This document shows positions 1 to 64,000 of a stretch of 64,000 nt of DNA, one piece after another. Both the position numbers and the translations under genes were made by a program. Within the stretch, counting starts at the first letter, position 1. Every line of letters begins with the position of its first letter. This stretch comes from a virus, in the IMG/VR virus record IMGVR_UViG_3300042507_004023. The stretch is one strand, 5' to 3'. A model generated the notes under the pieces. That model worked only from the letters and a program-made list of their open reading frames with translations, searched no databases and was not told the DNA's origin.

Positions 1-258
1 ATGCGCCCTGCCGCACATCAATTCAAGATTCCACACGCCATTACTCGCACCTGCCCTGTTACCGGCAAGCCGTTCACGATTACAGTGGAAGCGGAAGATT
101 GGGTAGCATGGCGAGCAATGGCGAACCGACTGTTTCCGATTTCTCACTACTTTCCGTATCTCGAAAACCTTGAATGCGAATCCTTGATTTCAGGAATTTC
201 TCCTGCGGGCGCGGAACGATTTCTTGATTGTGACACGGATCCTGAGTGTGAGGACTGA
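1..258 (+). CDS. hypothetical phage protein (may be 5'-truncated by the window edge)
   Basis: ORF track; co-oriented and GC-rich like the adjacent early genes; CPVTGKPF motif. Confidence 0.55.
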   Translation: MRPAAHQFKIPHAITRTCPVTGKPFTITVEAEDWVAWRAMANRLFPISHYFPYLENLECESLISGISPAGAERFLDCDTDPECED

Positions 259-298
259 AATTTAAAAAAAGAAAGTGCGGATTTTTTCAGTTCATCAC

Positions 299-326
299 TT
301 GCAATTCACCCGAAACCCGCTATAAT
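299..326 (+). promoter_or_regulatory. sigma70-type early promoter
   Basis: TTGCAA (299-304), 16 nt, TATAAT (321-326), upstream of ATG 339. Confidence 0.65.
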
Positions 327-338
327 AGAGGCATACAC

Positions 339-650
339 ATGAGCAACACCAGCAACATCACGATTCGTCTGAACAAGCGTCAGTGCAACTGGCTTGCCGC
401 GTTTGAAACCGAGTTTGGTCGTCCGACCACGGTGACGCGAAAGGCTCTTTTGGATATTCAAGCCAAGTGGACTGGCAAGACCGGCCCCTTCGGCTATATC
501 CTTCGTCATCCTGCTTGGCTGACGAATTCTGCGAACTTCACTGTGCAGCGAGCCGTTTACTCCCTCCCGTGGGCGGAATTCGATGCTTTCGTGGCAGCGA
601 ATGGGGCGCAGTCCCCTGTTACCCCCGCCGAGGCTCCTGCGACTGCCTGA
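339..650 (+). CDS. small protein resembling the N-terminal domain of phage CobS/MoxR AAA+ ATPases
   Basis: TVTRKALLDI...HPAWLT...VQRAVYSLP pattern recalled from N-termini of T4-like phage MoxR ATPases; follows a promoter. Confidence 0.45.
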   Translation: MSNTSNITIRLNKRQCNWLAAFETEFGRPTTVTRKALLDIQAKWTGKTGPFGYILRHPAWLTNSANFTVQRAVYSLPWAEFDAFVAANGAQSPVTPAEAPATA

Positions 651-960
651 GAGTAGAGGGACAGTGGCGACTCCTGTGGTCATATTGAGTCGCATCCCCG
701 TCTGTGTGGGAAACCATGCAGACGGATTTCGTGAGCCTTGGGTCAAGAACCAATGACTATTATATTTTAAAGGACTAATCTGATGATTGCTCACATCACC
801 CGATTAGCAGGCAAAGTAGCACTCAGCGGCATGATGCGAAACACCTGAACGATATAGTAAGTCCCTGCTGCACCCTTCTTGCACCCACTTAACTGTGTGT
901 GCAGGATTTTCAAAACCTAGCGAGTTCATGTAACGACTCGCGCATTCCTACTTAGGAGAT
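651..960 (+). ncRNA. candidate structured RNA or long cis-regulatory leader, unknown family
   Basis: Stems GCGACTC 667-673/GAGTCGC 687-693, CCGTCTG 698-704/CAGACGG 719-725 capped by a GAAA tetraloop, CTAATC 775-780/GATTAG 802-807, closing AGGGAC 657-662/GTCCCT 861-866. Confidence 0.5.
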
Positions 961-966
961 TTCACT

Positions 967-1272
967 ATGTCCGCAACTATGACTACTAACGGTCGCAACA
1001 TTCGCATCGCTAACCGCATCCGTGTGGCTGCTCAGAACATGCTGGAGGGCGATGAGTTCCTTCTGCGTGGCGAGCCGAGCCTGTTCGTTGAGAGCATCAC
1101 TCGCAACGAGAGCAAGGGCACTGTGCGCGTTCGCTTTGAGTGTGGCGAGGCTCGCACCTTCGCGTGGGATCAGAAGGTCTCGCTGAAGGAGAAGTCGGCT
1201 CACCGCGCCTCGTTCCGTCGCAACACGCTGCGCCGCGCTGGCTACCCGAACTACTACACCTACTCGGCCTGA
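967..1272 (+). CDS. hypothetical early protein
   Basis: ORF with SD AGGAG at about 954-958 and strong GC-rich codon bias. Confidence 0.75.
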   Translation: MSATMTTNGRNIRIANRIRVAAQNMLEGDEFLLRGEPSLFVESITRNESKGTVRVRFECGEARTFAWDQKVSLKEKSAHRASFRRNTLRRAGYPNYYTYSA

Positions 1273-1376
1273 GTGGGTGATTAACCTGTGGGGATGTGGT
1301 GGGCTAATTTTTGAAATTAATCCTGTGGCGGCCCACCACATCTCGCAGTTCACATCCTGATTCCCCCTTTGGAACT

Positions 1377-1416
1377 CCCCTCGGATCTCTTTCATATCCG
1401 AGGGGTTGTTCTTTTT
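1377..1416 (+). terminator. intrinsic terminator
   Basis: CCCCTCGGAT...ATCCGAGGGG hairpin followed by TTGTTCTTTTT. Confidence 0.7.
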
Positions 1417-1668
1417 ACAGGTTGAAAGTTAACTTGAATTCATTGAGTCTGCTGGTTGCTGCTGGGTGACTCTCTTCTCGATCTGGTTTACAAGTTCAAT
1501 TTCAAGGTTTAAATCTTGAAAAGAAACGCGGCGGAGAGATCGCCTGGCGTGCTGATAGGGCCCCTTTTAAACGCTAAAAACGGGGCCTATATTATCGGAC
1601 TTTGGGGGAAAATTTGAAAAAATGGGCATTTTGGCCCCCTTTTTGGCCCCCTTTTTCGATCCTTGGAC

Positions 1669-1697
1669 TTGCCATAACCCCTGTTTTAGGCTATAAT
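1669..1697 (+). promoter_or_regulatory. sigma70-type promoter, leaderless architecture
   Basis: TTGCCA (1669-1674), 17 nt, TATAAT (1692-1697), 7 nt, ATG 1705; no SD. Confidence 0.75.
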
Positions 1698-1704
1698 TAA
1701 GCAT

Positions 1705-4071
1705 ATGACCACAACTACTCTCTCTCGCACCGTTCTCGACTCCAAGGCCGTTCTCGCTCGCATGATGGCCACGGAAAACCTCACCGTGGAGCATGTTCCC
1801 TCGGCTCAGACCGCCTACTTCGACTCCACGAGCCGCACTCTCGTGTTTCCGTGTTGGAAGTTCATGAGCAACGATCTTTACGATATGCTCGCGGGTCACG
1901 AAACGGGTCACGCTCTGTTCACTCCTGCGGGCACTCAGGTGCTTGTGGATGCGATTCGCAAGGTGGATCCTCGCAACGGCTCGACCGCTGCGAAGACCTT
2001 TCTCAACATTGTGGAGGATGCGCGAATTGAGCGGTTGATGAAGGCTCGCCTGCCGGGTCTGCGTCGTTCCTTCTTCAACGCCTACAAGGAGTTGATGACG
2101 CACCCGCTCTTCGTGGAGCAGTTCAAGCATGTGGACAAGATGCGTCTGATCGACCGCATCAACATGCACTACAAGTTTGGTGCGTGGTGCAAGGTTCCGT
2201 TCACCGCTGAGGAACTTCCGCTCGTGCAGGAAGTGGAGCGAACCAAGACTTTCGATGATGTGATCGACCTGAGCCGTCGCATTTGGGAGATGCAGCGCGA
2301 GCAGGAGAACTCGGAGCCGCAGGAGCAGCAGGAGCCCCAGCAGAGTGCCGGTCAGGGCGACGGCGAGGGTCAGCAGGGCGAGCCGCAGGAACAGCAGCAG
2401 CCCGGTAGCAGCACCCGCGAGCCGAAGGGTCAGCGAGATGTGGATACCGGCGAGCAGGGCGAGAGCAAGCAGGACAACTCGGATGCCAAGGGCGACGAGC
2501 AGAGCAAGTCCGACAAGCCGCAGAGCGGTAACGCGGCGGCTTCGGGTAACGAGTCTGCGAAGAGCGAGGGCGAGGCTCAGAAGACTGAGCGTGATCCGAC
2601 TGCGGCTCAGACCGACAACTTCATGCAGTCGGTGAGCAACGAGTTCCGCGACACCGCAGCGACCTACTACACGCCGCTCACTCTGCCGCGTTTCGATTCG
2701 CGGCGTGGCGTGATTGATTTCCGCGAGCATGTGCTGCCTGCCTTGACCAAGTATTTCACCAATTGCAATGGTGCTAGCCTGCTCGCTGAGTGGGAGAGCA
2801 AGAGCCGTCGTGATGTCAGCATCATGCAGCAGGAGTTCCTGCGTCGTATGGCGGCGGATGCTGCTAGCCGCACCTCGGTTGCGGATACCGGCACGATTGA
2901 TGTGAATCGTCTGTGGAGTTACAAGATTTCCGATGACATCTTCCTTCAGAACGCCACGGTGCGTAACGGTCAGAGTCACGGTATTGTGGTGTTCGTGGAC
3001 TTCTCTGGCAGCATGAGTGCCATCATGTCGGAAACCATTCGTCAGATGCTGATGCTTGCGGCTTGGTGTCGTCGTAGCAACATTCCGTGCGATGTTTACG
3101 GTTTCTCGGACGGCATCGGTCACAAGTGGCAGGGCTGTGTGAACGGTCAGGTCTCTTCGCCGTGGGTGCATCGTGACAGCGAAACCAATCGTGCCACCCT
3201 TGATGAGGGCATGCGTCTTGTTCACCTGATCTCCACCAAGGGTCTCAGCGACCGCGATTGGCGCACCACGGCGGGCGGTCTGCTTGCCGTGTGGGGTGCG
3301 CGTCACGATTACACCGCCATGAGCAACAGCAATGGTCAGTGGGGCAGCGACGAGCAGTATCGTCAGACGCAGCGGTTGTTTGCTTTGAACAGCACTCCCA
3401 CCACGGCGGCTACGGCTGCGGCTCTTGATCTGGTTGAGCAGTTCAAGCGTCAGAACGGACTTCAGATTGTTCACTTCGTCACCCTCACGGACGGCGAGGC
3501 GAGCGATTATGTTCACGCCTCAGGTCGCCCGACTGGTCAGAAGACTTCGTGGGGCGGCGATCATTATGATGCGCCTGTTACTCACGCCAAGGGTTCCGAC
3601 TATGCGAGCGGCTACGAGTTGCGAGATCCTGTGACGGGTGCTACCGCTCGTTGTCAGAGTCGCAGCCCGAGCAGCGGTCTGAAGGCTCTGCTCAGTCTTC
3701 TGAGCAAGCGTGTGACGGGTCTGCGTTCGGTGGGTATCTCCATCACGCCGAAGCGCGATTTCAAGTCGCTGCTGCGTTACTCGGGTCTGAAGGCGGAACA
3801 GCAGGATAAGTGCTTGGAGCAGAGCCGTCGTGACGGCTTCCTGTGCGCTGAGGGCGTTCACGGTTACACCGCTTGGTTCGCTGTGCCGAATCCTCGTGTG
3901 GACGAGACCGACCCGTTCGATTCGCTGATTGCAGGTGATGCCAGCAAGGCGAACCTGAAGAAGGCGTTTGAGGCTAGCCTTGAGAAGGCGGGCAACAATC
4001 GTCTGCTCTGCACCCGCCTCGTGGATCTGATTGCGAAGGCGGACAGCAAGAAGGCGAAGGTGACGGCGTGA
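1705..4071 (+). CDS. CobT-like protein: N-terminal HExxH metallopeptidase-like domain, Q/E/S-rich linker, C-terminal von Willebrand factor A domain (MoxR ATPase partner)
   Basis: LAGHETGHAL; NIVEDARIE; acidic low-complexity linker; MIDAS motif VDFSGSM and TLTDG; architecture typical of T4-like phage cobT-like genes. Confidence 0.85.
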   Translation: MTTTTLSRTVLDSKAVLARMMATENLTVEHVPSAQTAYFDSTSRTLVFPCWKFMSNDLYDMLAGHETGHALFTPAGTQVLVDAIRKVDPRNGSTAAKTFLNIVEDARIERLMKARLPGLRRSFFNAYKELMTHPLFVEQFKHVDKMRLIDRINMHYKFGAWCKVPFTAEELPLVQEVERTKTFDDVIDLSRRIWEMQREQENSEPQEQQEPQQSAGQGDGEGQQGEPQEQQQPGSSTREPKGQRDVDTGEQGESKQDNSDAKGDEQSKSDKPQSGNAAASGNESAKSEGEAQKTERDPTAAQTDNFMQSVSNEFRDTAATYYTPLTLPRFDSRRGVIDFREHVLPALTKYFTNCNGASLLAEWESKSRRDVSIMQQEFLRRMAADAASRTSVADTGTIDVNRLWSYKISDDIFLQNATVRNGQSHGIVVFVDFSGSMSAIMSETIRQMLMLAAWCRRSNIPCDVYGFSDGIGHKWQGCVNGQVSSPWVHRDSETNRATLDEGMRLVHLISTKGLSDRDWRTTAGGLLAVWGARHDYTAMSNSNGQWGSDEQYRQTQRLFALNSTPTTAATAAALDLVEQFKRQNGLQIVHFVTLTDGEASDYVHASGRPTGQKTSWGGDHYDAPVTHAKGSDYASGYELRDPVTGATARCQSRSPSSGLKALLSLLSKRVTGLRSVGISITPKRDFKSLLRYSGLKAEQQDKCLEQSRRDGFLCAEGVHGYTAWFAVPNPRVDETDPFDSLIAGDASKANLKKAFEASLEKAGNNRLLCTRLVDLIAKADSKKAKVTA

Positions 4072-4352
4072 ATCCAACAGAATACTCGTATACCCTAGCG
4101 GTTGCCAACCAAAAGTCTCGCCATTGGTTGAAGCAACCCGAAAGTAAAGGAAGTTCGTATTGGGAGTTTTCAACTTTCAAGACCAAGCAGATGAGCGAGT
4201 TAATGGTGTTTGTGCGACAATACTCCATCAAGGGCAAACCGATTGGAGAAAGCGCAGACCGATTGGAAAGTGCCCGAGCCCTTTGGATGGAATTGACTAG
4301 TAATCATCAAGCCGTTCCTTGCGAAAACCCTTTTTACAGGTTGAATCAATGA
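4068..4352 (+). CDS. small hypothetical protein with C-terminal AR..W motif
   Basis: GTG start overlaps upstream stop (GTGA); LESARALWMEL. Confidence 0.65.
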   Translation: MNPTEYSYTLAVANQKSRHWLKQPESKGSSYWEFSTFKTKQMSELMVFVRQYSIKGKPIGESADRLESARALWMELTSNHQAVPCENPFYRLNQ

Positions 4353-4756
4353 TTAAGTTGAGAATTCAAAACGAGAAGCCGAATCCGGTATCGGTTCGTT
4401 GGGTTCAGGTGTGGCAACCGCAACCGAACCTGTGGGTGTTTGGCGTGGACTCGCCAGAGGAAACTCTAGCGGTGCAATCGTGGACAGACGGCATTCTGAT
4501 CTACTCGCCTTACGGTGAAGGCTCTACGGTGCGTGTGATAGCGGAAGATGAGATTTTAAAATCCGCTCGTTTCTTCACCACGATTGATCGTCACGACGGC
4601 TCGGATCATAAATACTTTCTCGTTAAATGGTTCTGCACCGACGAGGAATGGACAAGCGAAGCGGAAGATGCCGCTATGAGTGCAGGACTTAAGTGGATTG
4701 CGAACGGCGAATGGAAAATCAGCATCGGTGCTGGTATCGCCCGTGGAACTGTTTGA
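4349..4756 (+). CDS. hypothetical protein
   Basis: ATG 4349 overlaps upstream stop (ATGA); ORF track 4319-4756. Confidence 0.65.
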   Translation: MIKLRIQNEKPNPVSVRWVQVWQPQPNLWVFGVDSPEETLAVQSWTDGILIYSPYGEGSTVRVIAEDEILKSARFFTTIDRHDGSDHKYFLVKWFCTDEEWTSEAEDAAMSAGLKWIANGEWKISIGAGIARGTV

Positions 4757-4769
4757 AAGGAATCCAAAA

Positions 4770-5231
4770 ATGGATTTGGAAAAGCGTTTGCGTCGTCTTG
4801 AAATGCAAAACCGACTGTTGGCTAGCAAACTGTATCAGGTTTGTTTGAGCCATGACCATCTCAGCATTGCTCTACAGCGAGCCAATGTGCCCATGTCTAA
4901 CACCGACAAGTGCATGATGGAAGCCACGAGTAGAATTGTGAAGGCGAAGACTCCAGAAGAGATTGAAACCATCTATTCCGAGAGCAGCAGCAAGATTTTC
5001 AAGGGTGTAGTGCCTGATGCTCCAAAGTCACCAGTAAACAAGGTGTGGTTTTTCAAGGAAAACAAGGCATCCAAGGATCTGATCGAACAAATCGAGCAGA
5101 TGATTGCGGATATTGATGCTCAAATTCAAGGTATGAGCAAGGCGGATCAGGAGTTGTATCAGGAAGGCTTGGACGATCAAGACTTGCCTGAGAATCCCGA
5201 GGATGAAAACGATCTGAAGCCGCCGTTCTGA
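4770..5231 (+). CDS. hypothetical protein with coiled-coil N-terminus and acidic tail
   Basis: ATG 4770 after GAAAGG SD; ORF track 4680-5231. Confidence 0.65.
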   Translation: MDLEKRLRRLEMQNRLLASKLYQVCLSHDHLSIALQRANVPMSNTDKCMMEATSRIVKAKTPEEIETIYSESSSKIFKGVVPDAPKSPVNKVWFFKENKASKDLIEQIEQMIADIDAQIQGMSKADQELYQEGLDDQDLPENPEDENDLKPPF

Positions 5232-5260
5232 TCGGTCAAACAGAATTCTTGTGAGTTCCA

Positions 5261-5298
5261 ACCCCCTCGCCGTAGTGGCAGGGGGTTTTCTTTTTTTA
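5261..5298 (+). terminator. intrinsic terminator ending the early operon
   Basis: ACCCCCT-CGCC-GTAG-TGGC-AGGGGGT hairpin followed by a T-tract. Confidence 0.7.
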
Positions 5299-5502
5299 TC
5301 GCCAGAAAAAACGGCCCCCTACTTTAGTTTTAGCGAGCATGGGTTCCCATACGGGTTCAGGTCTAGTGGGTCGCGGTGTATCGCGTCCGCGTAGAAAAGT
5401 CGGCCCCCACCCCCCAAAACTTAAAATAATTCAGTTTCCCAAAAATCGCCCACAACACGCGGTGGCCCAACCCCCAAAAAACAGGTTGAATTCAACTTTT
5501 AA

Positions 5503-5509
5503 ATAAATA
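5503..5509 (+). promoter_or_regulatory. T4-type late promoter
   Basis: ATAAATA 5 nt before ATG 5515; same motif precedes many genes here. Confidence 0.6.
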
Positions 5510-5514
5510 CCTGC

Positions 5515-6330
5515 ATGAATCCTCCTCCTCCATCATCCGGATTTACTCCATCCACCACCCAAATTACACACCAAATTTACGCTAAACTGCCGATAAACCC
5601 GCCAAGTTTACCCTACATATCCGACACTCCAGCACAAACCGACGAAACTCCTTCAACCGAATGTTGTCGAAATTGTGAAGCGCGTTGGACTGGCATAGTC
5701 TGGCTTGGTGAACCAGGCGCGTATCGAAAAGTTACTCCAAACTGGTATGAAGAACAGGTCGGATTATTCTTAGACAAATTTCTGGAATGTGAATCATCGT
5801 TTTGGAAGAATTACTATAAAGAACGCGAAATATGCAAGGCAACACAAGGCTGCTTGGAGTGTTGCTTGCAAAGAAAATGCCCAAACGGAAACTCGGCGTG
5901 TCGTGCGGAAAATTTACGGTCATGTGAACAAGACACAGAAATCGGATTAGAACTGTGTTCTTACAGTGTTTTCCGTGAACTCTCATACGGTGGAATTCAA
6001 AAGGGAAAATGTAATAATCCTGGCGATTTAGATGCGCTGGTGTTCAATCCAACAATCATACAAAGCACTCGTTACAACTCGTATGCGTGTTGTGTGCAGC
6101 AACTACCCAAAGGCATACCTGGCATGATGGAACCTCTTTCCGTTTACGAGAATGCCGATGAGTTGTCGAGATGGACCTGGTATGCATCCACCGAGTGGCA
6201 CTACCAGCGAGCAGAATCGCATATTGGTGTGAACGCCTACCTTAAAACGAAAGAATGTGCTTTGCGAGAGTGTGGTGTGGTGAACTACCCGATAGATCGC
6301 GGAGTAAACAGCGGCAACGCCGCTCAGTAA
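5515..6330 (+). CDS. cysteine-rich hypothetical protein
   Basis: ORF; many Cys; NWYEEQVGLFL motif shared with 7832-8308. Confidence 0.7.
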   Translation: MNPPPPSSGFTPSTTQITHQIYAKLPINPPSLPYISDTPAQTDETPSTECCRNCEARWTGIVWLGEPGAYRKVTPNWYEEQVGLFLDKFLECESSFWKNYYKEREICKATQGCLECCLQRKCPNGNSACRAENLRSCEQDTEIGLELCSYSVFRELSYGGIQKGKCNNPGDLDALVFNPTIIQSTRYNSYACCVQQLPKGIPGMMEPLSVYENADELSRWTWYASTEWHYQRAESHIGVNAYLKTKECALRECGVVNYPIDRGVNSGNAAQ

Positions 6331-6401
6331 CTCACATCAGTCACTTTTAAAAAGATTCAGTTATTGAAATCAGTGAAATTTAACAAAAGGGGTAATTACT
6401 C

Positions 6402-6917
6402 TTGGATAATTCAAACTTGAATTTAGTTTTTAAAAAAAACGAAGAAAATCTCGTAAACGATGCTTTTATAAACACATTTATCACGCAGCAAAATCGACCA
6501 AAAGGCTCATCTAACGAAGGATATCGTCCAGAAAATTGTTTGATGTATAGACAGAAGAGAGACCTTCTATTTGAAACTCGCAAGAAACAAATAGACGCAG
6601 AATTTCAGAAACTACGAGACTGCGAAAGACAATCGGAAAGTATGAGTTTTCTTTGTTTAATTGATACTAACGCTGGTAGAACTTACCAATGGCCCAAAAC
6701 GCCACTTGGCGCACCAGGTGCGAATTGTTCCGGTATCGTATGCTGTTTGGACTCAGGATCAAGAATGGCATCTGAGTGTGACGACATTTGGCGAAAAACC
6801 TCCAAGGAGATTAACGACAAATACTATCAAGATCTTGTTAATCTAGATCGACAATATCCAAACTGTTCTAAGAATCCTGCTTATCAACAACAAACCGCAG
6901 GAACCTTGTCGGGTTGA
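6402..6917 (+). CDS. cysteine-containing hypothetical protein
   Basis: ORF track (TTG start, exact start uncertain). Confidence 0.6.
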   Translation: MDNSNLNLVFKKNEENLVNDAFINTFITQQNRPKGSSNEGYRPENCLMYRQKRDLLFETRKKQIDAEFQKLRDCERQSESMSFLCLIDTNAGRTYQWPKTPLGAPGANCSGIVCCLDSGSRMASECDDIWRKTSKEINDKYYQDLVNLDRQYPNCSKNPAYQQQTAGTLSG

Positions 6918-7024
6918 ATTTAACTTTAAATAAATACCATAAAACAACGCTGCAACAAACTAATTTCTGACTCGTGAAGTCTTCACACGAAAATACCTCC
7001 CGCCGGGAAGATTTTCTTTCCCTG

Positions 7025-7031
7025 ATAAATA
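7025..7031 (+). promoter_or_regulatory. T4-type late promoter
   Basis: ATAAATA 6 nt before GTG 7038. Confidence 0.6.
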
Positions 7032-7037
7032 TTCTCA

Positions 7038-7751
7038 GTGAAATACTTTCAAACCTACCTCAATGAAATCTTTGAACGCTCGTATCCGTGGCGATTGTGG
7101 AGTTCTGGCGACACAAACATGGACTATCAGTTTGATGTGATGCGGTTACGCGGAAGCAAGGAGTGGATTCCTGATCCAGGCCCCGAGTTCACACCAGGAG
7201 TTCCTCGCTCCATTGCCACCACTCAACGCATTCTGGGAGCGTATCGAAAAAACACACCCGCCGAGCGTCAGCGCGTCGCCGTGCAGTTCACACAGTATCG
7301 CGGAACAACCGCGTTTAAAGACTGGCAGCGAGTGAATCGCGGGCTAGCAAAAACTGGCAAACAAATTGAATTACCGTTATGGGAGCGAGTATGGGAGTTA
7401 GGCTTTGCCACCTATGTGGACACGGACGGCAGCGGGTTCGATCAAGGCACAGATGAAGATTTAGGTGGAACCGATACTTCTCATGTGATGCGAGTATTTG
7501 GTTCAATTATTCAAATTGTTGAAGACTTTACGGCTAGAAAAAAACCCGTAGGGATTATGTGGGGAACCAAAGCCGGGGCTAGACCTGCTCGGGCTTTAAT
7601 TTACAACGGCATAGCGAAACGCCTAGCCGCGAAAAGTGGCATTCAAATTTACGCGATTCCTCCGTCTCGTCCTGAAATAGCAAACACGCAGTTAGCATGG
7701 TTCGCGCCAGGTTCGCCGTTTGTAACCTCTAAAAAGATCGTTCGAAAATAG
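7038..7751 (+). CDS. hypothetical protein, putative capsid-internal (MKYFQTYLNE leader)
   Basis: ORF; late promoter; MKxFxxYLxE N-terminus. Confidence 0.7.
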   Translation: MKYFQTYLNEIFERSYPWRLWSSGDTNMDYQFDVMRLRGSKEWIPDPGPEFTPGVPRSIATTQRILGAYRKNTPAERQRVAVQFTQYRGTTAFKDWQRVNRGLAKTGKQIELPLWERVWELGFATYVDTDGSGFDQGTDEDLGGTDTSHVMRVFGSIIQIVEDFTARKKPVGIMWGTKAGARPARALIYNGIAKRLAAKSGIQIYAIPPSRPEIANTQLAWFAPGSPFVTSKKIVRK

Positions 7752-7831
7752 GGAAAACCACCGTTTTTAAAAATTTCAAAAACTCGTAAATCCTAAATAG
7801 GGGTAACGGAAATCTATCAAAGGGGAACCTA

Positions 7832-8308
7832 ATGGCCAACGAATTCGATAACACAATTTACTCGTCGTTTCAACGATCCTTCATTGCTCCTCCAGAAGAT
7901 CGAACTGCTAGAACCGATACCTTGACCGATGCGGCATTATCGGCTTGTCGTGCCGACTGCGATACCACCTGGAAAACTAATTGGTATCAGCAACAGGTTG
8001 ATCTTTGGCTTGCAGAAGAGGCAAACTGCAAGAAGGAAGCAGACGATTACAGAAGAGATCAATATCGAGGATGTGACAGTTATGGTGATTCCATGACTAG
8101 AGGCATGTGCTATCGAGAGGTAGCGTGGGCTTACGGAAGAGTATTAAACCAGTGTGTAGCCCAAATACCAGGTAAAGTTCCAGGTTTGGCAGGATATCCA
8201 ACGGTGCAGTGGTTTGAAGAAAGTTTATATCCTTCGTGGGCATACAGCACTATAACTATAAACGCAGATAAGAAATCCACAGTCTGCAAAAACAAGAACT
8301 GTCGATAA
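7832..8308 (+). CDS. cysteine-rich hypothetical protein, paralogue of 5515-6330
   Basis: ACRADCDTTWKTNWYQQQVDLWL; CTAAATA at 7793-7799 upstream. Confidence 0.7.
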   Translation: MANEFDNTIYSSFQRSFIAPPEDRTARTDTLTDAALSACRADCDTTWKTNWYQQQVDLWLAEEANCKKEADDYRRDQYRGCDSYGDSMTRGMCYREVAWAYGRVLNQCVAQIPGKVPGLAGYPTVQWFEESLYPSWAYSTITINADKKSTVCKNKNCR

Positions 8309-8334
8309 GTTTACAAAAATATTTCGAATTGAAC

Positions 8335-8362
8335 AGCCCCCCCGCAAGGGGGGCTTTCGTTT
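8335..8362 (+). terminator. intrinsic terminator
   Basis: AGCCCCCCC-GCAA-GGGGGGCT then TTCGTTT. Confidence 0.75.
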
Positions 8363-8397
8363 GAAAACCTAAATAAAGTATTCGTAGGAGTTCCACC

Positions 8398-8904
8398 ATG
8401 AAGCGATATTTGCAAATTCTTGAAGCCGCCGAGATTGTGTTAGGTTTAACTGAAGCCCCGAAACCAAAGTTTCCCAAGGGGCCTAGTTTAGGCACAATCG
8501 GTTACGGAGTTGATCTAGACGATCCACGCAGATTTGTAGGTTCACAGAAGCCACTCAAGGCTCGTAAAACTGATCCGATGGGTAACATTATTCCTAAGCG
8601 AAACGCGAAAGCATGGTCGGCTACTCGACAGATGACCAAAGCCGCGATTGATACCGCGAAAGATATGATCCTGACTCTCAGCATTAAACCTGTAGGTGTT
8701 AAAATTGAGATCATGGGGAAAAAACTTGACGGTAGCCCACAAACCATGTTCATTAAGAAAGCCATGAAGATGGGACGCGAAACTTATATAAGCATGAGCG
8801 GCAAAGAGGTGGAACTGAAAGCCGCAGGCACAGGTCTGCAAGTTTTAGATAAAGCCTCTCGTCGTGTAATGCTAGATCGCGGCGACGATATGTTGTGGGA
8901 GTAA
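8398..8904 (+). CDS. hypothetical protein, putative capsid-internal (MKRYLQILE leader)
   Basis: ORF; CTAAATA at 8369-8375; SD AGGAG. Confidence 0.7.
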   Translation: MKRYLQILEAAEIVLGLTEAPKPKFPKGPSLGTIGYGVDLDDPRRFVGSQKPLKARKTDPMGNIIPKRNAKAWSATRQMTKAAIDTAKDMILTLSIKPVGVKIEIMGKKLDGSPQTMFIKKAMKMGRETYISMSGKEVELKAAGTGLQVLDKASRRVMLDRGDDMLWE

Positions 8905-8908
8905 TCTT

Positions 8909-9697
8909 ATGAAAACCTTATCTGAACTGTTAACCGAATTACGACAACTAGATGAACTGTTGGGCATCTACACCAACCCGAACGCATTTGAACCACGAGG
9001 CGGGCATGTGGAAACTCCACGCGAGCGCGAGTTGCGTTTAAAGTTTGAGCGTAGTCCACGCGGTCAAGCCATGATTGCAGCCGCACAGCGTAGAGATGCC
9101 GCCGGATTGAAGAAACTTGAACGATTAAAGAAACTTGGCATAGCAAAGCCCACTCGAACTCCGTTTCCGTGGGATAAAGATCGTGCAGGCTGGTGGCATG
9201 CCTCTAATCAATGGTTCACTTTCTTCCACGATAGCGACGGATATCATACCACACAGATTGTAAATAAACCGCAGCGATTTGGTATCTCAAACAGCGAAAT
9301 GGAGCAGGCACTAGACGAATACCTTAAAAACAAATCGCATTTCGACACAGAGTATTATGAATCAAAATTCGATCTTGAGGACGGCGAAAAACTAGAACCT
9401 CATCATATTAAAGAACTCATTCAAAATGAAGTTATAGATCTTTGCTTTCCGCTGCAACGACGAGTTTACGATAAAGGCTGGTTTAAAGTTTACGGAAGAC
9501 GGCACTCCGACTCTTGGATAACTTTAGAAGGCACAAGTAAACTTGCCGCAAGATTGGCGGTTCGTGAAATTCTTGCCACGATACCTGGCGAGGTGAAAAT
9601 TGAACTAGATTTGTATGCGCCCAACAGTGCTCGTCAATCAAGAACAACCAAGACACTTGCAACAAGAATTGCAGCGGAAAATTATATCATCACATGA
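8909..9697 (+). CDS. hypothetical protein, putative capsid-internal (MKTLSELLTE leader)
   Basis: ORF in a tightly packed operon. Confidence 0.7.
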   Translation: MKTLSELLTELRQLDELLGIYTNPNAFEPRGGHVETPRERELRLKFERSPRGQAMIAAAQRRDAAGLKKLERLKKLGIAKPTRTPFPWDKDRAGWWHASNQWFTFFHDSDGYHTTQIVNKPQRFGISNSEMEQALDEYLKNKSHFDTEYYESKFDLEDGEKLEPHHIKELIQNEVIDLCFPLQRRVYDKGWFKVYGRRHSDSWITLEGTSKLAARLAVREILATIPGEVKIELDLYAPNSARQSRTTKTLATRIAAENYIIT

Positions 9698-10647
9698 AAG
9701 ACTACTGGTATCTACGCGAAGATCTAACCGCCGCTCAGAAGATTAAACTGAAGCGTGAATATGATTTTGGAGGACACGGTGCAGGATTTCATCCGGCTGA
9801 TGAAAAGATATTGCTTAAGGTCAGTCGAGGCAAGCGAGATGAGAATGGCATTCCTGATTTTACCGGCGTAACTTTCTGTGATTTGATTTCTCTAAATCTT
9901 CAAGATTTCTGTCAGATGCTTAAGGCTACAGACGGAGAAGGTTCTAAAAGACAAAGCGATTATTTCGTAAACTACTCGGATTACAAGGTTCGCGGTTGGA
10001 ATGCTCTCACAGGAATGACGGACAGAATACGAGAAGCGTTTGGTGATGCGTTCGGAGATGTTTTGATGGGTGGCGGCAAGTCTTCAGTGGTGCAAGTGTT
10101 CCGTGATATTAAAGCGTGTTCCACACGAGGCGATTGGGCACGATTCTCAGGCGGAATCCTGTATCGCGGCAAACGAATTTCTTGGGGTAGATTTAAGAGT
10201 ATGCCGTGGCGAGTTGTAGGTAAGAATCTAGAATGCACCGCAATCTATCAAAGCAAACTAGCAATGCAATCGTGGACCATAGACCTAAAGGTAGCAAAAA
10301 AATTTGCCGCAGGGAATGAAGGGGCTATGAGTGATATGGATTTAGAAATACCAACAGGTTGGAGTGATGCAAGAGAAGAAGAGATATACGGAAGAAATAT
10401 AACAGGATTCCTTCCTGTGATTATTCAAGCCAACATTCCAGCGAAAGATTGCGTGTTTAATCCTCACATGATTGATAAAATTCAAAGAGCGATAGAATAC
10501 GGCGAATTAAACGAGAAAGAAGTGCTTCGTGTTTCCACAGAACCTATCCGAGCAAAGTTTACGGTTACACGAGAAATGTTGGAAACTGTAACCCACAACG
10601 ATGAGCAGATTGACCACATCTTCAATATCATTGGTAAGAGGAAGTGA
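9694..10647 (+). CDS. ADP-ribosyltransferase-like protein (R-S-E clade), paralogue 1
   Basis: LYRG...QSWT...NEKEVLRVS; leader MKDYWYLRE. Confidence 0.7.
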   Translation: MKDYWYLREDLTAAQKIKLKREYDFGGHGAGFHPADEKILLKVSRGKRDENGIPDFTGVTFCDLISLNLQDFCQMLKATDGEGSKRQSDYFVNYSDYKVRGWNALTGMTDRIREAFGDAFGDVLMGGGKSSVVQVFRDIKACSTRGDWARFSGGILYRGKRISWGRFKSMPWRVVGKNLECTAIYQSKLAMQSWTIDLKVAKKFAAGNEGAMSDMDLEIPTGWSDAREEEIYGRNITGFLPVIIQANIPAKDCVFNPHMIDKIQRAIEYGELNEKEVLRVSTEPIRAKFTVTREMLETVTHNDEQIDHIFNIIGKRK

Positions 10648-11798
10648 ACATGAAAGACTACTGGCAATTAAAACAAGAGTTGAAAACTTCAAGCAAACTC
10701 GTAAACGAGTCTTGGGATGCATACTGGAAAGAATGGAGTAGAAAGTTTGGAGGAGATGCAGCCTTGGCTAAAAAACTTCGGGGTGGCTGGACTCCAGACG
10801 GGATGGAATGGAGCGAATTATGGGCTGAAGTAATTATACGAGAATACGGACTTGACAAGAACTCAAGTAAATCTAGTAAATCGGGTAACTCAAGTAAATC
10901 AAAACCTCGCCCTGCTAGTGATTACCAATTTGACCCAGAAGACAAGAAGATATTTACCAAGTTAAGTAAAGGCAAAAAGGATAATTTAGGATTTCCCAAT
11001 TTCTCAGGTGTCACCATATGCGACTTCGTGAGTTTATCTCTTGATGACATGGTGTATGTGATTGACGGACTTAAAGACTCATATCTTTGGAACGATAATA
11101 CTAAAGAGTTATTAGATGCGTGGATTTTAGACGGAATGAAAACCCTTGAATCTGTAGCCGATAAAATTGACACGGCATTTGATGATTGGTTTGGTTCCGA
11201 TTTAATGGGTCGCGGTAAAGCCTCGGTGCTAGGAGTGTTTAAAGCAATACAAGCGTGTCCAACACGAGGCGATTGGACAAAAGCAGATTTCAAGGGAAGT
11301 TTGTATCGCGGCAAAACTATGTCTTGGGATAAACTTAAAGAGTTGAAATGGAAACGAGTCGGAAACGACTTACACGCCGAGGGAATCTATCAGAGCAGAC
11401 TTGGAGCACAATCTTGGACAAGAAGTATTGCTGTCGCTAAAAATTTTGCAAGATCGGCAGGCTCAGAGGCTAGCGGTTCTCCTGAAGCCGAGTTACACAT
11501 CTCAGGAATTTCAGGAGGAGTAATGCCTAAGCCTGGAACCGCAAAAGTATCTGGTTCTGCTCCTGTGATAATTTCCGCAGCGGTTCCTAAAGAGCAGTGT
11601 ATGCTTAGTGAACGGGCTTCAAGAAAATTGGCGGCTCGTGCAGGAATTTCATCTTCTGAAGAGGAAGTGATTCGCGTGTCTAATGCTCCAATTAAAGCGA
11701 AGTTTATTCTCACCAAAGGAACTCTCGTATCAGCAGTTCGTAATGATACTGAAGCGGTAGCGTATATTTACAAGACTCTGTTGCGAGAAAAATCGTGA
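10644..11798 (+). CDS. ADP-ribosyltransferase-like protein (R-S-E clade), paralogue 2
   Basis: LYRG...QSWT...SEEEVIRVS; N-terminal block similar to paralogue 1 (CDFVSL, ACPTRGDW). Confidence 0.7.
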   Translation: MNMKDYWQLKQELKTSSKLVNESWDAYWKEWSRKFGGDAALAKKLRGGWTPDGMEWSELWAEVIIREYGLDKNSSKSSKSGNSSKSKPRPASDYQFDPEDKKIFTKLSKGKKDNLGFPNFSGVTICDFVSLSLDDMVYVIDGLKDSYLWNDNTKELLDAWILDGMKTLESVADKIDTAFDDWFGSDLMGRGKASVLGVFKAIQACPTRGDWTKADFKGSLYRGKTMSWDKLKELKWKRVGNDLHAEGIYQSRLGAQSWTRSIAVAKNFARSAGSEASGSPEAELHISGISGGVMPKPGTAKVSGSAPVIISAAVPKEQCMLSERASRKLAARAGISSSEEEVIRVSNAPIKAKFILTKGTLVSAVRNDTEAVAYIYKTLLREKS

Positions 11799-12682
11799 AA
11801 GACTACTGGCAACTACGAGAAGTTTTGAGTGAAGCGAAACGCGGCAATTGGGTTCGCCCAAGCGATGCTAGCATTCGCAAAGAATATCAGATTGAGTATT
11901 TGAAGCATCTGATTCACGAGTTGCCTAGAAACATTTTTCCAACCGAAGCAGAGTTTCTGAAAGCGGTAAAGTCTGCTCCCACGATGCAGATTGATTCTGC
12001 TACCGACCGTAAGATTCACAATCGCAGTCGCACCCGAGACATGGAAGAACTACTAGATCTTATCTCAGGATATCGTTCGTTTCCAAAGTTTAGAAATGAA
12101 GATACACTTAAAGATTTAGAGAAACTTATAAAGGCAGGCAAGCCGGTAGATATGCCTATCGTGGTGAAGTTTCCTAAAGGAGATATGCGAGTTCTTGCAG
12201 GCAACACGCGAATGGATATTGCGTTTATGAACGGCATTAATCCTACGGTGGTGATGCTTGATTTGACTTCACACATGCGTAAACCTATCACCGAGATGAC
12301 AGACCGTGAAATTAAAAACGCAAAAGGAAGTGTGGAAAGTATAGTTGAAAAACTGAAGAAGGGTTACGGCACTATACCTGAAGTGTTGCACATCATTGCA
12401 GAGCCTGAGAAAGTTACTGCAAAATATCAAGGCAAGGCAACGAACGGCATACACCCTTATAGAATTTTCGGGCATCTTACTGATGATAAGAATACCATTA
12501 CAGAATATGATGTCTCGTATTGGTATTCGCCTTCAATAGCAAATTGGACAGACCCGAAACGCTCAAACATCTACACACGCGAAGCCAGAAAGATTTGGGA
12601 CTCGCTTGTTAAAACCGCAAAGTGGACAGCACGATGGGATAAAGGTAAGATTACTGTGAACTCAAACGAGAAGTTAACATGA
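11795..12682 (+). CDS. ParB/Srx-like domain protein, putative capsid-internal
   Basis: PIVVKF...RVLAGNTRMDIA resembles the ParB/Srx core; leader MKDYWQLRE. Confidence 0.5.
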   Translation: MKDYWQLREVLSEAKRGNWVRPSDASIRKEYQIEYLKHLIHELPRNIFPTEAEFLKAVKSAPTMQIDSATDRKIHNRSRTRDMEELLDLISGYRSFPKFRNEDTLKDLEKLIKAGKPVDMPIVVKFPKGDMRVLAGNTRMDIAFMNGINPTVVMLDLTSHMRKPITEMTDREIKNAKGSVESIVEKLKKGYGTIPEVLHIIAEPEKVTAKYQGKATNGIHPYRIFGHLTDDKNTITEYDVSYWYSPSIANWTDPKRSNIYTREARKIWDSLVKTAKWTARWDKGKITVNSNEKLT

Positions 12683-13476
12683 AAGATTTCATAGACTATC
12701 TTCAAGAAGCCACCAAAACGACAAAGGGGCCAACCATCTGTGAATTGCTGTCTCAACCAACCGAAGAAGCGTTTGTAGATATGGTTAAACATCCTGTTTC
12801 TTCTGGTATGGGTTCACTGAAAAAATACTCAAGCGCGTTGATTTATTATTTTGATTCAAGCATAAGAAAACCTAGTGTTCATAATGCTATAATTGAAATG
12901 TGTAAATGTAAGAATCGTGCAAACTGGACTTACTCGTTTGATAACATACCAGTTTGGCGTGGGCTTAATAAGACTTCTCGTTATCTTGCCGAGAAATTTA
13001 AGTTTACAGGAGAATTGGTTGAATTTAACGGTGTGGAATATCTTGTGGCTACAGGAACTTATAAATCAGAGCATCCAATTCAATCGTGGAGTTACGAGTT
13101 TAGGGTGGCACAACAATTTACAACCTACACAATACCTTCTTTTACTGAAGATGCCATCCAAATCATAATTGAGCATCGTGTTAAACGACAAGAAACTTTC
13201 TTAACACCTGATGTGATTCGTCAGATATCTGCTCACACCGAAGAGAAAGAAATTCTTCGTGTAAGCAACACACCAATACAGGTTCGTGCTTATGTTTCCC
13301 TATGGAGCGCATGGGGCAATCTAGTAGACTTCAGTATAGGGAATGCAGACGAAAGAGATATTAAAACATTCAAAACTCGTCTTGCTAAAATTACCGGAGA
13401 AGATGCGTTAAAACGAATGAGCACAAGCAACTTGTGGAAACACTTTGAGAAAAAGGTAAGTAAGTATTCCGTATGA
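12679..13476 (+). CDS. ADP-ribosyltransferase-like protein (R-S-E clade), paralogue 3
   Basis: VWRG...QSWS...TEEKEILRVS; leader MKDFIDYLQE. Confidence 0.65.
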   Translation: MKDFIDYLQEATKTTKGPTICELLSQPTEEAFVDMVKHPVSSGMGSLKKYSSALIYYFDSSIRKPSVHNAIIEMCKCKNRANWTYSFDNIPVWRGLNKTSRYLAEKFKFTGELVEFNGVEYLVATGTYKSEHPIQSWSYEFRVAQQFTTYTIPSFTEDAIQIIIEHRVKRQETFLTPDVIRQISAHTEEKEILRVSNTPIQVRAYVSLWSAWGNLVDFSIGNADERDIKTFKTRLAKITGEDALKRMSTSNLWKHFEKKVSKYSV

Positions 13477-14420
13477 AAGGGTTCACGAACTATCTTCAAG
13501 AGACCCCAAACGAAGGCATCTGCTGGTGGCTGCGCCAACCTATGGTTAGACCGTTACAGGAGTTGGTGTATTTATGTTACGAAAGATTTGAAACTGTCCG
13601 TTACGATTACGCGATGATTGAAACCTTGAAAATAAGAGTTGCATACGAAGAGTATCGCAAAAAGTTTGCGCCTGCTGCACCAAATCTAACAAAAGAAATT
13701 TGGATGGCAGCAGTAAATATCGGAGAGCATTTCAAAATTTCTATAGATTCAAATCGTTCGCAAAGTGACATGAATTCAGTAAAACTAGGATTGAAAAAAT
13801 TGCTTGCTTGTCCGTCTCGTGCTTCTTGGACTTGGTATGATGGTGAAGCATATCGCGGAACCACATTAGGAATGGATGACTTCAAGAGCGTGAAATTTAA
13901 GGATGCGGCATTTACTGGCAGCAGCACTTACCTGATTGGAGATATGACCTACAGTTCTAGGTATGAAGGACAATCGTGGTCAACAACATTTAGGGTTGCC
14001 GAATCATTTGGTAAAATATCGGTAAAATATGTTCGTGAACGCACCAACAGGTCTCGCGTTATGGCAATCATGGAAGCACAGTTAACCAAACAAGAAACTC
14101 TGTTTGACGGCAAAGCAAGCAGCGATATACTTAATGCAGTAATGGGAAGTATTGATGATGAAGAGGAAGTGCTTCGTTTAAGCAATAAGCCGATTCGTTG
14201 CAAGGTTTATGTGCCTTTGAGAGGATTTGTTGCCATGATGCAGAACGCGCCAGGAGGATACGGGAAAGATCCAGAATGGAGCAATTCGGATGAGCGCACA
14301 ACTGTTTGGGATTGGAAGAAGGAAGATAAAGCAATATTCTTGCGTCACTTCCGAAAGTTCTTCACAAGCGTTGATGCCACAGAAAAAGCATTTAACGCAC
14401 TAGTATCACTAGTGTCATAA
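13473..14420 (+). CDS. ADP-ribosyltransferase-like protein (R-S-E clade), paralogue 4
   Basis: AYRG...QSWS...DEEEVLRLS; ACPSRASW; leader MKGFTNYLQE. Confidence 0.65.
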   Translation: MKGFTNYLQETPNEGICWWLRQPMVRPLQELVYLCYERFETVRYDYAMIETLKIRVAYEEYRKKFAPAAPNLTKEIWMAAVNIGEHFKISIDSNRSQSDMNSVKLGLKKLLACPSRASWTWYDGEAYRGTTLGMDDFKSVKFKDAAFTGSSTYLIGDMTYSSRYEGQSWSTTFRVAESFGKISVKYVRERTNRSRVMAIMEAQLTKQETLFDGKASSDILNAVMGSIDDEEEVLRLSNKPIRCKVYVPLRGFVAMMQNAPGGYGKDPEWSNSDERTTVWDWKKEDKAIFLRHFRKFFTSVDATEKAFNALVSLVS

Positions 14421-14433
14421 TCACGCAGAAAGA

Positions 14434-14440
14434 ATAAATA
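14434..14440 (+). promoter_or_regulatory. T4-type late promoter
   Basis: ATAAATA 5 nt before ATG 14446. Confidence 0.6.
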
Positions 14441-14445
14441 CCGAT

Positions 14446-15702
14446 ATGAAGACTTTAACCGGACTACTTGGAGAACTCTACCTAACAGAGTCTATCAATT
14501 CCACTAAATTTGAAATTGATTTAACCAAGGCTTTCAATGAAATTTCAAGCGAAGGCAAAAGTCGTGCTACTGGACTAAAGTATCAAAGCAAAGCAGCGGA
14601 AGTTGCGGCTAAGTCTTGCATTAAAGAGTTGATTAAAAGGATTGGCAAGCCTCGCTTGGCTTGGCAGATGGCAGGTCGAGCACCCACTTCGGTAATCACT
14701 CCTGCATACTTGGAAGGTGGGCCAGGCAAGAGCATTAAGAGTGGCGAACCAAAAACCGATATTGTGTTCTTAAATCAGAGCGGCAAAAAGTATTGCTCCT
14801 CGGTTAAAAACGGAGCAGCAGCACAAATTGCTTCCGCACAAACCAACGAAATCTACGCGGTGCTTAACGCAACCTTTGGAAAAACAGAAGGTGCAGAAAT
14901 TGCTAAAACCATTTCTAACATTATTATTCAAACCGGTAACGAAACAGTCTACAAGCAGACTCGCAAGAAGTTTGAAACCAAATATGGTAAAGATGAATTT
15001 GACCGCCTGATAAGTGTGGTTACTGGTTTGAAGAGTGGAACAGGAGTTCCGTTCGACCGCGAACTAGAACAGATAAACGAATTCTTGGATTTGATTGGAG
15101 TTCGTGAAAAGATAACAATTGAAATGACCAAGTTCATGTTGAAAAATGAGAATCGCAAGAAACTACTTCGTGAGTTTGCGACAGGTGAAAAACGATTTAA
15201 CAAACCTGACTTTATAGCCACTCACTTCTTGGAATGGTTTGATGACGGCAGCATTAAGTTTATGGATGCAGACGAATTCATTGACCACATGTTGCCTCGC
15301 TTCAAGTTCGGTTTGCGTGACCGTGGAAGAAAGAGCAGCAAGAGCGGTGGCGGTTCTCGTGGCATTGCGTTCCGATTAGACTTCGCTCAGAAAGCAGGAG
15401 ATGCAGGCGAACTAGATGAAGCGTTCGACGGCATGATGTTGGAACAGAACTACGAATACTACATGCAATGTTTCAATGAAGGATTGGGCGATTGGTTGAA
15501 AACCGCAAAACAAAATGTGGTTAACGCAGGCATGAAAGGTTATCAATATGTTAAAGAAGGATTTAAAAAGTTTGTTGAGGCTTTGCGTAAAGTAGTTTCA
15601 ATCTTTGCGGCAATTTTAAGTCGAGCAATTCGTGGACTTGGATTAGGTTCGTTCTTGGATAAGTTCGGCCTACAGCCCACCGAAATGCGTTACACCTGGT
15701 AA
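14446..15702 (+). CDS. hypothetical protein with possible PD-(D/E)xK nuclease fold
   Basis: EPKTDIVF...SSVKNG resembles the PD-(D/E)xK core; leader MKTLTGLLGE. Confidence 0.5.
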   Translation: MKTLTGLLGELYLTESINSTKFEIDLTKAFNEISSEGKSRATGLKYQSKAAEVAAKSCIKELIKRIGKPRLAWQMAGRAPTSVITPAYLEGGPGKSIKSGEPKTDIVFLNQSGKKYCSSVKNGAAAQIASAQTNEIYAVLNATFGKTEGAEIAKTISNIIIQTGNETVYKQTRKKFETKYGKDEFDRLISVVTGLKSGTGVPFDRELEQINEFLDLIGVREKITIEMTKFMLKNENRKKLLREFATGEKRFNKPDFIATHFLEWFDDGSIKFMDADEFIDHMLPRFKFGLRDRGRKSSKSGGGSRGIAFRLDFAQKAGDAGELDEAFDGMMLEQNYEYYMQCFNEGLGDWLKTAKQNVVNAGMKGYQYVKEGFKKFVEALRKVVSIFAAILSRAIRGLGLGSFLDKFGLQPTEMRYTW

Positions 15703-15886
15703 GTCCGATAACTTTAGGCCCCGTGGAGGGGTGGCCCCGTGGGGATGCCCGTAGGGTGGGGCCCGACCTGCGAACGCGCCAGAGAGGCGGCTAGCGGCTC
15801 CAAAACCCCCCAAAAACCCGCAGGAAACCCGGTCCTTTTGGGTGTGCGTCCGATAATAAAAAATGGCGATTCGGCGGCCCTACGGC

Positions 15887-15915
15887 TTGACAGGGCCCCG
15901 TTTTTATGCTAAAAT
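15887..15915 (+). promoter_or_regulatory. sigma70-type promoter, leaderless architecture
   Basis: TTGACA (15887-15892), 17 nt, TAAAAT (15910-15915), 6 nt, ATG 15922. Confidence 0.8.
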
Positions 15916-15921
15916 TGAGGG

Positions 15922-16833
15922 ATGACCACAACTACATTGCCGCCCTACTCTCTCGCCACTCTCCTGCCCGCCGATGTCACGCCCGTGTCCACGGCTCCGC
16001 TGTTCTACCATTCCGACAACGCGGAACTGCTGTTGGAGTCGGGATGGAATCCGCACACGCAGGATCTGTTTGAGCGTTACAAGGGCAAGGTGTGCTGTCT
16101 CACGGATTGGTGGGGCATGATTCCGCTCTACGCGGACGACACCACCAGCATGTGTTGCATGCTGTATGCGTGGTTGCGAAATCCCGACCCGAACGCCACC
16201 GAGATGGTGCGTTTCCTTCCCATCATGGTGCAGTGCCACGAGCAGCGACGCTACGGCTACACGCCTGTTCGCGGTCATCATGTTTCCAGCACCGCGTTTC
16301 AGTGCGATGCTTCCGTGAAGGAGCGAGCCGAATTTCTCGTGTGGTGGAAGACTGTGTGGGCGGTGCAGACTGCTGCCGCGATGGGCAAGAATTTCAAGGA
16401 AAACTACCTTGGTCAACTTCGCAAGAGTTGGGAGGATACGGTGTCTCCGAAGCCTGTGAAGGGTTCCAAGTGGCGCGTGACGGCGGGTCGCAAGTATCCG
16501 CACGGCAAGGTGGGCATGATGTTTTGGGACGGCAAGACTCGCTTCGGTGCTGCCATCGGTCTTGCTTGGTCGGACAAGCGTGATGCGAGCGGCAAGTTCA
16601 CGGATGTGGGTTTCATCAATCCCGCGAATGTGGAGTATGTGCCGAACGATGCCGACCAGCAGATTCTCAACAATCTTATTGAGGATTCCAAGCAGGCAGA
16701 CAGTCTGTGCGACGAGCGCACCAAGCAGGTGCTTGCGCTGCTGATGCGGTATCCTCCCATCGGTGATACGCCGAATCCGCATGCTCGCGTTTCCCCCTCA
16801 AACCTCACGATGGAGATTGGTGGGCAGCGATAA
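15922..16833 (+). CDS. hypothetical early protein
   Basis: GC-rich ORF directly after a strong promoter; VTAGRKYPHGKVG segment. Confidence 0.8.
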   Translation: MTTTTLPPYSLATLLPADVTPVSTAPLFYHSDNAELLLESGWNPHTQDLFERYKGKVCCLTDWWGMIPLYADDTTSMCCMLYAWLRNPDPNATEMVRFLPIMVQCHEQRRYGYTPVRGHHVSSTAFQCDASVKERAEFLVWWKTVWAVQTAAAMGKNFKENYLGQLRKSWEDTVSPKPVKGSKWRVTAGRKYPHGKVGMMFWDGKTRFGAAIGLAWSDKRDASGKFTDVGFINPANVEYVPNDADQQILNNLIEDSKQADSLCDERTKQVLALLMRYPPIGDTPNPHARVSPSNLTMEIGGQR

Positions 16834-17396
16834 TGGCTAACACCTTCTTCATCGGTTGTCCGCACTTCGGGCACGACAACATTTACCGCTTCACTCGTTC
16901 AAACGGTGAGCGAGTTCGCCCGTTTGCGAATGCCGCCGAGGGAGATGCGGTAATGGCAGAACGGTGGAACGCCACGGTGCGTTCTGCTGATAAGGTGTAT
17001 GTGATGGGCGATGTAGCCTTCACGAATCAGGCTTTGAAAATTCTTGGTTCTCTTAACGGTTCCAAGATTCTTATCAAGGGCAACCATGACATTCTGAAGC
17101 CAGGCGAATACCTGAAGTATTTCAAGGATATTCGTGCGTATCACAGAATGGACAAGGAGATTCTTTCACACATTCCGCTGCATCCGAATTCCTTGTATCG
17201 GCATCAGACTGGCGGATGGTGGCTGAACATTCACGCTCATCTTCACGCGGAAGCCGTGATGGAAATGCAAGATGACCCCGAGGAGCCGATGCGAGCATGT
17301 CAGGCGGAAGACCCTCGTTACTTTTCGGTGTGTGTGGAACGAATCAACTACACGCCGATTTCGTTGGAAGAGATTCGTAAGAAAGCAGGACTGTGA
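16833..17396 (+). CDS. calcineurin-like metallophosphoesterase
   Basis: Motifs PHFGH, MGDV, KGNHD, SHIP, HAHLH. Confidence 0.9.
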   Translation: MANTFFIGCPHFGHDNIYRFTRSNGERVRPFANAAEGDAVMAERWNATVRSADKVYVMGDVAFTNQALKILGSLNGSKILIKGNHDILKPGEYLKYFKDIRAYHRMDKEILSHIPLHPNSLYRHQTGGWWLNIHAHLHAEAVMEMQDDPEEPMRACQAEDPRYFSVCVERINYTPISLEEIRKKAGL

Positions 17397-17629
17397 TGAC
17401 ATCCTCCGCATCATTCAAGCGAGACATCGTGGACGAACTGTTTCGTCGCAACGATGAACTTTCGTGTGCTGCGGGAAGCGAAATACTGCGGTTGCGTCAA
17501 GCGATGCGAACTGTTTGGGGCATTTACTACTCCAATCAATTTTCAAACGATGACGCACGAATGTGGGCAATGCTTCAAGTGATGAACGAAACCTTGAAAG
17601 ACAATCCAAACTATCCGAACTTTTACTGA
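17393..17629 (+). CDS. small hypothetical protein
   Basis: Overlapping start/stop in the operon. Confidence 0.55.
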   Translation: MMTSSASFKRDIVDELFRRNDELSCAAGSEILRLRQAMRTVWGIYYSNQFSNDDARMWAMLQVMNETLKDNPNYPNFY

Positions 17630-17637
17630 AAGAAAAA

Positions 17638-17868
17638 ATGAAAACCAAGAAGACCAAGAAGAAGACTGTTCGCAAGACTCCCGTTCAGGAGACTCCTGAT
17701 ATTGTGAAGGAGTTGCGTGAAGCCGCTGCATGGTTCAGCGGGAAGAAGGGTATTGAGTGGCTGCTTGACCGAGCCGCGATGGAGATTGAAAGCCTTCGTG
17801 AAGAGGTTAAGGGGCTTGAGGATTACCGAGAAGAAGTTTGGGCTAGAAACTGGCGAGGAGAAGACTGA
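17638..17868 (+). CDS. small hypothetical protein (basic N-terminus; DIVKELRE...AAMEIESLR type)
   Basis: ATG 17638 within ORF 17563-17868. Confidence 0.65.
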   Translation: MKTKKTKKKTVRKTPVQETPDIVKELREAAAWFSGKKGIEWLLDRAAMEIESLREEVKGLEDYREEVWARNWRGED

Positions 17869-17870
17869 AA

Positions 17871-18167
17871 ATGAATTGGGAAGTGATTCACTATTGGCTG
17901 TTGGTTGAAGATGACTACGGCGGCTACAAGCGACAGGAATGGGTGCAGTTTGTGGTTCACACCAAACCTTTCAAGCATGTTCATCAGTGCCGAGTCTTGG
18001 TTCGGGCAGACACCAACGGTGCGCCTGGCAAGATTCTCAGCACTTGGACTGGCACTGTGGAACACGCTCGTCAACTGTGGGAACACTACATCACCAAGCA
18101 GAACGGTAGGTATCTCATTCAGAAAACCGAGCGTCGTGGCGACCAATCGTATACTCCCACCAAGTAA
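17871..18167 (+). CDS. small hypothetical protein with AR..W motif
   Basis: ORF; TVEHARQLWEHY. Confidence 0.65.
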   Translation: MNWEVIHYWLLVEDDYGGYKRQEWVQFVVHTKPFKHVHQCRVLVRADTNGAPGKILSTWTGTVEHARQLWEHYITKQNGRYLIQKTERRGDQSYTPTK

Positions 18168-18173
18168 GGAAAA

Positions 18174-18437
18174 TTGAAAATGGAATTCACATGGAATCAT
18201 CGCGTGGTTCACCACGACACCGACCCTGAGAACGAATACTTCGCAATTCACGAAGCGGGGTATGAAAACGGAATCCTTACTACGGTCTCTCCGCACTTTG
18301 CAAGTGTGTTGGGAGATACCATTGAAGGATTGCACGAATCTCTCAATCGGTTTCGGGACGCGCTTGCTCATCCCATTCTGCGTCTTTCTGAACTTCACGA
18401 ACGAGGTCAAATCTTTGCGGAAGAAGGTGGAGCATGA
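18174..18437 (+). CDS. small hypothetical protein (WNHRVV...IHE type)
   Basis: ORF in the operon. Confidence 0.65.
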   Translation: MKMEFTWNHRVVHHDTDPENEYFAIHEAGYENGILTTVSPHFASVLGDTIEGLHESLNRFRDALAHPILRLSELHERGQIFAEEGGA

Positions 18438-18685
18438 ATTGGGCTAAATGGGAAACCAATCAGACCAACAAGGAAAAGTTTATCACTCATCGTTTGGTGA
18501 TGACTCATCACCTATATGAGAAAGAAACTTGGAGTTTCACTCTTGTTAAAACCGACCCACGAAATGTAATGTGCTGTCACTTTTTTAAAGACAAGTGCAT
18601 CAACACCATTGAATTGACGGTTGAAAATGCTCGCAAGCAATGGGATAGGCTCGTTAACATGGGAGCAATTCTCGATGTCAAGTAA
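18434..18685 (+). CDS. small hypothetical protein with AR..W motif
   Basis: ATGA overlap; TVENARKQWDRLV. Confidence 0.65.
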   Translation: MNWAKWETNQTNKEKFITHRLVMTHHLYEKETWSFTLVKTDPRNVMCCHFFKDKCINTIELTVENARKQWDRLVNMGAILDVK

Positions 18686-19040
18686 TGCCGCCGATGTGAA
18701 TGCTCCGTTTTCGATTTACTGTCTGCTGTGCTATAATCGAAGAACAGGACAAATGTGGATGCGGGAATACCTTATTCCGCTCGACCCAAGCCTTAATGGT
18801 TTGCGTCGTGGTGGTGGGGTATGGGTGCGAGACTATGAGGCAAACAATCGCACCGCCGTGGCTGCAATGCAGTGTTCCGATTTGCCGAATGCTCGGGCTA
18901 ATTGGGAACAGGTTTTGCGTTTCTACGAACAGCCTGCTGCGGGATGGGTTTGCAGACTGCTGCCACCCCATCTTCAGCATTGCTTCTACAATCTCACGCA
19001 GGAAAACAAGGAACTTCTCCTGAAAGAATTGGCAATTTAA
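18675..19040 (+). CDS. hypothetical protein with AR..W motif
   Basis: ATG 18675 in ORF 18621-19040; LPNARANWEQV. Confidence 0.6.
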   Translation: MSSNAADVNAPFSIYCLLCYNRRTGQMWMREYLIPLDPSLNGLRRGGGVWVRDYEANNRTAVAAMQCSDLPNARANWEQVLRFYEQPAAGWVCRLLPPHLQHCFYNLTQENKELLLKELAI

Positions 19041-19042
19041 CT

Positions 19043-19279
19043 ATGGCCCCTCCACTTTGGATTTACCGGCATGAAGGCAAGGAATACGCAGTCACCGCAG
19101 AACAAACTAGAGAGATGTTCTATCTCTTGTTTGATGAAGTGTTGATTGCAGGCAACGAACACAACACCATTTTTCTGATGGACATGATGCAAGCGTTCCG
19201 GGAAGGAAAAGATTTATCGGAAACAATGGGACGAATCCAAGACCGATATCCAGCGTTAAAAGGAAATGAAAATGCGTGA
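19043..19279 (+). CDS. small hypothetical protein
   Basis: ATG 19043 in ORF 18902-19279. Confidence 0.55.
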   Translation: MAPPLWIYRHEGKEYAVTAEQTREMFYLLFDEVLIAGNEHNTIFLMDMMQAFREGKDLSETMGRIQDRYPALKGNENA

Positions 19280-20099
19280 CGACACCATGACACTATCCAA
19301 GATTCACGGCGTTCCTGTAGTGAACAAGCACACCATTCTGTTCAACGGTTTGCAGCAGCACAACATTGTGGAACTTCACTTTTGGAGATTGAAGTCCAAC
19401 CGCCCACATTGCGTTGCCCTGTTTGCTCGTGAGTGGCTTGGTGCTGCTCCGCGTGGGCTTGGCAGCAACGGGACAAACTGTTGGTATCCGATGGAAATTC
19501 GGGAATTAGAGGGTGTGTTCGGCACACCCATGCTTTCCGATCATAAGCCGTTGGCTCCTTTGAGTGTGTTTCACAAGATTGATGCAGACCCAAGCGACTC
19601 GTGGAACATGGCTACCCATGAAGCGAACATGAACAACCGCTTGTTCAAGATGTTTGAAGAAGATTACAGCAGAGGCAAGGGCATCTCGGTGAACGGTTGT
19701 CAGTTTCTTCTGATTACTCCCGACTTGGCTCGTGTAATTTGGGAGCAGGTTTACGCTCGCGTGTGGGCGCACTCACCCGATGTTTCCACTCGCACATTCG
19801 GAGAGTTGACCTCTCACAACAGTTGGGATGAAACCCAATGGAACAGGATTAAACGAGTTTCCCATCCTGAAGACATGAAGAGTCAGCCTCCTCGTTTGCA
19901 ATGGGGAAGCAGGAATTGGAATATAGGTGTAGATACCGCACTTCCAGATTTCACTACTCCTCGCATTCTTACCGAAGACCTGACGGAGCAGGAGATGGTT
20001 TCAGACAAGCAGAAGTTTGATGAAATCATGCAAGGTATTGAAAACTTCATCAACAACTCGCCAAGCAAAACGACGAATTATTACGCTTTGGATGCTTGA
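19266..20099 (+). CDS. hypothetical protein
   Basis: ORF; PDLARVIWEQV. Confidence 0.7.
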   Translation: MKMRDDTMTLSKIHGVPVVNKHTILFNGLQQHNIVELHFWRLKSNRPHCVALFAREWLGAAPRGLGSNGTNCWYPMEIRELEGVFGTPMLSDHKPLAPLSVFHKIDADPSDSWNMATHEANMNNRLFKMFEEDYSRGKGISVNGCQFLLITPDLARVIWEQVYARVWAHSPDVSTRTFGELTSHNSWDETQWNRIKRVSHPEDMKSQPPRLQWGSRNWNIGVDTALPDFTTPRILTEDLTEQEMVSDKQKFDEIMQGIENFINNSPSKTTNYYALDA

Positions 20100-20647
20100 G
20101 TCGATTTAGACTTTGGCTTTGAAACAGCAGCCTTTGGCTTAACCGCCGAGGCTGCTTTTTTATTTGTAGACTTGCTACGCATCAAGAACCAATACACTAA
20201 AGCCATTTTCATGTGGTTGCTAAGTTTAGTGTTGGAATTGAAGAACGCAACACTTCTAACCATATCTTTCCACAAAAACAGACTTTCGGAGCCGCACTCG
20301 TTTGCTTGACCAATCTGTATGCCGTAGTTGGCAACAGCCTTTGCTTGAACGGCTCCTTGCCATACAACACCTTCGCGCATATTGCATAGCGGAGTTTGTT
20401 GAATCATACCTGCCCAAAGAATTCCACCTTTAAAGTTTCCGATAGCCTTGGCTTGCAAGGCTCCTTCCCACATCACTCCACCTTTAATGTTGAAAAGCGG
20501 AACAGATTGAATGGCTCCTTGCCAGACAATCCCATCTTTAAAATTGCAGATAGCACTCTCTTTAACAGCACCACGCCAAACAAATTTGGATTGCTCCAAA
20601 CATTTTGGGTCGCTTTGCTCGTTTAAGAATGTGCGAAACGATTTCAT
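20081..20647 (-). CDS. hypothetical protein with five ~18-aa tandem repeats, putative capsid-internal (MKSFRTFLNE)
   Basis: Repeats of type AICNFKDGIVWQGAIQSV / PLFNIKGGVMWEGALQAK. Confidence 0.75.
   Translation of the reverse strand: MKSFRTFLNEQSDPKCLEQSKFVWRGAVKESAICNFKDGIVWQGAIQSVPLFNIKGGVMWEGALQAKAIGNFKGGILWAGMIQQTPLCNMREGVVWQGAVQAKAVANYGIQIGQANECGSESLFLWKDMVRSVAFFNSNTKLSNHMKMALVYWFLMRSKSTNKKAASAVKPKAAVSKPKSKSTQASKA
20126..20162 (+). terminator. terminator of the + strand early operon, inside the convergent minus-strand gene
   Basis: AGCAGCCT...AGGCTGCT hairpin followed by TTTTT. Confidence 0.6.
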
Positions 20648-20650
20648 CTG

Positions 20651-20911
20651 TTACTTGTTGTGCATCTTCCAAGCGGTAGCATACATTACTTCTTTCCAAC
20701 GATCTCCGTAACGCTTCTTGAATGCAGCCTTAACTTCTGGCTTTTTTGAGAATCTGCGAGCGGGGCCCGATGGTGGAGACACTTCGTTTACTGTTTCTTT
20801 ACCAGCAGGACTAAAATCGCCCGAAGCAATCTTACGAAGGTGTTCTAAAAAGTTTGTAACAGGCTTTTTATTGTGGTTTAGGGGATCTCGGAAACCGTAA
20901 TCTGAACGCAT
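20651..20911 (-). CDS. small T4-like protein with YATAWK C-terminus
   Basis: KKRYGDRWKEVMYATAWK; TAAATA on the minus strand at 20938-20943. Confidence 0.7.
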   Translation of the reverse strand: MRSDYGFRDPLNHNKKPVTNFLEHLRKIASGDFSPAGKETVNEVSPPSGPARRFSKKPEVKAAFKKRYGDRWKEVMYATAWKMHNK

Positions 20912-20937
20912 AGCAGACTCCTTTAGCGGGTTTTTTG

Positions 20938-20978
20938 TATTTAGGGTTCCGCAACCGCCGATACATTATGTATAAATA
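20938..20978. promoter_or_regulatory. divergent pair of T4-type late promoters
   Basis: TATTTA (minus-strand TAAATA) at 20938-20943 and TATAAATA at 20971-20978. Confidence 0.65.
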
Positions 20979-21006
20979 CCCTGGAACCTTATTCTAGGGA
21001 GAAAAA

Positions 21007-21900
21007 ATGTATCATTATCAAAAGAAATTGCAGGAAGAAGTCGCCAAGTTTCAACCAAAGAAGGCCGAAACTACACCCGTTGCACCAACCCCTGCTTCAG
21101 TTTTGGCGAAAGAAGATCGTGAAGTAACTATTGACGAAATGTTGCAAACACTTTCGGATCGCAATCCTGAAATTGTAATTCCTGTTTCAGAATTTTTCGG
21201 ATGGTTCAAGAAGTCGGCTACTCCAAACGAGCAACTACTTTTAACTTCTTTCTCTTCAATCGTTCTCCCCCGATTGGCAGCAAAGATCAATCAGAACTCT
21301 AATAATCCAGACAAGGTTCTAAGCATTCTAAAGACGGAATGCACACAGAAAGAGAAGGATCTAATCACTAAACTTGCAGGAGAAATTATTCCTGCTTTAT
21401 CAAAGCGTTACGCTTTAGGTAAAATTGAATCTGCACAATTGAGCGGAAGTGCTTACTACTATCAAAAGAAGTTGCACGAAGAAGTAAAGCGTTCTCTAAC
21501 CGAGAAAATTTTTGGGTTTGGTAGCAGAAAAGCCCCACCAAAGATGCCAGAGTTTTACACTCGTCCTCCTCAAGGATGGAAAGCATCAACCATAGAAGAT
21601 CCATCAGGCCCTGGTATTCCCGCAATCGAAAAGATTATTCCTGGAATCGGAACTATTGTGGTAATGTATTCTGAAGGTGGAATTAAAAAGACATTTGGTG
21701 GATTCCGTCAAACTTGGTCGATATACGGAGACTTGAGTTTCATTCCTGATGCTCTTTGCAAGAAAGCAAATGTATGCTCGGGTGGAGATTCCGGAGATGA
21801 AAGCACAGTCAATCGAGCCTTTATAAATCTTCGTGACTGGCATGAAATTGTTAAAGGATTCACACAAGCACATAGTTTGGTTATGAAGGGAAGAGTTTGA
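21007..21900 (+). CDS. hypothetical protein, putative capsid-internal, with duplicated leader
   Basis: MYHYQKKLQEE at the N-terminus and YYYQKKLHEE internally. Confidence 0.7.
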   Translation: MYHYQKKLQEEVAKFQPKKAETTPVAPTPASVLAKEDREVTIDEMLQTLSDRNPEIVIPVSEFFGWFKKSATPNEQLLLTSFSSIVLPRLAAKINQNSNNPDKVLSILKTECTQKEKDLITKLAGEIIPALSKRYALGKIESAQLSGSAYYYQKKLHEEVKRSLTEKIFGFGSRKAPPKMPEFYTRPPQGWKASTIEDPSGPGIPAIEKIIPGIGTIVVMYSEGGIKKTFGGFRQTWSIYGDLSFIPDALCKKANVCSGGDSGDESTVNRAFINLRDWHEIVKGFTQAHSLVMKGRV

Positions 21901-22303
21901 TGTCCAAGTTTTTTCTTGGGCCAAACTTTAGAGAAAAATTAAACATGGGTTCTACTGAACCTATAAAATTTCCTTCTGCAACGCCAGAAGAACAAGCAGC
22001 GCAAAATTTATATAATGAACAAGAAGAAATTAAAAAAGAAACCAAATCAAAGAGTAAATCAGATGGCAAAGAATAGAGATGGCACAAAGGCTTTCCGAAA
22101 AGGTGGCTACAAAACACGCAAGCGTCCAAAGGGCGTTTCTCGTCAAGGATTGCCGAAACTTTATCCGCCAGGTCACGATGTGACTTTGAGAGCGATAAAA
22201 GTTAAAGTTTAAACCAGTTTATAAATCGAGTCTGTTCAGCATTTCGGGCCAATATACTAGACCCCTCGGAGTTGAGGGGTTCTAACTTATAAGGAGAAAT
22301 GTA

Positions 22304-23059
22304 ATGACACGATTCTTTAGATACTTCGCCGCTGTAGCCGCAGTAGTTTTGGCACACAGCACTTTTGCTCAGACTGCTTCGGCTCCGGCTCCGAAGGCAT
22401 CACCTGCCATGTTCAACAGCGTATCGGTTGACGAAACCTTGACCTTCTGGGGCAAGAAGAATGTTGATACCGTTACCGAGTTGGACTCAACCGTTAAGGG
22501 TAAGTTGTATGACTTGCTCGGTTGGCACATCACTGTTCCTGTGTATTCGCAGGACACTACCGGCTACGGTGCTATCGACCTTGGAGTGAATTACGGTTTG
22601 CTCACCGGCGAGAAGTTCCTTGGTTCAGTCACCAACTTCAGCGTTGAAGCGGGTGCATGGATGCCAACAGGTTCGGCTGGTTACAACACCGACAATGTGA
22701 ACCCACATGTTGGTTTCAATTACGATATGACTTGGGGCTCGGTGGTCTACACACAGACTTTTGATGTGCTGTGGGTTGGCTCATATGCTTATACCCCCGT
22801 GTTCGGTAACTACAATAACTACGGTTTGAACGCCGAGTCGTTTGTTGCCTATAAGTGGGATTCACTTGCTGTCGGCTTAGACTTGAATCAGTGGTATACC
22901 GAGGGCAGCAATGTTGCTTTCCTTGGGCCAAAGGCTGAGTGGAAGGTCTCCAACAATGTTGACCTGAACGCAGGCTTCGGTATTCCCGTTTGGCAGGAAG
23001 TAAACGCTGCCAACGAGAACAGTTGGAATGTCACCGCCGGTATCGGCATCAAGTTCTGA
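22304..23059 (+). CDS. outer-membrane beta-barrel protein (porin/transporter-like)
   Basis: Sec signal peptide MTRFFRYFAAVAAVVLAHSTFA; alternating amphipathic strands; C-terminal beta-signal AGIGIKF; SD AAGGAG. Confidence 0.8.
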   Translation: MTRFFRYFAAVAAVVLAHSTFAQTASAPAPKASPAMFNSVSVDETLTFWGKKNVDTVTELDSTVKGKLYDLLGWHITVPVYSQDTTGYGAIDLGVNYGLLTGEKFLGSVTNFSVEAGAWMPTGSAGYNTDNVNPHVGFNYDMTWGSVVYTQTFDVLWVGSYAYTPVFGNYNNYGLNAESFVAYKWDSLAVGLDLNQWYTEGSNVAFLGPKAEWKVSNNVDLNAGFGIPVWQEVNAANENSWNVTAGIGIKF

Positions 23060-23086
23060 TTTTACAATTCAATACTGTCAGAGATT

Positions 23087-23113
23087 GGGGAGGAGGCGAC
23101 TCCTCCCCTTTTC
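23087..23113 (+). terminator. intrinsic terminator
   Basis: GGGGAGGAG-GCGA-CTCCTCCCC followed by TTTT. Confidence 0.85.
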
Positions 23114-23152
23114 TTTTCCTAAATACTTTAGTATTTTTAGAAAGGGGTTATC

Positions 23153-23581
23153 ATGCCTATGATTGAACTACTATCAATGCTTGGAGGTTCCGCTGTTGGC
23201 TTCCTGTTCCGCTTCATAGCACAGAAGTCTCAAGACCAAAAGGAACTCTTTCAACAGATGATGCAAGCGAACGAAAGAACCACAAAAAACCAAAACGCAG
23301 CAGTTCAAAGAGTTGGGATTGATGTTGGCAGAGGAGTTCGCCAAGTCATCGTTTTGTCAACACTCTTTGCAACTTTCTTGGCTCCGTTTGTTTTGCCGTT
23401 CTTCGGTGTTCCAACCTTCGTTGAGGTGGATGCCACACAAACAAATCTGTTTGGCATGGACACCATCAAGAAATACTTTGTAGAAATCAACGGGTTCCTG
23501 TTCACATCAGAGAATCGTCAAATCTTGTTGAGCATTGTAGGATTCTACTTTGGTTCAGCAGCAGCAGCAAACAAGTCGTAA
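23153..23581 (+). CDS. membrane protein, possibly holin-like
   Basis: Hydrophobic segments; ends IVGFYFGS; CTAAATA at 23119-23125. Confidence 0.55.
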   Translation: MPMIELLSMLGGSAVGFLFRFIAQKSQDQKELFQQMMQANERTTKNQNAAVQRVGIDVGRGVRQVIVLSTLFATFLAPFVLPFFGVPTFVEVDATQTNLFGMDTIKKYFVEINGFLFTSENRQILLSIVGFYFGSAAAANKS

Positions 23582-23591
23582 AGGAGTAAAC

Positions 23592-23873
23592 ATGAAATAC
23601 CTAATAGGATTAATCACTTCACTCGTTCTAACGGCTTGCAGCACAGCACCAGTTATTGTTCCCGACACAACCAAAGACAATGTGGTTATGAAGAGACTAG
23701 AGTGGGAAATACAGAACGGGAAAACTCCAGTAGTTGGTTGGAGTTGGATTCTTTGGTATCTGCCCATAGTTTTCTTGGTTGTGGTTTGGGCGTATAATCA
23801 GTATCTAAAGCAGAAGTGCAAAGAGGAAGAAACCACAACAGAAGAAACCAAAAAAGATAATTCTAAATCGTGA
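23592..23873 (+). CDS. lipoprotein with C-terminal TM segment
   Basis: Lipobox LTAC; SD AAGGAG; hydrophobic WSWILWYLPIVFLVVVW. Confidence 0.65.
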   Translation: MKYLIGLITSLVLTACSTAPVIVPDTTKDNVVMKRLEWEIQNGKTPVVGWSWILWYLPIVFLVVVWAYNQYLKQKCKEEETTTEETKKDNSKS

Positions 23874-23874
23874 A

Positions 23875-24165
23875 ATGAAATCGTTTAAACAATACATTCG
23901 TGAAGAAGGGCCGGCGAATGGAACCGGAGTTTTCACTTATGGTTTAGGATTTCAAGCAGACATGGTTCCAACAGATTTTGATGTGGAAAAATATGATGGT
24001 TTTGAAAGAACAAAACTTCCTTGGGAAGTTGAGAATGCTTTATATGCCGAGCGTCGTAGAGAAATGGTTGCAAAGTGGTTAAAAGCCGCAGGAGCAAATG
24101 CTAAAGAATCAGTTGGAGATCAATCATTACCACAAGTTCCAGATTGGCAAACAGCCAAACGATAA
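23875..24165 (+). CDS. hypothetical protein, putative capsid-internal (MKSFKQYIRE)
   Basis: ORF with leader motif. Confidence 0.65.
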   Translation: MKSFKQYIREEGPANGTGVFTYGLGFQADMVPTDFDVEKYDGFERTKLPWEVENALYAERRREMVAKWLKAAGANAKESVGDQSLPQVPDWQTAKR

Positions 24166-24177
24166 AGGGGAAGATAA

Positions 24178-24822
24178 ATGGCAAATTGGAAAGACATACT
24201 AACATTAGGAATATTTGATTATAAAATGGTTTTGAGTTTACTCAACCAAAGTGTCGCAAACACATTATCAACTACGGATATTTTGCCTATTCAATTAGAA
24301 GAGAAAGATCAAACACCAGTAATAACTAAACTTATACAAATAAATACAGGAACAGGAACATCTACAAGTAGTGCTGAAGCGTTTCAAAGGTGTATGGCTG
24401 ATTGTAGAGTAAAAGTAAATCAAAACCCGGATCTATCTAAATGCCCTCCAGGAATATTTCCTCCAGATTTTCCTGATGTGGGGCCTATTCCAATTCAAAA
24501 CGGCAATAATTGCGAATGTGGCAATCAACAATCATATTATGAGTTTTGTAAAGAGGCAGCAATAATGGCATGTGCAACAAGGCTTCCGCCAGAAGAATGC
24601 ACGCCAGAAAAATTAAACGAATTCATAGATTCGTGTTACGATCAATCACTAGATAATTGGATAAAAGAATTTGAAGACGCATTAGCGTGTAAAGATGTTG
24701 TGGAAAAGTATAAAAAATGTGCTACAAGATGTGATAATTTGTCTAGAGGTAGAGCGCGCAGAAGATTTCCTGGTTATGAAGATCCAGTTTTTGATGAACC
24801 AAGTAGCGGAAGCGCAATATGA
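24178..24822 (+). CDS. cysteine-rich hypothetical protein
   Basis: FQRCMADCR, CECG, CATRCD; AT-rich. Confidence 0.65.
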   Translation: MANWKDILTLGIFDYKMVLSLLNQSVANTLSTTDILPIQLEEKDQTPVITKLIQINTGTGTSTSSAEAFQRCMADCRVKVNQNPDLSKCPPGIFPPDFPDVGPIPIQNGNNCECGNQQSYYEFCKEAAIMACATRLPPEECTPEKLNEFIDSCYDQSLDNWIKEFEDALACKDVVEKYKKCATRCDNLSRGRARRRFPGYEDPVFDEPSSGSAI

Positions 24823-25013
24823 AAAACAAAAAAGTAGTTACAGTTGTAATACCATCAGAAATCTATACGAATTTCCTACCATCAGGAACGGTTGTAGACC
24901 GACCCGGCTTGCCTCTCTTGAAGATTATGGAAGCAGCACCAATGATGGACGGTAGAATTTCTGTGGCTGTAGAAATTTCTCCTACACCCTATACAAAAAA
25001 GAAGGGCGACTAA
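24819..25013 (+). CDS. small hypothetical protein
   Basis: ATGA overlap. Confidence 0.5.
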   Translation: MKNKKVVTVVIPSEIYTNFLPSGTVVDRPGLPLLKIMEAAPMMDGRISVAVEISPTPYTKKKGD

Positions 25014-25442
25014 ATGGCATCCTTTAGTGATCTATGGGGCAAAATTAAAGGAATGTTTACCGAGGATGATGATAGTCCTCTGAAGCCATCTGGTTCTATA
25101 GTTATTCGCTCGTCTGATATGAGACACGAACGACCTGTGGTTACTGTAATGGTTAAAAAACATCGTGACCATCGTGTAGGAAAAGAATCTTACGATTGGG
25201 CTCTACGAGAACCTGTTGGAGCAATGCGTAGATTTTACGGAACTCTAAAGAAAAGAAAAGCAGGCGGATGGGTTGCTTTTGCCACGGATGGTCAAACTGA
25301 AGCGGTAGAAATACACGAAAGTAAAAATTCTTTGCGAGCCCTTCGTAAAGTTTATAAATCACTTTCTAAAAAGAAAGGCTCTACTGATTTAAAAATTCCT
25401 TTGCTTGCCCGAGGAAATGCAATCAGAAGATCCTTGACTTGA
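25014..25442 (+). CDS. hypothetical protein
   Basis: ORF abutting the upstream stop. Confidence 0.6.
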   Translation: MASFSDLWGKIKGMFTEDDDSPLKPSGSIVIRSSDMRHERPVVTVMVKKHRDHRVGKESYDWALREPVGAMRRFYGTLKKRKAGGWVAFATDGQTEAVEIHESKNSLRALRKVYKSLSKKKGSTDLKIPLLARGNAIRRSLT

Positions 25443-25462
25443 TCCTATTCATGTGGTAGTAT
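25434..25462 (+). promoter_or_regulatory. sigma70-type promoter, leaderless architecture
   Basis: TTGACT (25434-25439), 17 nt, TAGTAT (25457-25462), 6 nt, ATG 25469. Confidence 0.7.
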
Positions 25463-25468
25463 TACCGC

Positions 25469-25714
25469 ATGAGCCAATCTGAAGACAACACTTTTAATAA
25501 AACTGCAATTGCAGCAGCAGCATCCACTCTGACGCTTGTGGTTCTTCGTCTTGACGGGCAACTTGATTGGTCATGGAGATGGACTCTTTCACCACTTTGG
25601 ATTCCTTTAGCATTTTCATTTGCACACGCTTTTTTTCGTGGTATACTTGCAGGACTGAACAAGATCGAGTATAATAAGCGTAACGAGAACAACAATGACT
25701 ACACTAACTCGTAA
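25469..25714 (+). CDS. small membrane protein (LDWSWRWTLSPLWIP type)
   Basis: Two hydrophobic segments. Confidence 0.65.
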   Translation: MSQSEDNTFNKTAIAAAASTLTLVVLRLDGQLDWSWRWTLSPLWIPLAFSFAHAFFRGILAGLNKIEYNKRNENNNDYTNS

Positions 25715-25961
25715 TGATTACTTAACCATGCTTCGTGATAACATTTGTGTTGTTACTTTTACGAAGCGTGACGGCACAGAGCGTATTATGCGATGCACCT
25801 TGAAGAGTGATTTGCTTCCTGCTCCTGTCGCCACAAAGCCAACCACAGAAGTTAAGGTTCGCAAGACTAATCCGGATACGCTCGCGGTTTGGGATTTGGA
25901 TAAGAGTGCGTGGCGAGGATTTTCAGTAGAACAAATCAAAGAAATAAAACAGGAATCTTAA
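25695..25961 (+). CDS. WYL-like / SH3-fold small protein (DUF2693 type)
   Basis: VVTFTKRDGTERIMRCTL...VWDLDKSAWRGF. Confidence 0.8.
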   Translation: MTTLTRNDYLTMLRDNICVVTFTKRDGTERIMRCTLKSDLLPAPVATKPTTEVKVRKTNPDTLAVWDLDKSAWRGFSVEQIKEIKQES

Positions 25962-25969
25962 AAAACTAA

Positions 25970-26044
25970 GTTCCTGTAGCACAGCCTGGATAGTGCAGAT
26001 GCCTTCTAAGCATCAGGTCATAGGTTCGAATCCTATCAGGAACG
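25970..26044 (+). tRNA. tRNA-Arg(UCU)
   Basis: Cloverleaf GTTCCTG/CAGGAAC; anticodon arm GATGC-CTTCTAA-GCATC; TTCGAAT T-loop. Confidence 0.92.
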
Positions 26045-26059
26045 CTTACAAGTTAATAT

Positions 26060-26319
26060 GCTTCGGTAACTCAATTGGTAGAGTAGCCGACTTCAATAGG
26101 AGCAGTTTTGTAGGAATACAAAACATGAAACTCGTCAAATTCGGTGGACGGTTGAAAGACCCAACGCCGAGCCAAGCGCAGAAATGCGAAGGTGTAGAGA
26201 CTTGACGGCGGGCATCCAGAACGGATGAAGGCAAAGTCCAGACCACGAACCGTAAGGGCGGCGTAAGCCGAAGTGGTAAGTTAATCGGTAGGTTGTGGGT
26301 TCGAGTCCCACCCGGAGCA
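26060..26319 (+). tRNA. tRNA-Lys(UUU) interrupted by a group I intron between positions 34 and 35
   Basis: Exon 1 26060-26093 (GCTTCGG...GCCGA-CTT), exon 2 26281-26319 (TTAA-TCGGT...CCGGAGC-A); joined loop CTTTTAA; A73. Confidence 0.85.
26094..26280 (+). ncRNA. group I self-splicing intron (IC3-like), 187 nt
   Basis: Core elements GTCAAATTCGG, CAACGCCGAGCCAAGC, GAAGGTGTAGAGACTTGACGG, GAAGGCAAAGTCCA closely resemble the Azoarcus tRNA intron; P1 exon CUU pairs with IGS GAG (26100-26102) giving the U-G splice-site pair; ends in G. Confidence 0.9.
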
Positions 26320-26357
26320 CTAAATACACTCACCTTCTCTTGAAAGGAGAATACATT

Positions 26358-26711
26358 ATGGATACTTATCTTTACGGATTGCTTGGTCTCTCACTCGCGG
26401 CTAACGCATTCTCTGCTATCAGCACTTTGGTTGCAAACTCAAAGAAGCGCGACGAGGAAAATCAGAGAACTATTAATTCAATCTATGATGAGTTGAATCG
26501 TAAGATTGATAACGCTGCTAAACTGTCCAATCACAATATTAGAGAAGAGATTCGTAATCTTAGTCTTGAGATTGGTGATGCTCGCACGGCTATCAACCAG
26601 GTCGAGGACAGTGTTTGTGATCGTCTTTGCGAAGTTGAATATCAGATCGAACGCCTGAACGAAAAGGCGGAACCAGAACTCTGCACTGCTTCAAAGAAGA
26701 AGCGCAGATAA
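26358..26711 (+). CDS. hypothetical protein, N-terminal TM plus coiled coil
   Basis: SD AAGGAG; CTAAATA at 26320-26326; ATG 26358. Confidence 0.7.
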   Translation: MDTYLYGLLGLSLAANAFSAISTLVANSKKRDEENQRTINSIYDELNRKIDNAAKLSNHNIREEIRNLSLEIGDARTAINQVEDSVCDRLCEVEYQIERLNEKAEPELCTASKKKRR

Positions 26712-26765
26712 TTGGGGGATTAGGGGATTGCCATCCCCAATTAACTTTAACATAAGGAGAAAAAA

Positions 26766-26978
26766 ATGGCTAAGTTTGAATCGGGCTCATGCCCTGTTAC
26801 TGGTGGCTGCGACAAGTTGAATTGCCTTCTTTCCAAGGTTGGAGTCAACCGTAGCATGCTCGTTACTCTCGCCCTGCTTCCGTTCGCTTGGAATGGAGCC
26901 TTGTGGCTGAAGAACGCCGTGGTCGCTGTCATCAATGTGGTGATGGGTCTTTTTGGCGGTAACACTCCCGCTTGCTGA
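26766..26978 (+). CDS. small membrane protein with Cys-containing N-terminus
   Basis: SD AAGGAG; hydrophobic C-terminal half. Confidence 0.65.
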   Translation: MAKFESGSCPVTGGCDKLNCLLSKVGVNRSMLVTLALLPFAWNGALWLKNAVVAVINVVMGLFGGNTPAC

Positions 26979-27003
26979 TAGCGGAGTAGTGCAAGGATGC
27001 ACC

Positions 27004-27074
27004 TGCCCGATGGTGTAACGGTAGCACGAGAGATTTTGGTCCTCTCTGTCCTAGTTCGAATCTAGGTCGGGCAA
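27004..27074 (+). tRNA. tRNA-Gln(UUG)
   Basis: TGCCCGA/TCGGGCA acceptor; loop TTTTGGT. Confidence 0.9.
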
Positions 27075-27088
27075 TTTTGGAGACAGGT

Positions 27089-27298
27089 ATGGAAAAGTGG
27101 AACTTCTATCCGACAGATGATGACGGCAATGAGATTCGTGATCCCGAAACGGTGAAGCGATATCATCAGGCTATCATGTTGTTTGGATTGAAGTTTGCTG
27201 AATATGTGAAAGAGATTGATGGTGATCTTTGGAAACGAGCCAATGATTATGCAGCCTCTTTTACAAAAATTGATGGCGTAGAATTTATGAAGGATTAA
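27089..27298 (+). CDS. small hypothetical protein
   Basis: ATG 27089 in ORF 27077-27298. Confidence 0.6.
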   Translation: MEKWNFYPTDDDGNEIRDPETVKRYHQAIMLFGLKFAEYVKEIDGDLWKRANDYAASFTKIDGVEFMKD

Positions 27299-27301
27299 TA
27301 A

Positions 27302-27374
27302 GGGTCGATAGTTCAATTGGGAGAACAATGCCTTTGCAAGGCATGGGTTGGAGGTTCGAGTCCTCTTCGATCCA
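27302..27374 (+). tRNA. tRNA-Ala(UGC)
   Basis: G3-U70 pair; ATGCC-TTTGCAA-GGCAT. Confidence 0.92.
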
Positions 27375-27391
27375 CTACAGGAGACCGCAGT

Positions 27392-27598
27392 ATGAACACA
27401 CACGGATACATTCCAGGACAAGGCTACAAAGACGGCTATCAAGATCGGATGGCAGGACTAGCCGACCGTTCTGTTTCGTATGCCGTCACTCAACCATATT
27501 GGGCTGAGTATCGACAGGGATATGCGGAAGCGGAACGCAACATCATTGAACGAGCCAAGCAAGGAATCAACGAAAGCAAGCGATTCCTTTCTGAGTGA
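27392..27598 (+). CDS. small hypothetical protein (GYKDGY type)
   Basis: SD AGGAG; ATG 27392. Confidence 0.65.
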   Translation: MNTHGYIPGQGYKDGYQDRMAGLADRSVSYAVTQPYWAEYRQGYAEAERNIIERAKQGINESKRFLSE

Positions 27599-27604
27599 AA
27601 TATG

Positions 27605-27692
27605 GGGCAGATGGCGGAGTGGTCTAACGCGGTTGTCTTGAAAACAACAGTAGGTGAACAATCTACCGGGGGTTCGAATCCCTCTCTGCCCG
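27605..27692 (+). tRNA. tRNA-Ser(UGA)
   Basis: GTTGT-CTTGAAA-ACAAC; long variable arm; G73. Confidence 0.92.
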
Positions 27693-27696
27693 TTAA

Positions 27697-27777
27697 GCGT
27701 CGTTACCAAAGCGGCAACTGGGACAGACTGTAAATCTGTTGTCTTTGACTTCGTAGGTTCGAGTCCTACACGACGCA
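27697..27777 (+). tRNA. tRNA-Tyr(GUA)
   Basis: ACAGA-CTGTAAA-TCTGT; variable arm. Confidence 0.92.
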
Positions 27778-27783
27778 CTTTTA

Positions 27784-27868
27784 GGGCAGATGGCAGAGTG
27801 GTCTAATGCAGCGGTTTACTAAACCGCCGAGGTGAATGCCTCCGAGGGTTCGAATCCTTCTCTGCCCG
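27784..27868 (+). tRNA. tRNA-Ser(ACU), unusual A34 anticodon
   Basis: GCGGT-TTACTAA-ACCGC; long variable arm; acceptor GGGCAGA/TCTGCCC-G identical to the Ser(UGA) gene. Confidence 0.85.
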
Positions 27869-27872
27869 CTTT

Positions 27873-27947
27873 GGTCGGATACCCAAGTGGCTTAAGGGAA
27901 CGGATTGCAAATCCGTGATTTCGTGAGTTCAAATCTCACTCCGACCT
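27873..27947 (+). tRNA. tRNA-Cys(GCA)
   Basis: ACGGA-TTGCAAA-TCCGT; U73. Confidence 0.92.
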
Positions 27948-27971
27948 TTGACTTGGACTATATACTAAACC

Positions 27972-28334
27972 ATGTGCGTAACATTCTTCCTACAACTTCA
28001 ATCTCAACTACGAGTGCTTCACTGGCAAACCAAGTCTTATGCCGAACATAAGGCTTTAGGAAAGGCTTACGAAGATCTTGATGGCTTGGTTGATAAGTTT
28101 ATGGAAGTTCACACAGGCAAATACGGCAATACCTTGGGGAATCCAAGTTTTAGTTTCTATGTTAACAACTACAAGGATTCCAATTCGTTGGGCGTAATTA
28201 ACGCCGCCATCTATCATCTCACTCACGAACTGCCAACAAAGTTGGATCAGACGGCTGACACCGATCTTTTAAATATTCGTGACGAGATGCTTGCTGTTCT
28301 GAATCAGACAAAATATCTGCTTCGTTTAACTTAA
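27972..28334 (+). CDS. ferritin/Dps-like four-helix protein (DUF5856 type)
   Basis: LHWQTKSYAEHKALG...DKFME...LLNIRDEM...YLLRL. Confidence 0.8.
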   Translation: MCVTFFLQLQSQLRVLHWQTKSYAEHKALGKAYEDLDGLVDKFMEVHTGKYGNTLGNPSFSFYVNNYKDSNSLGVINAAIYHLTHELPTKLDQTADTDLLNIRDEMLAVLNQTKYLLRLT

Positions 28335-28338
28335 TCCC

Positions 28339-28366
28339 TTGACAGGGACGGTTAGCACGATATAAT
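28339..28366 (+). promoter_or_regulatory. sigma70-type promoter for tRNA-Glu and the downstream RNA
   Basis: TTGACA (28339-28344), 16 nt, TATAAT (28361-28366). Confidence 0.75.
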
Positions 28367-28385
28367 ACTCTAGTTGAAGTTACTT

Positions 28386-28458
28386 GGCCCTATCGTCTAG
28401 TGGTCTAGGATAGGAGGCTTTCATCCTCTTGACCGGAGTTCGAATCTCCGTAGGGTCA
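28386..28458 (+). tRNA. tRNA-Glu(UUC)
   Basis: GGAGG-CTTTCAT-CCTCT; GGCCCTA/TAGGGTC. Confidence 0.92.
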
Positions 28459-28558
28459 CTAAAAACCTTGATGGGATTGTTAACCCCATCAAAAACCTTT
28501 GAACTGTCTATCCATCTCCCTGCTCACTAACAGTAGGAACAAGAGTTTGCGATACAGT

Positions 28559-28732
28559 CGGGGGGCGTAGTTGGATGTTTCTTCTAGATGGCCACTAGAG
28601 AGCATCAGGTCTGCTGCCTTTCTTTTATGGGGAGAGTTCTTTGGTTGAAGGAGTAACAACCATCGGTAGAATCGCTGATGAAATCATTCTAGATAATTCA
28701 TTAGTGGCGGGTTCGATTCCCGCATCCCCGTC
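28559..28732 (+). ncRNA. tRNA-like structured RNA of unknown function
   Basis: Canonical T-arm GCGGG-TTCGATT-CCCGC then ATCCCCG; 5' CGGGGGG can form the acceptor; internal hairpins; no standard anticodon arm. Confidence 0.5.
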
Positions 28733-28777
28733 TAAATAATCGGGTTGTTTGAGTGAACTTTTAATGATGAGGAAAAC

Positions 28778-29767
28778 ATGAAGACAGCGATGATAACTGG
28801 TGTTAACGGTCAGGATGGTTCTTACCTTGCTGACCTTTTGATTTCCAAGGGTTACTATGTGGTGGGTCTGAAGCGTAGAACTTCGTCCATCAATACTGGA
28901 CGAGTGGATCACATCTACGACAATCCAATCTCAAATTCACAATTCAAGATGCACTACTACGATCTGTCGGACGGAGCGGCAATCGTGCATCTGTTGGATA
29001 AGTATCAGCCAAACGAATTCTACAATATTGCTGCTCAGTCGCATGTTGCAGTTTCCTTTGATGTTCCTGAATATACTTCTGATGGTATCGCTCAAGGAAC
29101 TCTCAAGATTCTTGAAGCCATCCGAACTGTAAGTCCGGCTACTCGTTACTATCAGGCTTCTTCATCGGAAATGTTTGGAGATAGCGATGATTACGATCAG
29201 CACGGTTACACGGAAACTAGCCGAATGATGCCAGTATCTCCGTATGCGGTGGCTAAACTTCATGCTCATCACATGACGCGAGTGTATCGTAATGCTTATG
29301 AACTTCACGCTTCATCCGGCATTCTGTTTAATCACGAAAGTCCTCGTCGTGGCGAAACCTTTGTGACTCGCAAGATTACTATGGCAGCAGCCAAGATTAA
29401 AGCAGGATTGCAAAACAAACTGTTCCTTGGAAATCTTGACTCTAAGCGAGATTGGGGTTTTGCTGGCGATTATGTGGAAGCCATGTGGTTGATGCTTCAG
29501 CAAAACACTCCAGACGATTATGTGATTGCCACCAACCGAACTCATACTGTTCGTGAATTCTTGGAAGTAGTATTTGACTACGCGGGTCTTGGTGATTACA
29601 ATAAGTATGTGGAAATTGATCCAAGACTTTTCCGACCAAACGAGGTTCCCTACCTGCTAGGAAATCCTGCTAAGGCGAAGCGAGTGTTGGGTTGGCAACC
29701 AAAGTATGATATGCCTGCTCTTGCTCGTATGATGTTTGATTCGGATTACGCCACCTACAAGGAGTGA
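28778..29767 (+). CDS. gmd: GDP-mannose 4,6-dehydratase
   Basis: [12 protein letters not shown]; [10 protein letters not shown]; SPYAVAKL; [17 protein letters not shown]; [10 protein letters not shown]. Confidence 0.96.
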
Positions 29768-29771
29768 TAGT

Positions 29772-30824
29772 ATGAAGATTGAAGATGATGTGAAACTTGA
29801 CTTTGCAGATGTGTTGATTCGCCCAAAGCGTAGCAACCTTGACAGCAGAAATAAAGTTGATTTGCTTCGTCGTTTTAATTTTCGTTTGGCAGCAGGTAAA
29901 GAAACGGTTTGGGAAGGCGTTCCCGTCATGGCATCAAACATGGACACCATCGGAACTTTTTCAATGGCAGAAGCCTTGGAAAAGCACAATGCCTTGTGTG
30001 CTGTTCACAAGTATTACACCGTAGACGATTGGCGTAGAGAAACAAGCGGGTGGTTTGCTCGTCACCCTAATTGTGGACTAGTTTACACAATGGGTATGGG
30101 TAGCGATAGCAACAATTTTGCTGAACTTCAGAAAGCACAAGAGGTGATGCGTAACAGTCCTGCTATCAAGTTTATCTGTGTGGATGTGGCTAACGGCTAT
30201 ACTGAAAAGTTTGTGCGATATGTGCAAACCATTCGTGAAGCATTCCCCAACCATATCTTGATTGCAGGCAATGTGGTAACACGAGAAATGACTGAAGCCT
30301 TAATTCTAGCAGGGGCGAACATTGTGAAGATTGGAATTGGGCCAGGATCGGTTTGCACCACACGAAAGGTTGCAGGCGTGGGCTACCCGCAACTATCGTG
30401 CATCATGGAGTGTGCTGATGCCGCACACGGACTAGGTGGCTATGTGCTTTCGGACGGTGGGTGCACCTGCCCCGGTGATGTAGCCAAGGCATTCGGTGCA
30501 GGCGCAGACTTTGTTATGATTGGTGGCATGTTTGCAGGAACTGATGAAGCCGCAGGTGAGGAAACCGAAGACGGCAAAGAATTCTACGGCATGAGTTCCG
30601 CTACTGCAATGGAAAAGTATTCAGGAGGAGTTGCACAATATCGTGCCGCAGAAGGTAAGCGGGTTCATGTGAAGCCTGTTGGTCCTGTGGATGGCGTGAT
30701 GCAACAAATTCTTGGTGGAGTTCGTTCGGCTTGCACTTATGTGGGGGCTGCTCGCTTGAAGGACTTGCCAAAATGCACAACATTTGTCCGAGTTAACCGT
30801 CAACTCAATACCATTTTCACCTAA
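29772..30824 (+). CDS. guaC: GMP reductase
   Basis: [21 protein letters not shown]; [10 protein letters not shown]; YRAAEGK; [12 protein letters not shown]. Confidence 0.93.
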
Positions 30825-30845
30825 CTATAATGGCTCGGACTTTTT

Positions 30846-30917
30846 GCGGGTATAACTCAGCGGTAGAGTATTGGTTTTCCAAACCAAAGGCCGAGGGTTC
30901 GAATCCCTCTACCCGCT
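30846..30917 (+). tRNA. tRNA-Gly(UCC)
   Basis: TTGGT-TTTCCAA-ACCAA; GCGGGTA/TACCCGC-T. Confidence 0.92.
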
Positions 30918-30921
30918 TTCT

Positions 30922-30996
30922 CGGGGTGTAGCACAGTTTGGCTAGTGCGCCTGCTTTGGGAGCAGGAGGTCGTAGGTTCAAATCCTATCACCCCGA
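30922..30996 (+). tRNA. tRNA-Pro(UGG)
   Basis: CCTGC-TTTGGGA-GCAGG; CGGGGTG/CACCCCG-A. Confidence 0.92.
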
Positions 30997-31012
30997 CTTT
31001 GGAGTATATAAA

Positions 31013-31270
31013 ATGACTGAACCTTTTGACCGTGTTAAAGAATTTTTGAATCTTCCGCTTAATCAGATGAATTCTGCTGAGATGGAGTGGAGATTGAATG
31101 CCATGTCTCCTGAAGATGCGAAGCGATTGTTTGAAGCAATGGAGAATCCTCCTACGCCAAGTCTTCGTAACGCATTCACTCGTTGGAAGGCATGGCGTAA
31201 GCGGTGGGGAACTGCAAACGAAGCACTTGACCGCCTTGCAAAACTTGACGAAGAGTTGGGACTACAATGA
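31013..31270 (+). CDS. small hypothetical protein (DUF1778-like FEAMENPPTPS..LR segment)
   Basis: ATG 31013 after GGAG; stop overlaps the purA start. Confidence 0.6.
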   Translation: MTEPFDRVKEFLNLPLNQMNSAEMEWRLNAMSPEDAKRLFEAMENPPTPSLRNAFTRWKAWRKRWGTANEALDRLAKLDEELGLQ

Positions 31271-32265
31271 TTGAAACCGTTGATGTGGTATACGGTCTTG
31301 CGTGGGGCGATGAAGGCAAGGGCAAGATTGCCGCTGCTCTTGCTCCCAAATACGATTGGGTGTGCCGATGGAACGGCGGGCCAAACGCAGGACACACCGT
31401 GTGGGTAAACGGCAAGAAGCACAAGACCCATATTATTCCTTCAGGCATTTTTGCAGGCAAGCGGTGCTTGATTGGGCCAGGATGTGTAATCAACACCGAC
31501 AAGTTTTTTGAAGAGATTCGGTATCTGCGTAGCGAAGGGTTTGACACTTCGCTTGTCAAGATTTCTCCTGCTGCTCATATCATTACACAAGCACACATTG
31601 ATTACGATAAGCGGAACTTGGTGCATCTTGGAACCACAGGTCAAGGAATTGCTCCGTGCTATTCCGACAAGATGATTCGTGGTGGTAAGCGAGCCGCCGA
31701 GTATTTCATTAGTGAATGGCTTTGGGACGGCAAACTAGACGGACGGGTGCTGTGCGAAGGCGCACAAAGCGTTTGGTTAGACATTGACCACGGCGATTAT
31801 CCGTATGTCACTTCTAGCACAACACTTCCGTATGGTGCATGTTCTATTGGTTTCTCGCCGCATAAGATTGGAAGACTGATTGGTGTGGCTAAGATTTACG
31901 ATACCAAGAGCGGAGTTGACCCACTATTCCCGACTTCTCTATGGGATGACCAAGAACTTGATGCAGTTCTTCAAGCAGGTGGTGAGTTTGGAACCACAAC
32001 TGGCAGAAAGCGTTTGGTAAATTGGTTGAATCTTGACAAACTGATTCAATCCATGAAACTGTCGGGTTGCACGGAACTCATTATCAACAAATGTGATGTG
32101 CTAGAAAAAGTGGGAGTTTTTAAAGTTTACCACAAGGGTTCACTACACAATTTTAAAGATTTAGGCGAACTGAAGGTTTTTATAATTGATGCTATTGGCG
32201 ATGCAGGAAACTGCGGTCTACCTGTTCACCAAATCACCTTCTCAAGCCACCAGGAGACGATATGA
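31267..32265 (+). CDS. purA: adenylosuccinate synthetase (short form)
   Basis: GDEGKGK; GGPNAGHT; GTTGQGIAP; EGAQ; YPYVTSS; GTTTGRKR. Confidence 0.93.
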   Translation: MIETVDVVYGLAWGDEGKGKIAAALAPKYDWVCRWNGGPNAGHTVWVNGKKHKTHIIPSGIFAGKRCLIGPGCVINTDKFFEEIRYLRSEGFDTSLVKISPAAHIITQAHIDYDKRNLVHLGTTGQGIAPCYSDKMIRGGKRAAEYFISEWLWDGKLDGRVLCEGAQSVWLDIDHGDYPYVTSSTTLPYGACSIGFSPHKIGRLIGVAKIYDTKSGVDPLFPTSLWDDQELDAVLQAGGEFGTTTGRKRLVNWLNLDKLIQSMKLSGCTELIINKCDVLEKVGVFKVYHKGSLHNFKDLGELKVFIIDAIGDAGNCGLPVHQITFSSHQETI

Positions 32266-32396
32266 GCGGCAAGCATGCAGCAGGCAAGGGAGATAGATAC
32301 CGTAAGGTGGATTACGCTTTATGGTCAAAGAATTGGGACGCAATTTTTAAGAAAAAGAAGAAAGCAAATAAAAAAATTGCACCGAAGGGAAAGTGA
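32262..32396 (+). CDS. small basic protein (GKGDRYR...NWDAIF type)
   Basis: Translated by eye: MSGKHAAGKGDRYRKVDYALWSKNWDAIFKKKKK...; SD AGGAG. Confidence 0.65.
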   Translation: MSGKHAAGKGDRYRKVDYALWSKNWDAIFKKKKKANKKIAPKGK

Positions 32397-32405
32397 CGGT
32401 ATACT
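32377..32405 (+). promoter_or_regulatory. sigma70-type promoter
   Basis: TTGCAC, 17 nt, TATACT (32400-32405). Confidence 0.55.
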
Positions 32406-32470
32406 AAACACTATACCTTAACTTTACCAGACTTGTTGGAGCGGTTACAGCAAGTCGCATTCGGAGAAAG

Positions 32471-32656
32471 ATGATGGAGATTGAAGACTTCGCAGCGCAT
32501 GCGAATATCGGAGAACTAGCCCGCAAAACTGCTCGTATTGTTGAGTGGGAATTGGAAGGCAAGTTCACCGCATCGCAAGCGTTTGAAGAGATACGAAAAG
32601 TTTACTTGTCACTAAAACAATCTACAGAAGAAATCAGGGGAGCCACAAGTGTCTGA
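32471..32656 (+). CDS. small hypothetical protein
   Basis: ORF with GGAG upstream. Confidence 0.55.
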   Translation: MMEIEDFAAHANIGELARKTARIVEWELEGKFTASQAFEEIRKVYLSLKQSTEEIRGATSV

Positions 32657-33284
32657 ACAAATTGAAACCTATCGAAAAGAATTGATTACAGAAATCTCAC
32701 TTGCTCGCGTGTTCTCACATGTTGAGAAGCGACCGTTTGCTTTGCTTACCGCGTTTCGTGGCAGCAATTCGCTGTCGGTGAATCGTGGACTCAACAAGAA
32801 GTTGGAGAATGATATTCGTGCAGCAGGTTTTGGTTTTGAGAAAGTTGTTGGCACTTACGAAGAAGACCTTGGTGACGGCAAGAAGCGTCGTGTTACTGAA
32901 GAGTCTTTTATGATTATCGGAGATGATGATAGTGCTGCGAAGGTTGGAGCCATCAAAGGCTTTGCCAAGAAGATGGGCGCAAAGTATGAGCAGGATGCTA
33001 TCTTTTTCAAGTCGCCTGCCAATCCACAAGGATTAGTCATCGGAACCAAGGCAGAAGCATGGCCTGGTCTAGGTAAGGAAGAACCTGTTGGTGAGTTCAA
33101 GCCTAACCGACTTAGCGGCATCTATACTGCACTCAAGACCAAGAACAAGGAGCCAATTAGTGGTTTCAAGTTTGAGGAATTCCATCATCCAATGACTGTA
33201 ACTGAAATTTGGGTGAAGCATCTTATGAAGAAGAAAGGTTTAGATAATGATAGACAAAATGAGAGAACTTCGTCGTCGTCGTAA
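32649..33284 (+). CDS. hypothetical phage protein (LSR..H...LTAFRG...EESF...YEQDAI type)
   Basis: ORF track. Confidence 0.7.
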   Translation: MSEQIETYRKELITEISLARVFSHVEKRPFALLTAFRGSNSLSVNRGLNKKLENDIRAAGFGFEKVVGTYEEDLGDGKKRRVTEESFMIIGDDDSAAKVGAIKGFAKKMGAKYEQDAIFFKSPANPQGLVIGTKAEAWPGLGKEEPVGEFKPNRLSGIYTALKTKNKEPISGFKFEEFHHPMTVTEIWVKHLMKKKGLDNDRQNERTSSSS

Positions 33285-33411
33285 GCGTCGTTACGAATCC
33301 CGAAAAATTAAGCGTCAGACAGAACTTCTAAATGCGAAGAAGGAAATTCTTCGTAAATTAGAAGATCGTGGTATTCTTCCGCTTTGGATTAAGCGGGAAA
33401 AGCAAATCTAA
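33247..33411 (+). CDS. small highly basic protein
   Basis: Translated by eye: MIDKMRELRRRRKRRYESRKIKRQ..., 54 aa. Confidence 0.55.
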   Translation: MIDKMRELRRRRKRRYESRKIKRQTELLNAKKEILRKLEDRGILPLWIKREKQI

Positions 33412-33416
33412 AAAGG

Positions 33417-33488
33417 TGGCTCGTAGCACAACGGTAGTGCGATCCGCTGTTAACGGATAGGTTGCTGGTTCGAATCCAGCCGAGCCAG
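33417..33488 (+). tRNA. tRNA-Asn(GUU)
   Basis: ATCCG-CTGTTAA-CGGAT; U1-A72; G73. Confidence 0.92.
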
Positions 33489-33495
33489 TTTAAAT

Positions 33496-34401
33496 ATGGA
33501 AAAGCGTTATCTAATCACAGGTGGAGCAGGACTTGTTGGAACTTCAGTTCCTTTTGGATTAAAGCCAACTCGCAAAGAAGTTGATCTAAGTAATTACGAT
33601 CAACTAATTGGTTACATTCGTGACCATAAAATTACAGATATTGTTCATTGCGCTGGAAAGGTTGGCGGAGTTAAATCCAACAAGCAGTTCATCAACGATT
33701 TTCTTGTTGATAACTTAACTATCAACGCAAACATTATCAAGGCTTCTCGGGAAGTTAAACGAGCAACCTTCTTGTTGTCTACTTGCATCTTTCCTGAGTT
33801 TGCTCACTATCCGCTAACCGAAGAACAAATTCATAACGGCGAACCACATCCCACAAATTACGGATACGCTTACGCAAAGCGAATGCTTGAAGTGGGAGCA
33901 AGAAGTCTACGAGAGCAATACAAAGTTAATGCGAAGTGTATTATTCCTTGTAATCTTTACGGAGCAAACGATAATTACGATATGGAAAACGGGCATGTTC
34001 TTCCAAGTCTAATTCATCGTTGTTATCTTTCAAAGATTAACAATCAACCTTTTACAATTTGGGGAGAAGGTAAGGCTCTTCGTGAATTTGTATTTTCCGA
34101 AGACCTTGGTAGAATTTTACAAATGATTCATGTTGACGAACACTCAACTCCTGATATGATGATTGTTTCTCCAGGTAAAGAGTGGAGCATTCGTGAAGCG
34201 GTAGAAATTATAATTTCCGAAATGGGCTTTTCTGGCGAATTGGTGTTTGACAAAACCAAGCCAGAAGGTATAATGAGGAAGCCAACAAACAATACCTTGT
34301 TCACGACTTACTTCCCTGATTTTAAATTTACCGACTTGAAGACTGGTCTAAAGAAAACTATTGAGGACTTTCTAGTAAAATACCCGAATGTCCGAAAGTA
34401 A
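33496..34401 (+). CDS. fcl: GDP-L-fucose synthase-like epimerase/reductase (Fcl or ColC)
   Basis: TGGAGLVG; AGKVGG; LSTCIFP; YAYAKR; IPCNLYG; HVLPSLI; REFVFSEDL. Confidence 0.9.
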   Translation: MEKRYLITGGAGLVGTSVPFGLKPTRKEVDLSNYDQLIGYIRDHKITDIVHCAGKVGGVKSNKQFINDFLVDNLTINANIIKASREVKRATFLLSTCIFPEFAHYPLTEEQIHNGEPHPTNYGYAYAKRMLEVGARSLREQYKVNAKCIIPCNLYGANDNYDMENGHVLPSLIHRCYLSKINNQPFTIWGEGKALREFVFSEDLGRILQMIHVDEHSTPDMMIVSPGKEWSIREAVEIIISEMGFSGELVFDKTKPEGIMRKPTNNTLFTTYFPDFKFTDLKTGLKKTIEDFLVKYPNVRK

Positions 34402-34402
34402 T

Positions 34403-34475
34403 GGGACTGTAGACCAACGGCAGAGTCAACGGATTTAAAATCCGTAAAGTATGGGTTCGAATCCCATCAGTCCTA
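34403..34475 (+). tRNA. tRNA-Leu(UAA) with short variable loop
   Basis: ACGGA-TTTAAAA-TCCGT; 5-nt variable region AAAGT; A73. Confidence 0.85.
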
Positions 34476-34481
34476 CTGTTT

Positions 34482-34567
34482 GCGAGAGTGGCTGGAATTG
34501 GCATACACGGCGGATTCAAAATCCGCTGCCCTCTAAAGGCGTGTGGGTTCGAATCCCACCTCTCGCA
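34482..34567 (+). tRNA. tRNA-Leu(CAA)
   Basis: GCGGA-TTCAAAA-TCCGC; long variable arm. Confidence 0.92.
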
Positions 34568-34603
34568 CTTTTGTTCAGATTGTGTTATACGATATCTACT
34601 CAC

Positions 34604-34801
34604 ATGGAAACAATAGCAACAATCTTTTTCATCGTTTCGGGAATTTCCGCACTCGCAGCCTCGCAAATCAAGTTATATACTTGGGCGTATTCTCAAGGAT
34701 ACGGTCACGGCAAGCATGCCGGATTTAGTGAAGGCTTATTTAAAGCCTACGAGCGACAGTCTCGTAGGAAGGAGAAACTATACCATGACGCTACCATATG
34801 A
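34604..34801 (+). CDS. small membrane protein
   Basis: ATG 34604; N-terminal hydrophobic helix. Confidence 0.55.
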   Translation: METIATIFFIVSGISALAASQIKLYTWAYSQGYGHGKHAGFSEGLFKAYERQSRRKEKLYHDATI

Positions 34802-35318
34802 ATCTTATTGGGCAGTTGTTAAGACTTCAGAATTTCTGAAGGAACTTATGGGCAACACCAAGATGGGCAAGGATGCAATTCGCAAGCAGGCTCGTGATTT
34901 GCTCAAGCACTATCCGTTTGACTTTGATGTTGAACTGTGGATCAAGAACAACGAGAAGGTGATGTGCGAATGGGGCAAGCCCAAGGCAAGTGAAAAGGGA
35001 TACATTGCTATCGGTCGTCACGATCCTGTAGAGTATTCTCCCAAGCATGGCGGTTGGATTTTCTGGCAAGAAACATGGGCAGACTTTCATGGGCCCTTTG
35101 TTAACGAAGCAGAATGTCAGGCTGCTCTGATTCAATACTGCAAAGAACTTGATGCTGGCGAAAAGTCCAAGGAACTGGCAGCAGAGAAGGCTGAAGAAAA
35201 GCGAAGAAACGATCTGTTGAAGACTAATGCATTTTCTCCACCAGAACTAAAGGAAATGGTTGCCAAGGTTAAGAAGTCTTTGGCAAAGAAGGAAAAGAAA
35301 ACCAAAGTCAAGAAGTAA
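34785..35318 (+). CDS. hypothetical protein, Lys-rich C-terminus
   Basis: SD AAGGAG; ATG 34785. Confidence 0.65.
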   Translation: MTLPYESYWAVVKTSEFLKELMGNTKMGKDAIRKQARDLLKHYPFDFDVELWIKNNEKVMCEWGKPKASEKGYIAIGRHDPVEYSPKHGGWIFWQETWADFHGPFVNEAECQAALIQYCKELDAGEKSKELAAEKAEEKRRNDLLKTNAFSPPELKEMVAKVKKSLAKKEKKTKVKK

Positions 35319-35324
35319 GAAATA

Positions 35325-35406
35325 GTCGGTGTGGTGAAATTGGCATACACGAAAGATTTAGGTTCTTTTGCCGCAAGGCGTGTGGGTTCGACTCCCTCCA
35401 CCGACA
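35325..35406 (+). tRNA. tRNA-Leu(UAG)
   Basis: AAAGA-TTTAGGT-TCTTT; long variable arm. Confidence 0.9.
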
Positions 35407-35411
35407 CTAAT

Positions 35412-35484
35412 AGTCCCTTAACTCAACGGCTAGAGTGCTTCCTTTACACGGAAGAAGTTGTAGGTTCGAATCCTATAGGGACTA
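35412..35484 (+). tRNA. tRNA-Val(UAC)
   Basis: CTTCC-TTTACAC-GGAAG. Confidence 0.92.
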
Positions 35485-35489
35485 CTTTC

Positions 35490-35561
35490 GCCATCTTAGC
35501 ACAGTGGTAGTGCACCTGATTTGTAATCTGGAGGTCGTGGGTTCGAATCCCACAGATGGCT
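35490..35561 (+). tRNA. tRNA-Thr(UGU)
   Basis: CCTGA-TTTGTAA-TCTGG; GCCATCT/AGATGGC. Confidence 0.9.
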
Positions 35562-35565
35562 TTAC

Positions 35566-36186
35566 ATGCTAAACCTAAACATACCAAATTTTTTCTGTCT
35601 ACTTCGTCGTGAGCATATGTATCAGCACAAGACTCACAAGGGCGAGTTTGATAAAGTTATGGTGTTTGGTGCTCAATCTAATCCTGAGCGAGCAATCCTG
35701 TTTCATGTTCTAACAGATAATGGTTTGGTTCGCAGTCGCGTTCCTATTCACATGCTTTGCCATCGTGAAGACGCACCCGAAATACCACTAGACCATCTTC
35801 AGTTATGGGATTGCTTTTCCATTAATTCAACTGTCACCACATACGAACCTCTTCGTGGTTCTCGTTGTAAGGTTATCCTGAAAGACGGTAAAGCGTATTG
35901 GGGGGATTACATGACAACTTTTGATTGGTATAACAACGCATACAGCGATGAGCCGACTCAATACAAGTGCTTGCATATGATTCGTTTGGATAACGGATGC
36001 TTTGCTCTACAGCCAAACAACAGAATCTATTGGAAGCATATGTCGTTTGTAACCAAGCCATTCCCTGAGAAGCCTGACTACAAGGTTGACGATAAGATTT
36101 TCCGATGCGAGGGAACAAGCGACCGTTGGGTTATTGATTGCGATGATGATAGTTACTACTACGATTTGAAAAATCAAAAGCAGTAA
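35566..36186 (+). CDS. hypothetical phage protein (NIP...QLWDCFS...LDNG.FALQPNNR type)
   Basis: ORF track. Confidence 0.75.
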   Translation: MLNLNIPNFFCLLRREHMYQHKTHKGEFDKVMVFGAQSNPERAILFHVLTDNGLVRSRVPIHMLCHREDAPEIPLDHLQLWDCFSINSTVTTYEPLRGSRCKVILKDGKAYWGDYMTTFDWYNNAYSDEPTQYKCLHMIRLDNGCFALQPNNRIYWKHMSFVTKPFPEKPDYKVDDKIFRCEGTSDRWVIDCDDDSYYYDLKNQKQ

Positions 36187-36267
36187 TTTTATAAATAATT
36201 CTGTCCTTCTCAAAAGGCTAGATTAACCAAAAACTAGCCGTCTTACAAGGACAGATTGGAGCCGCGT

Positions 36268-37125
36268 ATGCGTAGACCGAGGAGTTTGGTCATGGCGAGC
36301 GTGCTACTAACGCTCGCAAGCGTGCTTACAGCAGGACAGGTATCCTGCCAAAATAATAAATCAAATTGCGATTGCAATGGTTACAACCAACAGGTTGTGG
36401 AAAGAGTTGTTGGAGCGAACGCTGTTGTTCACTACAACGGATTGCCTCTTGGTTCTGGCATTGCATATCGCAAGAACGGCAAGTTGTATGTGCTCACAGC
36501 AGCACATGTGATTGAAGATGAGGAACAAGTTAAAACTAGAAGATGGATTTTTCCTGATAATTATGTGGAAATAGATTTTATTCCCATGTTTCAAACGCCT
36601 TCTGTTGATAACACTTGTGAAGATAAAACATGGGGAACAAAAAAGATAGAAGTTACTCTGTTTGCGGGAGAGTTAGAGTCTCCAATAAGCAAAGAAACTT
36701 GTAAATTGGTATTCAACGATCCAGAATATGATCTAGCAATTCTAGAAGTGGCAACCGATAAACCATTGACACCGCTCGTTAAAGGATGCGTTTTTGATTA
36801 TGCTACTCCACGAATGGGAGTGCCTGTATACATCATGGGAAACCCATCATCGGATTATATGAGTATTACTCGCGGTATCATTGGAAACAATCACAGGAGC
36901 CGGAGTTCACTATCCGAGCATCTACCCTATTATTATCAAACAGATGCTGATGGTGCTCCAGGCTCCTCAGGCGGCGGATTGTATCGTGCAGATTCCGGGG
37001 CTTGCATTGGTGTAGTGGTTATGCTAAACTGCCAAAACTGGCAGATCTATTCTGTGCCAGCCTCGTTTTTAAAAGAGACGCTGCTACGACACAATCAAGG
37101 AGAATTACTTCCACCTAGTGCTTGA
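36268..37125 (+). CDS. trypsin-like serine protease with N-terminal signal/anchor
   Basis: LTAAHV (His), YDLAIL (Asp), GAPGSSGGG (Ser); TATAAATA at 36190-36197; ORF track begins at TTG 36256. Confidence 0.88.
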   Translation: MRRPRSLVMASVLLTLASVLTAGQVSCQNNKSNCDCNGYNQQVVERVVGANAVVHYNGLPLGSGIAYRKNGKLYVLTAAHVIEDEEQVKTRRWIFPDNYVEIDFIPMFQTPSVDNTCEDKTWGTKKIEVTLFAGELESPISKETCKLVFNDPEYDLAILEVATDKPLTPLVKGCVFDYATPRMGVPVYIMGNPSSDYMSITRGIIGNNHRSRSSLSEHLPYYYQTDADGAPGSSGGGLYRADSGACIGVVVMLNCQNWQIYSVPASFLKETLLRHNQGELLPPSA

Positions 37126-37149
37126 CTTCTCCTGAGTTCGTGGTAGTAT
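37122..37149 (+). promoter_or_regulatory. sigma70-type promoter of the clamp operon
   Basis: TTGACT, 16 nt, TAGTAT (37144-37149). Confidence 0.65.
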
Positions 37150-37176
37150 ACCACAACCTTTGAAGGAGATTACACT

Positions 37177-37902
37177 ATGAAGATTTCGCACGACACGCTG
37201 GCAGTTCTGAAGAATTTCAGCACTATCAACAGCAACCTGATTGTGATGCCAGGCAACACCTTGAAGACTATCAGCCCAACCAAGAATATCATGGTTGAGG
37301 CGGAAGTTCAGGAGGACTTTCCGATAGAGTTCGGTGTTTGGGATTTAAGCAAGTTCCTTGCAACTGTAAGCATGTTCAAGGAGCCGCACTTCGAATTCGA
37401 AAACAACCATGTGGTAATTAAGTCGGAAGGTAGTCGAGCCAAGGTTCGCTACTATTATTCGAATCTTGAGATGCTTGATCCGCAGATTCTGCAAATCATC
37501 AAGAGCGGCAAGAGTTTCAACATGCCAGAATCTGTTGTGGACTTCACTTTAGATTCCAAGGATTTCAACGAGTTGCAGAAAGCGGCAGCAGTTCTTGCTG
37601 CTCCTGACCTTGCTCTTCGCAACTCTGGCGACCGTCTAACCTTGAATGTGTTTGACCGCAAGGACAGCACAGGACACACCTATTCGATTGATGTGGGTGA
37701 GTATGACGGCGATGATTCTTTTGAGTTCATGTTCAAGTCGGAGAATCTAAAGATGATTCCTGGCACTTACGAAGTTAAGGTGTCCGACAAGAAGGTGGCT
37801 CAGTTTGAAACCAAGAATCAGGCGTTGACCTATTGGATTTCTTTGGAAACTGACAGCAAGTTCACCAAGAGCAAGAAGAAGTCCAATGCTGCCGTTGGTT
37901 GA
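37177..37902 (+). CDS. gp45: sliding clamp (T4 gp45-like)
   Basis: MKISHDTLAVLKNFSTIN; FGVWDLSKFL; ENLKMIPGTYEV; YWISLE. Confidence 0.95.
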   Translation: MKISHDTLAVLKNFSTINSNLIVMPGNTLKTISPTKNIMVEAEVQEDFPIEFGVWDLSKFLATVSMFKEPHFEFENNHVVIKSEGSRAKVRYYYSNLEMLDPQILQIIKSGKSFNMPESVVDFTLDSKDFNELQKAAAVLAAPDLALRNSGDRLTLNVFDRKDSTGHTYSIDVGEYDGDDSFEFMFKSENLKMIPGTYEVKVSDKKVAQFETKNQALTYWISLETDSKFTKSKKKSNAAVG

Positions 37903-38818
37903 AAAGTATAGACCAAAAACGGTTGCAGACTGCGTTCTTCCGAAGGCGATTAAGTCCACCTTCGAAGGTGTAGTGCAGTCAGGCGAAATCCCGAACATGA
38001 TACTGTCGGGAACCGCAGGCTGTGGTAAAACAACCATAGCCCGTGCGATGTGTTCGGAACTTGGGGTGGACTACATGTTTATCAATGCGAGCGAGGAGGG
38101 CGGCATTGATACACTACGCACCAAGATTCGAAACTTCGCTTCAACCGTTTCTTTGAATGGTGGCAAGAAAGTTATCATACTTGATGAAGCCGACTATCTG
38201 AATCCACAGTCCACACAGCCTGCTCTTCGTGGTGCTATTGAAGAGTTTGCTGTGAACTGTCGGTTCATTATGACTTGCAACTACAAGGCTCGTATCATTG
38301 AGCCGCTACACTCTCGTTGCACTGTTGTTGACTTCAAGATTCCTGCGAAAGAAAAGCCGCAACTCGCTGGCGAATTTCTTGAGCGAGCCAAGCGAATCAT
38401 GGAAGCAGAAGGCATCGAATATGAAGAGAAAGCAATTGCTGAACTCATCATTCGTTACTTCCCTGACTTTCGCAGAATCCTCAACACGATTCAACGGCAC
38501 TCTGTTTCAGGAGCAGTAAATTCTAGTGCTCTTGCTACTGGCAAGGATGTTGATATCGACCAGTTGGTGAAGGCGATGAAGAACAAGTCGTTTGCTGATA
38601 TTCGTAAATGGGTCGCGGAACACTCGGACACCGAACCTGCAATGATTTTCCGGCGTATTTATGACGGACTTCAAGACAAGATGAATTCGGGATCTATACC
38701 GCAAGCAATTCTTATCTTGAGCGAATATCAATACAAGGCTGCATTTGTGGCTGACCAAGAATTAAACATGGTTGCATGCTGTTTGATGCTTGCTTCAGAT
38801 TGTTCTTTCGATAAATAA
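37886..38818 (+). CDS. gp44: clamp loader large subunit (T4 gp44-like)
   Basis: VEKYRPKT; Walker A GTAGCGKTT; ILDEAD; SRC motif; YFPDFRR. Confidence 0.95.
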   Translation: MLPLVEKYRPKTVADCVLPKAIKSTFEGVVQSGEIPNMILSGTAGCGKTTIARAMCSELGVDYMFINASEEGGIDTLRTKIRNFASTVSLNGGKKVIILDEADYLNPQSTQPALRGAIEEFAVNCRFIMTCNYKARIIEPLHSRCTVVDFKIPAKEKPQLAGEFLERAKRIMEAEGIEYEEKAIAELIIRYFPDFRRILNTIQRHSVSGAVNSSALATGKDVDIDQLVKAMKNKSFADIRKWVAEHSDTEPAMIFRRIYDGLQDKMNSGSIPQAILILSEYQYKAAFVADQELNMVACCLMLASDCSFDK

Positions 38819-38824
38819 GGGTAT

Positions 38825-39538
38825 ATGAATCCCAAAATAAAAAGCCTAAACGATTTAACAATCGCACTTCACGAAGTAAACAAGAAGTATAAGATTGAAG
38901 ATTTCATTGAGGCCTACAGGAAGGCTGTTGGCGATACTAACGATGAAATTTTAACAGAGTTGAAAAATGATGGTGCTTCGAATCCATTTCAAAAAATTAT
39001 CAATGTTTCAGGTAAAATAACAGACGAAATGGTAGAAAAACTGATAGAGTCTACGGCTGATCTTACAGAAACATATAATTACACCGAATATCTTGATGAG
39101 TGTAATTATTTAAGAGATTTGTTTCTCAAAGACAGACGAAATTACTTTTCCTCTAAAGTTGTTGGAAGCAAAAAGAAAAATGATAACAGCAGCATATCCA
39201 GCGTGTTCGAACTAACTGGAACCGCAGATATTATTATTGGGGACTTTTTAGATAAAGTTTTAACAAAAATATACCCAACACACCTTGATATTGTGTATGA
39301 GGATCTGAATGGGGAAAAAGTAAAAACCAAGATTCGCCATCGACCTTTAGCAATAACAAAAGAGCATGTGGAAGCCCCTTTGATTGACCGCCATCACGGC
39401 ATTAACGCTTACGATTCTTTTTTGCTTAGGTCTTTTTACGATATCAAGAAAAATGATTGGGTTTATATTCCAATAAGACTAATTATTAAAATTGATTGTG
39501 ATGCTGATATAGTCGGACTAGTTGAAGGTATACAATGA
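38825..39538 (+). CDS. hypothetical protein inserted between gp44 and gp62; C-terminus WYL/SH3-like
   Basis: AT-rich ORF with its own ATAAATA at 38811-38817; IVYEDLNGE...SFYDIKKNDW. Confidence 0.65.
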   Translation: MNPKIKSLNDLTIALHEVNKKYKIEDFIEAYRKAVGDTNDEILTELKNDGASNPFQKIINVSGKITDEMVEKLIESTADLTETYNYTEYLDECNYLRDLFLKDRRNYFSSKVVGSKKKNDNSSISSVFELTGTADIIIGDFLDKVLTKIYPTHLDIVYEDLNGEKVKTKIRHRPLAITKEHVEAPLIDRHHGINAYDSFLLRSFYDIKKNDWVYIPIRLIIKIDCDADIVGLVEGIQ

Positions 39539-39921
39539 ATCCGTTTGATTTTGTTAAAAGTATAAACGATAAAACCAATAATCTGATAGATCAGGATCCA
39601 GACACCGAAAAGGCATATGTTCCTTTTATTGTGAATCGCGCCTTTTCACAGTTTCCAGACACCGTAATTGCTGCTAACACAACTAATTGTATGCATCATA
39701 TTGATCGTAAATTGCAATACGATTATTTGTATTACACACTAAAACCGCGTAAACGATTCTCTAAATGGATTAAGCCGGAGTGGGATGAGTCTTCAGAACA
39801 ACTTGTTGCAGACTACTATAAAGTGAGCAGGGTTAGAGCCAGAGAGTATCTTTCCATGATGACCGAAGAAGATCGGGAAGAACTAGCAAAACGAACTAAT
39901 ACGGGCGGGGTCAAGAAATAA
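39535..39921 (+). CDS. gp62: clamp loader small subunit (T4 gp62-like)
   Basis: MNPFDFVKSIN; YVPFIVNRAFS; QYDYL...KPRKRFSKW. Confidence 0.92.
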   Translation: MNPFDFVKSINDKTNNLIDQDPDTEKAYVPFIVNRAFSQFPDTVIAANTTNCMHHIDRKLQYDYLYYTLKPRKRFSKWIKPEWDESSEQLVADYYKVSRVRAREYLSMMTEEDREELAKRTNTGGVKK

Positions 39922-39964
39922 AAAAACTAAATACTCCTTGTAGCACAAATAAGGAGTCTACAAT

Positions 39965-40405
39965 ATGTCTTCACTAATTGATTCGTTTATTGAAATTGAT
40001 CTTCCCGCTCCCGAGAATTTCTTAAAGGTTAAGGAAACCCTTACCCGAATTGGAATTTCCTCAAAAACTGAGAAAAAATTGTTTCAGTCTTGTCACATTT
40101 TGCACAAGAGGGGCAAGTATTATCTCGTTCATTTCAAAGAATTGTTTATGCTTGACGGTCTGCCCACAGATTTTCCTGATGCAGATAAAGCAAGAAGAAA
40201 TACCATTTGTAACTTGCTTGCCGAATGGAAATTGATTACAATTAAAGACCCAAGTAAAACCAAAGAACCAGTTGTTCCAGTTTCTTACTTGAAAATTTTA
40301 CCGTTCGGTCAGAAGAATGATTGGCAATTGGTTCCAAAGTATAACATTGGAAGAAAAAAATCTTCATCAAGTTACGAAACTTACGATCCTGATGCAGAAG
40401 AATAA
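39965..40405 (+). CDS. regA: translational repressor RegA
   Basis: FLKVKETLTRIGI; LFQSCHILHKRGKYYLVHFKELF; RRNTI. Confidence 0.96.
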   Translation: MSSLIDSFIEIDLPAPENFLKVKETLTRIGISSKTEKKLFQSCHILHKRGKYYLVHFKELFMLDGLPTDFPDADKARRNTICNLLAEWKLITIKDPSKTKEPVVPVSYLKILPFGQKNDWQLVPKYNIGRKKSSSSYETYDPDAEE

Positions 40406-40438
40406 CAATAAATAACTACAACCTTTTTATATCATGCC

Positions 40439-40975
40439 ATGAGTGACTTGACCCTAAAGTATAATAAGTTATGGATTGATTCTTTCGATCCCGTATTCGC
40501 AACCGAACAATCTGCCTGTTTTGATATCAAAGCATATTTTGGTAGCAAAACACGGATTGTCGATGCTTACGATAAAAACAACACACCCCACAAACTACTT
40601 GCGGCGTTTGAGCGTTCAGACTCTCCGCCGTTCTTGATGATTCCTCCTGATGGAGTTAGAGTTCTTATTCCCACAGGAATCGTGTTTGATATTCCTGAAG
40701 GATACTCGGTTCGTTTACACGCCCGAAGCGGATTGGCAATTAAAGGCGGCATTGTGCTTGCCAATTCAGAAGGAATAATTGATTCGGATTACACCGATCA
40801 ACTTATGGTAGCGGTTATGAATTTGTCAAACACGCCAGTTCGTGTTACTCATGGCGACCGAATTTGTCAGGGGGAAATGATTCCTGTTTTGAAATACTCG
40901 CTACACCCCACCGATGAGCGAGTTCAACCCAAGACTAGCCGAAAAGGTGGATTCGGCTCTACCGGAGTTTCTTAA
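40439..40975 (+). CDS. dut: dUTPase (trimeric)
   Basis: SACFDI; ARSG; GIIDSDY; GDRICQG; RKGGFGSTG. Confidence 0.95.
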   Translation: MSDLTLKYNKLWIDSFDPVFATEQSACFDIKAYFGSKTRIVDAYDKNNTPHKLLAAFERSDSPPFLMIPPDGVRVLIPTGIVFDIPEGYSVRLHARSGLAIKGGIVLANSEGIIDSDYTDQLMVAVMNLSNTPVRVTHGDRICQGEMIPVLKYSLHPTDERVQPKTSRKGGFGSTGVS

Positions 40976-40976
40976 A

Positions 40977-41453
40977 ATGACACGCGATGAACTTTTAAAT
41001 ATGCATGAAATGATTTGTGATAAGGGTCGCAGCCTGATGCGTAAAAAGAATGCTGATTACGCTGGCAACGATGGATTGGAGCCTTTTGCAAATTTCACCC
41101 GAGTAGAAGCAATGGGTATTTGCAGCACAGAACAAGGATTCTTGGTTCGCATGACCGATAAGATGAGTCGCCTTTCATCTTTTGTTGAATCTGGAAAATT
41201 GGCTGTTGAAAATGAATCTTTCGAAGATACCATAATTGATATTGTAAACTACTCGGTTTTGATGTATGCTTATCTACATGACAAGAAAGCCCAATCTGCT
41301 CCCCTGTTCATTGCTGATGTTAAGCCTTCTGATGTTGTTCACACCAACGGCAATGGCTGCTGCAAAACCACAATCAAGCAAGACGACCCCACAAGACCTC
41401 TACAAACCTATTACATTTCCTCTCCGTGGAAAGACACCACAAGAAACTCGTAA
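40977..41453 (+). CDS. DUF1599-like nucleotide-modification-associated protein
   Basis: KKNADYA...FANF...RMTDKMSRL...ESFEDTIIDIVNYSVL. Confidence 0.8.
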   Translation: MTRDELLNMHEMICDKGRSLMRKKNADYAGNDGLEPFANFTRVEAMGICSTEQGFLVRMTDKMSRLSSFVESGKLAVENESFEDTIIDIVNYSVLMYAYLHDKKAQSAPLFIADVKPSDVVHTNGNGCCKTTIKQDDPTRPLQTYYISSPWKDTTRNS

Positions 41454-41784
41454 GTTCCTTGATGCAATACGCCAAGTAGAAAGTCAAGGAAACGATAAGG
41501 CTGTGGGAGACTACGGCAATGCTATCGGTAGTTATCAGGTTTGGCGGGACTACTGGCAAGATGCGGTAGACTATGACAAAACTATCGGAGGTAAGTATGA
41601 GAACTGCTTTAATCGAAATTATGCGGAGCGTGTTGTTGTGGCTTATCTCAACAGGTATGCTCCTGAAGGCGCATCTTGGGAAACCTTAGCCCGTATTCAC
41701 AATGGTGGGCCTAAAGGTTACAAGATTAAAGCCACGGAAAAGTATTGGAAAAAGGTGAAGCGTGAACTCGAAAAGCAAAAGTGA
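41278..41784 (+). CDS. lysozyme-like (i-type/destabilase or SLT) muramidase with predicted signal peptide
   Basis: AIRQVES...GDYGNAIGSYQVWRDYW...ARIHNGGP; start uncertain; overlaps the upstream gene. Confidence 0.8.
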   Translation: MTRKPNLLPCSLLMLSLLMLFTPTAMAAAKPQSSKTTPQDLYKPITFPLRGKTPQETRKFLDAIRQVESQGNDKAVGDYGNAIGSYQVWRDYWQDAVDYDKTIGGKYENCFNRNYAERVVVAYLNRYAPEGASWETLARIHNGGPKGYKIKATEKYWKKVKRELEKQK

Positions 41785-42697
41785 ATCGGTAGACATTATT
41801 GAGCGAACCAAGTCTTACGACAAAGAACATTGTTGGCAGTATGATATACGCTTAAACAATCTTCAACAAGATTTGGCGGAAGCCGACCTGTCTAAAGAAC
41901 AAGCAGCCGAACTGCGTGTTTCCGATTTCATTTTCAAACCGCTTACAACGGAAGCCGAGAAGCGGGAAGCCACAGAATTCATCAAGCGTCACGAATGGCT
42001 TGGCAATCTTTCTCAATACACCACGCATTGGTTTGGGGCGTATTATCATGCTCCAAATCAAGGATTGATAGGCAAAGATATCATGGCGGGAGTTATCCTG
42101 ATGAATTTGCCGAACGCTTTCTCAAAACTGCTTGGCGAAAATACCAAAGAGATTGAACGATTGGTTAGCCGTGGTGCTTGCGTATCATGGAGTCCAAAGT
42201 GTTTGGCTAGTTCTTTTCTGATGTGGAGTATTAATTGGATGGTTAAGAATACGCAGTATCGGTTGTTTACTGCTTACTCTGACCCGACTGCGAAAGAGTT
42301 GGGAACCATCTATCAGGCTTGTAACTTCTATTACCTTGGTCAAGATTCAGGAACCACAACTAGGTATATCAATCCGTATACCGGCAAAGTAGTGAGCGAC
42401 AGATTCTTTCGTGTGCGTAGTGCATACAAGAAGTATGCGAAAGAGTTGGGCATTTCTTGGGAAAAGGATTGGAACAACGACCAAAAGATACTTTGGGAAA
42501 ATATCCCTGATGAGATTGAGCAGCGGTTGCGAGAGCATTCCAAGGAAAAGCAGAAGACATCAATCAAAGTGGAAATGCCTAGCAAACATAAGTATGCGTT
42601 TGTGTTGGGCAGAACTAAAGCAGAAACCAAGAAACTACGGCGAGAGTTTGAGGAGCGTAATCCTCCGAAGCCGTATCCAAAGCAACGAGGCAAATAA
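41762..42697 (+). CDS. Mom-like DNA adenine-modification (GNAT-fold) protein
   Basis: FIKRHEWLG...RLVSRG...AYSDP...GTIYQACNFYYLG, as in the Mu Mom family; start uncertain. Confidence 0.75.
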   Translation: MNSKSKSESVDIIERTKSYDKEHCWQYDIRLNNLQQDLAEADLSKEQAAELRVSDFIFKPLTTEAEKREATEFIKRHEWLGNLSQYTTHWFGAYYHAPNQGLIGKDIMAGVILMNLPNAFSKLLGENTKEIERLVSRGACVSWSPKCLASSFLMWSINWMVKNTQYRLFTAYSDPTAKELGTIYQACNFYYLGQDSGTTTRYINPYTGKVVSDRFFRVRSAYKKYAKELGISWEKDWNNDQKILWENIPDEIEQRLREHSKEKQKTSIKVEMPSKHKYAFVLGRTKAETKKLRREFEERNPPKPYPKQRGK

Positions 42698-43098
42698 TGA
42701 GTGAAATTAAACCATTCGGATATTCTTACTATTTGGACATGTATAATTGTCGCGTCGGTGCAGCCGATGATTTGGAGTTGCACTATCGTTTTCTTGAGCG
42801 AGTTGTAGACAAGATTGGCATGACACGCATGAGTCAGCCTGTAGTAATGCACGGCCCAACCAATCACGGCACGGAACTATATCCCGACAAGGCAGGAGTG
42901 AGCGGTTGGGTTCCACTCATTGAGAGTGGTATTCAAATTCACTCAATGGAGCCAAAGCGATTCATCACGCTTGATGTTTATTCGTGCAACAAGTTTGACA
43001 AGGATATCATTTTGAATTATGCTAGAGAATGCTTTGGCTTTGCGTGGCACGAAGAGCAGTTCTTTGTGCGTGGAACCAAATATGGAGATATCGCGTGA
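42697..43098 (+). CDS. S-adenosylmethionine decarboxylase proenzyme-like
   Basis: GVSGWVPLIESGIQIHS; ITLDVYSCNKFD; ES autocleavage site. Confidence 0.85.
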   Translation: MSEIKPFGYSYYLDMYNCRVGAADDLELHYRFLERVVDKIGMTRMSQPVVMHGPTNHGTELYPDKAGVSGWVPLIESGIQIHSMEPKRFITLDVYSCNKFDKDIILNYARECFGFAWHEEQFFVRGTKYGDIA

Positions 43099-44042
43099 AC
43101 ACACATCGCATAATTCTTGGTGATTGTATTGCAGGCATGAAGACGCTGCCAGATGGCTGCATTCACACTTGCGTAACTTCCCCACCGTATTTCGGCTTGC
43201 GTTCCTACGAGGGTGGAGATGAGGAAATCGGTCAGGAAGAAACTGTAGAAGAGTATGTGCAGAAGATGGTGGAGGTGTTCCGCGAGGTGCGTCGTATTCT
43301 TCGTGATGACGGAACACTTTGGTTGAATCTTGGCGATTCTTACATGGCAGCAAAGAATTGTGCTCCTCCACCACAAACCATCGGTGGTCAGCGTGGTATG
43401 CCAACCGACTTTGTGCCAGGCAATCGTAAAGACCAAAAGGGATTGAAGACGAAAGACCTGATTGGAATTCCGTGGCGAGTAGCGTTTGCCCTGCAAGCCG
43501 ATGGTTGGTGGCTGCGTCAAGATATTGTTTGGCACAAGCCTAATCCTATGCCTGAGAGTGTTACCGACCGATGCACTCGTGCTCACGAATACATTTTCAT
43601 GCTCTCCAAGAAATCGCACTACTATTATGACCATGAAGCCATCAAGGAGACCGCTGTTAGTGCTCCGCATGCTCCTGGCAACAAGAATCGCACACAACCT
43701 GAAGATAAGGGAGCCCGTGACCCTGCTTTAGAGCCTGAGCGATTGTGGGGTGCAGACGGCAAAAAGAACAAGCGTTCCGTATGGACTGTGAACACCAAGG
43801 GATACAAGGGCGCGCACTTTGCGGTGTATCCCAAGGAACTAATTACTCCATGTGTTCTTGCAGGTTCGCCTGTTGGTGGAACGGTATTTGATCCGTTCAC
43901 AGGCAGCGGCACAACCGCTGTGGTGGCGTTAAACAACGGTAGAAATTATATTGGCACAGAACTGAACCCCGAGTATGTTAAGATTGCGGAAGACCGAATT
44001 CGTGAAGAAGTGGCAAACTCATTACAAGGATTTTTAGCATGA
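43095..44042 (+). CDS. DNA methyltransferase, beta class (N4-C/N6-A)
   Basis: GDC; TSPPY; WLRQDIVWHKPNPMP; HFAVYP; DPFTGSGTT; GTG start 43095. Confidence 0.93.
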   Translation: MNTHRIILGDCIAGMKTLPDGCIHTCVTSPPYFGLRSYEGGDEEIGQEETVEEYVQKMVEVFREVRRILRDDGTLWLNLGDSYMAAKNCAPPPQTIGGQRGMPTDFVPGNRKDQKGLKTKDLIGIPWRVAFALQADGWWLRQDIVWHKPNPMPESVTDRCTRAHEYIFMLSKKSHYYYDHEAIKETAVSAPHAPGNKNRTQPEDKGARDPALEPERLWGADGKKNKRSVWTVNTKGYKGAHFAVYPKELITPCVLAGSPVGGTVFDPFTGSGTTAVVALNNGRNYIGTELNPEYVKIAEDRIREEVANSLQGFLA

Positions 44043-44302
44043 ACAAGTTGAGACCGATTGGTAAGTGGATTGAAGTGCAGACTGTTGGTGGTGGTGAAAA
44101 GAAGACCTCGGAAGGTATCATCTACACCGAGAAGATTAACTCACAATTGGTGTGGAGCACGGTGATTTCTGTTGGTGATAAACTCACCGAAGATGTCAAG
44201 GTTGGCGACAAGGTGCTGTGGGATATTTCTAAGATTCGTGGACAAGGATACGGCAGAAACAATCTGATTCATCAGGATTGGATTTCTATGGTTGAACGAT
44301 GA
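44039..44302 (+). CDS. GroES-like co-chaperonin
   Basis: LRPIGKWIEV...TSEGII...VISVG...VKVGDKVL. Confidence 0.75.
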   Translation: MNKLRPIGKWIEVQTVGGGEKKTSEGIIYTEKINSQLVWSTVISVGDKLTEDVKVGDKVLWDISKIRGQGYGRNNLIHQDWISMVER

Positions 44303-45018
44303 GTATCTTCGGCATAAAAAATGCTGACTCAAAACAGATATTAAAAACTCTGCCCTCAGATTGGGCAGATGTTTGTTTTGTAAATCCACCCTGGTGGCGG
44401 ATCGCAAGATATGATGGTAGTCTTGGAACAGAATTAACCTTAGACGAGTATTGCCAGCATTTGATGGAATTTTTTATAGAGGTCAAACGAGTCATAAAAC
44501 CATCAGGATGTGTTTGGCTAACAGGTAATAAAATTAGAAAATCAAATCATCTTCGTTACGCTTCACCAAAGCCTGGTATTGCTAGAACTTTTTCTCGTGT
44601 TTGTGATTATCTTGAAAAAGATGGTTGGACGATTCAGGAGGAAATTGTTTGGCATTTTTCTAAAGGTATGACAGAATCGTTCAAACAAAATGATATAGCA
44701 CCAAACACACATGCTTATATTGGATTGTTGACAAAGAGTAATTACTGCGCTTTTGATCCAAACAAAGTTCATGCAAAATTTAAAGATACAAGTGTTTGGA
44801 CGGATGATGCTCCAAAAGTTTCAAAGTTTTATTCAATATCTCCAAAAATTGCTGAGTCTTGTATTCTAGCCACCTGCCCACCAAGAGGAATTGTGTTAGA
44901 TATCTTTGCAGGAAGCGGAACTTGTGGTATAATCTGTAAGACACACGGACTAAATTATTTGGGTATAGAGATAGATCAAGAAACCGCAAAAATTGCACAG
45001 GATAGGATAACAGATTGA
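44299..45018 (+). CDS. second beta-class DNA methyltransferase with divergent catalytic motif
   Basis: NPPW at motif IV; EIVWH; DIFAGSGT; GIEID. Confidence 0.8.
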   Translation: MSIFGIKNADSKQILKTLPSDWADVCFVNPPWWRIARYDGSLGTELTLDEYCQHLMEFFIEVKRVIKPSGCVWLTGNKIRKSNHLRYASPKPGIARTFSRVCDYLEKDGWTIQEEIVWHFSKGMTESFKQNDIAPNTHAYIGLLTKSNYCAFDPNKVHAKFKDTSVWTDDAPKVSKFYSISPKIAESCILATCPPRGIVLDIFAGSGTCGIICKTHGLNYLGIEIDQETAKIAQDRITD

Positions 45019-47552
45019 AATTTTACACCCATGTTGCTGTTAGAGGTTCTCATATCCTTTATCGTGGATACGAGAACGGTAAGCGGATAGCCGAAAAGGT
45101 TCCGTTCATGCCTACTTTGTTTGTGCCTGCAAAAGGCAAGAAGACGGAGTGGCAAACTCTTGACGGCAAGTATGTTGAGCCTTTCAAGCCAGGTTCCATC
45201 CGCGATTCCAAGGATTTCATTAATGAATACAAGGGAGTGGCAGGCTTTGAAATATTCGGAAATACGGAATGGTTGTATCAATACATCGGAGAAGCGTTTC
45301 CTGATGAAGTGGAATACGACCCATCTAAACTAAAGGTGGCTTTTATTGATATTGAGACGGAATGCGAGGGAGGCTTTCCGTCCATCAAGACTGCAACCGA
45401 ACGAGTGAACGCTATCACTCTCAAGGTAGGCAACAAGGTATTGGTGTTTGGATTGGGTGAGTTTACGATTCCTGATGCGAAGTGTTTCCAATACGACGAT
45501 GAGAAGCACATGTTGCGAGACTTCCTTGCAGCATGGGAAGCAATGGATATAGACATTGTGACAGGATGGAATGTCAACTTCTTTGATATTCCGTATCTTG
45601 TGAATCGTATCACTCGCCTGTTTGACGAGAAGGAAGCCATGCGTCTTTCTCCTTGGCGAGAGATTCGTTCCCGCGAAGTGGAAGTAATGAACAAGAAGAA
45701 CGAGGTATATGACCTGCTAGGCATCGCTACCTTGGACTACTTTGACCTGTATCGTAAGTTCACTTATGTGACCCGAGAAACCTATAAACTCGACCATATT
45801 GTTTGGGTGGAGTTGGGCGAGCGCAAGAAACACTACGATGGGACTCTAGCAGAATTCTACAAGAATGATTTTCAACGATTCATGGAGTATAATCACCACG
45901 ATACTCTGCTTGTAGGAATGCTTGAGAACAAACTCAAATTGATGGAACTTGCTCTAGCACTTGCATATTCCGCCAAGGTGAATCTGAACGATGTGTTCTC
46001 GCAGGTTCGCACATGGGATGCCATCATCTACCATCACCTGACCAAGAAGCGAATTGCGATTCCCATGAAGGGAAATGCGGAAGACAAGGAAGATAAGTTT
46101 GAAGGTGCGTATGTGAAAGACCCTATCGTTGGAGCACACGATTGGGTTGTGAGTTTTGACTTGGACTCGCTGTATCCGCATCTCATCATGCAATACAATC
46201 TGTCGCCTGAAACCAAGACTAGTGCCGGAACTCGCAACAAGTTTAGTGTGAACGACTTCCTCGCGGGTGCGGGTGCGAGCGAAGGCGCGAGAGATTATCT
46301 TGATAACATGCGAGTCAAGAATCTTAGTGTAGCCGGTAACTGTGTAGCATTTCGTAAGGACATACAGGGATTCTTGCCGAAACTTATGGAAACCATGTAT
46401 GAGGAACGCAAGGCTTTCAAGAAGAAGATGTTGGAAGCCAAAGCCGCTCTAAAGAAACTTGTGAATCCTACACCTGAACAGGAAGCACAACTAAAACTTG
46501 ACATCACCAAGTATCATAACTTTCAGTTGGTTCGTAAGATTCAATTGAACTCGGCATTCGGTGCTTGCGGCAATCAATACTTCCGCTACTATGACCAAGA
46601 GATTGCCGAGGCTATCACCATTTCAGGACAGGTATCCATTCGTTGGATTGAGAACGGCTTGAATGGATTCTTGAACAAAACCCTGAAGACAGCAGGAGTC
46701 GATTATGTGATAGCATCAGATACCGATTCTGTATATCTACGATTAGGTTCGCTTGTAAAGCAAGTGATGCCCAACGAAACTGACCCACAAAAGATTACAA
46801 AGTTCTTGAACAAGTTCTGCAACGAGGTGTTGCAGCCGTTCATCGACAAGCAGTATGCTGCTCTTGCAGAACAACAGAATGCCTATGCTCAAAAGATGAG
46901 AATGAAGCGAGAAGGCATTGCATCTAAAGGAATTTGGACTGCCAAGAAGCGTTACATGTTGAGCATTTGGATGGGCGAAGATGATGTTCTTCTAAGCAAG
47001 CCTGAAACTAAAATCATGGGTCTTGAAACCGCGAAGAGCAGCACCCCTGAGATTGTTCGTGATGCTTTAAAGAAAGCCATCGGTATTATCATGGTGGGCA
47101 AAGAATCTGAATTGCGAGAATATGTTGCCGAGTTTAAGACTGACTTCTTTGCTCGTTCGGTGGAAGAAATTGCGTTCCCGCGTGGATGCAACGGATTGAA
47201 AGAGTATCGGGATGACACCACCATCTATCGCAAGTCTACTCCACTTCATGTTAAGGGAGCCTTATTGTATAACCATTGGCTTCGTGAAAAGGATTTAGGA
47301 AAGCGATATCCTAAAATTGGCGATGGTGAGAAAATTAAGTATGTTTATCTGCGAGTTCCCAATCCGATTCGTGACAAGGTTATTTCTTTTTCAGCCGGAA
47401 TTCCCAAGGAGTTTGGACTAGAGGCGAAATACATAGACTATGACACTCAATTTGAGAAGTCGTTCGAAGAACCTCTGAACGCAATCTTAAATGTAATCGG
47501 GTGGCAGATGCGAGAAGTTAGCAGTCTAGAAGGCTTGTTCACATGGACATGA
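45015..47552 (+). CDS. gp43: DNA polymerase, family B (T4 gp43-like)
   Basis: DIET; TGWN; DYFDLYRK; SFDLDSLYPHL; KIQLNSAFG; SDTDS; KKRY. Confidence 0.97.
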   Translation: MKFYTHVAVRGSHILYRGYENGKRIAEKVPFMPTLFVPAKGKKTEWQTLDGKYVEPFKPGSIRDSKDFINEYKGVAGFEIFGNTEWLYQYIGEAFPDEVEYDPSKLKVAFIDIETECEGGFPSIKTATERVNAITLKVGNKVLVFGLGEFTIPDAKCFQYDDEKHMLRDFLAAWEAMDIDIVTGWNVNFFDIPYLVNRITRLFDEKEAMRLSPWREIRSREVEVMNKKNEVYDLLGIATLDYFDLYRKFTYVTRETYKLDHIVWVELGERKKHYDGTLAEFYKNDFQRFMEYNHHDTLLVGMLENKLKLMELALALAYSAKVNLNDVFSQVRTWDAIIYHHLTKKRIAIPMKGNAEDKEDKFEGAYVKDPIVGAHDWVVSFDLDSLYPHLIMQYNLSPETKTSAGTRNKFSVNDFLAGAGASEGARDYLDNMRVKNLSVAGNCVAFRKDIQGFLPKLMETMYEERKAFKKKMLEAKAALKKLVNPTPEQEAQLKLDITKYHNFQLVRKIQLNSAFGACGNQYFRYYDQEIAEAITISGQVSIRWIENGLNGFLNKTLKTAGVDYVIASDTDSVYLRLGSLVKQVMPNETDPQKITKFLNKFCNEVLQPFIDKQYAALAEQQNAYAQKMRMKREGIASKGIWTAKKRYMLSIWMGEDDVLLSKPETKIMGLETAKSSTPEIVRDALKKAIGIIMVGKESELREYVAEFKTDFFARSVEEIAFPRGCNGLKEYRDDTTIYRKSTPLHVKGALLYNHWLREKDLGKRYPKIGDGEKIKYVYLRVPNPIRDKVISFSAGIPKEFGLEAKYIDYDTQFEKSFEEPLNAILNVIGWQMREVSSLEGLFTWT

Positions 47553-47716
47553 ATGGAATAATTTTTATAACTAGTTTATGCTTTACAATATTAGTGGTTT
47601 TTCACATAATAACCGAACACATTAAAGATAAACGATACCATGAACATGAACTACGAGAAAAACGGAAAAGAGTGAGGGACGCTCTTAAAAGACTTGACTG
47701 GAAACAAAAAGTGTGA
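47549..47716 (+). CDS. small membrane protein
   Basis: Translated by eye: MNGIIFITSLCFTILVVFHII...; ATGA overlap with the gp43 stop. Confidence 0.5.
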   Translation: MNGIIFITSLCFTILVVFHIITEHIKDKRYHEHELREKRKRVRDALKRLDWKQKV

Positions 47717-47722
47717 TACACT
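47694..47722 (+). promoter_or_regulatory. sigma70-type promoter of uvsX
   Basis: TTGACT, 17 nt, TG-n-TACACT (extended -10). Confidence 0.65.
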
Positions 47723-47742
47723 AATACAATGGAGAATACACA

Positions 47743-48810
47743 ATGAGTGACTTTTTAAAGAGTATGATTCGTGCGTCAGGTAATGAGTTTGCTTCGCTAG
47801 CCGAAGATGGAGTTGAAGGAGATATCACGGGCTTTGTGGATACTGGCTCGTATTCTTTCAACGCTCTTCTGTCAGGCTCGTTGACTGGCGGTATTGCCAA
47901 CAATAAGATTCTAGGTATTGCAGGCGAGTCTGCCACAGGCAAGACCTATTTTGCTTTGGGTATCGCCGCACAGTTCTTGAACGATAATCCCGAAGGAGCG
48001 ATTCTTTACTTTGACTCCGAGCAGGCTGTCACTAGCGACATGATTAAGTCACGCGGACTTGACCCGAATCGCGTTGCCGTATTCCCTGTGGCAACCGTGG
48101 AGCAATTCCGTCATCAGTTGCTGCAAATTATTGATAACTACGGCAAGTTGGATGAGAAGAAGCGTAAGCCGTTCTTTGTGGTGTTGGATTCGCTAGGCAT
48201 GTTGAGCACCAGCAAGGAAACCAACGACACGCTTGAAGGCAAGGAAGTGCGAGACATGACCCGTGCTCAGGTTATCAAGGGTGCGTTCCGTGTGCTTACT
48301 TTGAAGTTGGGTCTGCATAACATTCCTATGATTGTTACGAATCACACCTACGAGGTAGTTGGTGCGTATGTGCCAACCAAGGAGATGGGTGGTGGCACAG
48401 GACTAAAGTATGCGGCTTCAACCATCGTTTATCTTTCCAAGAAGAAGCACAAGGTGGATGACGAAGTGGTTGGCAATATTGTTCATTGCAAACTCTACTA
48501 GGGTCGTCTTACCCGAGAGAATAAGATGATTGATGTTCTTCTAACCTTTGATAAGGGACTTGACCGATACTACGGTTTGGTTGACCTTGCTCTGAAGCAG
48601 GGAGTGTTCAAGAAGGTTTCCACCAAGATTGAATTGCCAAACGGCACAACCGCCTTCGAAAGCCAGATTGTGAAGAATCCAACCAAGTATTTCACCGAAG
48701 AAGTGATGAAGGCTTTGGAAACAGCAGCAGCCAAGGAGTTCAAGTATGGCTCCGACCAGGAAGGAGCAAACACCAATGAACCCTCGGAAACCGTTGAAGC
48801 GGAAGGATGA
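47743..48810 (+). CDS. uvsX: UvsX/RecA-like recombinase with one in-frame TAG at 48499-48501
   Basis: DTGSY; GESATGKT; FDSE; LDSLG; TNHTY; [12 protein letters not shown]; the frame continues through TAG as [14 protein letters not shown]...GLDRYYGL. Confidence 0.92.
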
Positions 48811-49075
48811 GATAATCGTCTATCCTGAGTTTGAAGCCGCGTTCTTAGGCAACCTGCGTAAGTTTGGTCAGACCATGCCTGTGGCTGTTTATGACTACGA
48901 GAAGTGCTTGGACATTTTGGTGGCGCAGGGTATGGATGTGGTTGATGCCTACGAGTGGTTAGAGGTTAACACTCTAGGCGGCTATCTTGGTGAAGGAACT
49001 CCTGTGCTCGTTAACCGCTGCACTATAGAGGAATTCCACGAGGAGGCAGAACTACATGGCGAAACTTCTGATTAA
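48776..49075 (+). CDS. hypothetical phage protein (FEAAFLG...AVYDYEKC...EW.EVN..G.Y.GE.TP type)
   Basis: ORF track 48746-49075; probable ATG 48776. Confidence 0.7.
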   Translation: MNPRKPLKRKDEIIVYPEFEAAFLGNLRKFGQTMPVAVYDYEKCLDILVAQGMDVVDAYEWLEVNTLGGYLGEGTPVLVNRCTIEEFHEEAELHGETSD

Positions 49076-49745
49076 GTTACCAAGCAGATCGCGTCCGGCT
49101 AAGTTCATGGAGGTATTCAATCTCTATAAGAATATGGCATCCGGCAAGCACGATGTTCGGTTTTTGTGTTCGTTTGATCTTGATGATGCCACTATGAATA
49201 ATCCTGGTATTCGTAACTGGATTGCCAAGCAAGGCGATTCCGTTAAGGCGTTTTGGGGCAATTCAAAAACCAAGATACAAGCCATCAATGCCGACTTGGA
49301 ACACGCAGGAGATTACGATGTTCTCCTGCTAGCATCAGATGATATGATCCCTCAGATGCAAGGCTACGATGATATTATCATGCAGGATATGCAGACCTAC
49401 TATCCTGATGGTGATGGTGTTCTGCACTACAACGATGGTAAGCAGGGAGAACGATTGAATACTTTGTGCATCATGGGCAAGAAGTATTTTGATCGTTTTG
49501 GTTACATCTACAATCCTGAATACATTAGTGTTTATCCTGATAATGAATTTACTGATGTCAGCAGGATTCTAGGAAAAGCCACCTACATCGACAAGGTTAT
49601 CATTCGTCACTTTTGGATAGAGATTGGTGTTGACGCTCTATACATGCGTAACGAGAATCGTGAACTCTACGCTCGTGATGGAGCCTTGTATCAAAAGAGA
49701 AAGGAAGCAAACTTCGGTTTGTCACAACATGCCAACGCCTCCTAA
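49056..49745 (+). CDS. glycosyltransferase (GT-A fold)
   Basis: KLPSRSRP; KIQAIN; ASDDM; YNPEY...YPDNEFT. Confidence 0.8.
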   Translation: MAKLLIKLPSRSRPAKFMEVFNLYKNMASGKHDVRFLCSFDLDDATMNNPGIRNWIAKQGDSVKAFWGNSKTKIQAINADLEHAGDYDVLLLASDDMIPQMQGYDDIIMQDMQTYYPDGDGVLHYNDGKQGERLNTLCIMGKKYFDRFGYIYNPEYISVYPDNEFTDVSRILGKATYIDKVIIRHFWIEIGVDALYMRNENRELYARDGALYQKRKEANFGLSQHANAS

Positions 49746-50343
49746 TGAAATCTTACTAAGTGTTCTGATTCTTTCTATTCCCTCTCGTCTTGAGAAGTGT
49801 CTGATTCCAACTTACAATCGTTTGTTGGAGCAGATTGGAAATGAGACCTGCGTTGAGGTTCTAACTCTTGTAGACAACAAGAGCATGAGCATTGGCGAAA
49901 AGCGTCAGGCTTTAATTCAATCTGCTAGAGGTAAGTGGATAGCATTTTTGGATGATGATGACGCGGTATCCGAAGATTATATTGCAACCTTGATTGAAAC
50001 CTTGAAGAATAAGCCTGCCGATGTGATTAGTTTTGAACAGCATTGCTCGGTAAATGGCAGAGAGTTCAAGGTTGATTTCCGTATGGGTAATCCTCACGAA
50101 GGACTTAAGCAGAATCCTGATGGAAGTCTAGGCGATATTAAGCGTCCTCCGTATCACATGTGCGTGTGGGCAACCAAGATCGCAAAGAATATTCCATTCC
50201 GTGCCGTTTCATACGGAGAAGATATTGATTGGTGTATGCGAATGTATCCGTTTGTGACAAGTGAAACTCACCTAGATAAAGTGCTTCACTACTATCAATA
50301 TGATGACAGAACATCGGAAAGTATACAATATGCAAAGCGATAA
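49729..50343 (+). CDS. glycosyltransferase family 2
   Basis: LSVLILSIPSR; SIGEKRQ; AFLDDDD; YGED. Confidence 0.85.
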   Translation: MPTPPNEILLSVLILSIPSRLEKCLIPTYNRLLEQIGNETCVEVLTLVDNKSMSIGEKRQALIQSARGKWIAFLDDDDAVSEDYIATLIETLKNKPADVISFEQHCSVNGREFKVDFRMGNPHEGLKQNPDGSLGDIKRPPYHMCVWATKIAKNIPFRAVSYGEDIDWCMRMYPFVTSETHLDKVLHYYQYDDRTSESIQYAKR

Positions 50344-51055
50344 GAAGCATCTTCTTTTAAAGTATCCAACTCGTCAGCGTCCATCCAAGTTCATGGCGAA
50401 CTTGAATTCTTACCTTGAGAAATTGTCAGGTAAGCATCAGATAACTTTAGTTGTAAGTATGGACACCGACGACATACTGTGCAACAACGGCGGTATTCAA
50501 AGATTCCTAGACATCAAGAGAAGCGATACGGTTAATGTAATCTACTCTTATGGTGAAAGTAAGGGTAAGATTGCTGCCATCAATCGTGACATCCCGAACA
50601 CTCCTTGGGATATTCTTGTAGCCACAGCGGATGATATGGAACCAATGGAAGACCATTGGGATGATATTATCGTTCAGGATATGTTCCGCGAATTCCCCGA
50701 TCTTTACGGGGCAATCAATTACAATACTGATCCTAGACTAGAAACTAAGATTGACGGCAGACCCGAGGGATGGAAGGGCTTGATTACTCTTCCTGTAATT
50801 GGTAGAAAACTCTACGATAAGTTTGGTTACATCTATCATCCTGATTACATTTCAGAGTCATGTGATGATGAACAAACTATTGTTTACACGCAGTTGGGTG
50901 TTCTAAAGCACATTGACAGAAGACCAATTTTCCACAATTTTAAGCCTTGGCATGATGAGTTGATGATTCGTAACATGCAAATTGGGCAGACCGTTGATAG
51001 AAAAAAGTTTTTGGAAAGAAAAGAAAAGAATTTTGACCTAGAGGTGGCAGTATGA
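50330..51055 (+). CDS. glycosyltransferase (GT-A fold), paralogue of 49056-49745
   Basis: KYPTRQRP; KIAAIN; ATADDM; YHPDY..ESCDDE. Confidence 0.8.
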   Translation: MQSDKKHLLLKYPTRQRPSKFMANLNSYLEKLSGKHQITLVVSMDTDDILCNNGGIQRFLDIKRSDTVNVIYSYGESKGKIAAINRDIPNTPWDILVATADDMEPMEDHWDDIIVQDMFREFPDLYGAINYNTDPRLETKIDGRPEGWKGLITLPVIGRKLYDKFGYIYHPDYISESCDDEQTIVYTQLGVLKHIDRRPIFHNFKPWHDELMIRNMQIGQTVDRKKFLERKEKNFDLEVAV

Positions 51056-51669
51056 ACTTTTATTCGCAGCAGAGTGAAGATGTTATACTTTGGAAAAAGT
51101 ATTTGAATTATAAGAACGGATTCTTTATTGAACTTGGTGCTATGGACGGAATCAAATATTCCAACACAAAGTTTTTTGAAGATAGTTTGGGTTGGAGAGG
51201 AATACTGATTGAACCTGAAAAGAATCAGTTTCAACGGTTAAGGAGGAATAGACCAAATTGCATCCTTTCCGATTATGCTATTTCGGAAACAGATGGAGAA
51301 GTGGTGTTCAATACTAGAAACGGTGGAGATTCTGGCGGAGGTATTGTTGATACTCACATAGATGAAACTATCCGTGAAGAAGATAATGTTAAACTGATAA
51401 GCAAACCGTTTACAACCTTGCTGAAAGAAGTAGGAAAGCCTGAACGAGTTGATTTGTTTGTGATTGATGTTGAAGGTGGCGAATTAGGAATTCTTAAAAC
51501 TTTTGATTGGTCTATTCCCGTTTATATCATTTGTATTGAAACTCACCCCTCAAACAAGCACTACGAAGAGTGCAAGCAGATTCTAGTAGAAAATGGATTT
51601 GAGTTTGATATGACGGTAGGGATAAACGAAGTTTGGATTAATAAAAACAACAAAAGAGCGGAAGCATGA
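51052..51669 (+). CDS. FkbM-family methyltransferase
   Basis: YSQQSED; FIELGAMDG..YSNT; IEP; IDVEGGE. Confidence 0.9.
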   Translation: MNFYSQQSEDVILWKKYLNYKNGFFIELGAMDGIKYSNTKFFEDSLGWRGILIEPEKNQFQRLRRNRPNCILSDYAISETDGEVVFNTRNGGDSGGGIVDTHIDETIREEDNVKLISKPFTTLLKEVGKPERVDLFVIDVEGGELGILKTFDWSIPVYIICIETHPSNKHYEECKQILVENGFEFDMTVGINEVWINKNNKRAEA

Positions 51670-52325
51670 ATTCTGTTAAACTTAGTATTTGCATTCCTAG
51701 CATTCCTAACAGAATGCGAATGTATCTACAACCTTTATATTCCAAGTTGCTTACTCAGATTGGAGATGCCAAAGATGTGGAAGTTCTGTCTCTAATGGAC
51801 AACAAGATGATGTCTATCGGCAGAAAGAAGTCTCTTCTATTGAGCATGGCAACGGGAAGATATGTGTGCATCATAGACGATGATGACACCGTAGCGGATG
51901 ATTATATTGCAACTTTACGAGAAAAGATTACCGACGATCTAGATGTAGATGTGATTTGCTATAATCAAGAAGCCACAATTCAAGGCAAGACATGGTTGGT
52001 TAAAACAAGTCTGACCCACAATCAAGTTCATCCTTTTGACCAGTTGGCTGTAGATCAAAACGGCAATACAATTCCTTGTAAGCGACCACCGTGGCAATGG
52101 TGTTTATGGAAGCGAGAGATTGCTCAGGCGGTAGCCTTTGGCGATTCTAATTGGGCAGAAGATGCAGCATTTACTCTTGACGCTTGCAAAAAGGCAAAGA
52201 CAGAACTTGTTATTGATAAAGTTATGTGTTACTATAGTTGGTCTCCAACAGTAACTGAAACACAAAGACCGCAGAATCCCGTATCTGTGGAAAACATGGA
52301 AAGAGTGAGGATTAACAATGGCTGA
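51666..52325 (+). CDS. glycosyltransferase family 2, paralogue of 49729-50343
   Basis: LSICIPSIPNR; SIGRKK; IIDDDD; WAED. Confidence 0.85.
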   Translation: MNSVKLSICIPSIPNRMRMYLQPLYSKLLTQIGDAKDVEVLSLMDNKMMSIGRKKSLLLSMATGRYVCIIDDDDTVADDYIATLREKITDDLDVDVICYNQEATIQGKTWLVKTSLTHNQVHPFDQLAVDQNGNTIPCKRPPWQWCLWKREIAQAVAFGDSNWAEDAAFTLDACKKAKTELVIDKVMCYYSWSPTVTETQRPQNPVSVENMERVRINNG

Positions 52326-53277
52326 AAATGGTGTGATTATTTACATGTCCCGAATGCGGGATGTTCCTCTTTTGTATCGCAGTCTTAGTATGCTTGGATG
52401 GAATTTCAAGCATATCAGAGAATATCCTATTGTGATTTTTCACGATGATATTGATAAGGGAACCATTTCCAATCTTATGGTATCTCTACATCAGAACTTG
52501 GGATTCATTCCAAATCTGAAGTTTGAGCGTTTGGATTTTGTAATGCCTGAATGGGTTTCAGAAGATCCAGCAAAGTATACTGTTCCTTTGGATCAGGCTT
52601 GGATGGGATATCGCCACATGTGCCGTTATCATTCGGGTGGTATTTACCGCGATCCTCGTCTTCTACAATACGATTATTATTGGAGATTAGATTCCGATTC
52701 TTACATCTATTCACCGATCAATTACGATCCGTTTGAATACATGGCAAAGAATGATAAAGAATATGCTTTCATGGCAACCGAAGACGGAGAAGTTCCAAGC
52801 GTTGTTGAAGGACTTTGGGATGAAACTGAGCGGTTTATGAAGACTCACAATATTCCTATGACTAAAGACCTTGAAGACAGCATGGTTGACGGAAAGTGGA
52901 GTTGTCGGTTGTTCTATACAAACTTTGAAATTGCCAAGTTCTCGTTCTTCAGAAGCGAAAAGTATATGGCATACTTTGACCAGTTAGATCAGACAGGCAA
53001 CATCTTCTATAAGAGATGGGGCGATGCTCCAATCCATTGGCTAGGTGTAAAGATGTTGTTAGACCCAAGCAAGGTTTGGGCGGTTAACGATATCACCTAT
53101 CAGCACAATGCTTGGATACGCAACATGAGTGCTTTGCCCAACAAGGAAATCCCCGAGAAGATTATGAACTTGGTTGATGGAAATCTTCAACATCGTTACA
53201 GCCGTCTAGAAAGAATCACTTTTGGTTTGAATAGATATAGAGCAGGCGGTCCTGATTGGTTGAATTGGGGCGAGTGA
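52318..53277 (+). CDS. GT15 (Kre2/Mnt1-like) alpha-1,2-mannosyltransferase
   Basis: GYRHMCRY; YDYYWRLDSD; FYTNFEI; RWGDAPIH. Confidence 0.85.
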   Translation: MAENGVIIYMSRMRDVPLLYRSLSMLGWNFKHIREYPIVIFHDDIDKGTISNLMVSLHQNLGFIPNLKFERLDFVMPEWVSEDPAKYTVPLDQAWMGYRHMCRYHSGGIYRDPRLLQYDYYWRLDSDSYIYSPINYDPFEYMAKNDKEYAFMATEDGEVPSVVEGLWDETERFMKTHNIPMTKDLEDSMVDGKWSCRLFYTNFEIAKFSFFRSEKYMAYFDQLDQTGNIFYKRWGDAPIHWLGVKMLLDPSKVWAVNDITYQHNAWIRNMSALPNKEIPEKIMNLVDGNLQHRYSRLERITFGLNRYRAGGPDWLNWGE

Positions 53278-53292
53278 GAAAGGATTTATATT

Positions 53293-54186
53293 ATGGAAAA
53301 CGCTGCAATTGTATACATGACCCGAAAGAACGATCTGTGGATTTTTAAGCACAGCATCAATTTCTTGTATTCTAATTTCAACAAGGATGCAAACTACCCT
53401 GTAGTTGTTTTCTATGATGATTTGAGCAAGGCAGATATAGCAAATCTGCTAACAGAGTTTAGTCTTTCCTTTGGGTTCCTACCAAACATAAAGTTTGAAA
53501 AGTTGGAATTCTCTCTGCCTGAAGGAATATCTGAAGATCCGGCTCTCTATACTCTTCCTCTCACTCAATTCCGAATGGGATATCGTCATATGTGTCGTTT
53601 CTATGGCGGTCAAATCTTTAATCATCCCGCTTTGGCAAAGTATAAGTGGTATATGAGATTGGATTCTGATTCGTTTATCATGTCCAAAATCACCCGTGAT
53701 CCATTTGAGGTCATGCGAGTTAATGGATATCAATACGCTTTCATGGAACGAGAAGAATACGATGCTCCTTGGGCTTGCGAAGGCTTGTGGGATAGCACAA
53801 AGAAGTTTATTGAAGCAAACAAATCCACAGTTCTAAATTCAGAATTTGAATGGAACATGGAAGTCTACAATACTAATTTTGAAATTGTAGACATGGATTT
53901 CTTCCGTGACAACAACTATCAAAACTATTTCAATCATATTGAAGAAACGGGCAACATCTTCTATAAGCGTTGGGGAGATCATTGCATTCGTTGGTTGGGC
54001 ATCAAGATGTTTATGAATCCCGAAAGAGTTTGGTGTCTACGCGATTTCTGCTATCAGCATGGCGGAGATATTAAGAATATAGAACTCGTTGATATGGATT
54101 GTGTTGCTCGTGAACCTGAACCGTTTAAGGGAGGAATGGTTAAGGCTTTAGAGCAAAGAGTTCAGGGTCTTGCAGTTAATGGATAA
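53293..54186 (+). CDS. GT15 (Kre2/Mnt1-like) alpha-1,2-mannosyltransferase, second copy
   Basis: GYRHMCRF; YKWYMRLDSD; YNTNFEI; RWGDHCIR. Confidence 0.85.
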   Translation: MENAAIVYMTRKNDLWIFKHSINFLYSNFNKDANYPVVVFYDDLSKADIANLLTEFSLSFGFLPNIKFEKLEFSLPEGISEDPALYTLPLTQFRMGYRHMCRFYGGQIFNHPALAKYKWYMRLDSDSFIMSKITRDPFEVMRVNGYQYAFMEREEYDAPWACEGLWDSTKKFIEANKSTVLNSEFEWNMEVYNTNFEIVDMDFFRDNNYQNYFNHIEETGNIFYKRWGDHCIRWLGIKMFMNPERVWCLRDFCYQHGGDIKNIELVDMDCVAREPEPFKGGMVKALEQRVQGLAVNG

Positions 54187-54189
54187 TCC

Positions 54190-54999
54190 ATGAATCTTGT
54201 ATTAGGCAGCACATCTCAACTGTCTCGTTATTTTCCTGATAACTACGCAAAGGTTTCAGCAAGAGAATTGGATTTAGATGCTCTAACCAAAACTAGGTGG
54301 GATGCAGTATACATTTGTTTTGCCGAGCAAAGAACTTATCTAGCAAATGCCATAGACGAGAATACTCGTAATATGTTTTGGAATACTAATGTAGATAAGA
54401 CTCTACAAATTATAGAGAGACTGCAAGAAGTAACAGATAAGATTGTGTATTACTCTACAGCGGAACTGTGGAACAACACATCAGGCCCTGTGAAGATTAC
54501 AGACCCTGTTTCTTTTCACAAGAACAATTACACCGAGTCAAAGTGGCATATAACGCAAATTCTCAGAGACAAGGAAAAGTATCCTAAAGTTTCCATTCTC
54601 TATCCTTTCAACTTCAACAGCATTCACCGAGGCGATCAATACTTGTTTGGTAAGATTTTTAAATCCATCGTAAACAAGCAGCCCGTCACCATAGGGGATG
54701 TTCAGTATTACCGAGAACTGTTGCATCCTCAAATGGTGGTTGATGCTAGCATAAACGCTACAGCAGGGGTGGATGAGATTGTTGGTTCGGGTAGAGTGGT
54801 TTATGTGAAAGATTTCATAGAATTACTTTACATGTATTCTGGATTGAGTTATAATGATATGGTTACAGAAGATAATACCAGAGAGTCAATCTATCGGAAA
54901 AACATTTTCTACTCTGCTGTGCGAAACGAACAGTATGATGTTGATCGTTTGATTGATCTTACCATAAGCGAATTAACAAACCCGGCGGTGACACAATGA
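54190..54999 (+). CDS. NAD-dependent epimerase/dehydratase-like protein (atypical SDR)
   Basis: LVLGSTSQL; YYST; YTESK; YPFN; RELLH. Confidence 0.7.
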   Translation: MNLVLGSTSQLSRYFPDNYAKVSARELDLDALTKTRWDAVYICFAEQRTYLANAIDENTRNMFWNTNVDKTLQIIERLQEVTDKIVYYSTAELWNNTSGPVKITDPVSFHKNNYTESKWHITQILRDKEKYPKVSILYPFNFNSIHRGDQYLFGKIFKSIVNKQPVTIGDVQYYRELLHPQMVVDASINATAGVDEIVGSGRVVYVKDFIELLYMYSGLSYNDMVTEDNTRESIYRKNIFYSAVRNEQYDVDRLIDLTISELTNPAVTQ

Positions 55000-56165
55000 A
55001 TAAACCAATAAATCTAGTTCAAGACACTATAGATCAACAAGACATATCATCTTTAATCTCTTGGCTTAACACTAATCCTCGTTTAACGAAAGCCACTAGA
55101 ACCGTTGAGTTTGAGCAGGAGTGGAGCAATTGGTTGGGTTGCAAGTATTCGGTATTTGTAAACTCGGGATCGTCTGCAAACTTGGCAATATTCTATGCTT
55201 TGATTGTAAGCAATCGTTTAAAGAACAAGAAGGTTGTGTTCCCATGTTTGTCTTGGGTGACAACAGTTGCTCCTGCAATTCAGTTGGGGTTAGAGCCGAT
55301 TCTTTGCGGAACCGACAGAGCCAACTTGGGAATTGATGTTGAGGAGTTTGAGGAAATTTGCAAGCGAGAAAATCCTGCTGCTCTAATGGTAGTTCATGCT
55401 TTAGGATTTCCAAACGACATGAAGCGCATTCAAGAAATCTGTGAGAAGTATGGAGTGATACTTCTTGAGGATTCCTGTGAGAGTGTTGGAACAACCGTGG
55501 ATGGCAAGAAAACAGGAACTTTGAGTCTTGCTGCGTCTTTCAGCACTTACTATGGGCATCACTTCTCTACCATAGAAGGCGGGTTGATTTCAACCGATGA
55601 TTACGAACTGTATAATATTCTAAAGAGCATTCGTTCTCACGGATGGTCTAGAGATTTGGATGAAGTTTCTCGTATCAATCTTCAACTGAAGTATGGTATT
55701 GATGACTTCCGTAACTTCTACACCTTCTACTATCCAGGATTCAATCTTCGCTCAACCGATCTGCAAGCGTATATCGGTATACAGCAACTCAAGAAACTTG
55801 ATCGGTTCTGTGATAAGCGATGGAATAATCTTAAACTATACGATAAGTATATCGTAAATCCACATTGGAAGATTTCTGTGGATCAGTTTGAGTATGTTTC
55901 AAACTTTGCCTATCCCATCATTCACCCAAGAGTGCCTGAGATTGTTAAGAAACTAGCCAAAAATTCTGTGGAGTGTCGTCCACTAATTGCGGGTAGTATT
56001 TCCCGACAGCCGTTCTTCTACGAGAGATACGGTTCCAAGAAGCACCCGTTTGCGGATGAGATACACGATTACGGAATGTATGTTCCCAACAATCCTGATA
56101 TGACCGAAGATCAAATTAAGTTTGTATCTGACATAGTAAACACATTTACAGTAAGCAAGGATTAA
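54996..56165 (+). CDS. DegT/DnrJ-family PLP enzyme, ColD-like GDP-4-keto-6-deoxymannose 3-dehydratase
   Basis: NSGSSANL; EDSCES; STYYGHHFSTIEGG, with His where aminotransferases have the Schiff-base Lys; GFNLRSTDLQA. Confidence 0.85.
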   Translation: MNKPINLVQDTIDQQDISSLISWLNTNPRLTKATRTVEFEQEWSNWLGCKYSVFVNSGSSANLAIFYALIVSNRLKNKKVVFPCLSWVTTVAPAIQLGLEPILCGTDRANLGIDVEEFEEICKRENPAALMVVHALGFPNDMKRIQEICEKYGVILLEDSCESVGTTVDGKKTGTLSLAASFSTYYGHHFSTIEGGLISTDDYELYNILKSIRSHGWSRDLDEVSRINLQLKYGIDDFRNFYTFYYPGFNLRSTDLQAYIGIQQLKKLDRFCDKRWNNLKLYDKYIVNPHWKISVDQFEYVSNFAYPIIHPRVPEIVKKLAKNSVECRPLIAGSISRQPFFYERYGSKKHPFADEIHDYGMYVPNNPDMTEDQIKFVSDIVNTFTVSKD

Positions 56166-56168
56166 TCC

Positions 56169-57176
56169 ATGAAAATTGATAAAGTCGTCTTTAGTTGCTC
56201 GGAAACATTCAGTCCATTTTGGAACATACAATCTAAGGTATGGAAGACTAAGTTTGGAGTGGAGCCGGTATGTCTTTTGTTTGGAGATAAAAAGAGTTGT
56301 AAGGTATCTGAAGAATACGGAGAAGTTATAGAACAGAAGTATGATCCTGATCTTCCACAAATCATTCAAATACAATTTTCTAAGTTTTATCATCCAAAGG
56401 TTGAACCAGAAACAACATGGATAATCGGTGACATAGATCAAATTCCTTTGCAGACCGAATATTTTTTAAATGATTTGCCGAATGTTCCTGACGATGCGTA
56501 TGCTCATTTGAACTATACTCTTACTGCTCAGATGCGTCCAGGTATTCGTCCTGATGGCATGCCAGGCATTTCGCCCGACACTTTCTTGAAGGTTGGTGCA
56601 TATGTTAATGGCGGCTATGATCTTCCTGGTCATTATCATGTGGCTAAGGGTAAATTGTATGAAAATCTATTCTTCCGTGATAAGAGTTTCAAAGAAGTTG
56701 TGCAGGGAGTTATTGATGCTCGTAGACACGGTATGGTTACTGAGGATGCAAGAAACACTCTCAATAAAAGTATTCATGGTGATTATTGGGTCGCTGAAGA
56801 AGGATACACATCCGAACAGATTTGGTATGGGTTGAAGTCTAAGAGAATCACTGGTGGTTTCTTCGGTAAAGAATATCACATCTTTGATGGTAAGATTGAT
56901 CGTGTTGGTAATGGAACTTGGTTCGATCCAAATGGATGGACAGAAACCGACATAAAGAATATGGCAGAAAGCAATAAAACTACACCAGAAAATATTGTGC
57001 AATACCTGAAGCAAAACAATATAAAGAAAAGAAGCATGCAATGGACAGGTAAAGAATATCTTTATGATGTTGAAAAATTAAAGAACAAGGGTTACATGGA
57101 TATACATTGTTATCGTCCATATCACGAACAAGAGGGGCCTATGATGCGTATTCTTGAAATCGCTGGCATGATCTAA
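56169..57176 (+). CDS. hypothetical protein, probable glycosyltransferase-like
   Basis: ORF in the glycan cluster; GDIDQIPL; DIHC.RPY. Confidence 0.55.
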   Translation: MKIDKVVFSCSETFSPFWNIQSKVWKTKFGVEPVCLLFGDKKSCKVSEEYGEVIEQKYDPDLPQIIQIQFSKFYHPKVEPETTWIIGDIDQIPLQTEYFLNDLPNVPDDAYAHLNYTLTAQMRPGIRPDGMPGISPDTFLKVGAYVNGGYDLPGHYHVAKGKLYENLFFRDKSFKEVVQGVIDARRHGMVTEDARNTLNKSIHGDYWVAEEGYTSEQIWYGLKSKRITGGFFGKEYHIFDGKIDRVGNGTWFDPNGWTETDIKNMAESNKTTPENIVQYLKQNNIKKRSMQWTGKEYLYDVEKLKNKGYMDIHCYRPYHEQEGPMMRILEIAGMI

Positions 57177-58588
57177 TGAATTTGTTTTGCATATCAGGAA
57201 GTTCTGGTGTAGGCAAAACCACAATATCTAAGATCATTCAAAGTATTCTTGGGTCAAAAGATTGTGTTTGTCTAAGTGGTGATGATCTTCACAAGTGGGA
57301 AAGAGGCGATCCCATTTGGAAGACCATTACACATTTGAATCCTGATGCAAATAATTTAGAATTGGGTTATTCTCATCTTGTTGAATTAAAGAATGGTAAT
57401 CCTATACAAAGAAGCCACTATAATCACGATACAGGAAAATTTGATTCTTCTGTCAGAATTGATTCTAAACCGTATATCATTTACGAAGGGCTTCATGCTC
57501 TTTATCACAAACCTACTGTTCAAATTTCAGATTTAAACATTTATGTGGATACTGATGAAGATTTAAAAGTCGAATGGAAAGTTAAACGCGATACAACTAA
57601 AAGAGGCCATACTAAAGCCGAGGTTCTAGAAACCATAAAGCGCAGAAAAGATGATGAAGACCGATTCATAAAGCCACAGAAACAGAATGCCGATATTGTA
57701 GTTAAGTTTAGTAAAGATCAGCACTCTTCCATCAAACTGTTATACTTTTGCACTACTGACAAGGGGCAAAAATTCATGGAACTCGTTAAGGGGTTCTACG
57801 AATCAACGAATAACTTTTTACAAATTTGTAAATGGTTGGGATTAGATCCCGCTTTAGTTCAAGGCAGAGGCGGAAATGTTTCTGTCAAGTCGGATGGCGG
57901 AATGATTATCAAATCATCAGGCGCAAAGATGAGTGATATAAATTTGTATCATGGATTTTGTGTTTGTGATATTCGAAAGGAACCTTTACCAAAATTTGCA
58001 GACGAAAAACATTACAATCTGTATATCAAAGGATGTAAAAAGATAGGGGACAGTAATCCTTCTATGGAAACCGGATTCCATATCTCCATTCCAAATAAAG
58101 TTGTTATCCATACCCATCCAATACACCTTAATTCCATACTTTGTAGTTTGGAAGGAGAAGAAGTATTGAAAACTCTTTTCAAAGATATTGCGTATCAATT
58201 TGTTCCTTACACCACACCAGGATATGAATTGGTAAATCGTATAACACCAAATCTGATAAACACCAACATCATTTTTTTGCAAAATCATGGGCTGATAGTC
58301 GGAGCAGAAACTCACGAAGAAGCAATAGAACTAACCGAAAAAATTAACAACCGATGTAAACGCTGGTTGGTTACTCATGTTGACAGTTTCTTGGATTACG
58401 AGGATTCTAAAATAAATATGCCGCTTTTTCCAGATGCCGCAGTTTTTCTAAACGAAATGTCTTCAACAAACAACTACATACTACATCTGATGACTGGAGC
58501 CTGCTTGACTCCAAACTTTTTGAGTTCTGAAGAAGTGAGAAAGTTAAACAGTATGTCGTCGGAACAATTCAGAAAGGCTTTAGTATGA
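57176..58588 (+). CDS. fusion of phosphoribulokinase/uridine-kinase-like domain and class II aldolase/epimerase domain
   Basis: GSSGVGKTT; GDDLHKWER; YEGLH; RDTTKRG; then GGNVSVK, PSMETGFH, HTHP, LQNHGL. Confidence 0.88.
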   Translation: MNLFCISGSSGVGKTTISKIIQSILGSKDCVCLSGDDLHKWERGDPIWKTITHLNPDANNLELGYSHLVELKNGNPIQRSHYNHDTGKFDSSVRIDSKPYIIYEGLHALYHKPTVQISDLNIYVDTDEDLKVEWKVKRDTTKRGHTKAEVLETIKRRKDDEDRFIKPQKQNADIVVKFSKDQHSSIKLLYFCTTDKGQKFMELVKGFYESTNNFLQICKWLGLDPALVQGRGGNVSVKSDGGMIIKSSGAKMSDINLYHGFCVCDIRKEPLPKFADEKHYNLYIKGCKKIGDSNPSMETGFHISIPNKVVIHTHPIHLNSILCSLEGEEVLKTLFKDIAYQFVPYTTPGYELVNRITPNLINTNIIFLQNHGLIVGAETHEEAIELTEKINNRCKRWLVTHVDSFLDYEDSKINMPLFPDAAVFLNEMSSTNNYILHLMTGACLTPNFLSSEEVRKLNSMSSEQFRKALV

Positions 58589-59409
58589 AGATAATTGTGC
58601 CAATGGCAGGAACAGGCAATCGTTTTGTCGAGAAGGGATATGCAGACCCTAAGCCCCTTATTCGCGTAAACGGTAAACGAATCATAGAATACATTCTAGA
58701 GATGTTTGATCCAAACGATGAAATTGTATTCATCTGTAACGATACCCACCTAGCAACAACTGATATGCGAGATGTGCTTCTATCTCTGAAGCCAAACGCC
58801 ACGATTGTATCCATGCCTCAACATAAGTTGGGCCCTGTGTGGACGGTTAAGGCAGTATACGAACACATCAAAGATGATGAAGAAGTAATTGTTTCTTACT
58901 GCGACAATCCTCACCTTTGGGACATGGAGCATTTTAAGGAACATGTTAACTACTACAAGATGGATGGTTGCATTCTTACTCACTCTGGATTTCATCCACA
59001 CACCTTGGCTCAAACAAAGATGGCGTTTGTTAAAGATGTGCCGGGAACTCCGTATATTACTGAGATTAAAGAAAAGGCGTGTTACACCAACGATCCGATG
59101 AATGAACATGCTTCTACCGGCATGTATTACTTTAGACGGGGTGCAGATATCAAGAAATATTTTGATCTTGCTATGGAGAGGGGAATTCAGTATAATGGCG
59201 AATTCTATGTTACTTTGGTCTACAATCTGCTGGTTCAAGACGGATTGAAAGTTGGTTATTACGACACTCCGTTTGTTACCGTGTTTGGAACTCCTGAAGA
59301 AGTGGAAAATTTTGAGGCTTGGGCAACCATAGTTAAAGGTAAGCAGGTAAAGTCGGTGGATGATCTAATTAACTGCTATCTGTATTGGGACTCGTATCAC
59401 AATGACTAA
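58585..59409 (+). CDS. sugar-phosphate nucleotidyltransferase
   Basis: PMAGTGNRF...PKPLI; YCD; STGMYYF; NGEFYV. Confidence 0.88.
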   Translation: MKIIVPMAGTGNRFVEKGYADPKPLIRVNGKRIIEYILEMFDPNDEIVFICNDTHLATTDMRDVLLSLKPNATIVSMPQHKLGPVWTVKAVYEHIKDDEEVIVSYCDNPHLWDMEHFKEHVNYYKMDGCILTHSGFHPHTLAQTKMAFVKDVPGTPYITEIKEKACYTNDPMNEHASTGMYYFRRGADIKKYFDLAMERGIQYNGEFYVTLVYNLLVQDGLKVGYYDTPFVTVFGTPEEVENFEAWATIVKGKQVKSVDDLINCYLYWDSYHND

Positions 59410-59704
59410 AATCATATTTGTTGACATTGATGAAACGATTTGCATTACTCCTGACCATCCTCGGGAGTATAAGAAGTCTAAGCCTATTCTTGAAAACATA
59501 GAAAAGATTAATCGCTTATATGACGAGGGAAACACCATCATCTATTGGACGGCTAGAGGCAGTCGAAGTGGCATAGACTGGTATGATCTAACCAAGCAGC
59601 AGTTGGAAGATTGGGGTGCAAAGCATCACGATTTGAGATGCGATAAACCTTACTATGATCTATTCATTGAAGACAAAAGTTTAAGAATAGAGGAATTATC
59701 GTGA
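59402..59704 (+). CDS. HAD-family phosphatase (capsule-biosynthesis type)
   Basis: FVDIDETIC; WTARG; KPYYDLFIEDK. Confidence 0.85.
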   Translation: MTKIIFVDIDETICITPDHPREYKKSKPILENIEKINRLYDEGNTIIYWTARGSRSGIDWYDLTKQQLEDWGAKHHDLRCDKPYYDLFIEDKSLRIEELS

Positions 59705-60168
59705 TTTACATTTCACACCGAGGTAATCTTGACGGAGTTATTCCCGAGCGTGAAAACTCATTGGATTACATTCAAGAAGCAATTGATGCAGGCTATGATG
59801 TAGAGATAGATCTGCGTATGAAAAACGAACAACCCCATCTAGGTCACGATTACGCTCAGTATCCTGTGACCGAGGAGTGGCTTTGGCAACGCCGTGAATA
59901 TCTTTGGATTCATGTCAAGGAATACGCCGCTCTCAAATGGATTTTTCAAAGATCTTTAATGCAGCCTGTTCGATATTTTTGTCACGAATCTGATCGGTAT
60001 ACACTTGTAAGTAATGGTTGGATTTGGTCGCACGATTTAACAAATTCTATGATTTCCAAGTGCATTATTCCTCTTCTCTCTAAAGAATCTGTAGCCGCTT
60101 ATAATCAAACCGGATTTGGAGCCGTTTGCTCGGATTTTATCTACGATTGTCAGAAAAAGTTTGCTTGA
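59701..60168 (+). CDS. glycerophosphodiester phosphodiesterase-like protein
   Basis: ISHRGN; EN; DVEID; LGHD; VCSD. Confidence 0.8.
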   Translation: MIYISHRGNLDGVIPERENSLDYIQEAIDAGYDVEIDLRMKNEQPHLGHDYAQYPVTEEWLWQRREYLWIHVKEYAALKWIFQRSLMQPVRYFCHESDRYTLVSNGWIWSHDLTNSMISKCIIPLLSKESVAAYNQTGFGAVCSDFIYDCQKKFA

Positions 60169-60192
60169 CTTTTCGGGGATTTGGGGTATACT
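60165..60192 (+). promoter_or_regulatory. sigma70-type promoter of the helicase gene
   Basis: TTGACT, 16 nt, TATACT (60187-60192). Confidence 0.65.
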
Positions 60193-60213
60193 GATTGTTC
60201 GAGAACCCATCTG

Positions 60214-61638
60214 ATGTCTGCTGACAGAACAGAAATTTTAATTCTTCGTTCCCTGCTCCACGATGAGGAGTTTGGTAGAAAAGTTCTACCGTTCTTGAAG
60301 CCCGAGTATTTCAATGAGCGTGACGAGCGGGTTATCTACGATTGTGTGAGCGAGTTTTACACTCAATACAACGCCAAGCCAAGTGTTGAAAGTCTGCTTA
60401 TCGACTTGGGAAAGCGCGATGATTTAAGCGAAACCGAGTTCAAATCTATTCGAGAAATCATCAAGAGTTTTAAGACACATGATGCTCCCGACACACAATG
60501 GTTGCTAGACAACACAGAAAACTTCTGTAAAGAAAAGGCACTCTATAATGGCATCATGGAATCCATTCAGATTATTGATGGAAAGTCCAAAGACAAAACT
60601 AAAACTGCTATTCCAAGCATTCTTTCTACTGCTCTTGCAGTTAGTTTTGATTCTCATATCGGTCACGATTTCATTGGTGATGCAGACAAGCGATACGACT
60701 TCTATCACACCGTAGAGAAGCGTATTCCGTTTGATCTTGACCTGATGAACAAAATTACCAACAATGGAACTCCATACAAAACTCTGAATGTGTGTCTCGC
60801 GGGCACGGGCGTGGGTAAGTCTTTGTTCCTCTGTCACCATGCTGCAAATTGTCTGATGCAAGGTAAGAATGTGCTGTATATAACTTGCGAAATGGCGGAA
60901 GAGCGTATTGCTGAACGCATTGATGCCAATCTGATGGATACTAGTTTAGATGATCTGAAGGCTTTGCCCAAGGATATCTACGACCGCAAAATGAAGCGTA
61001 TTATGGAACAGACTACGGGGAAACTGATTATCAAAGAGTATCCGACAGCGAGTGCTTCAGTAATGCACTTCAAGCATCTGTTGGATGAACTGCGTTTGAA
61101 GAAGAACTTTGTTCCTGAAATTATTTTTATCGACTACTTAAACATTTGTGCATCTTCTCGTATGAAACAGAGTGCTACAGTAAACTCATATACATTCATC
61201 AAGGCTATTGCAGAGGAACTGCGCGGTCTTGCGGTGGAGACTGGTGTTCCCATCTTTACGGCAACTCAAACTAATCGTTCTGGCTTCTCTAGCACGGATG
61301 TTGAGTTGACAGATACTAGTGAATCGTTCGGTCTACCACAAACCGCAGATTTCATGTTTGCTTTGGTTTCAACCGAAGAACTTCAGGGTCTTGGTCAGAT
61401 TATGGTGAAGCAGTTGAAGAACCGTTATGCTGATCCTGCATCTAACCGACGCTTCGTTGTCGGAATTGACCGCAGCAAAATGAAACTGTTTGACTTGGAT
61501 GAATCGGCTCAACGCGGAATTATTAATATTACCGAGTCCAAGGATACGGATGATGAAGACTCGGGAGAATTTAAAACTTTCCGTGAACGCATGGGTGAGA
61601 AGTTTAATAAAAAGAGAGATTTTGCTGATTGGTCTTGA
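60214..61638 (+). CDS. gp41: replicative DNA helicase (T4 gp41, DnaB-like)
   Basis: FCKEKA; AGTGVGKS; TCEMAEERIAERID; IKEYPT; IDYLNIC; TATQTNR; ESFGLP; KQLKNRY. Confidence 0.96.
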   Translation: MSADRTEILILRSLLHDEEFGRKVLPFLKPEYFNERDERVIYDCVSEFYTQYNAKPSVESLLIDLGKRDDLSETEFKSIREIIKSFKTHDAPDTQWLLDNTENFCKEKALYNGIMESIQIIDGKSKDKTKTAIPSILSTALAVSFDSHIGHDFIGDADKRYDFYHTVEKRIPFDLDLMNKITNNGTPYKTLNVCLAGTGVGKSLFLCHHAANCLMQGKNVLYITCEMAEERIAERIDANLMDTSLDDLKALPKDIYDRKMKRIMEQTTGKLIIKEYPTASASVMHFKHLLDELRLKKNFVPEIIFIDYLNICASSRMKQSATVNSYTFIKAIAEELRGLAVETGVPIFTATQTNRSGFSSTDVELTDTSESFGLPQTADFMFALVSTEELQGLGQIMVKQLKNRYADPASNRRFVVGIDRSKMKLFDLDESAQRGIINITESKDTDDEDSGEFKTFRERMGEKFNKKRDFADWS

Positions 61639-61662
61639 CGAAGCCAAACAATAAGATATAAT
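61635..61662 (+). promoter_or_regulatory. sigma70-type promoter, leaderless architecture
   Basis: TTGACG, 16 nt, TATAAT (61657-61662), 6 nt, ATG 61669. Confidence 0.7.
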
Positions 61663-61668
61663 ACATCC

Positions 61669-61905
61669 ATGTTCCGACTTCACATTGATATTCCGCTGAA
61701 CACCGATGAGGCTACCGCAGCAGCCTTGTCAGAAACTATTGTTGCTCAGTTGGCAAGTAACATCACACCGACTTTACGCGACAAGGGAATCACAGAAGTG
61801 AATTACCGATTAGGTAATGATGAGGACAGACAGAAGAGCAACTATCTCATCAAGACGGAATCAGGTCATGTAGCAAACAAAAAGTCTCGCGTGATTTTTA
61901 CTTAA
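61669..61905 (+). CDS. small hypothetical protein
   Basis: ORF directly after a promoter. Confidence 0.65.
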   Translation: MFRLHIDIPLNTDEATAAALSETIVAQLASNITPTLRDKGITEVNYRLGNDEDRQKSNYLIKTESGHVANKKSRVIFT

Positions 61906-61906
61906 C

Positions 61907-61980
61907 GGGAGTGGGGGGTCTTTGGTTGGCCCAGATTGGTTTATACCCGATTGGAACAGGTTCGAATCCTGGCACTCCTA
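61907..61980 (+). tRNA. tRNA-Ile(UAU), atypical
   Basis: GGGAGTG/CACTCCT-A; ATTGG-TTTATAC-CCGAT; T-loop TTCGAAT; G at position 8 and one T-stem mismatch. Confidence 0.7.
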
Positions 61981-62006
61981 CTAGATACTAAAACAAGGAG
62001 AATATA

Positions 62007-62363
62007 ATGCTTATCCCAAATACTGAATATGTTATTGTGAAGGTTGATCGCAACAAAGTTAAGCCTGGAGAGGCTTTTGAAGGAACTGTATATGCGGTGG
62101 GTCAAGCCCCATTTGCTCCTCAGCCTGTTGGTGGCGACGGTAGAAATTTCTCGTTTGCTCGTCAGCCTGAAGCATTTCCAATTCAAAAGGGAGATCGAGT
62201 GATTGCTGGAGGATACATGACTCTTATGACTGAGAACGATCAAGCATTGGCAATTTGTTTCAAGTCTGAAGTTTACGCCATCATCAAGGACGAACAGGAA
62301 GAGATCAACTTGTTCAACCAAGAGATGGAACAGGACACCAATCCGCAACTGCTGAAGGGTTAA
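62007..62363 (+). CDS. GroES-like co-chaperonin (second copy)
   Basis: PNTEYVIVK...GTVYAVG...IQKGDRVI...SEVYAII; SD AAGGAG. Confidence 0.65.
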   Translation: MLIPNTEYVIVKVDRNKVKPGEAFEGTVYAVGQAPFAPQPVGGDGRNFSFARQPEAFPIQKGDRVIAGGYMTLMTENDQALAICFKSEVYAIIKDEQEEINLFNQEMEQDTNPQLLKG

Positions 62364-62367
62364 CTCC

Positions 62368-62874
62368 TTGAAGGTTCTCCTCCTCAACGCTAGCGAGGAA
62401 GTCTTAAATGTGATTGATTGGAAGCGAGCGGTTAACCTGCTTTGTTCAGGTCGAGCCGAGAAGCCCTACGGTCACGAAGACTACTATCGCATCCCTACCC
62501 CACGAGGTCACTATCAACTCCCAACCGCTATTGTGTTGGTGGAGTATGTAAATTTGCCGTATCGGGTAAAGGGAGCCACCCGTAAGGGGGTATTCCGTCG
62601 TGACAAGTATGAATGTCAGTATTGTGGGTGCTCGCTGAACGCAGCCAACGGAACAGTAGACCATGTAATGCCGGTAAGCCGTGGTGGTAAGTTTGAATGG
62701 AAGAATCTTGTGGCTTCTTGCCGTAAGTGTAACTACAAGAAGGCTAACCGAACCCCGCAGGAGGCTAAGATGCCCTTAGCCAAGCCCCCAATCGTGCCTA
62801 ACAGGAAGATGATTGTGATGACAATTATTGACCATTTGGGCCCCAAAACTTGGTCTAGGTGGATTGAGGAATAG
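62368..62874 (+). CDS. HNH endonuclease (McrA-like)
   Basis: VLLLNAS; RDKYECQYCG; TVDHVMPVSRGG; WKNLVASCRKCN. Confidence 0.92.
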   Translation: MKVLLLNASEEVLNVIDWKRAVNLLCSGRAEKPYGHEDYYRIPTPRGHYQLPTAIVLVEYVNLPYRVKGATRKGVFRRDKYECQYCGCSLNAANGTVDHVMPVSRGGKFEWKNLVASCRKCNYKKANRTPQEAKMPLAKPPIVPNRKMIVMTIIDHLGPKTWSRWIEE

Positions 62875-62881
62875 TATAAAT

Positions 62882-64000
62882 ATGGGGTATGCTATCATTT
62901 TCCACACACGCAACCCCTAATTTTATAAAAGAGTCCAACGGACATATTAGCCATCTTGAAGACGGCATGTTCGAAAATGGTTGGGCTGGCTTACAGACCT
63001 CCATCAAAATTCTGAAAGATGTCGTTAGTGGTATTTCCGCAGGCGGAAAACAAACCGCTTCTCTGAATGTATCCACCAAGTGGGACGGGGCTCCTGCTAT
63101 CATTACTGGTATACATCCTGAAACCAAGAAGTTTTTTGTTGCCACCAAGTCTTTCTTTTCCAAGACTTCCAAAGTTAACTATACTGAAGCCGACATTCGC
63201 AAGAACCATGAAGGCGGCGTGGTAGATAAACTAATCGCCGCTCTGAAACTGTTCAAGCCGTTGAACATTCGTGGTGTGGCTTGGGGCGATTTGCTGTTTA
63301 CTCAAGGCGAAAAGAAAACACAAACAATTGATGGTAGAGACTACATTGTGTTCCGACCGAACACCATCACCTATGCTATTCCCACAGATTCGCCAGCAGC
63401 AGCAGAAGTTGCAGCAGCAAAGATAGGTGTGGTATTTCACACCAAGTGGAGTGGCAGCGGAGATATCAAAGAGCGTGGTTCATGGTCGCCTGGTGTTCCT
63501 GCGATGGGAACTTCCACAGCGGTATGGGTAGTGGATGCGAAAGTTCCAACACTTCCAAAGAACCTGCTTCTTCAAACCTCGGAAGAAAAGCAAATAGTTG
63601 ACTTAACAAAAAAGATTGAAGCCGAAGGTGCAAATCTTAAGTCTGCTCTACTTTCTTTCTTGAAGAGTGAAGCCGCTGAGTATGTTTCACAATACATCAA
63701 CTCCACTGTTAAGGCAGGGTTGAGCAATAATACCACAAACGGATTTTCCGTTTTCGTGCAGGCTAAACTTGCTGCTGAAGCGGAAGCCTTGAAGACTCAA
63801 AGCAAGAAAGACGAAAAAGCGGAAAAGATGGTTCGTATCACGAAGTATCTTAAAGCCTACGCTTCTCAAATTGACCGCCTGTTTGGGTTGCATGCCATGC
63901 TTGCAAAGGCTAAAGGATTGGTCATCTCTAAACTTTCTCTTACCCAAACTGTCTCAACCTTTATTGCAGACAAGGATGGATATCGTCCAACTGCACCTGA
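62882..64000 (+). CDS. DUF6267-like phage protein with ligase/ATP-grasp-like KWDG motif (runs off the window end)
   Basis: Translated by eye: HISHLED...STKWDGAPAI.TGIHP...FFVATKS...WGDLLF...FRPNTITYA; TATAAATA at 62875-62882. Confidence 0.8.

Follow-up and report, generated by a model that had tools for sequence, protein, structure and literature searches.

Subgroup IC3 comprises group I introns of bacterial tRNA genes, and Williams 2020 (bioRxiv 10.1101/2020.01.27.920355) distinguishes 21 types of bacterial tRNA introns, including Lys.3Ug and Lys.4Ug. For phages, a 2014 review (Hausner et al. 2014, PMC3984707) placed all phage introns then known in protein genes, and Devoto et al. 2019 (PMC6784885) stated that phage tRNA introns had not been reported before. 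The latter study described "enigmatic" introns in tRNA genes of Lak megaphages, which are polymorphic in presence and absence and unclassified. We found no paper describing a group I intron in a phage tRNA gene in the literature searched. A similar described case of intron mobility in a phage is the psbA intron of cyanophage S-PM2 with the endonuclease F-CphI (Zeng et al. 2009 and Bonocora & Shub 2009, via the review PMC3984707), in which an ORF-less intron, a free-standing endonuclease gene adjoining the target gene in relatives, three allele states and mosaic flanks are found together. The concept behind such systems, in which an ORF-less intron is paired with a free-standing endonuclease, has been published as collaborative homing (Hausner et al. 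2014, PMC3984707).

Here we analyzed a 64,000-nt stretch of viral DNA, the IMG/VR virus record IMGVR_UViG_3300042507_004023, which is called the window below. Its replication module is of the T4 type, with a sliding clamp, a clamp loader and a DnaB-like helicase identified by PHROG scans, and the window is therefore assigned to an uncultured T4-like phage; its DNA polymerase is ~50% identical to cyanomyovirus polymerases. On the plus strand at 26060-26319, the window carries a tRNA-Lys(UUU) gene with a 187-nt intron inserted in its anticodon, between U34 and U35 (Table 1). As in the S-PM2 system, the intron has no ORF, relatives have a free-standing putative endonuclease gene beside the split gene, the locus exists in three allele states and the flanks are mosaic. 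The two systems differ in that the target here is a tRNA gene rather than a protein gene, the window itself lacks the endonuclease gene and the candidate endonuclease, an HNH protein, is only a putative one. The Lak megaphage introns share with our locus the residence in phage tRNA genes and the polymorphism, whereas the intron in the window is clearly a group I ribozyme by its sequence and predicted fold. What is new at this locus is the combination of three allele states, an optional HNH partner and a mosaic sequence; the kind of element is itself known.

In its default mode ARAGORN called 17 tRNAs in the window and missed the split gene, and an Rfam search with gathering thresholds gave no match at the locus. 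When ARAGORN was run in intron mode and the junction was chosen by the rule of a U before the 5' splice site (U at −1) and a G at the end of the intron (omega-G), it returned tRNA-Lys(ttt) with the loop CTTTTAA and a 187-nt intron. This is the sole tRNA-Lys visible to ARAGORN in the 64-kb window. In the joined exons, the anticodon stem strand TCGGT of the 3' exon pairs with GCCGA of the 5' exon and closes the loop CUUUUAA, which is that of tRNA-Lys(UUU). The remainder of the 3' exon consists of a 5-nt variable loop (AGGTT), a T arm (GTGGG/CCCAC), the acceptor strand CCGGAGC and A73.

The boundaries of the intron were fixed by comparison with the nearest relative among the records compared, an 86.7-kb IMG/VR contig (G001), in which ARAGORN found an uninterrupted tRNA-Lys(ttt) at the same place, flanked by tRNA-Arg(tct) and tRNA-Gln in the same order as in the window. 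When G001 was compared by BLAST with positions 25950-26093 and 26281-26400 of the window, the two aligned pieces abutted exactly at 26093|26281. Because the intron-less allele gives exactly this junction, the intron is defined to the base. In the alignment with the exons of the window, the D arm and the anticodon arm of G001 are identical and its loop reads CTTTTAA, while the acceptor and T stems differ through compensatory changes. The junction thus lies after the third base of the anticodon loop, with U at −1 and omega-G, as in the type Lys.3Ug. The initial annotation of this DNA, made from the sequence alone, had proposed a tRNA-Lys(UUU) split at 34/35 by a 187-nt group I intron whose removal restores the loop CU-UUU-AA, and both the Rfam group I match described below and the G001 allele agree with it.

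Table 1 Features of the split tRNA-Lys(UUU) locus and of the predicted intron fold (positions in the window).
Feature	Position	Strand	Description
tRNA-Arg(UCU)	25970..26045	+	directly 5' of the split tRNA-Lys gene; syntenic in relatives
Candidate recombinant patch, L010 type	26046..26319	+	~275 bp: spacer, both exons and intron; backbone closest to intron-less G001
5' exon of tRNA-Lys(UUU)	26060..26093	+	acceptor GCTTCGG, D arm, anticodon stem GCCGA, loop C32 U33 U34
Group I (IC3-type) intron	26094..26280	+	187 nt, ORF-less; ends in AAG; omega-G = 26280
P1	26091-26094 with 26099-26102	+	CUUC/GGAG, loop AAUA
P2 hairpin	26105..26124	+	8 bp, GGAA loop; 5/8 pairs change on both sides among relatives
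P3	26131-26136 with 26207-26212	+	encloses P4, P5, P6/P6a and the 5' strand of P7
P4	26141-26146 with 26165-26170	+	100% of cells paired
P5	26150-26161	+	4 bp, GAAA loop; 92.9% of cells paired
P6/P6a	26171-26193	+	P6a 4 bp; 100% of cells paired
P7	26197, 26199-26202 with 26235-26239	+	bulged A; 5' strand region 26197-26202; forms the P3/P7 pseudoknot
P8	26213-26227	+	5 bp, 5-nt loop; followed by J8/7
P9	26242-26246 with 26273-26277	+	ACCAC/GUGGU; encloses two small GNRA hairpins, P9a (2 bp) and P9b
3' exon of tRNA-Lys(UUU)	26281..26319	+	U35 U36 A37 A38, anticodon stem TCGGT
Spacer after the tRNA	26320..26357	+	CTAAATA late-promoter-like motif; HNH cassette absent here

By its sequence and predicted fold, the intron is a genuine member of the group I ribozyme family. 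The Rfam model of the group I intron (RF00028) matched positions 26084-26262 over its whole length with 44.9 bits, a score that lies below the curated gathering cut-off of 50 bits and was seen with E-value thresholds (E = 2.6e-10 in a local search and 3.3e-8 in a search of the whole window). No other group I intron was found in the window at E <= 0.1. P1 is formed by C26091-G26102, a U-A pair, the wobble U26093.G26100 at the 5' splice site and C26094-G26099; these pairs and the intron end at G26280 are read in the sequence just as the initial annotation gave them. Wherever a related allele spans the splice sites, it retains both the U.G wobble and omega-G.

To quantify the conservation of the fold, we aligned seven alleles and wrote the P3/P7 pseudoknot separately. 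Over the 61 pairs of P1 to P9, including the pseudoknot, 99% of the cells were paired and 11 pairs had changed on both sides, whereas in a control with the 3' partners slid by 1-3 columns the paired fraction fell to 28-41%. P3, P4, P6, P6a and P7 were paired in 100% of the cells, and compensatory changes were seen in P3, P5 and P6a. The minimum free energy fold of the precursor contained the cloverleaf together with P1, P2, P4, P5, P6/P6a, P8 and P9 (z = −3.3). P10 with the 3' exon is weak, with one clear pair only; Zaug et al. are said to have found in 1993 that in tRNA introns the anticodon stem aligns the exons. The core sequence, the site in the anticodon loop and the lack of a P5abc extension place the intron, as judged from its sequence, in subgroup IC3.

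The core of the intron had been likened to that of the Azoarcus IC3 intron, and this likeness was borne out by near-identical blocks shared with Azoarcus-type and tRNA-Leu introns. Since the exact Azoarcus P2 sequence was absent among the betaproteobacterial loci examined, a relative from Azonexus stood in for it. This Azoarcus-type Ile2 intron (207 nt) is also an ORF-less IC3 intron of the anticodon loop with GNRA loops on P2 and P9, and the segments J3/4-P4, P4'-P6 (a 16-base identical run), J6/7-P7-P3' and J8/7-P7' are near-identical to ours; it differs in residing in another tRNA, at a site after loop base 5. The P9 of our intron is built like that of the Leu-type introns and unlike that of the Azoarcus-type Ile2 introns. 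A phage tRNA-Leu intron of 205 nt likewise has near-identical core blocks and is longer than ours in P5, P6a and P8. The tRNA-Leu(UAA) introns of cyanobacteria and plastids (Leu.3Ug) sit at the same loop position with the same CUU/GAG P1, a pairing that the initial annotation had noted for the cyanobacterial ones, and share the core; their host is Leu instead of Lys and they are usually 196-260 nt long.

The seeds in Williams 2020 allowed a closer placement. The IC3 seeds given there have the same 3' end and P9 layout as our intron and a near-identical core, and the P1 of the Arg.3Ug seed is identical to ours. Lys.3Ug as listed agrees with the window in the tRNA (Lys UUU), the 34/35 position, the U before the 5' splice site, the terminal G and the pairing CUUC.../...GGAG. 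Its seed Mle24, from a bacterial genome, differs in having a longer core, another P3/P4 sequence and a large P5, and the core of the phage intron is closer to the Leu.3Ug, Arg.3Ug and Thr.3Ug seeds than to Mle24. The initial annotation named no Lys(UUU) site among the classic bacterial tRNA introns; the Lys 34/35 site is not new, because Lys.3Ug is listed for bacteria in the preprint.

The description of the intron as ultra-compact holds in part. With 187 nt it is indeed shorter than the 205-nt Azoarcus intron, and it is 18-20 nt shorter than the Azoarcus-type Ile2 introns through smaller P5, P6a and P8 helices. Its size is not exceptional, however, as its relatives measure 182-196 nt; the Azoarcus-type introns in betaproteobacteria range from 188 to 218 nt in the intron-mode lengths of ARAGORN. 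The literature searched contained nothing specific on the smallest natural group I intron.

When IMG/VR was scanned with the 5' exon, nine contigs were found, of which four carried the intron and five lacked it, demonstrating that the intron is polymorphic at this locus. In addition, the initial annotation had named a survey of phage metagenomes as a check, and this survey yielded further Lys 34/35 introns: 8-9 distinct relatives, 182-196 nt long, reside in other uncultured phage contigs, and words of the intron core also matched diverged tRNA-Lys(UUU) genes interrupted at this position. Of 15 matches in a scan of metagenomes, 11 were Lys 34/35 introns and the other four (L133, L135, L139 and L144) interrupt Lys at 35/36. 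In these "Lys.4Ug" introns the guide GGAG is changed to GGAA, matching the shift, as if the insertion site had slid by one base and the guide had changed accordingly.

The intron family extends well beyond tRNA-Lys. A less specific 20-mer of the core matched more than 119 IMG/VR contigs and lay inside a split tRNA call in 79 of 126 segments, most of which resolve to a junction with U at −1 and omega-G. Leu(UAA) is the commonest host, followed by Arg(UCU), and a few copies reside in Thr(UGU), Ser(UGA), Met or Ile2(CAU) and Lys(UUU). The family is found in every U34 tRNA with CUU ahead of the splice site, namely Leu, Arg, Thr, Ser and Lys. The tRNA-Ser(UGA) genes of two contigs (L051, core at 3576-3595, and L118) are split at 34/35 by the same family, and the published genome of an uncultured 735-kb phage (LR756501) has an unannotated tRNA-Leu(UAA) with a 205-nt group I intron at 34/35 (L002 1420-1710). 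Further copies of the family, ~186-191 nt long, split capsid genes of pelagiphage-type podoviruses. Two of these are published marine podoviruses. In Pelagibacter phage HTVC120P (L001 1474-1664) the capsid-gene intron was recognized by BLAST similarity of the core and by the split CDS and gave no Rfam match at E <= 0.01, and Chosvirus KM23C739 (L003 1447-1627 and 2156-2336) has two capsid-gene group I matches of 77-78 bits in Rfam; the GenBank records of both phages show split capsid CDSs and no intron feature. A 24-mer spanning the P7-P3'-P8 core of our intron was matched exactly by none of 185,579 species genomes of bacteria and archaea, and accordingly no bacterial donor was identified.

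In agreement with the initial annotation, no homing endonuclease ORF was found inside the intron (26094-26280). Ten related loci (9 distinct contigs) have a conserved gene of ~120 aa that begins 40-55 nt 3' of the intron-bearing tRNA-Lys and gives a weak HNH match (PF01844, 18-19 bits, under the Pfam cut-off of 21.4). A free-standing gene of this kind beside the target, as collaborative homing expects, is thus present in these 10 related loci and absent from the window, where the HNH query gave no match and no endonuclease gene was found in or beside the intron. Compared with the window, the closest intron-bearing relative (L010) has a clean ~409-bp cassette with the free-standing HNH gene directly after the tRNA, and this cassette carries its own CTAAATA motif; the start of the HNH gene in other relatives likewise lies 53-55 nt behind the tRNA. 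The locus therefore occurs in three states: with neither element, with the intron only (the window), and with the intron and an adjacent free-standing HNH gene. The gene accompanied 9 of 15 intron-bearing loci and none of the four intron-less loci with enough flank, counts that come from related, non-independent contigs; six intron-bearing loci, including the window, lack it. Because these contigs are few and related, the association of the HNH gene with the intron is suggestive only. A distant homologue of the HNH gene (L051 2675-2986) was seen ~600 nt downstream of the split tRNA-Ser(UGA), which suggests that the pairing of intron and HNH gene may extend beyond tRNA-Lys.

Comparison of three sequences (the window, G001 and L010) revealed a mosaic. 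The flanks of the window are 95-96% identical to the intron-less G001 and only 71-76% identical to L010, whereas the patch spanning the locus is 97-100% identical to L010, with 14/14 identical positions in the spacer, 39/39 in the 3' exon and 181/187 (97%) in the intron. This is the pattern expected of recombinational transfer with short co-converted flanks and fits such an event, in which the L010-type sequence would have been the donor side and the G001-type backbone the recipient.

Taken together, we think it quite likely that the element, an ORF-less IC3 group I intron, is a selfish passenger that arrived by DNA recombination within a system of collaborative homing. From its anatomy, the transcript would fold to bring the CUU at the end of the exon into pairing with the GGAG of the intron in P1, including the U.G wobble. 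A free guanosine bound in P7 would attack after U26093, the terminal G26280 would then occupy the same pocket in P7, and the exons, kept together by the anticodon stem, would be joined to give the loop CUUUUAA. At the DNA level, the intron would have entered the genome when recombination with a co-infecting relative replaced ~275 bp. The putative HNH enzyme may cut intron-less tRNA-Lys genes, and the intron would shield its own genome by splitting the target; repair would then copy the intron with or without the HNH gene. Because the window has no HNH gene, we infer homing from the relatives. The intron itself is most likely a selfish and roughly neutral passenger and no regulator. It is possible, though more doubtful, that the intron-only allele serves as a defence against the HNH enzymes of co-infecting relatives and that the triad of alleles is the first case of collaborative homing on a tRNA gene.

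The initial annotation had suggested a physiological role, in which the intron masks the anticodon loop and the precursor forms a timed or protected reservoir of tRNA-Lys(UUU) that escapes PrrC-type nucleases. tRNA-Lys(UUU) is the classic substrate of PrrC, the break in the loop falls at the wobble base, the spliced CUUUUAA is the unmodified canonical target sequence and no second tRNA-Lys was seen in the window, all of which would suit such a role. Beyond the identity of the tRNA, however, nothing supports it, and we consider it extremely unlikely: close relatives have an intron-less gene at the same place, and thus the intron is dispensable; the spliced product is again an ordinary target of the nuclease; and anticodon-nuclease or repair genes were not found near the locus. 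Moreover, since the same intron family sits in Leu(UAA), Arg(UCU), Thr(UGU) and Ser(UGA) genes with CUU, the site is explained by the P1 pairing and not by the identity of the tRNA, and the distribution of the intron fits a selfish mobile element. A bolder variant of our reading would keep part of the idea, with slow or regulated splicing that also times the tRNA-Lys supply or shields it from host anticodon nucleases. That the intron no longer splices and the gene is a dead tRNA-Lys pseudogene seems very unlikely, even though the Rfam score is under the cut-off, several peripheral helices are very short (P5 and P6a of 4 bp, P8 of 5 bp, P9a of 2 bp) and the partner HNH gene is missing in the window. 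In the core no pair is broken, and where the intron departs from its relatives the changes are compensatory. No allele has lost the U.G wobble or omega-G. The exons form a flawless cloverleaf whose acceptor and T stems have also changed in a compensatory way, and the intron agrees with that of L010 in 97% of its positions.

Another possibility is that the intron spreads at the RNA level, by reverse splicing into CUU loops followed by reverse transcription and recombination, with no endonuclease involved. The P1 CUUC/GGAG recurs in Arg.3Ug, related introns occupy the same loop position in Leu, Arg, Thr, Ser and Lys genes, and the one-base shift of Lys.4Ug goes with the guide change from GGAG to GGAA, and this route could account for the first colonization of the Lys site. 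We regard it as unlikely, because the mosaic in the window takes in the 14-nt spacer outside the tRNA, which fits DNA recombination instead, and the HNH cassette linked to the intron in relatives would allow spread by way of DNA. The mosaic could also have arisen if the whole tRNA gene was exchanged in an event unconnected with any endonuclease. A different junction that would yield a different tRNA, for example Asn(GUU), has a negligible probability. The sequence G-U-U-A-A does follow A26279, but for this junction the intron would have to end in A and splicing would have to occur after U33; the loop of the intron-less orthologue is CTTTTAA, and a separate tRNA-Asn(GUU) is present at 33417-33488. 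The initial annotation had rejected the Asn reading as well.

Our locus and the dozens of look-alikes indicate that self-splicing introns are common in the tRNA genes of uncultured aquatic phages. Because standard tRNA finders and Rfam cut-offs miss split genes, phage tRNA sets are under-counted; with default tools, the window appears to have no tRNA-Lys at all. With its three states, the locus is a compact and testable example of a tRNA gene on which a putative endonuclease and an intron lacking an ORF converge. If the tentative defensive role of the intron-only allele is true, this allele would confer immunity in phage-phage conflict against the HNH enzymes of co-infecting relatives. In addition, the introns of 182-196 nt are pared-down natural forms of the Azoarcus ribozyme and could be of use in work on ribozyme structure.

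Several other features were observed in the window and in related contigs. ARAGORN called a tRNA-Ser with the anticodon ACT at 27784-27869 (+), and also in L010 at 371-456 (−), in which the A at the wobble position is unusual for Ser. A tRNA-Ile with the anticodon TAT at 61907-61981 (+) scored 29.8 bits, against the Rfam tRNA cut-off of 29. Two related phage contigs (L012 10619-11046 and L015 3360-3753, both on the minus strand) have permuted two-piece tmRNA genes with the tag ANRMAMAA, as called by ARAGORN. At 31267-32265 (+), the window encodes a 332-aa homologue of adenylosuccinate synthetase (PF00709, 279 bits; PHROG 1211), adjoined by an IMPDH/GMP-reductase-like gene at 29736-30824 (+). 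PurZ is the enzyme that makes 2-aminoadenine (Z) DNA. The homologue resembles PurZ in its size and phage setting, and if it is PurZ it would be unusual in a T4-like phage. A small ORF with a WYL_2 domain immediately precedes the tRNA cluster (25695-25961, +), a gene resembling S-adenosylmethionine lyase is found at 32649-33284 (+), and a Mom-like DNA modification gene adjoins a DNA methyltransferase gene at 41762-44042 (+). These genes are probably involved in anti-restriction or DNA modification.
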